Below are positions 1-6,822 of a stretch of DNA of 6,822 nt, one piece after another. The position numbers and the translations under genes are program-made. The stretch lies in the IMG/VR virus record IMGVR_UViG_2778261593_000007, positions 1-6,822 of that record; one strand, written 5' to 3'. This DNA is from a virus (Duplodnaviria > Heunggongvirae > Uroviricota > Caudoviricetes). The notes under the pieces are model-generated. The model was not told the DNA's origin, did not search any database, and was given only the letters and a program-made list of their open reading frames with translations. Numbering within the stretch: position 1 is the first letter of the stretch; each line of letters opens with the position of its first letter.

Positions 1-753
1 CTGAACCACATTATCTGGGCGAAGCCGTCCGGACGCTGGAACGGATGCAACAAGGAAAGCCTGCGGGCGTATTTCCCGGCAACAGAACGCATTCTGTTTG
101 CGGAACATTATCAGGGGCCATACCAGCCCAAAAATGACGGCTATGCGGCAAAGGGGCGCGAGCTAAAACAGCACGTCATGGCCCCGCTGATTTCTTACTT
201 TCGTGATGCGCGTGAATCACTGGGGGTAACATCGAAACAGATAGCGGAAGCCACCGGAAAGAAAAACATGGCGTCACATTGGTTTGGTACCAGTCAGTGG
301 CAGTTGCCGAACGAGGGTGATTACAGAAAACTGCAGGTGTTATTTGCACGTGTAGCGGCAGAAAAGCATCAGCGCGGAGAACTGGAAAAACCACATCACC
401 AGCTGGTCAGCGCATACAGTGAACTGAACCGGCAATATGCCAGTCTGCTGGATGAATACAAATCACTGCGGCGTTATTTTTCCGTATCAGCTGCAGTGCC
501 GTATACGGATGTCTGGACGCACAAGCCCGTGCAGTATTATCCGGGCAAACATCCCTGCGAAAAACCGGCGGATATGTTGCGGCAGATAATAGAGGCCAGC
601 AGTCACCCTGGTGATTTGGTTGCGGATTTCTTTATGGGATCCGGGTCAACAATAAAAGCGGCGATGGCGCTGGGGCGTCGGGTAATCGGCGTTGAGCTTG
701 AAACTGAACGGTTTGAACAGACAGTCGGTGAAATTTCGGCAATGTGCAATTAA
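1..753 (+). CDS. DNA methyltransferase, beta-class N6-adenine/N4-cytosine (N6_N4_Mtase-like); 5' partial, open to window start
   Basis: Frame 1 is open from nt 1 to TAA 751-753, so the first ATG at 178 is internal. C-terminal part has HPCEKPADMLRQII followed by the SAM-binding motif DFFMGSGST, the order seen in beta-class amino-methyltransferases. The catalytic (D/N)PPY motif would lie upstream, outside the window. Confidence 0.8.
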   Translation: MNHIIWAKPSGRWNGCNKESLRAYFPATERILFAEHYQGPYQPKNDGYAAKGRELKQHVMAPLISYFRDARESLGVTSKQIAEATGKKNMASHWFGTSQWQLPNEGDYRKLQVLFARVAAEKHQRGELEKPHHQLVSAYSELNRQYASLLDEYKSLRRYFSVSAAVPYTDVWTHKPVQYYPGKHPCEKPADMLRQIIEASSHPGDLVADFFMGSGSTIKAAMALGRRVIGVELETERFEQTVGEISAMCN

Positions 754-780
754 ACCCGCCTCCATGCGGGTTGTGGTTTT
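753..780. terminator. Putative bidirectional intrinsic terminator between convergent genes
   Basis: Hairpin AACCCGC(753-759)/GCGGGTT(766-772) with loop CTCCAT, followed by GTGGTTTT (T-tract 777-780) on the + strand. It sits immediately after the methyltransferase stop and overlaps the stop of the minus-strand gene ending at 779. Confidence 0.45.
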
Positions 781-1093
781 ATGGGGTTTCAAAACTTGAT
801 TTTGATTGTTTTGAATCTAGGCGGCATGGTAATGAGATGATGCCTCGCCACCCAGGGTATGCTTTCTTAAAATCAGAAATTGCTTGCGGTTTTATTTTCC
901 CTTGCTGGATTTTTTGAAAGTCATCGAAATACAACCCGTATTTTCCACATTTCGGACAGTGAACCCTGACACCATCGGTCATGCCAAAAACACCATCGTT
1001 GTATTCAGTATCAAATTTTAAATTTGTCAGGTCTCTGAAACGCCCGCGCTCCACTTTGGCGTGAGCGTAACATGCTGGACATTGCTGATTCAT
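779..1093 (-). CDS. Hypothetical zinc-ribbon protein (104 aa), moron-like
   Basis: ORF with ATG at 1093-1091 and a GAGG Shine-Dalgarno 7 nt upstream (revcomp of 1101-1104). Two Cys pairs, CPAC near the N-terminus and HCPKCG about 40 residues later, suggest a zinc ribbon. Hand-counted GC is about 40% versus 55-60% in neighbours, and orientation is opposite to the late operon. Confidence 0.6.
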   Translation of the reverse strand: MNQQCPACYAHAKVERGRFRDLTNLKFDTEYNDGVFGMTDGVRVHCPKCGKYGLYFDDFQKIQQGKIKPQAISDFKKAYPGWRGIISLPCRLDSKQSKSSFETP

Positions 1094-1338
1094 CTGAAAA
1101 CCTCTATGAAGAATCGTTACTAATCATTGAAAGCGTCCGGACTTATGACGCCATGTATAACGTAATATTTTTACCAGAAAAAACAACTCGTTAAATCTTT
1201 CATATCCGCGCCGCGCCCGGCGCACATCAAAAAACCACAGAGCCTTTCAGGGGTGAGCTTACGGGATGGTCAGTGTGACTTTCTCTGTGGGCTGGTCACC
1301 CCCGGGCGCAGGCTCACCCACTAAAAGGAAAAGTCACT
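1094..1338. promoter_or_regulatory. Divergent intergenic region with GC-rich hairpin and a long-range inverted repeat in the leader of the downstream gene
   Basis: 245-bp gap between divergently oriented genes. GC hairpin GCGCCG(1208-1213)/CGGCGC(1218-1223). Long-range 8-bp complementary arms GGGTGAGC(1251-1258)/GCTCACCC(1312-1319) lie just upstream of SD AGGA 1326-1329. I could not place convincing sigma70 -35/-10 hexamers by eye. Confidence 0.3.
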
Positions 1339-1764
1339 ATGTTTGGTATTTTCAAAAAGAAAACCCGCAAGGCCATTACTGAAGTGAAGAAGATGGAGAA
1401 CCGCGACGCAGTGGAGGCGACTGTCTGGGGCGCGTATTCCATTGCATTCGCTGACGGTACCTGTGATGCGAAAGAAATCGCGGTACTGGAGAAAACCATT
1501 GCAGCACTCCCTGCCTTTGCGCCGTTCTCCGGTGAGATTGCACAAATGAGTGCAAATATCCGCGCCCGTTATGAAGCGTCGCCGCGCTCTGCCAATGCTG
1601 AAGCCCTTCGTCAGCTGGCTGACGTGGCAGGTACTGATGACGCGGTGAATGTGCTGTGCTTGTGTCTTGATATCGCTGACCAGGATGGCATTGGTCCGGA
1701 TGAAGAAGCACAACTCAAGAAAATTGCTCAGGCACTGCAGTTGCCGCTGGAGCAGTACCTGTGA
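1339..1764 (+). CDS. TerB-like domain protein (tellurite-resistance TerB fold), 141 aa
   Basis: ATG 1339 with SD AAGGA 1325-1329. Two acidic D-G-x(4,5)-E motifs (AFADGTCDAKEIAVLEK and DIADQDGIGPDEEAQLKKIAQAL) and a basic N-terminus (MFGIFKKKTRKA...KKM) resemble TerB family proteins as I recall them. Codon usage matches neighbouring phage genes. Confidence 0.65.
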   Translation: MFGIFKKKTRKAITEVKKMENRDAVEATVWGAYSIAFADGTCDAKEIAVLEKTIAALPAFAPFSGEIAQMSANIRARYEASPRSANAEALRQLADVAGTDDAVNVLCLCLDIADQDGIGPDEEAQLKKIAQALQLPLEQYL

Positions 1765-1913
1765 AAAGTGCGCGCCTTGTGCTGGCTGCCATCCTGCTGT
1801 TTCTGGTAGTGGCGGTGGATTTCACCGGACGACTGATGTCGGTGCTGGCAGATGGTGTGCTGGTGGCGATGGCGCTGGTCGTGCTCCGGCCTTTACTGCG
1901 TAAATCTGAATAA
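1761..1913 (+). CDS. Small membrane protein, 50 aa, two predicted TM helices (GTG start)
   Basis: GTG 1761 overlaps the upstream TGA as GTGA; SD GGAG at 1749-1752 with 8-nt spacer. Translation VKSARLVLAAILLFLVVAVDFTGRLMSVLADGVLVAMALVVLRPLLRKSE is strongly hydrophobic with CTG/GTG/GCG-rich codons. Absent from the ORF track only because it is under 60 aa. It fills an otherwise unexplained 238-nt gap. Confidence 0.4.
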   Translation: MKSARLVLAAILLFLVVAVDFTGRLMSVLADGVLVAMALVVLRPLLRKSE

Positions 1914-1920
1914 CACCACA

Positions 1921-1986
1921 CAAAAGGCATCTGCGGGTGCCTTTGACGGGGTGTTTTTATGGGCCGCTGGTGGCCCTTTTTTATTT
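1921..1986 (+). terminator. Putative rho-independent terminator (tandem hairpins plus T-tract) upstream of the lysis genes
   Basis: Hairpin 1: AAAGGCA(1923-1929)/TGCCTTT(1938-1944). Hairpin 2: GGGCC(1961-1965), loop GCTGGT, GGCCC(1972-1976), followed directly by TTTTTTATTT (1977-1986). Confidence 0.5.
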
Positions 1987-2001
1987 ACAGGAGAAAAAAG
2001 T

Positions 2002-2394
2002 ATGTCTGAACCCTTATCCGGTTCCGGCACGGCTGCGGCGCTCGGCGGGGCGACGGTATTCGGGCTGTTTACCGGAACGGATTTCGGGATTGTGTTTGGT
2101 GCGTTCGCCGGGGCGTTATTTGTGGCAACGATGCCGCAGGCGCTTTCAGCCTGGCGTGTGGCGGCGCATTTTCTGGTGTCGTTCATTATCGGCGTGCTGG
2201 GGGCAGAGGTTCTGGCATCCTGGCTGGTAAAGCATACAGAGTTTGACGGTGCACCTGTCGACGCATTGTGTGCAGTACTGGTGTCTGTATTGTCGGTAAA
2301 AGTGCTGTCCTTTGTGCACAGGCAGGACGTTATATCACTGATGTCCTGTCTGCTCTCCCGCCTGAAGAGTGGTGGAGGCGACAATGTTAAGTAA
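2002..2394 (+). CDS. Putative holin / lysis-cassette membrane protein (130 aa, 3-4 predicted TM segments)
   Basis: ATG 2002 with SD AGGAG 1989-1993 (8-nt spacer). Gly/Ala-rich hydrophobic segments (TAAALGGATVFGLFTG, FGIVFGAFAGALFVATM, AAHFLVSFIIGVLGAEVLASWL). Lies immediately upstream of the endolysin. Function is inferred from position and hydropathy only. Confidence 0.55.
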   Translation: MSEPLSGSGTAAALGGATVFGLFTGTDFGIVFGAFAGALFVATMPQALSAWRVAAHFLVSFIIGVLGAEVLASWLVKHTEFDGAPVDALCAVLVSVLSVKVLSFVHRQDVISLMSCLLSRLKSGGGDNVK

Positions 2395-2659
2395 CCTTCC
2401 CGGATTACTGAATGTGGCGTTATGCACGGTTATCGTGCTGACGCTCTTTTTTTATCGTCGCCGTGATTCCAGACATAAACCGCTGATGTCATGGCTGGCC
2501 TGGCTGCTGATGTTGCTTTATGGCTTTGTTCCACTCAGCTATCTGTGTGGTCGCCCGTTAGAAACAGACTGGTTCCAGGTGTTTTTTAACCTGCTGTTCT
2601 GCGTGCTGGTGATACGCGCACGCGGGAACGTCACAAAAATCTTTCCATTGTTGAGGTGA
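2384..2659 (+). CDS. Putative holin (91 aa from ATG 2384, about 3 TM segments, charged C-terminus)
   Basis: ATG 2384 with SD GGAGG 2374-2378 (5-nt spacer); overlaps the upstream gene by 11 nt. The ORF track extends it to GTG 2369. Hydrophobic segments LLNVALCTVIVLTLFFY, LMSWLAWLLMLLYGFVPLSYL, WFQVFFNLLFCVLVI, then basic tail RARGNVTKIFPLLR. Stop TGA 2657-2659 lies 2 nt before the endolysin ATG. Confidence 0.55.
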   Translation: MLSNLPGLLNVALCTVIVLTLFFYRRRDSRHKPLMSWLAWLLMLLYGFVPLSYLCGRPLETDWFQVFFNLLFCVLVIRARGNVTKIFPLLR

Positions 2660-2661
2660 AT

Positions 2662-3039
2662 ATGTCGGGTAAATTCAGATTTAGTCGTCGCAGCGAAAAG
2701 AATCTGGAGGGCGTTAAACCACAGCTGGTTGCTGTCGTTCGCCGTGCGCTGGAGCTGACGGAGGTTGATTTCGGTATTACGGAAGGGCTGCGCACGAAAG
2801 AACGCCAGAAACAGCTGGTCGCGGAAGGGAAAAGCCAGACCATGAACAGCCGCCACCTGACCGGTGATGCGGTGGATGTTGTTGCCTGGGTTGGCAGCCA
2901 GGTGTCATGGGACTGGCCTCTGTACGAGAAAATCGCGCAGGCATTTAAGCAGGCTGCCGCAGAGCTGGGAACTGCCATCGAATGGGGCGGGGACTGGAAA
3001 ACACTGAAAGACGGGCCTCACTTTCAGTTGAAACGCTGA
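2662..3039 (+). CDS. Endolysin, peptidase M15 family (L-alanyl-D-glutamate endopeptidase, phage T5 Lys-like)
   Basis: ATG 2662 with SD GAGGTG 2653-2658. N-terminal block SEKNLEGVKPQLVAVVRRALELTEVDFGITEGLRT closely parallels T5 endolysin as recalled. Zinc-ligand motifs SRHLTGDAVD and DGPHFQL are typical of M15/VanY peptidases. GTG 2656 is an alternative start. Confidence 0.85.
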   Translation: MSGKFRFSRRSEKNLEGVKPQLVAVVRRALELTEVDFGITEGLRTKERQKQLVAEGKSQTMNSRHLTGDAVDVVAWVGSQVSWDWPLYEKIAQAFKQAAAELGTAIEWGGDWKTLKDGPHFQLKR

Positions 3040-3053
3040 TAACCAGGTGTGTT

Positions 3054-3236
3054 ATGAGCAGAAAACACTGGACACACAGAATGCCGCGAACGGCGGCGAA
3101 ATGGGCACTGGTAGTGATACTGGTGCCTTTTTTATTGGTGGGATGCGTTAGCCTGGATAAGGCGCGCCAGCTTTTCGATACGGCTTCTCAGGTCTGTGAA
3201 ATTGTCGACGGTGTTCGGCAGTGTCTGCAGAACTGA
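3054..3236 (+). CDS. Small lipoprotein (60 aa), possible o-spanin-like or lysis-associated lipoprotein
   Basis: ATG 3054 with SD AGGTG 3045-3049. Basic N-region, hydrophobic core and lipobox LLVG-C (AAKWALVVILVPFLLVGC). The roughly 29-aa mature part has two Cys. No N-terminal-TM coiled-coil i-spanin partner is detectable. Confidence 0.55.
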   Translation: MSRKHWTHRMPRTAAKWALVVILVPFLLVGCVSLDKARQLFDTASQVCEIVDGVRQCLQN

Positions 3237-3275
3237 TCGCTGACACTCCGCATCTATATTTAAGAGGGTAGATTA

Positions 3276-3404
3276 ATGGAGAAGAAAAATAATCTAAATA
3301 AAAAAGCTGCTGCATCAGCAAATGTAGCAGTTGGCACTCGACTTAATTCAGAATGCTTCGAGAAGATAAATTCTGAATTGTTGGCGCTGTTTGATAAGAC
3401 GTGA
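3276..3404 (+). CDS. Hypothetical small protein (42 aa), AT-rich
   Basis: ATG 3276 with SD GAGG 3264-3267 (8-nt spacer), stop TGA 3402-3404. Translation MEKKNNLNKKAAASANVAVGTRLNSECFEKINSELLALFDKT. A/T-ending codons contrast with the flanking phage genes. Not in the ORF track because it is under 60 aa. Confidence 0.3.
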   Translation: MEKKNNLNKKAAASANVAVGTRLNSECFEKINSELLALFDKT

Positions 3405-3483
3405 AATTGCCGGAAGGCGCAGTCGTTACTGAGTAACAGGCATTACAGCAGCCCTTCACACAGCGATGGGCTGCGATAATGCT

Positions 3484-3684
3484 TTAGTTGTCTTTCATAA
3501 ATCCTTTAATGGCCCATCCCACAAGCCTGATGATGCTGTATACCAACAAGGCAGATATCAGGGAAACAAGGATATCAAACAGTGAAAACCCCCGGGTCTC
3601 TGTTGATAAAAGGCCGAAAATGAACACCAGAATAGCTAACAGAATTCCTACCCGGTGAAAGCCTTTAGAAATCGTGTTTTTCAT
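3484..3684 (-). CDS. Small membrane protein (66 aa, two predicted TM helices), moron-like
   Basis: ATG at 3684-3682 with a strong SD GGAGG (revcomp of 3688-3692). Hydrophobic helices GILLAILVFIFGLL and ILVSLISALLVYSIIRLVGWAI. Hand-counted GC about 41%. Opposite orientation to the late operon, in the position lambda uses for bor. Confidence 0.6.
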   Translation of the reverse strand: MKNTISKGFHRVGILLAILVFIFGLLSTETRGFSLFDILVSLISALLVYSIIRLVGWAIKGFMKDN

Positions 3685-3744
3685 TTGTCCTCCGTATTGT
3701 TTTTTTAAAGGGTGGGAATTTTAACATCAGATGAGTGAAGTTCT
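3685..3744. promoter_or_regulatory. Divergent intergenic region, probable promoters for the minus-strand membrane protein gene and the HNH/packaging genes
   Basis: 60-bp AT-rich spacer with a T7 tract (3698-3704). Weak candidate + strand hexamers TTGTTT (3697-3702) and TAACAT (3721-3726) at 18-bp spacing. Not strong. Confidence 0.25.
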
Positions 3745-4095
3745 ATGCCGTCACGAATCCCCCGCGCATGCCGTAAGCGAGGCTGCGCAGGCACAACAAC
3801 AGACAGCTCTGGCTACTGCGATAAACATCGGGGTGAAGGCTGGGTGCAGCACCAGCGCGGACTGAGCCGCCACCAGCGTGGCTATGGCTCAAAATGGACG
3901 GTGATTCGCGCCCGTATACTGAAGCGCGATAAAGGTCTGTGTCAGTTGTGTCTGCGTGTTGGTGTGGTGAGCGAGGCGAAAACTGTCGACCACATCATCC
4001 CGAAAGCGCATGGCGGAACAGACGCAGACAGCAACCTGCAGAGTCTGTGCTGGCCCTGCCATAAAGCGAAAACAGCGCGCGAACGAATCAGGTGA
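3745..4095 (+). CDS. HNH endonuclease, phage packaging-associated (HK97 gp74-like)
   Basis: N-terminal Cys cluster (CRKRGC...YCDKH) and C-terminal HNH motif DHIIPKAHGGTDADSNLQSLCWPCHKAKT. Located immediately upstream of the terminase small subunit, as in HK97-like phages. Confidence 0.85.
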   Translation: MPSRIPRACRKRGCAGTTTDSSGYCDKHRGEGWVQHQRGLSRHQRGYGSKWTVIRARILKRDKGLCQLCLRVGVVSEAKTVDHIIPKAHGGTDADSNLQSLCWPCHKAKTARERIR

Positions 4096-4210
4096 TAATT
4101 ATTCTCACTTGTGGGGAGGGGCGGGTCAAATCCCTGCAACCCTGGCTGTCCGGGACCGCCCGCCCCGTCAAATTTTTACACCCGCGAAATTAAAAATTTC
4201 AGGATTTGAC
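4096..4210. other. Candidate cos / terminase recognition region between HNH and terminase small subunit genes
   Basis: GC-rich inverted repeat GGGGCGGG(4118-4125)/CCCGCCCC(4159-4166), then a perfect 9-bp AT-rich inverted repeat AAATTTTTA(4170-4178)/TAAAAATTT(4191-4199) just before the terminase small subunit SD and ATG 4211. By analogy with HK97, cos lies between the HNH gene and gene 1. Confidence 0.4.
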
Positions 4211-4681
4211 ATGTCAGGAAAATCTGTTGCGCCCGGAAGAGGGAGAAAGCCGAAGCCGACCACCCGTAAGGAGCTGGCAGGCAATCCCGGCAAGCGGGCA
4301 TTAAATAAGTTTGAGCCAAAATTCACGCCGATCACCCATGCTGACCCTCCCGAGTGGTTTGATGAAACCGCTCGCCATATGTGGGATACCATTATTCGTG
4401 AGCTCTGTGCCCAGCGAGTTCTTTATGTTACTGATTTGCATAATGTCGTTGCATTCTGCACTGCTTTTCGCAACTGGCATGAGTCGCAGCAGGAGGTTAT
4501 GCGCGTTGGGATTACGGTAGAGAGTGAGGCGGGGCCAAAGAAAAACCCGGCACTCACGGCGGCAAATGAGGCCGCCAGACAAATGGTGACATTCGGTAGT
4601 TTATTAGGGCTCGATCCTGCCAGTCGGCAGCGGCTTATGACGCCGAAGCAGGGGAGCGATAATCCATTTAAAAACCTATGA
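4211..4681 (+). CDS. Terminase small subunit (P27/HK97 gp1-like family), 156 aa
   Basis: ATG 4211 with SD AGGA 4201-4204. Basic N-terminus with the GNPGKR motif ([24 protein letters not shown]). Stop overlaps the large subunit start as ATGA. The track ORF 4010-4681 is an in-frame read-through of the intergenic region. Confidence 0.8.
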
Positions 4682-6408
4682 CACGAAAAAATTACGTGAA
4701 CGTTAACGCCGCAAATCAGTATGCACGTGACGTGGTTCGCGGAAAAATTCAGGTTTGCCGTTATGTCGTTCTGGCCTGCCAGCGTCACCTTGATGACCTG
4801 GAAAACTCAGCTAAAAAAAACTATCCGTTTAAATTTGATAAGGATAAAGCTGAGCGTGTGGCGAAATTTATCCAGCTTTTGCCACACACCAAAGGGGAGT
4901 GGGCATTTAAACGGATGCCCATTACGCTTGAACCCTGGCAGTTGTTCTGTATTTGTGTTGTGTTTGGGTGGGTGAGAAAAAAGAGCGGCCTGCGTCGATT
5001 TCGCGAGGCTTACAACGAAATACCCCGTAAAAACGGGAAATCAGCAATGTCTGCTGGCGTTGGTCTGTATATGTTTGCCTGCGATGATGAATTTGGCGCT
5101 GAAGTGTATTCCGGGGCCACAACAGAGAAACAGGCGTGGGAAGTTTTTCGTCCAGCCAGACTGATGGCGCAACGCACGGAACCATTGCGTGAAGCATTTG
5201 GTATTGAAGTACATGCTCAAAGCATGAGCCGTCCGGAGGACGGTGCCCGTTTTGAACCGTTGATTGGAGATCCCGGAGACGGCGCGTCGCCGAGTTGCGC
5301 CCTCATTGATGAATATCACGAGCATCAGACCGATGCGCTTTACCAGACGATGCAAACTGGGATGGGGGCACGTCGTCAGCCGCTGATTTTTGGTATCACC
5401 ACTGCGGGCTATAACATTGAAGGACCATGCTACGACAAACGTCGTGAAGTGATCGAAATGCTTGAAGGGATTGTGCCCAATGATGAACTGTTCGGGATTA
5501 TTTATACCATTGACGACGGGGATGACTGGACAGATCCGGCGGTATTGCGTAAAGCGAACCCCAATATGGGGATTTCTGTCTACAGCGATTACCTGTTATC
5601 TCAACAGCGCGCGGCAATTAACAACCCACGAAAAGTGGGCGTATTCAAAACGAAACATCTGAATATCTGGGTGGCAGCAAAAGACGCCTTCTTCAATCTT
5701 GTGAACTGGCAGAAATGTGAAGACAGGAGTCTGACGCTGGAGCGTTTTGAGGGGCATACCTGCATCCTGGCGTTTGACCTTGCGCGAAAGCTGGATTTGA
5801 ACGCGATGGTACGGCTTTTTACCCGAGAGATTGACGGTAAAACGCATTATTATTGTGTCGCACCCAAGTTTTTTGTTCCCTACGACACAATCTACAGCGC
5901 TGATGTGACAGACAGTCGCACAGCAGAACGTTATCAGAAGTGGGTTGAAGGGGGATTTATTACCGTTACCGATGGCGCGGAAATTGATTACCGGGAGATC
6001 CTTGAGTCTGCGAAAGAAGCAAATCGCTTAAACGCAGTGGAGGAGTCACCTATAGATCCCCACGGAGCCACAAACCTTTCTCACCACCTTGCTGATGAAA
6101 ACTTAAACCCTATTACCATCATTCAGAACTACACCAATATGTCGGATCCCATGAAGGAACTTGAGGCGGCTATTGAGGCCGGGCGTTTTCATCATGATGG
6201 TAATCCTGTGATGACATGGTGTATCAGCAACGTGATTGGAAAGCACATTCCCGGCGACGATGATGTTGTTCGTCCGATCAAACAAGGCAACGAAAACAAA
6301 ATCGATGGTGCTGTGGCGCTGATTATGGCGATTGGTCGTTGCATGCTATTTGAGAAAGAAGACACGCTGTCTGACCACATTGAGTCCTACGGGATCCGTT
6401 CGCTTTAA
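4678..6408 (+). CDS. Terminase large subunit (Terminase_1 / HK97-like), 576 aa
   Basis: Walker A-like PRKNGKS, Walker B-like ALIDEYHEH, and a C-terminal nuclease-like region with conserved acidic residues (DGAVALIMA). Start is translationally coupled to the small subunit (ATGA at 4678-4681). Confidence 0.9.
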
Positions 6409-6419
6409 CTGAGGTAATT

Positions 6420-6602
6420 ATGATCATGCTGATTCTCGCGCCTCTGGTGGGCGTGCTGGGTGTGCTTTTGCTGGCGTATGGTGCCTGGCTGATTTATCCC
6501 CCGGCTGGTTTTGTTGTTGCCGGGGCGCTGTGCCTGTTCTGGTCGTGGCTGGTGGCACGATATCTCGACCGTACACGGCAGTCTGTCGGCGGAGGTAAAT
6601 AG
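6420..6602 (+). CDS. Small membrane protein (60 aa, two predicted TM helices) between terminase and portal
   Basis: ATG 6420 with SD GAGG 6411-6414 (5-nt spacer). Translation [60 protein letters not shown]. Host-like GC-rich codons. Stop TAG 6600-6602 overlaps the portal GTG 6602. Confidence 0.5.
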
Positions 6603-6822
6603 TGTTCTTTTCGGGGTTATTTCAACGAAAAAGTGACGCACCAGTGACCACGCCAGCAGAGCTGGCGGAGGCTATCGGGCTGTCATACGACACCTATACC
6701 GGAAAGCGGATCAGCAGCCAGCGGGCCATGCGACTGACGGCGGTCTATTCCTGCGTCAGGGTGCTGGCTGAGTCTGTTGGTATGCTGCCCTGCAGTCTCT
6801 ACAAAATCAGCGGCACCCTTAA
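6602..6822 (+). CDS. Portal protein, HK97 family; 3' partial, runs off window end
   Basis: GTG 6602 with SD GGAGG 6591-6595. Translation [73 protein letters not shown] matches the conserved N-terminal region of HK97-family portals. Missing from the ORF track, presumably because it has no in-window stop. Confidence 0.8.
   Translation, partial: MFFSGLFQRKSDAPVTTPAELAEAIGLSYDTYTGKRISSQRAMRLTAVYSCVRVLAESVGMLPCSLYKISGTL

What the first reader, a model, noticed from the sequence alone, without database searches (positions are those of the whole stretch)
779..1093. AT-rich zinc-ribbon moron oriented against the late operon
A 104-aa protein with CPAC and HCPKCG Cys pairs about 40 residues apart, roughly 40% GC, a strong SD, and a shared bidirectional terminator with the methyltransferase gene. 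Its opposite orientation and atypical composition suggest a separately acquired, lysogen-expressed gene. Small zinc-ribbon proteins in phages often act as transcription or translation regulators (Ogr/Delta or Com-like) or nucleic-acid-binding anti-defence factors. I could not match it to a known family by eye.
Basis: partly seen in the sequence, partly recalled or inferred. Interest (0 to 1): 0.5.

Follow-up and report, generated by a model that had tools for sequence, protein, structure and literature searches.

The report
Orphan zinc-ribbon moron in prophage late region
A real but very rare 104-residue four-cysteine (zinc-ribbon) gene sits backwards in a variable cargo slot of an E. coli lambda-like prophage; it defines a tiny, unnamed protein family of unknown function, so it is an ordinary kind of phage accessory gene and not a new system.

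Summary
ORF 779-1093(-) encodes 104 aa with CPAC (residues 5-8) and CPKC (46-49), 41.9% GC against 51% for the window, a GAGG ribosome-binding site, and a hairpin shared with the convergent DNA methyltransferase gene.

It is a real gene:
- dN/dS is 0.28 against an 87%-identical copy.
- Eight significant matches turned up among 1.84 billion representative proteins: five full-length homologues, two frameshifted copies and one repeat artefact.
- All four Cys are invariant down to about 30% identity.
- AlphaFold gives a confident zinc-ribbon core plus two helices (pLDDT 84).

It matches no Pfam, PHROG, NCBIfam or PADLOC family above threshold, and no PDB or viral fold.

The roughly 470-bp cassette is in only 3 of 5,426 complete E. 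coli genomes. Six related prophages were inspected. In them the same methyltransferase-to-TerB slot holds tRNA genes, a toxin-antitoxin-like pair or another ORF.

Wherever context is visible, homologues lie between the Q antiterminator and the lysis genes, antisense to the late operon and AT-rich. They are alone or next to other cargo genes (ECs1072 family, phrog_6315) that also occur without them.

The "moron" reading is supported. Ogr, Com or Lar membership is not. Function remains inferred: probably a lysogen-expressed, protein-binding accessory factor.

The parts
779..1093 (-). Protein-coding gene, 104 aa, Cys4 zinc-ribbon family without a name (RefSeq WP_001075632.1-like, 'hypothetical protein')
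   Evidence: ORF list. Annotated as hypothetical in three E. coli genomes. dN/dS 0.28 vs L002. Homologues. AF2 pLDDT 84.
1070..1081 (-). First zinc knuckle, C5-P-A-C8
   Evidence: C5 and C8 invariant in the 8-sequence alignment A4.
947..958 (-). Second zinc knuckle, C46-P-K-C49, between predicted strands 39-46 and 50-55
   Evidence: C46 and C49 invariant. Secondary structure.
1022..1045 (-). Most conserved motif, G17-RFRDLTN-24 (continuing to F27, D28, Y31, D33, G34, G37): candidate interaction surface
   Evidence: Invariant in the closer subfamily alignment A5. G17, F27 and G37 are invariant family-wide. pLDDT above 90.
1101..1105 (-). Shine-Dalgarno AGAGG, 7 nt upstream of the ATG
   Evidence: Read from the sequence.
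1106..1196 (-). Cassette-specific upstream region that must hold the gene's promoter. Only weak sigma-70 candidates, e.g. TTAACG-N17-AAAAAT (8/12 by eye).
   Evidence: The promoter scan found nothing on the minus strand at 9/12 or better. The region is conserved with L002 but absent from the tRNA-type prophage.
753..772 (.). Hairpin AACCCGC-CTCCAT-GCGGGTT shared by the convergent methyltransferase gene and the ORF. Intrinsic terminator on +, weaker U-tail on -.
728..1196 (.). Extent of the exchanged cargo cassette: last ~8 codons of the methyltransferase, the hairpin, the ORF and its upstream region
   Evidence: Alignment with the tRNA-bearing prophage L003 and with L002. The megablast coverage break at query 499 corresponds to window 1198.

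Best explanation
The ORF is a genuine, autonomously acquired single-gene moron. A ~470-bp AT-rich cassette has replaced the usual cargo (tRNA genes) in the variable slot between the late-expressed DNA methyltransferase gene and the TerB/lysis genes of a lambdoid E. coli prophage. It encodes a compact soluble protein: a Cys4 zinc ribbon (knuckles C5/C8 and C46/C49, three-stranded sheet) packed against two C-terminal helices.

It is transcribed against the Q-dependent late operon. It would therefore be expressed when late transcription is off (in the lysogen or early after infection) and be silenced by convergent, antiterminated late transcription after induction. This step is inferred.

The most likely mode of action is binding of a protein partner through the invariant GRFRDLTN..FD..Y.DG loop and the helical face. 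The role would be that of a prophage accessory factor in phage-phage or phage-host conflict, such as exclusion or modulation of a host or incoming-phage protein. A sequence-specific nucleic-acid regulator is less likely. This step is inferred too.

Shown: gene reality, zinc-ribbon architecture, cassette exchange, recurrent antisense Q-to-lysis location. Inferred: timing of expression, protein-binding mode, conflict role.
For: Real gene: dN/dS 0.28 overall and 0.16 for residues 1-70. Full-length homologues at 31-81% identity have four invariant Cys plus G17, F27, G37 and I86.

Fold: pLDDT 84, pTM 0.72, strands 13-21/39-46/50-55, helices 56-63/70-78. Only generic zinc-ribbon Pfam models hit, all below threshold.

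Cassette: present in 3 of 5,426 complete E. coli genomes. The same slot holds tRNA-Ile/Arg/Arg, tRNA-Ile/Arg, tRNA-Thr/Gly, another ORF or a TA-like pair in relatives.

GC: 41.9% against 51% here, and family genes are AT-rich relative to their loci in every case.

Location: antisense between Q and the holin in L006-8, L009, L015 and L016, and antisense beside a holin in L012, where Q is off the contig.

Autonomy: solo here and in L002, L021 and L022. The neighbouring ECs1072-family and phrog_6315 genes occur without it in ST64B, Klebsiella phages, and Klebsiella, Morganella and Photorhabdus prophages. A strong terminator separates it from the phrog_6315 gene in L012.

Protein-binding over nucleic-acid binding: family pI ranges from 4.8 to 9.2.
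Against: There are no expression data. No sigma-70 consensus promoter was found upstream here or in relatives. No functional homologue exists, so the conflict or protein-binding role is only an inference from position and composition. The window protein itself is basic (pI 9.2, net +6), which is compatible with nucleic-acid binding. Three divergent family members sit directly downstream of a phrog_6315 gene, and two directly upstream of (one overlapping) an ECs1072-family gene. A partner-dependent function therefore cannot be excluded. Frameshifted copies (P0003, P0010) show that the gene is dispensable in some strains.
Confidence: 0.4

Rival explanations
1. It is one subunit (sensor, regulator or antidote) of two-gene prophage cassettes with interchangeable effectors: a membrane protein with two hydrophobic segments (phrog_6315, faintly SLATT-like) or an ECs1072-family protein. 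The window carries an orphaned copy of that subunit.
For: Three family members at 33-47% identity to the window protein lie downstream of phrog_6315 genes in the same order and strand, with spacers of 21-24 nt in two of them. Two members lie immediately upstream of ECs1072-family genes, one with an 8-nt overlap. A fourth neighbour type overlaps in L014. There is a weak SLATT_4 hit for the phrog_6315 protein, E=0.026.
Against: Both partner families occur mostly without the zinc-ribbon gene, in the same kinds of slot. The zinc-ribbon gene is solo in the window lineage under purifying selection. A strong intrinsic terminator lies between the two genes in L012. No PADLOC model hits any component. 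The SLATT hit is far below the 55-bit cut-off.
Confidence: 0.2
2. It is a nucleic-acid-binding regulator of phage gene expression in the manner of Ogr/Delta (transcription activation) or Com (translational activation of a DNA-modification gene). It would act on the adjacent methyltransferase or the late operon.
For: It is a small Cys4 phage protein. The window copy is basic, pI 9.2. It is convergent with a DNA methyltransferase gene here and in L002. One family member gives a Zn_ribbon_Com hit at E=0.033.
Against: No significant similarity to Ogr, Delta or Com. pI is not conserved, and close relatives are acidic at 4.8-5.3. Linkage to the methyltransferase is seen only in the window's own lineage and not in L006, L009, L015 or L016. 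The gene lies downstream and antisense, unlike com-mom. It is absent from about 150 otherwise similar prophages that carry the same TerB-leader region; four of the six relatives inspected also carry the methyltransferase gene.
Confidence: 0.12
3. It is a Lar-like restriction-alleviation (anti-restriction) zinc-ribbon protein that modulates a host restriction-modification enzyme.
For: PF14354 (Lar_restr_allev) is the only named functional family that gives sub-threshold hits spanning both knuckles in three of eight members, E 0.04-0.14. It is a prophage accessory protein next to a DNA methyltransferase gene.
Against: All hits are far below the 28.6-bit gathering score and need a large insertion. 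The BFVD fold search ranks a 'restriction alleviation protein' only 17th, at E=1.1. The protein has an extra conserved C-terminal half that the 58-position Lar profile does not cover. A true PF14354 gene sits elsewhere, in the nin region of L029, which shows the usual location differs.
Confidence: 0.08
4. It is a decaying, functionless hitch-hiker ORF.
For: It is extremely rare: 3 of 5,426 genomes. Frameshifted variants exist. The C-terminal tail 92-104 is disordered and evolves faster, with dN/dS 0.52 for residues 71-104.
Against: Purifying selection on the core, full-length conservation across about 30%-identity homologues, invariant Cys and a confident fold.
Confidence: 0.08

Closest known systems
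Lar (Rac prophage restriction-alleviation protein; Pfam PF14354 Lar_restr_allev)
   Same: A small prophage-encoded accessory protein built on a CxxC...CxxC zinc ribbon. Weak profile hits cover both knuckles in 3 of 8 family members.
   Different: No hit reaches threshold. The protein is about 40 residues longer, with a conserved two-helix C-terminal half and a long conserved insert between the knuckles. Its genomic position differs (late region, antisense). Function was not tested.
Ogr/Delta (P2/P4 late activators) and Com (Mu translational activator of mom)
   Same: Phage Cys4 zinc proteins of 60-100 aa. Com is functionally tied to a DNA-modification gene.
   Different: No sequence or fold similarity was detected. 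pI is not conserved. The gene is convergent with and downstream of the methyltransferase, and the linkage is not conserved across the family.
Lambda bor-type antisense morons and lysogenic-conversion cargo between Q and the lysis genes (from established knowledge: stx and tRNA genes in Stx phages)
   Same: A self-contained AT-rich cassette in the late region, opposite to late transcription, in a slot whose content varies between related prophages.
   Different: The product is a soluble zinc-ribbon protein and not a lipoprotein or toxin. No promoter has been demonstrated.
CpXC (PF14353), YnfU (PF23499 / NF038384) and ECs_2282 (NF047912) small prophage or bacterial zinc-binding proteins of unknown function
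   Same: CPxC...CPxC spacing resembles CpXC (E=0.019, residues 4-54). YnfU and ECs_2282 are small zinc-binding proteins, the former named after an E. coli Qin-prophage gene (from memory).
   Different: All hits are sub-threshold. The YnfU and ECs_2282 hits cover one knuckle only. These families have no known function either.
MqsA N-terminal zinc domain (antitoxin; Cys3/6/37/40, recalled from memory)
   Same: Similar Cys spacing, with a helix after the second knuckle.

Membership tests
Zinc ribbon (structural class) | Two CxxC knuckles contributing four Zn ligands | tested here: met
   C5, C8, C46 and C49 are invariant in 8 sequences down to 30% identity.
Zinc ribbon (structural class) | Three-stranded antiparallel sheet carrying the knuckles | tested here: met
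   The AF2 model has strands 13-21, 39-46 and 50-55, with the second knuckle between strands 2 and 3; pLDDT above 90 there. This is a prediction only, and zinc binding was not measured.
Lar_restr_allev (PF14354) | Profile match at or above the gathering score (28.6 bits) | tested here: not met
   14.5 bits, E=0.042 for the window protein. The best score in the family is below threshold in all 8 members.
Lar_restr_allev (PF14354) | Alleviation of type I restriction | not testable with these tools
   Needs an in vivo restriction assay.
Ogr/Delta late activators | Sequence homology to Ogr/Delta zinc-finger proteins and a role upstream of late operons | tested here: not met
   No Ogr/Delta model appears among Pfam, PHROG or NCBIfam hits at E of 1 or below. 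The gene is absent from about 150 related prophages that carry the same TerB-leader region; the six inspected keep the TerB and late-region genes.
Com (PF10122 Zn_ribbon_Com) | Profile match, and a position upstream of or overlapping the modification gene it activates | tested here: not met
   One of 8 members hits at E=0.033, below threshold. The gene is convergent with and downstream of the methyltransferase.
Moron (autonomous accessory cassette in a prophage) | Present or absent between otherwise collinear phage genomes | tested here: met
   3 of 156 matching E. coli genomes carry it. Others have tRNAs, a TA-like pair or another ORF in the slot.
Moron (autonomous accessory cassette in a prophage) | Atypical base composition | tested here: met
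   41.9% GC against 51%. The same trend holds in all related loci.
Moron (autonomous accessory cassette in a prophage) | Own promoter and terminator, with expression from the repressed prophage | tested here: inconclusive
   A hairpin lies 6 nt after the stop. No consensus promoter was found. There are no expression data.
Known anti-phage defence systems (PADLOC-DB v2) | Match to any defence-protein model | tested here: not met
   No hit at E of 1 or below for the protein or for its neighbours in related loci.
Type II toxin-antitoxin module | Obligate adjacent partner gene | tested here: not met
   The gene is solo here and in L002, L021 and L022. The partner families occur alone elsewhere.

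The most novel reading that the evidence does not exclude
The protein is a promiscuous adaptor, sensor or antidote module. It teams up with unrelated effectors (a SLATT-like two-helix membrane protein, an ECs1072-family protein, others) to form a previously unrecognised family of prophage-encoded exclusion or abortive-infection cassettes. These are parked antisense between Q and the lysis genes. The solo copy in this window would act on effectors or targets supplied in trans.
Probability: 0.12. Interest if true: 0.55.

Novelty: new member of a known kind. Interest (0 to 1): 0.27.

Why it matters
The gene adds an unnamed, very small family of Cys4 zinc-ribbon proteins to the catalogue of lambdoid prophage cargo: about ten 90%-identity clusters among 5.8 billion. 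It has no Pfam, PHROG or NCBIfam model. The work also documents two things about lambdoid late regions:
- The methyltransferase-to-TerB slot is an exchange hot spot.
- The antisense strand of the Q-to-lysis interval is another, and it collects small genes of unknown function (this family, ECs1072 family, phrog_6315, HicAB).

If the protein proves to modulate superinfection, restriction or induction, it would give a handle on these co-located families. As it stands it is a routine orphan moron.

Tried and rejected
1. Family assignment. Pfam, PHROGs, NCBIfam and PADLOC gave only sub-threshold generic zinc-knuckle hits.

2. PDB by sequence profile. The best hit was E=1, to Tim15.

4. tblastn against 50,697 phage genomes found no match, even at E of 1 or below.

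5. GTDB species-representative scans, run twice, and a second IMG/VR scan found no further relatives. The metagenome scan found only two near-identical copies.

6. The phmmer hit to a 2,869-aa protein (P0006, E=2e-9) was rejected. It consists of six identical repeats matching 24 residues of the non-conserved tail.

7. Methyltransferase linkage as a functional clue was rejected, because it is confined to the window lineage.

8. A TA-module reading was rejected, because each neighbour family occurs alone.

9. Promoter scans upstream of the gene here and in four related loci found nothing at 9/12 or better on the right strand.

10. Literature. There is no paper with WP_001075632. ECs1072 appears only in a Sakai microarray table, where it changes 2.1-fold in uninduced cultures. 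The Lar paper that was read gave nothing relevant.

11. Rfam and tRNA scans of the window were empty.

Full report
**Observation.** The window is the late-region start of a lambdoid E. coli prophage. All of the following are on the + strand:
- the C-terminal part of an N6/N4 DNA methyltransferase (ending at 753);
- a TerB-family gene (1339-1764);
- DUF3927, two holins, an M15 endolysin and a spanin-like ORF;
- HNH, the small and large terminase subunits, and the start of the portal gene.

The complete prophage in strain A8 has Q upstream of the methyltransferase.

ORF 779-1093 on the minus strand encodes 104 aa, with CPAC at residues 5-8 and HCPKCG at 45-50. Other features:
- GC is 41.9% (GC3 38%) against 51% for the window.
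- AGAGG lies 7 nt before the ATG.
- A 7-bp hairpin (753-772, -11.5 kcal/mol) sits between the convergent stop codons. It scores as a terminator on the + strand only, and the minus-strand tail is UUUAAUUG.

The description is therefore accurate, with the caveat on "bidirectional".

**Is it a gene?** Yes.
- A copy 87% identical in DNA and 81% in protein (L002) gives dN/dS 0.28, and 0.16 over residues 1-70.
- The word-indexed search of 5.8 billion clusters found only three close clusters.
- Exhaustive phmmer over 1.84 billion representatives found eight hits. Five are full-length proteins of 92-102 aa at 31-48% identity. Two are frameshifted E. coli copies. One is a repeat artefact.
- A profile search added one more homologue, and IMG/VR added two loci.
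- In the 8-sequence alignment the invariant columns are M1, C5, C8, G17, F27, G37, C46, C49 and I86. The closer subfamily shares GRFRDLTN..FD..Y.DG.
- With this shallow alignment AlphaFold2 still gives pLDDT 84 and pTM 0.72. The model has strands 13-21, 39-46 and 50-55, helices 56-63 and 70-78, a short strand at 85-86 and a disordered tail at 92-104. This is a zinc ribbon with a helical extension.

**What it is not.**
- Nothing reaches threshold in Pfam, PHROGs, NCBIfam or PADLOC. The sub-threshold hits are generic zinc-knuckle models. Lar_restr_allev (3 of 8 members, E 0.04 or worse) and CpXC (1 member) are the only ones that span both knuckles.
- No phage genome in INPHARED encodes it.
- No paper mentions its accession.

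**The cassette and its slot.** Megablast of 700-1340 hits 156 complete E. coli genomes, but only three (A8, RM8082, TUM1881) cover the ORF. The rest share only 1198-1340, the leader of the TerB gene. Alignment places the exchanged segment at about 728-1196. In relatives the same slot holds:
- tRNA-Ile/Arg/Arg;
- tRNA-Ile/Arg;
- tRNA-Thr/Gly;
- an unrelated ORF without the methyltransferase;
- a RelE/ParE-like plus regulator pair, in phage PPyecE_EH1910.

The slot is thus an exchange hot spot. Of the seven slot variants examined, this cassette is the only cargo oriented against late transcription.

**Family contexts.** Wherever flanks exist, the homologue lies between the Q antiterminator and the holin on the strand opposite to both: Salmonella L006-8 and L015, IMG/VR L016, and Logan L009. 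In L012 it lies beside a holin on the opposite strand, but Q is off the short contig. It is also AT-rich relative to its locus in every case. Its neighbours vary:
- none, in the window, L002, L021 and L022;
- a downstream ECs1072-family gene (NF033230, phrog_5286), overlapping by 8 nt or 12 nt away;
- an upstream phrog_6315 protein with two hydrophobic segments, in three divergent loci;
- an unrelated overlapping ORF, in L014.

Both named neighbour families are commoner than the zinc-ribbon family, and they occur without it in the same kinds of lysogen-type positions:
- ST64B, where the ORF is unannotated and only the last ~16 nt of the zinc-ribbon ORF are shared, and Klebsiella phages;
- SfIV;
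- Providencia phage PSTNGR2lys;
- Klebsiella aerogenes, Morganella and Photorhabdus prophages.

In L012 a strong terminator separates the phrog_6315 gene from the zinc-ribbon gene. I therefore read the family as an autonomous cargo gene that tends to accumulate with other cargo in this hot spot. I keep a functional pairing as the main rival.

**Mechanism.**
- Shown: a selected, folded Cys4 protein, horizontally exchanged as a cassette, and recurrently antisense in the Q-to-lysis interval.
- Inferred from lambdoid transcription logic (established knowledge of pR'/Q antitermination): in the lysogen no late transcription crosses the gene. After induction, Q-modified polymerase reads through the 753-772 hairpin and across the gene in antisense. 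Expression, if any, should therefore be lysogenic or early.
- Family pI ranges from 4.8 to 9.2. That argues against a conserved nucleic-acid-binding surface and for protein binding through the invariant loop.
- No sigma-70 consensus promoter was found here or in relatives, so expression is unproven.
- I put 0.4 on the full statement. The gene, fold and cassette parts are each above 0.85. The lysogen-expressed protein-binding conflict factor part is about 0.3.
- Rivals: subunit of two-gene cassettes (0.2), Ogr/Com-like regulator (0.12), Lar-like anti-restriction (0.08), functionless remnant (0.08).

**Comparison and novelty.** In kind this is a classical moron encoding a small zinc-ribbon protein, like Lar, YnfU or ECs_2282 as small prophage zinc proteins and bor as an antisense late-region moron. 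Membership in any of those families failed where it was testable. The sequence family is new to the curated libraries but small and rare. I file it as a new member of a known kind, with interest 0.27. The most novel reading not excluded is a promiscuous adaptor for variable effectors in a new exclusion system. I give that about 0.12 probability.

Noticed in passing
window 1240-1315 (+), just upstream of the TerB-family gene's ribosome-binding site: A long, stable hairpin (-40.9 kcal/mol over 1228-1325, z=-2.8 against shuffles) built from nested inverted repeats. It lies in the leader that is conserved in about 150 E. coli prophages. There is no Rfam match. It could be a regulatory leader or processing site for the TerB/lysis transcript.
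   Followed up: partly
window 3484-3684 (-), within the lower-GC stretch 3240-3700: A second antisense small ORF of 66 aa, with two hydrophobic segments by eye, between the spanin-like ORF and the HNH gene. It is annotated as hypothetical (WP_001542814.1) in strain A8 and has no PHROG or PADLOC match. It looks like another moron.
   Followed up: partly
L017 (Salmonella phage ST64B NC_004313) 3281-3715 (+ in locus): An unannotated 144-aa ECs1072-family ORF lies between the holin and Q, antisense to them. The record instead annotates sb50 on the opposite strand, overlapping its 3' end. Just upstream, about 16 nt match the 3' end of the zinc-ribbon ORF of L015.
   Followed up: partly
L003, L030, L031, L032, L033 (slot equivalent to window 728-1196): The methyltransferase-to-TerB slot is a cargo hot spot. 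It holds three different tRNA sets, an unrelated ORF, or a RelE/ParE-like plus regulator pair.
   Followed up: yes
L023-L025 (Klebsiella aerogenes prophage) 2946-4486: HicA/HicB and a phrog_6315 gene sit together on the antisense strand between the holin and Q. This shows that the interval collects several independent accessory modules. In Morganella the same family sits antisense next to the cI-type repressor.
   Followed up: partly
P0003 and P0010 (E. coli proteins): These are frameshifted derivatives of the gene, with the N-terminus or middle read in another frame. Some strains therefore carry decaying copies.
   Followed up: no
L016 7883-7904 and 8946-8968 (- strand); L015 8942-8964 (-) and 8777-8799 (+): The antisense two-gene cassette is bracketed by intrinsic terminators in the late-operon direction. 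In L015 it also carries its own terminator after the ECs1072-family gene. This fits insertion of a self-contained unit downstream of tR'.
   Followed up: no

Follow-up and report, generated by a model that had tools for sequence, protein, structure and literature searches.

How does a phage breach the outer membrane of its host when no spanin can be recognised among its genes? Approximately 13% of the phages of Gram-negative hosts are without an identifiable spanin. A census published in 2018 included 31 genomes with a lipoprotein but no i-spanin (Kongari 2018, PMC6139136), and the one worked example of a non-spanin solution is provided by the disruptin gp28 of the spanin-less coliphage phiKT (bioRxiv 10.1101/515445). 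The question is raised again by a locus at positions 2002-3236 of a 6,822-nt stretch of viral DNA, referred to here as the window. The phage concerned is a temperate, phiP27-like prophage of E. coli, phiP27 itself being a Shiga-toxin phage. As judged from its sequence, the locus is a late lysis cassette of the phiP27 type, comprising genes for two holin-family proteins, an M15 endolysin and a prelipoprotein, all four on the + strand and at the stated positions. [quoted passage not shown] The phage may open the outer membrane by an unstudied route, and the cassette makes the problem tractable in E. coli, in the form of a 183-bp gene that is under purifying selection and that is found, in several unrelated phage backbones, where the spanin genes would be.

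The first gene of the cassette (2002..2394), preceded by an aggag Shine-Dalgarno motif, encodes a 130-aa protein with three to four hydrophobic segments, which corresponds to the protein annotated as holin L28 in phiP27. It matches PF16931 (Phage_holin_8; E=2.9e-22; score 79.5 bits, cut-off 26.4) and the holin family phrog_198 (E=1.3e-40). The second gene (2384..2659), which overlaps the first by 11 nt, is preceded by a GGAGG Shine-Dalgarno motif and has an alternative GTG start at 2369. Its 91-aa product, with three transmembrane (TM) segments, matches PF05449 (Phage_holin_3_7; E=6.8e-24; score 84.1 bits, cut-off 25.4) and phrog_217 (E=2.5e-39), and has L29 as its phiP27 counterpart. Profile scores above the gathering cut-offs, multiple TM segments and a position upstream of the endolysin gene assign both proteins to phage-holin families, whose members are putative holins. 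The two overlapping multi-TM proteins that had been proposed as a holin/antiholin pair, or as a holin with an accessory protein, have thus come through the comparison with holin families. Directly upstream of the first gene (1961..1986, + strand) there is a GC-rich hairpin followed by a T-run. It resembles a late terminator of the tR' type, through which a Q-modified polymerase would be able to read.

The endolysin gene (2662..3039; alternative GTG start at 2656) encodes a protein of 125 aa that is predicted to be cytoplasmic; no TM, signal or SAR segment was found when it was scanned for these. It matches PF13539 (Peptidase_M15_4; E=3e-12) and phrog_465 (E=1e-75), contains the metal-site motifs SRHLTGDAVD and DGPHF, and finds solved structures of its own type: ChiX of Serratia marcescens, a close homologue (5opz, E=1e-42), 8q2g and 23ri (both approximately E=1e-43) and, more distantly, the T5 L-Ala-D-Glu peptidase (2mxz, E=2e-23). 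This combination of profile, structural homologues and metal motifs identifies it by homology as an M15 L-alanyl-D-glutamate endopeptidase of the T5/ChiX type, in agreement with the T5-like M15 endolysin of the original prediction. ChiX, a component of the ChiWXYZ secretion system, works with the spanin-like proteins ChiY and ChiZ, and T5 carries an overlapped spanin pair, whereas the window contains no such pair.

The last gene of the cassette (3054..3236) starts 14 nt past the endolysin stop codon, on the strand of the late genes, with an AGGTG Shine-Dalgarno-like motif 4 nt upstream. Its 60-aa product consists of a signal peptide (codons 1-30, 3054-3143), MSRKHWTHRMPRTAAKWALVVILVPFLLVG, and a mature part, CVSLDKARQLFDTASQVCEIVDGVRQCLQN. 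As had been predicted, it is a lipoprotein with the lipobox LLVGC and two further Cys residues. The signal peptide is basic in its n-region and hydrophobic in its h-region; the lipobox, located by a lipobox scan at L28-V29-G30-C31 (3135-3146), is followed by Val32 at +2 and, as L-x-G-C, is invariant in 24 homologues. A lipoprotein signal with no Asp at +2, which is predictive of sorting to the outer membrane, is what would be expected of an o-spanin. The same can be said of the Cys residues of the 30-aa mature peptide (C31-N60, 3144-3233), which are candidates by sequence for intermolecular disulfides: C48 is invariant, C57 is almost invariant, and the Cys spacing is kept in both subfamilies of the homologues. 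AlphaFold2 modelled one helix, residues 12-59, with low confidence (pLDDT 68). The signal peptide is the sole hydrophobic segment, so the reported lack of a C-terminal TM segment was borne out, and the protein does not have the combination of lipoprotein signal and C-terminal TM segment that defines a u-spanin of the T1 gp11 type.

In PHROGs the lipoprotein belongs to phrog_7528 (E=5e-38), a family of unknown function. A profile search for remote homologues among 1.84 billion representatives returned 23 clusters only, all of them small lipoproteins of the same type, and the mature peptide had no homologue beyond its own type among PDB sequences, Pfam, NCBIfam or PHROGs. The gene is real and not a chance ORF, because pN/pS is 0.17 in its own frame as against 1.0 and 2.1 in the other two, and because it is intact in 49 of 51 distinct nucleotide variants.

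An i-spanin, if there is one, would be expected to be embedded in, to overlap or to lie near the lipoprotein gene. All frames and all ATG, GTG and TTG starts were therefore scanned for an N-terminal TM segment followed by a soluble tail, in a procedure whose positive control, the genuine Rz/Rz1 genes of phage GER2, was recovered. No candidate was found in the window, in the complete phiP27 genome or within the flanks (2.2 kb upstream to 1.2 kb downstream) of the lipoprotein gene in 87 related loci, and none of these sequences contained a second ORF with a lipobox. The absence of a recognisable i-spanin, embedded or downstream, that had been noted for this cassette therefore extends to phiP27 and to the related loci. 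Embedded or nested ORFs resembling spanins proved to be internal fragments of holins, the StxB signal peptide or Cys/Arg-rich artefacts of alternative frames, and a possible remnant of an Rz frame at 3047-3151 was not significant. In a published survey of Stx phages, the Rz pham was present in 277 of 279, the two without it being those of the Stx2e/P27-like cluster (PMC8136144).

These results are to be set against an existing catalogue entry. The lipoprotein family has been listed as the singleton 'PhiP27' o-spanin, and the phiP27 pair has been classed as 'separated', its i-spanin occupying 20348-20542 and its o-spanin 20706-20861; at 62 residues, this was the shortest of all the pairs in the census (Kongari 2018, PMC6139136). 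The o-spanin of that pair, described as having 51 aa, a 30-aa mature part and 83% predicted helix (PMC6139136), is orthologous to the window lipoprotein, with 93% identity. The lipoprotein that was originally described as a lone one thus does have a listing as an o-spanin (PMC6139136), but its listed partner is absent from the window. The possibility arises that an ordinary two-component spanin operates here, with an inner-membrane partner that has gone unrecognised; the candidates are the 64-aa phiP27 ORF listed as the i-spanin (Kongari 2018), the second holin-family protein, the DUF3927 protein or a host protein. Besides the published pair, the census authors' own caveat that their approach would overlook i-spanins of type I or lipoprotein form speaks for this possibility (PMC6139136), as does the presence of a Cys in the periplasmic loop of the second holin-family protein. 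The 64-aa ORF, however, was rejected as a partner. It begins with TTG, has no PHROG family and is restricted to copies of phiP27 itself; it has no homologue in the window, the best tblastn match (E=0.016) lying inside the HNH gene; and it is antisense to a gene of phrog_36812, whose frame, and not that of the ORF, is conserved in one relative (L071); in a 46%-identical homologue the ORF frame is not kept. The i-spanin entry for phiP27 in the reference catalogue is, then, a probable false call, which is corrected here. As for the other candidates, no neighbouring gene is common to all contexts of the lipoprotein gene, a different holin family is found in two of the loci (L005 and L097), and DUF3927 is missing from many. 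An overlooked partner is considered quite unlikely.

It was of interest to determine what does remain constant around the lipoprotein gene, which was found in approximately 5% of complete E. coli genomes. In the related loci it is always directly 3' of an endolysin gene, and in two of them (L077 and L095) its start codon overlaps the endolysin stop codon as ATGA. It stays in this position with holins of three types, with endolysins of two types and with at least four different packaging modules. The accompanying holins match PF16931 and PF05449 or else PF05106; the endolysins are M15_4 or GH108+PG_binding_3 proteins; and the packaging modules are HNH+Terminase_4, Nu1+gpA, DUF1441, Mu-like DUF1804+Portal_Mu or Terminase_2. 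The gene has moved as an exact unit, represented by a homology block at 3051-3240, behind different endolysins.

The slot so occupied is that of Rz/Rz1-type spanins in SfV, SKA5, mEp390, F1055 and Stx phages. The order in SfV and SKA5 is endolysin, Rz/Rz1, HNH and terS, and the DNA similarity of the window to these two phages begins only from the HNH gene. A small phrog_4493 ORF is followed by Rz/Rz1 in GER2 and by the lipoprotein gene in L046; the slot lies between the endolysin gene and a gp53-like gene in mEp390 and in L098; and F1055 provides a further context, bringing the independent contexts to four in all. GER2 carries Rz/Rz1, and its copy of the lipoprotein gene has decayed into a pseudogene with four stops, a single case; in two defective relatives, Rac-SA53 and SerU-LTIIb, the slot contains toxin genes and no lipoprotein gene.

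These arrangements bear on a different role for the protein, that of blocking a receptor, which the original prediction had also mentioned, or of excluding superinfecting phages. Like Llp of T5, or Cor in phi80 and N15, it would be made late, in a truly spanin-less phage, to keep progeny off debris or to shut out other phages. Such a role would account for a small, predicted outer-membrane lipoprotein with two extra conserved Cys residues, a feature shared by T5 Llp, for a mature domain unrelated to known spanins and for the absence of an i-spanin partner. The genes for Llp and Cor, though, adjoin tail or receptor-binding genes, whereas the lipoprotein gene is always directly 3' of the endolysin gene, often translationally coupled to it. 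It is associated with at least four unrelated packaging and virion modules (Mu-like, lambda-like and P27-like among them), so that it is not bound to any single receptor-binding protein. Nor did a consensus scan of 1700-3800, which is weak evidence, find a sigma-70-like promoter, be it one belonging to the lipoprotein gene, as would mark a moron, or any other. A receptor-blocking role is thus disfavoured by the place of the gene in the lysis cassette and is regarded as improbable. Disruption of the outer membrane is the likelier function, because the gene travels with lysis cassettes and not with virion modules and because its signal peptide is homologous to those of Rz1/LysC proteins.

That homology was apparent in several comparisons. 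The signal peptide matched the LysC/Rz1 o-spanins with an hhalign probability of 96.8% (E=2.5e-10); its local alignment score was 82, as compared with 23±4.3 for shuffled sequences, and none of 2000 shuffles reached 82. The Rz1 protein of SfV matches phrog_7528 (E=4e-5), and an unusual n-region, SRxHWxHRxPRxxxKW, is common to LysC/Rz1 and the window lipoprotein. The LysC/Rz1 proteins of SfV, SfII, SKA5 and P2-like phages (PF23793, phrog_456) are likewise outer-membrane lipoproteins encoded directly after the endolysin, and those phages and the window share a synteny of holins, endolysin, slot, HNH, terS and terL. The likeness ends with the signal peptide. LysC has a mature part of approximately 73 aa, with a Pro-rich linker and a LysC domain, and its gene overlaps the Rz/LysB i-spanin gene; the mature part of the window lipoprotein has 30 residues and no Pro, and there is no Rz gene in the window. 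The LysC domain profile (PF23793) had no match in the window lipoprotein even at E≤10, as compared with E=1.7e-17 for SfV Rz1. The mature peptide might be a LysC protein that has lost its Pro-rich linker, but the best register for this idea, VSLDKARQLFDTASQVCEIVDGVRQ against ASLDLNVSLLSALGQCNIDKAGIRS, had 28% identity and was not significant (BLOSUM local score 18, as compared with 17.9 for shuffles; hhalign E 0.26-0.37). By sequence, then, the lipoprotein lies outside the LysC/Rz1-like o-spanin family and is homologous to it in the signal peptide only.

Retention of LysC homology in the signal peptide alone could also be taken to mean that the gene is a vestigial o-spanin, left after most of an SfV-type Rz/Rz1 pair was deleted, with no role in lysis. 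It would have been kept for another reason, such as a minor effect on the envelope or an embedded hairpin, and the outer membrane would be ruptured by shear or by weakness of the envelope. A hairpin of this kind does exist: an intrinsic-terminator-like structure followed by T6-7 (3103..3138, + strand; 11 bp, approximately -16 kcal/mol) lies within the signal-peptide codons. It is conserved in 86 copies of the gene and retained in the GER2 pseudogene, and synonymous diversity within the gene is lowest in the hairpin segment (pS 0.115). It is on the mature peptide, however, that purifying selection is strongest, with a pN/pS of 0.14; the alternative frames are neutral, and three Cys residues and a hydrophobic 3-4 repeat are conserved across two diverged subfamilies. 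The intact state of nearly all of the variants and the movement of the gene as an exact unit do not suggest a remnant either. Because of the selection on the mature peptide, in particular, a vestigial role appears unlikely.

Position, linkage, occupation of the spanin slot, the absence of any other spanin, ancestry and selection, taken together, argue for a lipid-anchored lysis factor. On balance, the lipoprotein is probably an outer-membrane lysis factor that derives from an o-spanin and acts without a phage-encoded i-spanin. The sequence of events proposed is as follows. The two holin-family proteins would permeabilise the inner membrane and so let out the signal-less M15 endopeptidase, which would cut the peptidoglycan, as homology suggests for both steps. 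The prelipoprotein would receive its lipid at Cys31, be processed by signal peptidase II and, having Val and not Asp at +2, be delivered by the Lol system to the outer membrane, in its inner leaflet. The amphipathic helix of 29 residues, with its Cys, would then serve as the factor for the outer-membrane step in place of a two-component spanin. In origin it would descend, at least for its signal sequence, from a LysC/Rz1-type o-spanin, the i-spanin having been lost and the mature domain being new and much shorter. Most likely, the lipid-anchored helix would form disulfide-linked oligomers, and these would perturb the outer membrane once the endolysin has removed the peptidoglycan. Alternatively, such oligomers might directly join the outer membrane to the inner one facing it, as a minimal spanin of one component, and a variant would be a route like that of bacteriocin release proteins (BRPs), by activation of OmpLA. 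The further proposal that a single lipid-anchored peptide of approximately 30 residues, derived from an o-spanin by loss of the i-spanin and replacement of the mature domain, suffices for the outer-membrane lysis step is a tentative one.

Several observations count against a lysis factor of this kind. The mature peptide has no significant similarity to spanins, BRP/Lysis_col, Pfam or NCBIfam entries, and 30 residues (approximately 4.5 nm as a helix) are too short for an intact periplasm, which o-spanins span in combination with their partners. Known o-spanins are inactive in the absence of their i-spanin, as is established for lambda Rz1. The variable net charge of the family (-4 to +3), its only moderate amphipathicity (shuffle P=0.007-0.49), the low pLDDT of the model, the toxin genes in the slot of Rac-SA53 and SerU-LTIIb, and the fact that the GER2 pseudogene is a lone case must be counted here as well.

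Comparison with known one-component systems revealed partial likenesses. The u-spanin gp11 of T1 is likewise encoded by a single gene, the last in its lysis cassette, and has an outer-membrane lipoprotein signal; it differs in its beta-rich mature domain, which exceeds 100 aa, and in the C-terminal TM segment that anchors it in the inner membrane; the window lipoprotein lacks both. BRPs (PF02402) and entericidin B are lone small lipoproteins that need no partner protein to permeabilise or lyse the envelope, and their mature peptides, of approximately 27-30 residues, are close in length to that of the window lipoprotein. BRPs, though, are Gly/Ser/Thr-rich, unstructured, devoid of extra Cys residues and encoded in colicin operons, whereas the window lipoprotein belongs to a phage lysis cassette. 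The PF02402 profile did not match it, and one relative gave E=0.072 over the lipobox only; profile and phage context thus place it outside the bacteriocin release proteins (Lysis_col). The phiKT disruptin and the window lipoprotein are both small and helical, but the former is cationic, non-lipidated and like an antimicrobial peptide, and the latter represents a family predicted to be lipid-anchored. A reading of the lipoprotein as a cationic antimicrobial peptide of the disruptin type was rejected, since net charge is not conserved.

Should the lipoprotein indeed act alone, it would be a minimal outer-membrane-disrupting lipopeptide, a two-component spanin collapsed to one component, and would add a third kind of lysis factor for the outer membrane to the spanins and disruptin. 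Such a factor would be common among E. coli prophages, the Stx2e phage P27 being one of them. The biology of the cassette is relevant to the release of Stx2e-converting phages.

Two further ORFs lie downstream of the lipoprotein gene. A doubtful one on the + strand (3276..3404) would encode a soluble protein of 42 aa, without a family match and not a spanin, whose phiP27 homologue is situated between the endolysin and the lipoprotein. The other, on the - strand (3484..3684), encodes a 66-aa protein with two TM segments; it is outside the cassette and is a variable moron, being present in some of the related loci only.

The 6.8-kb window is the late region of a phiP27-like temperate phage, phiP27 being the Stx2e-converting phage of E. 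coli, and positions 1700–3760 are 91–94% identical to phiP27, phiSTEC1575-Stx2k and many E. coli prophages. The original prediction had placed two overlapping multi-TM proteins ahead of an endolysin of the M15 L-Ala-D-Glu type, and both assignments held. The first membrane protein (130 aa, 2002–2394, + strand) matches the holin families PF16931 and phrog_198, and the second (91 aa, 2384–2659, +), with an 11-nt overlap between the two genes, matches PF05449 and phrog_217; the PF16931 and PF05449 scores far exceed the curated cut-offs. The endolysin (125 aa, 2662–3039, +) belongs to Peptidase_M15_4 and phrog_465, and its nearest solved structures are the L-Ala-D-Glu endopeptidases 23ri, 8q2g and ChiX 5opz (E approximately 1e–43), followed by the T5 endolysin 2mxz (E 2e–23). 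No hydrophobic segment was found in it, so it is a canonical cytoplasmic, holin-dependent endolysin. All three proteins are unremarkable representatives of known families, and these matches support a scheme in which the holins would permeabilise the inner membrane and the released M15 endopeptidase would cut the peptidoglycan.

A lipoprotein 3′ of the endolysin, with no C-terminal TM segment, had likewise been predicted, and it is present as claimed (60 aa, 3054–3236, +). Its 60-codon ORF (MSRKHWTHRMPRTAAKWALVVILVPFLLVG/CVSLDKARQLFDTASQVCEIVDGVRQCLQN) begins 14 bases past the endolysin stop codon and has an AGGTG motif ahead of it. The product has a basic n-region, a hydrophobic core, the lipobox L-V-G-C and no second hydrophobic segment; the Val at +2 implies sorting to the outer membrane. 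The 86 loci compared yield 51 distinct nucleotide variants, 49 of them intact; over these 51, pN/pS in the lipoprotein frame is 0.17 for the whole gene and 0.14 for the part encoding the mature peptide, and in the alternative frames it is 1.0 and 2.1. The lipobox and C48 are invariant among homologues and C57 is nearly so. The gene is real. It occurs in 296 of 5,426 complete E. coli genomes, at up to seven copies in a single genome, as well as in 273 IMG/VR contigs; its annotation is either 'hypothetical protein' or absent. The family corresponds to phrog_7528 (function unannotated), and no Pfam or NCBIfam family was matched. Many database entries give the protein as 84 aa, started at an upstream ATG (window position 2982), which is probably a wrong start. 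A 42-aa soluble ORF (3276–3404, +) lies 3′ of the lipoprotein; its homologue in phiP27 (3665–3880 of that locus) and in one other related locus (L071) is fused to an ORF from within the 3′ end of the endolysin gene, starting at the ATG equivalent to 2982.

The reported lack of a recognisable i-spanin was upheld. Every frame was scanned, from all ATG, GTG and TTG starts, for proteins combining an N-terminal TM segment with a soluble tail, and for lipobox ORFs other than the lipoprotein; as a positive control, the scan picked up the authentic Rz and Rz1 of phage GER2. Neither an i-spanin nor another lipobox ORF was found in the window or in the complete 42.6-kb phiP27 genome, and no recurrent i-spanin candidate was found within –2.2 to +1.2 kb of the lipoprotein in 87 related loci. 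RefSeq phiP27 has no spanin annotation. The Rz gene family is present in 277 of 279 Stx phages surveyed, and the two without it are Stx2e phages of the metallopeptidase-endolysin cluster, the P27-like one (PMC8136144).

The putative o-spanin status of the lipoprotein was already catalogued in 2018, in a census that assigns phiP27 a 'separated' two-component spanin system, the shortest pair of all, with an i-spanin of 64 aa (20348–20542; 32 periplasmic residues, no coiled coil) and an o-spanin of 51 aa (20706–20861; 30-aa mature part) (Kongari et al. 2018, PMC6139136). The census o-spanin is orthologous to the window lipoprotein (93% identity). On paper this pairing would supply the partner elsewhere that the original prediction named as refuting it, but the partner ORF is not conserved and the i-spanin call does not stand. 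That 'i-spanin' (3877–4071, +, of the phiP27 locus) is a TTG-initiated ORF antisense to a 90-aa minus-strand gene (3861–4133), within a ~480-bp insert absent from the window. It has no family, while the opposite-strand gene belongs to phrog_36812 (E 5e–20); among 88 loci it occurs only in copies of phiP27 itself; and in a locus with a 46%-identical minus-strand homologue its frame is broken and the minus frame is open. The i-spanin call is probably a false positive, in which case phiP27 would join the phages with a lipoprotein and no i-spanin; since the call fails, the lipoprotein is treated here as partnerless. That it is half of an ordinary two-component spanin, its partner in phage or host having gone unrecognised, is quite improbable, there being no neighbouring gene common to all contexts.

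Of all the evidence, placement in other phages is the most telling. In most of 80 IMG/VR loci the lipoprotein lies directly 3′ of an M15 endolysin, as in the window; in many other loci the endolysin is a GH108+PG_binding_3 muramidase, the stop codon of which overlaps the lipoprotein start as ATGA in two cases (L077 and L095). The accompanying holins are the PF16931+PF05449 pair, 31–33%-identical versions of it, or lambda-S-like PF05106, and the packaging modules 3′ of the lipoprotein are HNH+Terminase_4, lambda Nu1+gpA, DUF1441-type, Mu-like DUF1804+Portal_Mu or Terminase_2. In some loci inserts (a KilA-N gene, a minus-strand moron, small membrane ORFs) part it from the endolysin, but the lipoprotein still closes the set of lysis genes at the 3′ end. 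The homology block between the window and phiP27 is exactly the lipoprotein gene (3051–3240), which shows that it moves as a unit. The product is unlikely to be a receptor-blocking lipoprotein of the Llp/Cor type expressed late, as the gene is unlinked to any single virion module.

Where other phages have a homologous holin pair or share the flanking genes, exactly this slot carries conventional spanins. The order is endolysin, Rz/Rz1, HNH, terS in SfV and SKA5, and endolysin, i-spanin, o-spanin, gp53 in mEp390; in one related locus (L098) the lipoprotein gene is flanked by those for the endolysin and a gp53-like protein (cf. the mEp390 spanin slot), and in F1055 an embedded Rz/Rz1 pair occupies the slot. 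A small phrog_4493 ORF precedes Rz/Rz1 in the Stx phage GER2 and precedes the lipoprotein in locus L046. GER2 (MG710528), in which the canonical lambda-type Rz/Rz1 is present, also has a decayed lipoprotein copy with four in-frame stops (3489–3668), between the lysis genes and the terminase. Small C-terminally hydrophobic ORFs of phrog_4493/1115 and phrog_4906 (L046 3826–3999, L061 3662–3996, GER2 2130–2282) follow the endolysin and precede either Rz/Rz1, in Stx phages, or the lipoprotein; they may encode lysis accessory proteins.

When the 60-aa lipoprotein was compared with phage genomes by tblastn, the matches were weak (E 0.09–0.7) and consistently lay in the Rz1 frame (SfV, SfII, SfIV, SKA5, 118970_sal3 and Klebsiella prophages). 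The common part is the signal peptide, with a distinctive n-region (SRKHWTHRMPRTAAKW in the window, SRSHWSHREPRKISKW in SfV); its local alignment score is 82, against 23±4.3 for 2,000 shuffles, and that of the n-region alone is 67, against 21±4.8. Reciprocally, the SfV Rz1, a LysC-family o-spanin (PF23793, E 1.7e–17), matches phrog_7528 (E 4e–5), and profile–profile comparison of the lipoprotein family with that of LysC/Rz1 gave a probability of 96.8% (E 2.5e–10) over residues 2–35. The window lipoprotein itself has no PF23793 match, and the mature parts, in their best register (SLD...L...Q.C...G[IV]R), show 28% identity, which is not significant (E 0.26). At least the 5′ half of the gene is thus common to it and an o-spanin gene of the overlapped type; the mature domain is either new or diverged beyond recognition.

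A profile searched against 1.84 billion representative proteins matched only 23 clusters, all of them 44–71-aa Enterobacteriaceae lipoproteins. Two mature-peptide subtypes occur, CVSLDKARQLFDTASQVCEIVDGVRQCLQN and CVSLEKARNWFGVAADVCDTVKKIKDRCNDRK. Conserved in them are the lipid-modified Cys, a second Cys 17 residues on, a third 9–10 beyond it and a continuous 3–4 hydrophobic repeat, and most members lack proline. In each of two heptad registers 7 of 8 a/d positions are hydrophobic; amphipathicity is moderate, and net charge ranges from –4 to +3 across the family. The AlphaFold2 model is a single helix of low confidence (pLDDT 68), and 83% helix was predicted for the phiP27 o-spanin in the 2018 census (PMC6139136).

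The lipoprotein fails the defining spanin tests that were run, having neither an i-spanin nor a LysC domain and being too short. The reading modestly favoured here is that it is an outer-membrane disruption factor working without a phage i-spanin, because its gene fills the spanin slot in several independent backbones, travels with lysis rather than virion genes, derives from an o-spanin gene, and is subject to purifying selection in the absence of any other spanin. After lipidation and cleavage, the prelipoprotein would be sorted to the outer membrane, where it would carry out the third step of lysis. A 30-residue helix cannot bridge an intact periplasm, so it would have to act after peptidoglycan removal. 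Its molecular action is speculative: disulfide-linked oligomers might perturb the inner leaflet of the outer membrane, the peptide might serve as a minimal one-component spanin by making direct contact with the apposed inner membrane, or it might trigger OmpLA, as bacteriocin release proteins do. To a lysis specialist this would come as a moderate surprise, and the genetic tools for a direct test in E. coli exist.

The signal-peptide codons also contain an 11-bp GC-rich hairpin (3103–3138, +; approximately –16 kcal/mol) followed by 6–7 T, resembling an intrinsic terminator, which every one of the 86 copies examined retains, as does the GER2 pseudogene; no other segment of the gene has so low a synonymous diversity (pS 0.115). 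The hairpin might act as a Q-sensitive terminator, or else attenuate the downstream packaging genes. Its conservation would suit a vestigial remnant kept for some other reason, but the selection on the mature peptide makes that an unlikely account.

Upstream of the holins lie genes for a DNA methylase (178–753, +), a TerB-like protein (1339–1764, +) and a 50-aa DUF3927/TciB-like protein with two TM segments (1761–1913, +); phiP27 has stx2e (stx2eAB) at the place of the last two (1339–1913). LT-II enterotoxin genes lie just 3′ of the endolysin in Rac-SA53 and SerU-LTIIb. The flanks of the lysis cassette are a cargo-gene hot spot. A 66-aa two-TM protein without family assignment (3484–3684, –) is encoded between the lipoprotein and HNH endonuclease (3745–4095, +) genes, and only in some related loci. 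The phiP27 cos site sequence CGCCCGCCCC is present at 4157–4166, between the HNH gene and that for the P27-type small terminase (4211–4681, +). Because the long ORF 4010–4681 overlaps the HNH gene, terS most likely begins at the ATG at 4211, which is also the start annotated in phiP27. The large terminase gene (4678–6408, +) is directly followed by a 60-aa two-TM ORF (6420–6602, +), the position of which matches the phiP27 'membrane protein' L37. In 'Actinobacillus phage vB_Apl-pPE4' (PP818812.1) the lipoprotein gene is unannotated and placed after an inserted KilA-N gene; the host assignment of this phage looks doubtful, since its DNA is 94% identical to this E. coli prophage region.

Follow-up and report, generated by a model that had tools for sequence, protein, structure and literature searches.

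In phage lambda, the bor gene lies downstream of the lysis genes, on the opposite strand and ahead of cos and the terminase genes. Other small membrane proteins that bear on the present locus are the class II holin S21 and the small two-helix toxin GhoT, both of which have their two termini in the cytoplasm, and MgrB, SafA and AcrZ, which bind targets in the inner membrane of the host. Morons are described as elements that differ in GC content, possess a promoter and a terminator of their own, and are expressed from the repressed prophage (Juhala et al. 2000, summarised in PMC3594210). Among these systems, HK97 gp15/YebO provides a precedent for a small inner-membrane exclusion protein that has non-phage homologues (PMC3594210).

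The stretch of DNA analysed here (the window; 6,822 nt) belongs, by its gene content, to an E. coli prophage of the phiP27 type, of which it is the late region. Genes in the window were assigned from Pfam and PHROG matches and from the RefSeq annotation of relatives (Table 1), and scans of the same DNA for Rfam families (E ≤ 1) and for tRNA genes returned nothing. The lipoprotein gene, with which the conserved part of the lysis cassette ends, was found in all related loci, and the packaging module follows in the order HNH gene (first), cos, P27-type small terminase and large terminase. The reading developed below is that the slot between these borders is a mosaic moron slot that holds two independent modules, one of them an autonomous unit for a 66-aa protein, and a probability of roughly 0.65 is given to this structural reading. 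On this view, the island amounts to a moron slot that is well defined but otherwise ordinary.

Table 1. Genes, modules and candidate signals in the window (positions are those of the window)
Feature	Position	Strand	Remarks
DNA methylase gene	ends 753		
104-aa ORF	779-1093	minus	
TerB-family gene	1339-1764		
DUF3927 gene	1761-1913		
Holin-family gene, first of two	2002-2394		Strong holin Pfam/PHROG match
Holin-family gene, second of two	2384-2659		Strong holin Pfam/PHROG match
M15 endolysin gene	2662-3039		
60-aa lipoprotein gene	3054-3236	plus	Left border of the slot; lipobox LVGC; phrog_7528, 4.9e-38
AT-rich island	3237-3744		
42-aa module	3241-3401	plus (late-gene strand)	RBS AGAGGG at 3263-3268; 36% GC
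42-aa ORF	3276-3404	plus	AGAGGG 7 nt before ATG
3' remnant of L33-like 98-aa gene	3401-3436	plus	Last 11 codons, ending in KLPEGAVVTE and stop
15-bp inverted repeat	3440-3482		Between the convergent ORFs
66-aa ORF	3484-3684	minus	Start region GGAGG-ACAA-ATG
Upstream region of 66-aa ORF	3685-3745	minus	RBS, candidate -10 and -35-like motifs
RBS GGAGG of 66-aa gene	3689-3693	minus	
TG-extended -10 motif TGTTAAAAT of 66-aa gene	3718-3726	minus	Predicted
-35-like TAGAAC of 66-aa gene	3740-3745	minus	16-nt spacer; abuts/overlaps the HNH start codon
HNH endonuclease gene	3745-4095	plus	Right border of the slot; Pfam HNH 1.7e-16
P27-type small terminase gene	4211-4681		
Large terminase gene	4678-6408		

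An earlier note on this DNA had drawn attention to an AT-rich island between the lysis and packaging modules, containing a 42-aa ORF on the plus strand and a convergent 66-aa ORF with two transmembrane segments on the minus strand, and the island and both ORFs, with their ribosome-binding sites, are present as it described them. The GC content of the island (3237-3744) is 41.1%, compared with 52-59% in the flanking genes, and only 0.5% of the 508-bp segments in the window have an equal or lower value. Within the island, the 42-aa ORF has 36.4% GC and the 66-aa ORF 41.3%, while the flanks are higher, at 55.7% in the endolysin gene, 52.5% in the lipoprotein gene and 58.7% in the HNH gene. The sole other stretch of comparably low GC in the window, at 698-1205, is another cargo slot. 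The analogy that the same note made with the position of lambda bor is also correct, as the 66-aa gene lies downstream of the lysis genes, on the opposite strand and before cos and the terminase genes, and its remark that neither protein resembles Bor agrees with the lack of any Bor-family or other Pfam match for the 42-aa and 66-aa proteins.

Insertion boundaries were to be sought, according to the earlier note, by alignment to related prophages, and such alignment does reveal breaks in homology at 3240/3241, at the end of a hairpin (3483/3484), and at approximately 3733. At 3240, four bases past the stop codon of the lipoprotein gene, all of the relatives cease to match. In pairwise comparisons with six relatives and with L044, an IMG/VR contig carrying a diverged 42-aa module, the module boundaries fall at the three points just named and at 3401/3402. 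E. coli A36 and L044 both match the window through 3483 and then carry a different 98-aa gene on the plus strand, with the homology to L044 returning at 3733. In phiP27, the flanks match at 93-98% identity and the island matches only in parts.

Marker proteins were scored across about 30 related loci, with the slot taken as the interval from the lipoprotein gene to the packaging genes, and seven different cargo configurations were found. The slot contains an L33-like gene only in phiP27 (configuration 1), an L33-like gene followed by the 66-aa gene in configuration 2, and a 57-aa gene with the 66-aa gene in configuration 3. The 66-aa gene occurs alone in Citrobacter and several E. coli loci (configuration 4), while in A36 and L044 the 42-aa gene is accompanied by another, unrelated 98-aa gene and the 66-aa gene is missing (configuration 5). 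The window itself and IMG/VR UViG_2648501669_000015 contain the 42-aa and 66-aa genes together (configuration 6), and in configuration 7 the 66-aa gene precedes a lambda-like terminase and the HNH gene is missing. These comparisons support the view of the island as a hotspot, low in GC, where cargo is exchanged horizontally at the junction of lysis and packaging genes.

The 66-aa gene was every time antisense to the late genes and every time the final cargo before the HNH or terminase gene. This rule is kept in the prophages that have a lambda-like terminase and no HNH gene, and it is kept again in a more distant phage, where a 43%-identical homologue lies between Rz/Rz1 and HNH.

The inverted repeat between the two convergent ORFs can form a hairpin with a folding energy of -27.3 kcal/mol on the minus strand (z = -5.9) and -26.6 kcal/mol on the plus strand (z = -5.2). 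Across 10 variants of the hairpin, 90.7% of cells are paired and 8 pairs are changed on both sides, a level reached by 0 of 500 shuffles, with the both-side changes coming mostly from a single distant homologue (L041). The hairpin sits directly past the stop codon of the 66-aa gene; because there is no U-tract on that strand, it does not qualify as a canonical intrinsic terminator of this gene. On the plus strand, the hairpin is followed by a T-rich tail. The element is likely to serve as a 3' end or as an insulator for transcription from both directions. By the alignments, it is also a recurrent recombination boundary, at which modules are joined.

Upstream of the 66-aa gene, a candidate promoter was predicted in which the arrangement TAGAAC-N16-TAAAAT, with an upstream TG, is invariant in five diverged lineages, as is the GGAGG site; the leader from the -10 motif to the ribosome-binding site is variable across lineages. 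A generic consensus promoter scan did not flag this candidate, because its -35 hexamer matches the consensus at 3 of 6 bases. A part of the promoter-like block, at 3733-3745, is also found in relatives that lack the 66-aa gene, and the -35-like hexamer may thus be conserved as the translation-initiation region of HNH. The 66-aa mRNA has a short leader whose folding is unremarkable (z = 0.12). A role in translational control was weighed for another inverted repeat, I1, which lies close to the start codon of the gene, and was rejected, since the leader shows no better folding than shuffled sequence does.

The dN/dS of the 66-aa gene is 0.12-0.33, which indicates purifying selection. Judged from its sequence, the ORF is certainly a genuine, conserved membrane-protein gene, and its description in the earlier note as a two-segment membrane protein with a strong GGAGG site is thereby upheld, both the two hydrophobic segments and the coding conservation being evident. 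The close family, at 61-94% identity, was found in E. coli, E. albertii, Salmonella and Citrobacter, and the unit occurs over at least 80% of its length in 13 of 5426 complete E. coli genomes. In RefSeq, the gene is unannotated in two loci, these being from five complete genomes that have a divergent, 71-72%-identical copy. A tblastn search of 50,697 deposited phage genomes returned no match to the 66-aa protein.

When compared with the description of morons given above, the 66-aa unit has the aberrant composition (41.1% GC where the flanking genes have 52-59%, a value within the lowest 0.5% of 508-bp segments) and is present or absent among relatives with sharp edges, being missing from phiP27, A36 and L044. 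With its promoter and terminator elements predicted, the unit is laid out as a moron would be, and it occupies the place and has the orientation of lambda bor.

The 42-aa product is hydrophilic (GRAVY -0.43) and is without a hydrophobic segment, and the generic consensus scan found no promoter-like site on the plus strand of its module. The module is 99% identical in E. coli A36, where the ORF is annotated by NCBI, and a 42-aa variant of the ORF occurs in L044. A 43-aa homologue is present between the endolysin and lipoprotein genes of phiP27 and three ETEC genomes, and this version starts at TTG, is preceded by GGAGG and differs by a 3-nt indel that keeps the frame. In phiP27, the homologue corresponds to the C-terminal part of L31. 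Immediately past the module, positions 3402-3482 of the window align to the 3' end of L33 and its flank in phiP27 and two further relatives (L001 and L003), and the TGA stop codon of the 42-aa ORF (3402-3404) is the L33 remnant read in a different frame. Only 1 of 5426 complete E. coli genomes contains the 42-aa module, in addition to 3 with the distant phiP27 type. No family match was found for the protein in Pfam, PHROGs, PADLOC or NCBIfam, where only sub-threshold, composition-driven matches occurred, and phiP27 was its sole match in the tblastn search of 50,697 deposited phage genomes. Alignment searches for relatives in viral and metagenome collections were swamped by Lys-rich low-complexity sequence, and a degenerate DNA pattern search worked in their place.

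The 66-aa protein has hydrophobic peaks centred at residues 19 and 45, and AlphaFold2 models it as two helices folded into a hairpin (H2-28 and H35-64; pLDDT 87.6). Because its positive charges lie at the termini (K2, K7 and R11; R53, K60 and K64) and its loop is net-acidic, both termini are predicted by the positive-inside rule to be cytoplasmic. The N-terminus, MKNTISKGFHR, has neither a signal peptide nor a lipobox cysteine, and the C-terminal tail consists only of KGFMKDN. Searches of Pfam, NCBIfam, PHROG and PADLOC returned no match for the protein and nothing informative for 34 members of its superfamily; the sub-threshold Pfam, PHROGs, PADLOC and NCBIfam matches of the small proteins and of these 34 members were driven by hydrophobic composition. 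YmgF, suggested by a weak NCBIfam match to one superfamily member (E = 0.0088), was set aside as composition-driven. A PDB profile search and Foldseek searches against PDB and BFVD gave nothing at E ≤ 0.001. The helical hairpin is too simple a fold for informative structure matches. A literature search with the RefSeq accessions and the GFHR motif produced nothing relevant.

At the level of profiles, the superfamily comprises 132 clusters (50% identity) at E ≤ 1e-3 among 1.84 billion cluster representatives. Most of the members are 65-78 aa in length and share one architecture, consisting of an N-terminal [IL]S.GFHR.G motif, a first helix, a variable loop, and a second helix ending in Y...R..GW.I.GF. 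The loop carries a large insert in some members, and others are fused to unrelated domains, including DUF2569 and a tRNA_anti-like domain. Four residues are invariant in the superfamily (H10, G13, Y49 and W57), and the protein of the window has all of them. In the modelled topology, the conserved His, Arg, Tyr, Trp and Gly residues would sit at the cytoplasmic ends of the helices, leaving the periplasmic loop free to vary. By these profile searches, the GFHRxG / R..GW.I.GF two-helix superfamily, carried by prophages and plasmids, is a widespread and undescribed one.

Distant members of the superfamily occur on plasmids, some of them virulence plasmids, and in other mobile contexts. On plasmids, members adjoin FaeA-like genes, and the operon next to one such FaeA-linked member is presumably shf-capU-virK-like, judging from its Pfam domains. 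Another distant member lies close to a fimbrial operon where remnants of Tn3 and IS elements occur, and yet another lies inside an operon headed by an HTH regulator and adjoins a ParA gene. Across the superfamily as a whole, no neighbouring gene is conserved.

A mechanism can be proposed for how the island came about and how it might be expressed. Module 1 (3241-3401) would be a late-strand 42-aa gene with its own ribosome-binding site, presumably transcribed with the late operon, and would have displaced most of an L33-like gene, leaving the last 11 codons (3401-3436) behind. Module 2 (3484-3745, minus strand) would be an autonomous, backwards-facing transcription unit made up of the TG-extended -10 promoter, the GGAGG site, the gene for a two-helix inner-membrane protein of 66 aa and the 3' hairpin. 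The two modules would have been joined at the conserved hairpin. Since the 66-aa unit fits the sequence description of a moron and is placed and oriented as bor is, its gene would be expected to be expressed constitutively and at a low level while the prophage is repressed, in the manner of lambda bor and HK97 gene 15. After induction, an antisense collision with Q-dependent late transcription would likewise be expected.

As to the role of the 66-aa protein, the proposal made here is modelled by analogy on HK97 gp15, and holds that the protein could be a lysogen-protective factor of the inner membrane, of the superinfection-exclusion type. This assignment is tentative and carries a good deal of doubt. 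Nothing specific to superinfection exclusion was found, in that the protein had no match to Imm, YebO/gp15, Bor or PADLOC families, and the Imm and gp15/YebO Pfam families were absent from the matches of the 34 superfamily members. Moreover, the members that are fused to DUF2569 or tRNA_anti-like domains suggest a generic membrane module over a function that is specific to phages. It is more doubtful still that the superfamily as a whole would represent a new class of single-gene protective factors of mobile elements; proteins of this kind might, for example, block the entry of phage DNA or a membrane step of infection, acting through the conserved motifs of the cytoplasmic face while the variable periplasmic loop would set specificity.

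Alternative explanations bear on both genes of the island. The convergent layout had been put forward in the earlier note as a possible basis for antisense or toxin-antitoxin-like regulation, and this idea did not survive the comparison of loci. The two genes are certainly convergent, one of the products is small and hydrophobic, and the arrangement recurs in IMG/VR UViG_2648501669_000015 and, with adjacent locus tags, in draft E. coli genomes. It is nevertheless highly improbable that they form a pair of this kind. In the roughly 30 loci examined the genes assort independently, the 66-aa gene occurring without a plus-strand neighbour or with an L33-like 98-aa, a 57-aa or a 42-aa gene, and the 42-aa gene occurring without the 66-aa gene in A36 and L044. 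Both genes were found together in 0 of 5426 complete E. coli genomes, and the phiP27 homologue of the 42-aa gene lies elsewhere, upstream of the lipoprotein gene. At the level of gene content, this independent assortment in about 30 loci and 5426 complete genomes rules out an obligate toxin-antitoxin or antisense pair. Furthermore, the stop codons are 79 nt apart, with no coding overlap and with the conserved hairpin of -27 kcal/mol between them; no toxin-antitoxin, defence or RNA-family match was found for the two genes in Pfam, PADLOC or Rfam; and the 66-aa mRNA leader (z = 0.12) is unlike those of type I toxin mRNAs. For the 42-aa ORF taken by itself, a different explanation is that it is a decaying or non-coding remnant in a mosaic junction and makes no functional protein. 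The ORF of the window differs from that of L044 by 11 substitutions that alter 10 codons, all 10 of them nonsynonymously; it takes its stop codon from the join to the L33 remnant, it is found in very few genomes (1, plus 3 distant, of 5426 complete E. coli genomes), and it matches no family. Set against this, the frame is open in three diverged lineages (42, 42 and 43 aa), with the ribosome-binding site and start position kept and the indel in frame, the substitutions relative to phiP27 fall 15/5/14 at codon positions 1/2/3 with a dN/dS of approximately 0.5, and the ORF carries an NCBI annotation in E. coli A36. The evidence for coding is thus mixed, as the all-nonsynonymous changes in L044 would fit either neutral drift or fast diversification. 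A protein gene is probable but not secure, and a mere remnant is the less likely outcome, though one with an appreciable chance.

For the 66-aa protein, the alternatives concern function. A membrane-damaging activity, such as that of a type I toxin, an abortive-infection effector or a class II holin/antiholin-like regulator of lysis, would be in keeping with a protein of about 66-70 aa that is predicted to have two helices and cytoplasmic termini, features in which it resembles class II holins and GhoT-like toxins. In addition, the gene stays linked to the holin/endolysin/lipoprotein cassette even when the terminase module is different, and one variant of the protein starts with MKNM, a dual-start-like motif. 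However, the protein matches no holin or toxin family in Pfam or PHROG; its gene is outside of and antisense to the late operon, and has a promoter-like motif for which no phage activator would be required; the lysis cassette already holds two holin-family genes; and the mRNA has no long structured leader. The protein also lacks the charged C-terminal tail of holins, and the superfamily members with domain fusions or large periplasmic inserts are a poor fit to a minimal toxin. The orientation of the gene, the lack of a charged tail and the existence of relatives with fusions or inserts make toxin- or holin-like roles less likely, and such roles are considered improbable here. The suggestion in the earlier note that a small membrane protein at such a site might be a toxin consequently finds little favour, there being no toxin family match and no structured leader. 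Alternatively, the protein could be a small modulator of a sensor, transporter or envelope machine in the host inner membrane, with no anti-phage role. Its conserved residues lie where the membrane meets the cytoplasm, with variation falling in the periplasmic loop, distant relatives are carried on virulence plasmids near FaeA-like regulator genes or fimbrial operons, and a review of morons describes many small proteins of the envelope that have roles in stress (PMC3594210). On the other side, the superfamily shows no neighbouring gene that is conserved throughout, and the likeness of the 66-aa protein to MgrB, SafA and AcrZ is one of size only. This kind of modulation is the next most likely role after that of a protective factor, and it is likewise doubtful.

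The reading of the island as a mosaic moron slot has several implications. It would add a second recombination hotspot to the phiP27-like, Stx-related prophages, the other being the stx slot, which is also in this window. The slot has been given boundaries at the level of single bases, and the hairpin has been recognised as a recurring junction of modules. Moreover, a conserved family of small membrane proteins emerges that is partly missed by current annotation. If the 66-aa protein does prove to be a protective or host-modulating factor expressed in the lysogen, it would add a compact function, encoded by one gene and readily tested; should such a role fail, the region would still be an ordinary moron slot.

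With regard to known systems, the 66-aa gene is like lambda bor in its position and orientation and in being a low-GC addition that is present or absent among related phages. The products differ, as Bor is an outer-membrane lipoprotein whereas the 66-aa protein is predicted to be a two-helix hairpin of the inner membrane without a lipobox, and had no Pfam match to the Bor family at E ≤ 1. The product of HK97 gene 15 and the 66-aa protein are both small and located in the inner membrane (by prediction for the 66-aa protein), encoded by an autonomous unit in the late region, and possessed of homologues outside prophages (PMC3594210). The two have no sequence relationship, with no YebO Pfam match for the 66-aa protein, and gene 15 is located in the tail operon whereas the 66-aa gene is at the junction of lysis and packaging genes. 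S21 and GhoT are similar to the 66-aa protein in size and predicted two-helix topology, but the latter has no match to their families, is encoded antisense and outside the lysis operon, and carries different conserved motifs, GFHRxG and R..GW.I.GF.

Finally, the L31-L34 region of phiP27 has the same backbone as the window, with holins, M15 endolysin, lipoprotein, HNH, cos and P27-type terminase at 93-98% identity. In phiP27, the 66-aa gene is absent, L33 is intact, and the homologue of the 42-aa gene is situated upstream of the lipoprotein gene. It is L33 whose 3' remnant, together with the hairpin, persists in the window.

Homologues of the gene encoding the 66-aa two-helix membrane protein (3484-3684, minus strand) differ in both annotation and state of preservation. 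In the related loci of E. coli Sx181-0-1 and UTAK-18, a 68-aa homologue lies at 3049-3255 without any RefSeq annotation; its ORF is intact, and the promoter motif and the hairpin are both conserved. For three further genomes with a divergent copy of the 66-aa gene (search hits H46, H47 and H49), the search table likewise gives "none" under the match. In E. coli STEC308 (L010 in the table), the prophage is truncated and adjoins hyaA, and the 66-aa gene is missing its final few codons and has acquired a new C-terminal tail that extends the product to 82 aa. A decayed prophage can therefore retain this unit as its outermost surviving piece.

Plasmid-like E. coli contigs (L016-L019 and L021) carry more distantly related two-helix proteins of the same family, 67-aa FFHR variants, encoded 115-127 nt upstream of a gene for a FaeA-like regulator. 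The two genes may constitute a conserved pair. Judging from Pfam domains, the genes that follow the FaeA-like gene in L016-L019 look like a shf-capU-virK-type operon.

The hairpin at 3440-3482, between the 42-aa ORF and the 66-aa gene, exists in two self-complementary versions, with inner dinucleotides TC/GA or CA/TG, when the window is compared with the related loci L006 and L008. In the majority of loci, the window among them, the hairpin is a hybrid that contains a single mismatch and a single wobble pair, an arrangement that fits recombination inside the hairpin. Within the 42-aa ORF itself, both copies of a near-palindromic unit code for the repeated peptide NSE. Since these units are less perfect in phiP27 than in the window, the repeats may be a coding by-product or the result of chance.

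Other features of the window, and the altered gene of E. coli STEC308
Feature	Coordinates	Strand	Location or remark
Altered 66-aa gene, 82-aa product	2437-2685 (L010)		E. coli STEC308
Near-palindromic AATTCnGAAT(T), two copies 25 bp apart	3345-3354, 3370-3379		Inside 42-aa ORF
60-aa lipoprotein, lipobox LVGC	3054-3236	+	phrog_7528
Two tandem GC-rich hairpins, each followed by a T-run	1915-1990		Between DUF3927 gene and first holin gene
60-aa two-helix membrane ORF	6420-6602	+	Between large terminase and portal genes
104-aa ORF, Cys-rich, zinc-ribbon-like	779-1093	-	Between methylase and TerB genes, inside low-GC patch 754-1338

The lipoprotein gene occupies the expected position of the Rz/Rz1 spanin genes, and RefSeq starts for it disagree (60 versus 51 aa). 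No partner inner-membrane spanin was seen, nor was a C-terminal transmembrane helix seen in the lipoprotein. The tandem hairpins look like intrinsic terminators within the late transcript; if so, their read-through would require Q antitermination. Beyond the large terminase gene, related prophages (L026-L028) have a 60-aa gene called at the position equivalent to the two-helix ORF.

The second low-GC patch has the lowest GC in the window, and of 5426 complete E. coli genomes just 3 contain it in full. In phiP27, the matching slot is instead occupied by tRNAs, stx2e A/B and L27.

What the first reader, a model, noticed from the sequence alone, without database searches (positions are those of the whole stretch)
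4096..4210. Candidate cos site with GC-rich and AT-rich inverted repeats between HNH and terminase small subunit
In HK97-like phages the HNH endonuclease gene abuts the cohesive end site and assists terminase in cos cleavage. This 115-bp intergenic region has an 8-bp GC inverted repeat (4118-4125/4159-4166, 33-bp spacer) followed by a perfect 9-bp AT inverted repeat (4170-4178/4191-4199). That layout resembles a nicking site plus a terminase or IHF binding and bending site, and would mark the virion genome ends. The reading frame is open through this region, which explains the spurious long ORF in the track.
Basis: partly seen in the sequence, partly recalled or inferred. Interest (0 to 1): 0.45.

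Follow-up and report, generated by a model that had tools for sequence, protein, structure and literature searches.

The report
Known phiP27/HK97-type phage cos site
The 115-bp gap between the HNH endonuclease and small-terminase genes is the cohesive-end (cos) site where this phiP27-like E. coli prophage cuts its DNA for packaging; the site is already annotated in phage phiP27, so the finding is correct but ordinary.

Summary
The long ORF 4010-4681 is an in-frame artefact running into the small-terminase gene (start 4211).

The cos reading is supported. The 115 bp are 100% identical to phage phiP27, whose GenBank record annotates a 10-bp cos-site equal to window 4157-4166 (CGCCCGCCCC). The record ends of phi1026b, phiE125, HK97 and SfI all map to the 4166|4167 junction. 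Published ends include Burkholderia 5'-CGCCCGCTTC-3' (10-base 3' extension) and SfI TGCCCGCCCC.

The inverted repeats themselves are not the conserved feature:
- Across 25 related cos regions their complementarity decays without compensating changes.
- What is conserved is a G-tract at -56..-43, GAC.GCC at the cut, and an almost invariant block CCCGCGAAATTAAAAATTT (4181-4199).
- That block follows the small-terminase type. It occupies nearly the same position as the mapped HK97 small-terminase site (+15..+29).

Most likely mechanism: small terminase binds 4181-4199, and large terminase with the HNH protein makes nicks staggered by 10 nt. The 3' polarity is inferred. An IHF site, a terminator and an RNA element are not supported.

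Novelty: already known. Interest is low.

The parts
3745..4095 (+). HNH endonuclease gene (116 aa), the accessory nuclease of the packaging module
   Evidence: Pfam HNH, E 1.7e-16. 34% identical to HK97 gp74 over 70 aa, E 2e-10. Best PDB match is the HNH endonuclease 5h0m, E 4.6e-13. Equals phiP27 L34, which RefSeq names an HNH endonuclease.
4111..4124 (+). Conserved G-tract GTGGGGAGGGGCGG at -56..-43 from the cut. Role unknown.
   Evidence: 8-12 G out of 14 at this fixed distance in all 25 aligned cos regions, HK97 included. It is kept as a G-tract, not as the complement of the overhang.
4125..4133 (+). GTCAAATCC element following the G-tract (-42..-34)
   Evidence: The consensus aAAtc is conserved at 70% or more at -39..-35, and HK97 has ATCAAATCT there. 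Its pairing with 4202-4210 and its direct-repeat relation to 4167-4173 are not general.
4154..4156 (+). GAC immediately left of the cohesive-end sequence. The inferred bottom-strand nick lies between 4156 and 4157.
   Evidence: GAC at -13..-11 is conserved at 90% or more across the 25 aligned cos regions. The nick position is inferred from a 10-nt 3' overhang, as in HK97 and phiE125.
4157..4166 (+). Cohesive-end sequence CGCCCGCCCC (10 nt). The top-strand nick lies between 4166 and 4167.
   Evidence: Annotated as 'cos-site' in phiP27 records AJ298298 and NC_003356 at 21806-21815, in sequence 100% identical to the window. It aligns to the SfI cos TGCCCGCCCC determined by end sequencing and to the phiE125/phi644-2 3' extension CGCCCGCTTC. 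The right ends of the phi1026b, HK97 and SfI records also align here.
4167..4178 (+). GTC plus T-tract (GTCAAATTTTTA), the first bases of the virion left end.
   Evidence: gTC at +1..+3 and TTTT(T) at +7..+11 are conserved. Positions +4..+6 and +12 vary with no compensating change in 4191-4199.
4181..4199 (+). CCCGCGAAATTAAAAATTT (+15..+33), the candidate small-terminase recognition site: a GC clamp followed by an A/T tract.
   Evidence: 18-19 of 19 bases are identical in loci whose adjacent small-terminase coding DNA is only 59-80% identical. The block is present in Citrobacter, Aeromonas, Pseudomonas and Burkholderia prophages. Its identity follows the small-terminase type. The HK97 small-terminase minimal site is +15..+29, made of CCCG plus an A-tract. 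Binding here is inferred and was not tested.
4201..4204 (+). AGGA ribosome-binding site of the small-terminase gene, 6 nt before the ATG
   Evidence: Read directly from the sequence. Relatives have CAGGAG at the same place.
4211..4681 (+). Small terminase subunit, P27 family (156 aa)
   Evidence: Pfam Terminase_4, E 4.6e-23. Equals phiP27 L35. The N-terminal arm [19 protein letters not shown] is near-invariant in 48 homologues. The predicted fold's best PDB matches are HK97 small terminase, but weakly.
4678..6408 (+). Large terminase subunit (576 aa), HK97 type
   Evidence: Pfam TerL_ATPase and TerL_nuclease. The only PDB sequence match is HK97 TerL 6z6d, E 1.2e-18, over residues 58-555.

Best explanation
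This is the cos site of a phiP27-like, HK97-type temperate phage integrated in E. coli.

Shown by annotation or homology: the cohesive-end sequence is the 10 nt CGCCCGCCCC at 4157-4166, and virion DNA ends at the 4166|4167 junction.

Inferred steps:
1. During packaging of concatemeric DNA, the P27-family small terminase binds the invariant block CCCGCGAAATTAAAAATTT (4181-4199), 15-33 bp to the right of the cut. The model is the HK97 small-terminase ring, which recognises a GC clamp next to an A-tract at +15..+29.
2. This positions the HK97-type large terminase, assisted by the adjacent HNH endonuclease.
3. The top strand is nicked after 4166 and the bottom strand between 4156 and 4157. The result is 10-nt 3' extensions.
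4. The end carrying the terminase genes is packaged first, and the next cos site terminates packaging.

The conserved G-tract/TCAAATC element 35-56 bp to the left (4111-4133) is a second cos sub-site. It travels with the HNH side of the module and its role is unknown.

The perfect inverted repeats seen in this window are by-products of a G-rich element facing a C-rich overhang and a T-tract facing an A-tract. They are not conserved structural elements.
For: Identity of the site:
- The gap is 100% identical to phiP27, and phiP27 carries a 'cos-site' feature at the bases equal to 4157-4166.
- The SfI cos TGCCCGCCCC, found by sequencing virion DNA ends, matches in 9 of 10 bases.
- Published 10-base 3' extensions of phiE125/phi644-2 read 5'-CGCCCGCTTC-3' on the right. 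That is the right end of the phi1026b record, and the left end GTCAAATTTTCACGCCCGCGAAATTAAAAATTC aligns to window 4167 onward.
- The HK97 record ends ...GACCGCCGCCAAA | GTTTGAATTT align without gaps at the same junction, with the G-tract at the same distance.

The proteins match an HK97-type module:
- HNH is 34% identical to gp74.
- The only PDB sequence match of the large terminase is HK97 TerL, E 1.2e-18.
- In HK97, gp74 stimulates terminase cos cleavage and the ends are 10-nt 3' overhangs.

Small-terminase site:
- Positions +15..+33 are 18-19 of 19 identical where the neighbouring coding DNA is 59-80% identical.
- Identity of the right half follows the small-terminase type, and identity of the left half follows the HNH type.
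- The HK97 small-terminase minimal site lies at +15..+29 with the same GC-then-A/T grammar.
Against: - I could not read the original phiP27 paper (PMC127862 is not held). I therefore do not know how the annotated cos-site was determined or which polarity was found.
- The 3' polarity and the exact bottom-strand nick are transferred from HK97 and the Burkholderia phages.
- The +15..+33 block is only 32% identical to HK97 in the same register.
- No binding or cleavage data exist for this phage group in what I could read.
- Whether this particular prophage is inducible is unknown.
Confidence: 0.88

Rival explanations
1. The inverted repeats are the functional units. In this reading the GC repeat forms a cruciform or hairpin, or is a symmetric binding site that defines the nick. 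The AT repeat would be a symmetric protein-binding or bending site such as IHF, as in the lambda cosN/cosB/I1 layout.
For: Three perfect inverted repeats of at least 8 bp in 115 bp occur in only 3 of 5000 shuffles. The arms flank or include the cos 10-mer.
Against: - Across 25 homologous cos regions aligned without gaps, GC-repeat pairing falls to 1-3 of 8 in L026-L029. It is 3-4 of 8 in HK97 and phi1026b, whose ends are experimentally known. There is not one compensating change.
- The right AT arm is invariant while the left arm varies, giving 3-9 of 9 pairs.
- Single-strand folding is not unusual: z -1.7 as RNA and -1.55 as DNA.
- No IHF consensus with one mismatch or fewer lies in 4096-4210.
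- The 10-mer is not itself two-fold symmetric.
Confidence: 0.07
2. The region is a transcription signal between the lysis/HNH genes and the terminase genes: an intrinsic terminator, an attenuator, a structured RNA or a promoter.
For: A GC-rich stem followed by GTCAAATTTTT looks superficially like a terminator. The RNA minimum-free-energy fold pairs 4118-4126 with 4158-4166.
Against: - No terminator-like site was found in 3600-4400, where shuffles give a mean of 1.0.
- The stem encloses a loop of about 33 nt, and the fold z-score is only -1.7.
- There is no Rfam match at E of 1 or less.
- Stem complementarity is not conserved.
- The only promoter-like match is a weak 9-of-12 site on the minus strand, within chance.
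Confidence: 0.03
3. The sequence is a relic. On this reading the prophage is defective or packages by a headful mechanism, so the motif no longer marks virion ends in this strain.
For: The window is only 6.8 kb, so the integrity of the rest of the prophage is untested. The region upstream of the HNH gene differs from phiP27, because the match starts at 3745.
Against: - The HNH, small-terminase and large-terminase reading frames are all intact and 97-100% similar to phiP27.
- The cos region is base-for-base identical to that of phiP27, whose deposited record annotates a cos-site there.
- The large terminase is HK97-type, which is a cos type.
Confidence: 0.05

Closest known systems
cos-site of Stx2e phage phiP27 (GenBank AJ298298 / NC_003356, misc_feature 21806-21815)
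   Same: The 115-bp gap, the 10-mer CGCCCGCCCC and the flanking HNH (L34) and small-terminase (L35) genes are the same sequence. Identity is 100% across the gap and 98.2% over 956 bp.
   Different: The window is another phiP27-like prophage, not phiP27 itself. Similarity starts at the HNH start codon (3745), and the DNA upstream differs. The phiP27 record annotates only the 10 bp, with no sub-sites.
HK97 cos with gp74 (HNH), gp1 (small terminase) and gp2 (large terminase)
   Same: - Gene order HNH - cos - TerS - TerL.
- HNH and large terminase are homologous.
- The cos cores align without gaps: G-tract at -56..-43, ATCAAATC, and GACCGCC at the cut.
- The overhang is 10 nt.
- The HK97 small-terminase site at +15..+29 (CCCG plus A-tract) parallels +15..+33 here.
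   Different: The small terminase belongs to a different sequence family: Terminase_4/P27 versus gp1, with no BLASTP or Pfam link. The right half of cos is unrelated in sequence (32% in register). The HK97 overhang is CGCCGCCAAA.
Burkholderia phages phiE125, phi1026b and phi644-2 cos (10-base 3' extensions, right end 5'-CGCCCGCTTC-3')
   Same: Same P27-family small terminase (56% identity). The right half of cos is the same in 18 of 19 bases at +15..+33. The overhang is 8 of 10 identical, and the distances are the same.
   Different: The host is a betaproteobacterium. The left half is only 57% identical, and the GC inverted repeat is absent (4 of 8 pairs).
Shigella phages SfI, SfV, SfII and SfIV cos (SfI: 10 nt TGCCCGCCCC, by end sequencing)
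   Same: The overhang is 9 of 10 identical. The HNH gene and left half of cos are closely related, and the GC repeat is 8 of 8.
   Different: The small terminase is only about 52% identical, and the right half differs (ACCCGCGAAAAATGAAATTTAACC, 79% at +15..+33). The AT inverted repeat is lost (3 of 9 pairs).
Phage lambda cos (cosQ-cosN-cosB with IHF site I1; 12-nt 5' overhang)
   Same: The general logic is shared: a nick site flanked on the packaged side by a small-terminase site and on the other side by an upstream element.
   Different: Here there is no HNH-independent gpA/Nu1 terminase, no IHF consensus, the overhang is 10 nt and inferred 3', and the nick site is not two-fold symmetric.

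Membership tests
phiP27 cos site (as annotated in AJ298298 / NC_003356) | Sequence identity with the annotated 10-bp cos-site and its intergenic context | tested here: met
   201 bp around the site show one mismatch, which lies in the HNH coding part. The 115-bp gap is 100% identical. The feature at 21806-21815 maps to window 4157-4166.
HK97-type HNH-assisted cos packaging module | HNH endonuclease gene directly upstream of cos and the terminase genes | tested here: met
   Pfam HNH, E 1.7e-16. 34% identical to gp74. The gene ends 61 bp before the 10-mer.
HK97-type HNH-assisted cos packaging module | Large terminase homologous to HK97 gp2 | tested here: met
   The only PDB sequence match is 6z6d (HK97 TerL), E 1.2e-18, over residues 58-555. 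Pfam finds TerL_ATPase and TerL_nuclease.
HK97-type HNH-assisted cos packaging module | Small terminase with the HK97 gp1 fold (ring that threads DNA) | tested here: inconclusive
HK97-type HNH-assisted cos packaging module | cos core homologous to the HK97 cos and located between the HNH and small-terminase genes | tested here: met
   An ungapped alignment anchored on the record ends shows GAC.GCC at -13..-7, the G-tract at -56..-43 and aAAtc at -39..-35 shared with HK97.
HK97-type HNH-assisted cos packaging module | 10-nt 3'-protruding cohesive ends on virion DNA | not testable with these tools
   The 10-nt length comes from the phiP27 annotation and from SfI. The 3' polarity is known for HK97 and phiE125/phi644-2 and is transferred by homology. 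No virion DNA data are available for this element.
HK97-type HNH-assisted cos packaging module | Specific small-terminase binding site about 15-30 bp downstream of the cut | not testable with these tools
   Only indirect support: near-invariance of 4181-4199, linkage to small-terminase type, and the same position and grammar as HK97 +15..+29.
Lambda-type cos (cosN/cosB with IHF) | IHF consensus site (WATCAANNNNTTR) between the nick site and the terminase sites | tested here: not met
   No match with one mismatch or fewer in 4096-4210. The 7 matches in the window lie elsewhere and are at chance level.
Lambda-type cos (cosN/cosB with IHF) | Two-fold symmetric nick site conserved as a symmetry | tested here: not met
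   The 10-mer is not palindromic. The flanking GC inverted repeat is not conserved as a complement.
Intrinsic (Rho-independent) terminator | Short GC-rich hairpin with a small loop, followed by a T run | tested here: not met
   0 terminator-like sites in 3600-4400. The GC arms are 33 nt apart.

The most novel reading that the evidence does not exclude
The evidence does not exclude that P27-family small terminases and the non-coding block CCCGCGAAATTAAAAATT form a recognition pair that is almost frozen across Enterobacterales, Aeromonas, Pseudomonas and Burkholderia phages. The equally invariant, AT-hook-like N-terminal arm GRGRKPKP of the protein would read the A/T tract through the minor groove. 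A second part of this reading is that the G-tract/TCAAATC element, held at a fixed position 35-56 bp upstream of the cut (-56..-34) and shared with HK97, is a so far undescribed HNH- or large-terminase-side cos sub-site analogous to lambda cosQ. Together these would give a two-module cos, with halves that recombine at the cut, as locus L038 and phi467 suggest.
Probability: 0.4. Interest if true: 0.35.

Novelty: already known. Interest (0 to 1): 0.15.

Why it matters
The result gives a firm, base-level annotation of the packaging site for a prophage family that NCBI's pipeline leaves unannotated. In 95 of 5426 complete E. coli genomes with a match, no feature is listed there. This helps to define the prophage genome ends, and it removes a spurious 223-aa ORF. 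The comparative picture offers testable predictions for the HK97 packaging model in a second small-terminase family: a left half linked to HNH, a right half linked to small terminase, and a near-invariant 19-bp block. None of this changes current understanding of cos packaging.

Tried and rejected
- tRNA-like element. 'GGGTCAAATCCC' resembles a T-arm, but ARAGORN finds nothing in the window and Rfam has no match at E of 1 or less.
- Terminator or promoter. Rejected.
- Stable single-strand structure. The z-scores are only -1.7 and -1.55.
- IHF site. No consensus match in the gap.
- Covariation of the inverted repeats. None was found in 25 relatives.
- Direct repeat GTCAAAT, 42 bp apart, as a general feature. 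It is 7 of 7 here but only 2-3 of 7 in HK97, phi1026b and the L031 group.
- Original phiP27 paper (PMC127862). Not held in the library, so the method behind the annotated cos-site could not be checked.
- Full-text search for the 10-mers. It returned only unrelated papers, and the one phage hit (PMC6834657) concerns a P2-like att site.
- Direct BLASTP of the small terminase against HK97 gp1, and phmmer against the PDB. No similarity.
- SfV record ends. They do not sit at the homologous junction, because the record starts 17 bp upstream. SfV was therefore not used as evidence for the termini.

Full report
**What is in the sequence.** The window carries a phage late region.
- A DNA methylase fragment lies at 178-753.
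- Candidate holin ORFs lie at about 1852-2659, named by position against phiP27's putative holins.
- An M15 endolysin lies at 2656-3039.
- An HNH endonuclease gene lies at 3745-4095.
- A P27-family (Terminase_4) small-terminase gene lies at 4211-4681.
- An HK97-type large-terminase gene lies at 4678-6408.

Both inverted repeats are exactly where stated: GGGGCGGG 4118-4125 / CCCGCCCC 4159-4166, and AAATTTTTA 4170-4178 / TAAAAATTT 4191-4199. There is a third 9-bp pair, GTCAAATCC 4125-4133 / GGATTTGAC 4202-4210. There is also a direct repeat GTCAAAT at 4125 and 4167.

The ORF 4010-4681 starts inside the HNH gene in another frame and continues in frame into the small-terminase gene.

**Is it more than chance?** I made 5000 dinucleotide-preserving shuffles of the 115-mer. 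An 8-bp perfect inverted repeat appears in 13% of them and a 9-bp one in 4.3%. Three repeats of at least 8 bp appear in only 0.06%. The GC repeat alone is unremarkable, but the combination is not random.

**Identification.** Megablast against phage records finds phiP27, the Stx2e-converting phage, at 98.2% over window 3745-4700. The 115-bp gap is identical base for base. Both phiP27 records carry a misc_feature 'cos-site' at 21806-21815. That maps to window 4157-4166, CGCCCGCCCC. I could not read the original paper, so the basis of that annotation rests on the record alone.

**Independent support from relatives with known ends.**
- A sensitive blastn search showed that several linear records begin or end inside the query.
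- I joined the right and left record ends of phi1026b and HK97. I then aligned 25 distinct cos regions without gaps on the junction.
- The phi1026b right end ...GGGACCGCCCGCTTC and left end GTCAAATTTTCACGCCCGCGAAATTAAAAATTC... match window ...GGGACCGCCCGCCCC | GTCAAATTTTTACACCCGCGAAATTAAAAATTT.
- The SfI cos was found by sequencing virion DNA ends as a 10-nt gap, TGCCCGCCCC (PMC3636060). The SfI record ends at the base homologous to 4166.
- A gap, rather than an overlap, in run-off reads is what 3' overhangs produce. This last point is my inference.
- HK97 ends ...GACCGCCGCCAAA | GTTTGAATTT at the same junction, and its ends are 10-nt 3' overhangs (PMC9410871).

All of these lines place the cut at 4166|4167, with the cohesive sequence at 4157-4166.

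**The proteins fit an HK97-type module.**
- The HNH protein is 34% identical to HK97 gp74.
- The only PDB sequence match of the large terminase is HK97 TerL 6z6d, E 1.2e-18.
- In HK97, gp74 binds the large terminase and stimulates cos cleavage (PMC9410871; PMC13595911).
- The small terminase differs. It belongs to Pfam Terminase_4, whereas HK97 gp1 does not, and BLASTP finds nothing between them.
- An AlphaFold model built from 48 homologues (pLDDT 81) has HK97 small terminase as its best Foldseek PDB matches. The statistics are weak, with E 0.45-1.2 and probability 0.75-0.82.

**What is conserved, and what is not.** The conserved columns in the 25-sequence alignment are:
- a G-tract at -56..-43, with 8-12 G of 14 in every sequence including HK97;
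- aAAtc at -39..-35;
- GAC.GCC at -13..-7;
- gTC at +1..+3;
- a T-tract at +7..+11;
- CcCGCGAAAttaaAAATTT at +15..+33.

It drops to 6-7 of 8 in close relatives through uncompensated C-to-T changes in the overhang. It is 1-3 of 8 in L026-L029 and 3-4 of 8 in phi1026b and HK97.

The AT repeat keeps an invariant right arm, while the left arm varies freely (3-9 of 9 pairs). No compensating change was seen in either repeat. The inverted repeats are therefore not the selected feature. A G-rich element happens to face a C-rich overhang, and a T-tract faces an A-tract.

Folding as RNA or DNA is not exceptional. There is no terminator-like site, no Rfam family, no tRNA and no IHF consensus in the gap.

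**The right half as the small-terminase site.** The block 4181-4199 is 19 of 19 identical in loci whose small-terminase coding DNA is 79-80% identical. It is 18 of 19 identical where coding DNA is only 59-60% identical, as in Burkholderia phi1026b and the L031 group.

A pattern scan of one genome per species found the same grammar in Citrobacter, Aeromonas, two Pseudomonas and Burkholderia anthina. Each hit sits about 45 bp upstream of a P27-family small-terminase gene, and one Pseudomonas has the identical overhang CGCCCGCCCC.

Identity of +15..+33 follows small-terminase relatedness:

| Small-terminase group | Identity at +15..+33 |
|---|---|
| P27 clade | 95-100% |
| SfV type | 79% |
| phi467 (24% identical small terminase) | 58% |
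| HK97 | 32% |

Identity of -60..-14 instead follows the HNH gene. For example, phi467 has HNH 86% and left half 81%. Locus L038 combines an SfV-like -30..-11 segment with a phiP27-like right half. The two halves therefore recombine at the cut.

In HK97 the minimal small-terminase site was mapped to +15..+29. It consists of CCCG, with a critical G:C at position 21, followed by an A-tract that is read by DNA shape (PMC11331095). My count on the HK97 record agrees with the paper's T16 and position 21. The block here has the same grammar at nearly the same distance.

The small-terminase N-terminal arm [19 protein letters not shown] is near-invariant in 48 homologues. It parallels the arginine-bearing N-terminal arm that HK97 small terminase inserts into the minor groove. 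Binding is an inference. Nothing here tests it.

**Mechanism proposed.** The location and length of the cohesive sequence are shown by annotation and homology. The following steps are inferred:
1. Small terminase binds 4181-4199.
2. The large terminase plus the HNH protein nick after 4166 on the top strand and between 4156 and 4157 on the bottom strand, giving 3' extensions.
3. Packaging proceeds rightwards into the terminase genes.
4. The G-tract/TCAAATC element (4111-4133) acts as a left-hand sub-site of unknown role.

**Comparison and verdict.** This is the phiP27 cos site, in a phiP27-like prophage. It is present in 95 of 5426 complete E. coli genomes (19 at full length), and NCBI's pipeline annotates nothing there. 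It belongs to the HK97-type HNH-assisted cos systems. It differs from HK97 in the small-terminase family and in the right half of cos. It is not lambda-like.

The emphasis on inverted repeats and IHF is not supported. The feature is already known, and interest is low.

Noticed in passing
window 3484-3744 versus L001 (phiP27) 3592-4000: Similarity to phiP27 begins exactly at the HNH start codon (3745). Upstream, the window has a 66-aa ORF on the minus strand (3484-3684), hydrophobic by eye and without any Pfam match, where phiP27 has L33. This looks like a mosaic boundary at the left edge of the packaging module.
   Followed up: partly
L038 (IMGVR_UViG_2896595138_000008), -30..-11 relative to the cut: This locus has an SfV-like segment (CTGTGACCTGACGTCTTCCGGACT) and overhang TGCCCGCCCC joined to a phiP27-type right half. 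It looks like a recombinant whose junction lies at or next to the cos cut. phi467 (L010) likewise keeps the phiP27-like left half up to about -12 and then diverges completely.
   Followed up: partly
L031-L037, e.g. L036 1-700: This group has a small terminase 55% identical to the window's. It keeps the G-tract, the GAC.GCC cut motif and the invariant right block. However, the ORFs directly upstream (66 and 79 aa in L036) show no similarity to the HNH protein, so the HNH gene may lie elsewhere or be absent in this lineage. The hosts were not identified.
   Followed up: no
window 4211-4310 (small-terminase residues 1-33): The N-terminal arm of the small terminase..[27 protein letters not shown], is near-invariant in 48 homologues. 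It resembles an AT-hook (RGR-P). The phi1026b orthologue gives a sub-threshold Pfam hit to the H-NS C-terminal DNA-binding domain (E 0.04).
   Followed up: partly
L008 (Pseudomonas phage vB_PaeS-D14E) about 540-640: This phage keeps CCCGCGAAATTAAAAAATCAGGAG before its small-terminase gene. The bases at the predicted overhang position are G-rich (GACGGGGGGA) instead of C-rich. Either the cos core is inverted in composition or the register differs in this phage.
   Followed up: no
L013/L014 (SfV NC_003444 record ends): The SfV record is cut between ...GACGTCT and TCCGGACTGCCCGCCCC. That is 17 bp left of the junction homologous to the SfI, HK97 and phi1026b ends, so its deposited ends are not the cohesive ends.
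   Followed up: partly
window 178-753: This 191-aa ORF matches only the C-terminal part of the N6_N4 DNA methylase profile (positions 132-219 of 221). It may be a truncated or unusually short phage methyltransferase.
   Followed up: no
window 6420-6602: A 60-aa hydrophobic ORF lies directly after the large-terminase gene. By position it corresponds to phiP27 L37, a 'putative integral membrane protein', between the terminase and portal genes. That is an odd location for a membrane protein.
   Followed up: no
PMC9410871, Discussion versus the Figure 1 legend: The Discussion says lambda gives 10-nt 5' overhangs and HK97 gives 12-nt 3' overhangs. The Figure 1 legend, and PMC11331095, say HK97 has 10-nt 3' overhangs. 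The two numbers in the Discussion appear to be swapped.
   Followed up: yes

Follow-up and report, generated by a model that had tools for sequence, protein, structure and literature searches.

We analyzed a short open reading frame (ORF) and its neighbors in a 6,822-nucleotide stretch of Caudoviricetes phage DNA (IMG/VR record IMGVR_UViG_2778261593_000007, positions 1 to 6,822), referred to here as the window. The ORF, now known as ymfR (phiP27 L37), lies on the plus strand at 6420-6602, stop codon included; it starts with an ATG at 6420, ends with a TAG at 6600-6602, and encodes a predicted two-helix membrane hairpin of 60 amino acids. Upstream on the same strand is the gene for the terminase large subunit (TerL; 4678-6408, with a TAA stop at 6406-6408), recognized by Pfam TerL_ATPase and TerL_nuclease, by phrog_9 (E=3e-189), and by its identity to phage phiP27 TerL over 570 aa. 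Downstream, again on the plus strand, the 5' part of an HK97-family portal gene occupies 6602-6822, beginning with a GTG (phrog_12, E=1.5e-12; PF04860; RefSeq and phiP27 annotations). The segment 3745-6822 is 99.4% phiP27. An earlier interpretation made from the nucleotide sequence (the sequence-only reading) had described a small hydrophobic ORF between TerL and portal, and that description holds. It placed the ORF at 6420-6604; the start is correct, while the end takes in the portal GTG (6602-6604).

The signals that surround ymfR are compact. A GAGG Shine-Dalgarno (SD) motif at 6411-6414 lies 2 nt past the TerL stop and 5 nt before the ymfR ATG, within a TerL-ymfR gap of 11 nt, and a GAGG/GGAG-type motif is also found upstream in most relatives. 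The SD motif of the portal gene, GGAGG at 6591-6595, is located inside the last ymfR codons, where it encodes a conserved terminal Gly-Gly. At the junction (TAGTG) the last base of the ymfR TAG is the G of the portal GTG (6602), and the RefSeq CDS pair has the identical 1-nt overlap. Our search of 5900-6822 returned neither promoter-like sites nor plus-strand terminators. The GC and GC3 content of ymfR (0.59 and 0.64) is close to that of the portal start (0.57 and 0.67), with TerL lower (0.49 and 0.50). These data bear out the sequence-only reading in its claims of an SD motif belonging to the ORF, a stop/start overlap with the portal gene and native GC-rich codons, and they are consistent with its placement of ymfR in the packaging operon, apparently in translational coupling to the portal gene. 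We also considered whether a programmed -1 frameshift might yield a hairpin-portal fusion. This was rejected because the portal frame carries a stop, TAA at 6597-6599, three bases before the GTG; in most relatives the portal frame opens just 3-15 nt upstream of the portal start.

The ORF is, with near certainty, phiP27 L37/Escherichia coli YmfR, a member of PHROG 502. Its product is 100% identical to phiP27 L37, which is annotated as 'membrane protein' and likewise lies between TerL and portal, and RefSeq/PGAP annotates gene ymfR, 'protein YmfR' (WP_015967640.1), at identical coordinates. The match to phrog_502, a family annotated 'membrane protein', is full length (E=4e-28, residues 1-55 against profile positions 3-57 of 58). 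We scored the ORF for PHROG 502 features, including a size of about 50-70 aa, two hydrophobic helices, and an aromatic-x-P-A-G turn. It has all of them: the profile match, the size, the hairpin with its turn and glycines 14, 21, and 35, the position between TerL and portal, and the curated name. YmfR of the E. coli K-12 e14 prophage, phiP27 L37, ST64B Sb3, and phiKO2 gp3 belong to the same gene family as the window ORF, with no structural difference from it. Therefore, ymfR is an already catalogued gene, and the window brings no new entity.

Searches beyond this family returned little. Neither Pfam nor NCBIfam assigned a family to the ORF or to 97 diverse members, and both gave only sub-threshold, generic transmembrane (TM) noise (such as TctB and DUF1206). 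Foldseek of the AlphaFold2 model produced no PDB matches and, in BFVD, only weak matches to uncharacterized small phage proteins. A profile search of PDB sequences yielded insignificant TM similarities alone (Lgt, aquaporin Z), with no related chain in solved phage or portal structures. A tblastn search with a distant YmfR member gave no matches, a search in which low-complexity masking strips the first TM helix. In the literature on YmfR, on small membrane proteins between TerL and portal, on phages phiKO2, PY54, ST64B, and SfIV, and on DUF1056, we found no functional statement and no localization, partner, or phenotype data; the matches concern e14 deletions, use as an integration site, and unrelated typos for YfmR.

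Bacteriophage lambda encodes gpW, a head-tail adaptor and head completion protein, in a similar position, and the sequence-only reading had drawn this comparison. The slot is indeed alike: gpW is encoded between TerL (A) and portal (B), is 68 aa long, and overlaps the portal start. However, gpW is soluble and matches PF02831 (6e-38) and phrog_75, while YmfR matches neither. Homology was rejected given an hhalign probability of 3.8% that rests on a coincidence of four residues, PAGF, so the comparison stands for position and fails for relatedness. In several phage records, homologs of YmfR carry the name 'head-tail joining protein W', a mis-annotation based on position.

We asked whether ymfR is a protein-coding gene. 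The window contains 61 ORFs of at least 40 aa, and an ORF of the length of ymfR is in itself unremarkable. Codon log-likelihood is best for the annotated frame (-4.02) compared to the other plus-strand frames (-4.40 and -4.34) and an overlapping minus-strand ORF (-4.26). Codons 1-46 are under purifying selection, with a dN/dS of 0.05-0.19 across the hydrophobic core at dS values of up to 1.5, and members from different phyla still share the hairpin architecture and the P-A-G turn even where nucleotide divergence is saturated. Since its length is fixed over hundreds of clusters, its sequence is under purifying selection, and its slot is the same across phyla, our data indicate that ymfR is a genuine protein-coding gene and more than a chance ORF. 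The competing idea, that it is a chance ORF or a long portal 5' leader without a protein product (the latter named in the sequence-only reading as the alternative to a real gene), has in its favor that this GC-rich window abounds in short ORFs, including the minus-strand ORFs 6405-6641 and 6424-6576 that overlap ymfR, but it is effectively refuted by conservation, selection, codon usage, synteny, and the RefSeq and phiP27 annotations, and its likelihood is negligible.

YmfR is strongly hydrophobic (GRAVY of 1.20), and the two TM helices predicted by the sequence-only reading are supported by both hydropathy and structure prediction. Kyte-Doolittle averages over 19 residues have one maximum of 2.80, for residues 1-19, and another of 1.81, for residues 28-46, and drop at the YPPAG turn; AlphaFold2 models helices at residues 2-25 and 27-57 with a mean pLDDT of 89.9 and a helix break at residue 26. 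The first hydrophobic helix (TM1; codons 2-25, 6423-6494) carries G11, G14, and G21, which are conserved in alignments of close and diverse relatives. It is followed by the family signature, the Y-P-P-A-G turn (codons 26-30, 6495-6509), which in YmfR sits within W-L-I-Y-P-P-A-G-F and forms a tight aromatic-Pro-x-Gly turn; P28 is invariant among 97 diverse members. The second hydrophobic helix (TM2; codons 31-48, 6510-6563) contains an invariant G35 and, in the alignment of close relatives, an Enterobacterales-specific LCLxWSW block. The remaining codons, 49-60 (6564-6599), encode a variable, charged C-terminal tail that is predicted to be cytoplasmic and in which dN roughly equals or exceeds dS, although G59 is invariant in the alignment of close relatives.

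Small residues are spaced seven positions apart (G14, G21, P28, and G35), and among diverse members G21, P28, and G35 are invariant and G14 is near-invariant. Such heptad spacing would allow close packing of both arms of the hairpin. Mean lysine plus arginine content per protein is 1.5 in the N-terminal tail, 0.11 in the turn, and about 1.7 on the C-terminal side. Because positive charges are enriched at both termini and nearly absent at the turn, the positive-inside rule predicts that YmfR resides in the cytoplasmic membrane with both termini inside (N-in/C-in) and its YPPAG turn on the outer side. All conserved YmfR residues can be explained by the hairpin architecture, and they identify no interaction surface.

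The sequence-only reading considered a membrane protein inside a packaging operon unusual. Our data do not agree with this view, given that the family is catalogued as phrog_502/ymfR and is common. ymfR is present in 1383 of 5426 complete E. coli genomes (25%), some with up to four copies. Profile searches recovered 461 diverse cluster representatives at 50% identity, and the close relatives form 151 clusters with a fixed length of 60-61 aa; tandemly duplicated versions exist among relatives. Synteny, which the sequence-only reading had proposed as a check, was compared for 96 distinct members from Proteobacteria, Actinomycetota, Bacillota, and Chloroflexota, with the wider locus sampling using a sub-clade alignment that lacks the exact YPPAG motif. 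TerL lies upstream in 83 of 84 loci, an HK97-family portal gene lies downstream in 87 of 88, and the ymfR stop and portal start overlap by 1 nt in 70 of 87, which agrees with the arrangement in the window.

We next sampled 16 annotated phage records spread by portal similarity alone. Seven of the 16 contain ymfR, including Mycobacterium, Bacillus, and Flavonifractor phages, and nine do not. Phage HK97 lacks the gene, and its TerL stop overlaps the portal start directly; in Sinorhizobium phage AP-16-3 the TerL stop likewise overlaps the portal start with no ymfR between. These data indicate that ymfR is dispensable in some lineages.

Within the family, inheritance of YmfR appears to follow that of the portal. 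The partial rank correlation of YmfR similarity is 0.39 with portal similarity and 0.08 with TerL similarity. In mosaic genomes with a similar portal and an unrelated TerL, YmfR similarity stays at 0.61, and in the converse case it is 0.40, equal to background. Comparison of these sequences thus suggests that YmfR tracks the portal and not TerL, although such co-inheritance may be due simply to the two genes being neighbors and to where recombination junctions lie. A boundary between a TerL module and ymfR is seen in other genomes and, within the window, as a step in GC content; a mosaic breakpoint between TerL and ymfR relative to phiP27 was sought within the window and none was found. As a separate observation, an N-terminal hydrophobic motif of the portal, a possible partner site for YmfR, shows a mere trend, and two portals from phages without ymfR carry it.

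Since the portal genes of HK97 and AP-16-3 couple to TerL in the same way, stop/start coupling alone is not specific evidence of a functional tie between YmfR and portal. One could go further and regard ymfR solely as a translational coupler, which serves to bring ribosomes to the portal start at a fixed rate and whose peptide is a by-product. The nearly universal 1-nt overlap, the portal SD within the last ymfR codons, the freely evolving C-terminal tail, and the direct coupling of portal to TerL in lineages without ymfR would all fit. This reading is nevertheless very improbable, given the strong amino acid constraint on codons 1-46, the retention of hairpin and P-A-G turn across phyla, and the existence of tandem duplicates.

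If the protein itself matters, it might be part of the virion, carried along with, or attached to, the portal or the inside of the capsid, and come into play in the following infection, for example by inserting into the recipient membrane as DNA is ejected. Its gene lies in the head module just before the portal gene with roughly stoichiometric coupling. The family also occurs both in contractile-tail phages (phiP27, which has a tail sheath) and in siphoviruses (PY54 and phiKO2), so YmfR would belong to the head rather than the tail. A fully hydrophobic 60-mer is, however, expected in the membrane of the producer cell; solved phage and portal structures show no chain related to it, and we found no mention of YmfR from virion proteomics in the literature. 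We therefore regard a virion role as improbable.

A different proposal, raised by the sequence-only reading, is that YmfR is a superinfection-exclusion or host-modifying factor, which would keep the DNA of other phages out of the cell or modify the host envelope. HK97 gp15 provides the precedent, being a small inner-membrane exclusion factor encoded within the late structural operon of an HK97-like phage (PMC3594210). Furthermore, phrog_502 is placed in the PHROG category 'moron, auxiliary metabolic gene and host takeover', and K-12 has kept ymfR in its defective prophage e14. However, gp15 is a moron with a promoter and terminator of its own, deviant GC content, expression from the prophage, and homologs restricted to Enterobacteriaceae (PMC3594210). 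By these standards ymfR does not behave as a moron: it is not an independent transcription unit, having no promoter or terminator of its own, its start and stop are coupled to its neighbors, its GC content matches the adjacent portal gene (though it differs from TerL), and its presence is not sporadic or lineage-restricted. Instead, it keeps one fixed slot across phyla with differing envelopes and phages and tracks the portal phylogenetically. None of 19 family members matched any PADLOC model at E<=0.01. The only expression datum is induction with lytic genes rather than constitutive expression from the prophage; in K-12, ymfR mRNA increased by log2 4.5, together with other e14 genes, under an SOS-inducing drug (PMC10012262). 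Taken together, these data disfavor an exclusion role, which we consider quite unlikely, and the PHROG category for phrog_502 is probably misleading.

YmfR could instead be related to lysis, as a hairpin resembling class II holins/pinholins or antiholins that oligomerizes through its glycine-rich helices and modulates late permeability or the timing of lysis. Class II holins and pinholins, such as S68 of phage 21, are roughly 60-70 aa in length and have two TM helices, an N-in/C-in topology, glycine-rich faces, and a charged C-terminus. YmfR resembles them in size, helices, predicted topology, glycine-zipper-like spacing, and charged C-terminal tail, and it would be expressed along with late genes; a small protein with TM segments and a charged C-terminus is nonetheless a generic and non-discriminating trait of holins. 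The differences lie in locus, start motif, family, and inheritance. The window holds a complete lysis cassette 3.4 kb upstream, with Phage_holin_8, Phage_holin_3_7, and an M15 endolysin (holin and endolysin genes at 1852-3039), and among 96 relatives ymfR never adjoins an endolysin gene but keeps the TerL-portal slot. YmfR lacks a dual-start motif with an intervening charge, as its N-terminus reads MIM, and MFLI or MILM in relatives, with the second methionine not conserved. No holin family of Pfam or PHROG matches it, its inheritance goes with that of the portal, and conservation reaching from Actinomycetota to Proteobacteria is not normal for a holin family. A role in lysis is thus unlikely.

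We tentatively favor a reading in which YmfR is a putative accessory of the portal/head-assembly module that acts in the membrane together with the portal, and is not a component of the terminase, lysis, or lysogenic conversion; we hold this to be possible rather than probable. It builds on the possible membrane-targeting role suggested by the sequence-only reading. Judging from the gene arrangement, ymfR would be made late, from the packaging/head operon. Ribosomes would pass from TerL to ymfR over the 11-nt gap with its SD motif, and would then re-initiate at the portal GTG that overlaps the ymfR stop by one base. The YmfR hairpin would insert into the inner membrane with both ends cytoplasmic and act there with the portal made next by the same ribosome, for example by tethering or chaperoning the nascent portal ring, or the site of prohead initiation or packaging, at the inner membrane. 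Because several lineages have lost the gene, YmfR would improve assembly without being indispensable. A general requirement for YmfR in portal assembly is excluded, since HK97 and nine of the 16 portal-sampled phages lack the gene, and HK97 proheads with portals assemble without a YmfR-like protein.

More speculative, and in our estimation doubtful, is a broader proposal in which YmfR-family hairpins are a widespread, unrecognized membrane component of HK97-type head assembly. Such hairpins, translated just ahead of the portal by the same ribosome, would form rings or engage YidC and would attach the nascent portal dodecamer to the cytoplasmic membrane, so that prohead nucleation, the packaging motor, or both would be anchored there as well. 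To our knowledge, membrane-initiated capsid assembly has so far been documented for T4 only, and we know of no HK97-type phage in which proheads assemble on the membrane. In T4, the membrane-bound portal initiator gp20 depends on gp40, together with host YidC and DnaK (PMC9958956). If our preferred reading of YmfR as a portal/head-module accessory holds, gp40 would be its analog, as a small phage factor at the inner membrane that acts at the portal/prohead-initiation step. No homology is claimed, and the T4 portal and terminase families differ from those of the phages that encode YmfR. In addition, T4 gene 40 is, as far as we know, not adjacent to gene 20. If the broader proposal is true, temperate phages of Proteobacteria, Actinomycetota, and Bacillota would commonly start capsid assembly at the membrane.

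ymfR is among the commonest uncharacterized genes of enterobacterial prophages. What is new with respect to the searchable literature is the comparative picture, namely a fixed slot between TerL and portal that extends from phages of Mycobacterium and Bacillus to the prophages of E. coli, near-universal 1-nt coupling, co-inheritance with the portal, and a signature turn combined with glycines at heptad spacing. Except in a few model phages, it is still poorly understood how one portal ring comes to be built and positioned at a single capsid vertex, and a conserved membrane protein that is genetically tied to the portal gene offers a cheap and direct handle on this question.

The window covers the late region of an E. 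coli prophage of the phiP27 type. It matches phage phiP27 at 99.4% identity over 3745-6822, with TerS, TerL, YmfR and the portal start identical at the protein level, and a 923-bp segment is 100% identical to an E. coli STEC276 prophage. The region carries a DNA methylase gene (178-753), a TerB-like 'tellurite resistance' gene (1339-1764; phrog_632, E=1e-64), two holin-family genes with an M15 endolysin gene (1852-3039), an HNH endonuclease gene (3745-4095), a P27-family small terminase (TerS) gene ending at 4681, the terminase large subunit (TerL) gene (4678-6408, plus strand), the YmfR ORF (6420-6602, plus strand; ATG at 6420, TAG at 6600-6602) and the initial 73 codons of an HK97-family portal gene (6602 onwards, plus strand). 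The TerB-like gene, which follows the methylase region and precedes the lysis cassette, is probably cargo; phiP27 has its stx2e genes immediately upstream of the lysis genes. Within the cassette, the holin-family genes are a tandem pair of distinct types, a Phage_holin_8 gene (1852/1999-2394) overlapping a Phage_holin_3_7 gene (2369-2659) that in turn overlaps the endolysin gene (2656-3039). An 84-aa ORF (2982-3236; phrog_7528) with one hydrophobic segment overlaps the 3' part of the endolysin gene and may encode a spanin-like component. The mechanical TerS ORF is 223 aa from the ATG at 4010 (4010-4681) and overlaps the HNH gene, while TerS in phiP27 and RefSeq is 156 aa, corresponding to 4211-4681. 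Transferred by offset, the cos site annotated in the phiP27 record would fall at approximately 4157-4166, between HNH and TerS.

A sequence-only reading had singled out the ORF between TerL and portal as an unusual two-TM protein. The observation was borne out: the ORF has an ATG start with its own well-placed Shine-Dalgarno (SD) sequence (GAGG, 6411-6414), a hydrophobic two-helix product, and a TAG stop whose final G is the initial base of the portal GTG. The portal SD (GGAGG, 6591-6595) lies within its final codons. The interpretation was only partly supported, since such a protein is not unusual here but belongs to a catalogued family widespread in this slot. Nor is the gene a discovery, being already known and annotated: RefSeq gives exactly the same CDS as ymfR ('protein YmfR', WP_015967640.1), named after the gene of the K-12 defective prophage e14; phiP27 lists it as L37, a 'membrane protein' immediately 5' of the portal gene; and YmfR matches phrog_502 ('membrane protein') end to end (E=4e-28). 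Among 5426 complete E. coli genomes, the YmfR ORF alone occurs in 1383, at up to 4 copies each, and named phages carrying the family include ST64B (sb3), SfI, SfII, SfIV, 118970_sal3, PY54, phiKO2 (gp3) and Azospirillum phage Cd.

We found that YmfR codons 1-46 have a dN/dS of 0.05-0.19, with dS up to about 1.5, which indicates selection at the protein level, and that codon fit is best in the annotated frame. Together, these exclude the alternative that the region is simply a long portal 5' leader, and it is very unlikely that the ORF arose by chance. Overlapping minus-strand ORFs (6405-6641 and 6424-6576) had poorer codon fit and no support as genes. The C-terminal tail is unconstrained apart from its closing Gly-Gly, which the portal SD encodes; that YmfR serves purely as a translational coupler is nevertheless improbable given the constraint on codons 1-46.

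Sequence and comparison show YmfR (60 aa) to be a conserved hydrophobic protein of two helices, with a GRAVY of 1.20 and Kyte-Doolittle peaks of 2.80 and 1.81 separated by YPPAG. AlphaFold2, using a 97-sequence alignment, placed helices at residues 2-25 and 27-57 (mean pLDDT 89.9). Averaged per family protein, basic residues number 1.5 in the N tail and about 1.7 on the C side, compared with 0.11 in the turn, a distribution from which we infer inner-membrane insertion with both termini cytoplasmic. In the family consensus, a basic N-tail leads into one hydrophobic helix; S-Y-G-A-W-L-I-Y-x-P-A-G-F-I-V-x-G comes next, then another hydrophobic helix and finally a charged tail. Four residues lie at an exact 7-residue spacing over the hairpin, namely G14, which is almost invariant, and G21, P28 and G35, which are fully so; these heptad-spaced small residues suggest that the two arms pack tightly, and YmfR may oligomerize. 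Tandem-duplicated family proteins (P0153, P0167, P0169 and P0243; about 100-122 aa) have four hydrophobic helices and two PAG-type turns, implying that the hairpin unit can work as a covalent dimer.

A word-indexed search returned 151 clusters, which are confined to Enterobacterales and with few exceptions 60-61 aa long. A profile search run exhaustively over 1.84 billion representatives (E<=1e-3) returned 461, almost all 45-90 aa. Two records with Gram-positive labels, JAEWTL010000102.1 (fetched locus L004, a 'Bacillota bacterium' MAG) and OR844959 ('Enterococcus phage Efm 3-10'), share 94-95% identity with the ymfR region of E. coli; binning or contamination is the likeliest source of these labels, not true host range.

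We next consider loci from two sources, 46 in species-representative genomes and 80 in viral contigs, the latter fetched with a sub-clade alignment lacking the exact YPPAG motif; neighbors were annotated with HMMs built for this analysis and counted over 96 distinct small proteins. The DNA scans selected for the turn motif, so that its presence in these loci is by construction while position, neighbors and junction geometry are unselected. TerL lay upstream on the same strand in 83 of 84 loci with enough sequence, and an HK97-family portal lay downstream in 87 of 88. In 70 of 87, the small-gene stop shared one base with the portal start, and the small-gene start overlapped the TerL stop in 24 loci (ATGA-type) or followed it by 2-17 nt in most. 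This geometry indicates translational coupling from TerL through YmfR to portal. Hosts spanned Alpha-, Beta- and Gammaproteobacteria, Micromonospora, Ruminococcaceae, Yanshouia and a Dehalococcoidia MAG.

The phiP27 portal, used as a tblastn query, matched 1508 phage records, of which 16 were sampled across the similarity range independently of the small gene. In seven, the slot contained a family gene: Vibrio K259, Mycobacterium phage Yeet (gp9) and Flavonifractor Cormatin (both annotated 'membrane protein'), Pseudomonas PG1, Ralstonia YO021_1 (an unannotated record), Bacillus rho14 and Halomonas phage QHHSV-1 (L134). The family HMM confirmed these members, and PHROG scans did so independently (phrog_502 at 3e-17, 1e-12, 1e-6, 2e-4 and 8e-4; sister families 7105 and 1142). 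The QHHSV-1 gene (1999-2186) is frameshift-split, with annotated 30-aa QHH_52 covering TM1 through the turn and TM2 plus tail continuing in another frame to the portal start; the split reflects a sequencing error, or else the gene is a pseudogene. In the other nine, TerL adjoined the portal gene directly, or the slot contained a MazF toxin gene (Campylobacter phage CJIE4-1, L138, 1517-1951) or an unrelated soluble ORF (Mycobacterium BIB7). HK97 also lacks the gene, its TerL stop overlapping the portal start. The YmfR family is therefore an ancient, common yet dispensable companion of the HK97-type portal family. Portal N-termini in L001-L128 were compared with those in L048 and L129-L144. With few exceptions, portals following a family gene start with a short hydrophobic/aromatic motif (MFFSGLF, MAGLFG, MGIF, MFLRQFF), while 7 of 9 gene-less portals begin otherwise, the two that share it being those of Terrisporobacter and Streptococcus phi29854; the motif may reflect phylogeny or hint at a partner site.

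Across 75 non-redundant loci, whose pairs are not phylogenetically independent and so describe a pattern without testing its significance, small-protein similarity correlated with portal similarity (Spearman 0.44; partial 0.39 with TerL controlled) and not with TerL similarity once portal was controlled (partial 0.08). The normalized small-protein score was 0.70 where portal and TerL were both similar, 0.61 where only portal was, 0.40 where only TerL was and 0.36 where neither was. GC3 steps from 0.50 in TerL to 0.64 in the YmfR ORF and 0.67 in portal. The tracking of portal, the mosaics and this step place recombination junctions between TerL and the small gene, and YmfR is therefore part of the portal/head module, inherited together with portal as these comparisons indicate. 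That it is itself virion-associated strikes us as improbable.

Several identities were rejected. Lambda gpW (PF02831, phrog_75) resembles YmfR in slot only (hhalign probability 3.8%); since the two are unrelated, the 'head-tail joining protein W' label on YmfR homologs (PQ793804, ON470603, ON470584, ON470580) is a positional mis-annotation. Foldseek of the model and a profile search found no YmfR-related chain in the PDB. A holin-like role has little to recommend it: YmfR matched no holin family, and an endolysin neighbor occurred in none of the relatives' loci. The sequence-only reading had proposed an exclusion or membrane-targeting factor; exclusion is at most a slim prospect, and none of 19 family members matched a PADLOC defence-protein model (E<=0.01). 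Nor is YmfR a moron as defined in PMC3594210: it has its neighbor's composition, a fixed and coupled position and conservation over phyla, and a scan of 5900-6822 found no promoter-like site or plus-strand terminator. A minus-strand 66-aa ORF (3484-3684; MKNTISKGFHRVGILLAILVFIFGLLSTETRGFSLFDILVSLISALLVYSIIRLVGWAIKGFMKDN) fits the moron/exclusion-factor profile better; it has two hydrophobic segments and no PHROG match, and lies in low-GC surroundings (0.40-0.47 versus 0.55 in the flanks) in a stretch without a phiP27 counterpart.

We infer late expression of YmfR; the sole expression datum is that K-12 ymfR is co-induced with other e14 genes (PMC10012262). Our preferred hypothesis, though a tentative one and a possibility rather than an expectation, is that YmfR acts in the membrane alongside the portal synthesized immediately afterwards, where it could serve as a tether or chaperone for the portal ring, or for the site of prohead initiation or packaging. 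T4 offers a membrane precedent for the portal step in gp40, gp20 and YidC (PMC9958956), as an analogy. Counting against this role, HK97 manages without the family gene, portals are coupled to any upstream gene so that coupling is unspecific, and all conserved residues can be explained as architectural. What remains of interest is that this membrane hairpin is very common, deeply conserved and linked to the portal.
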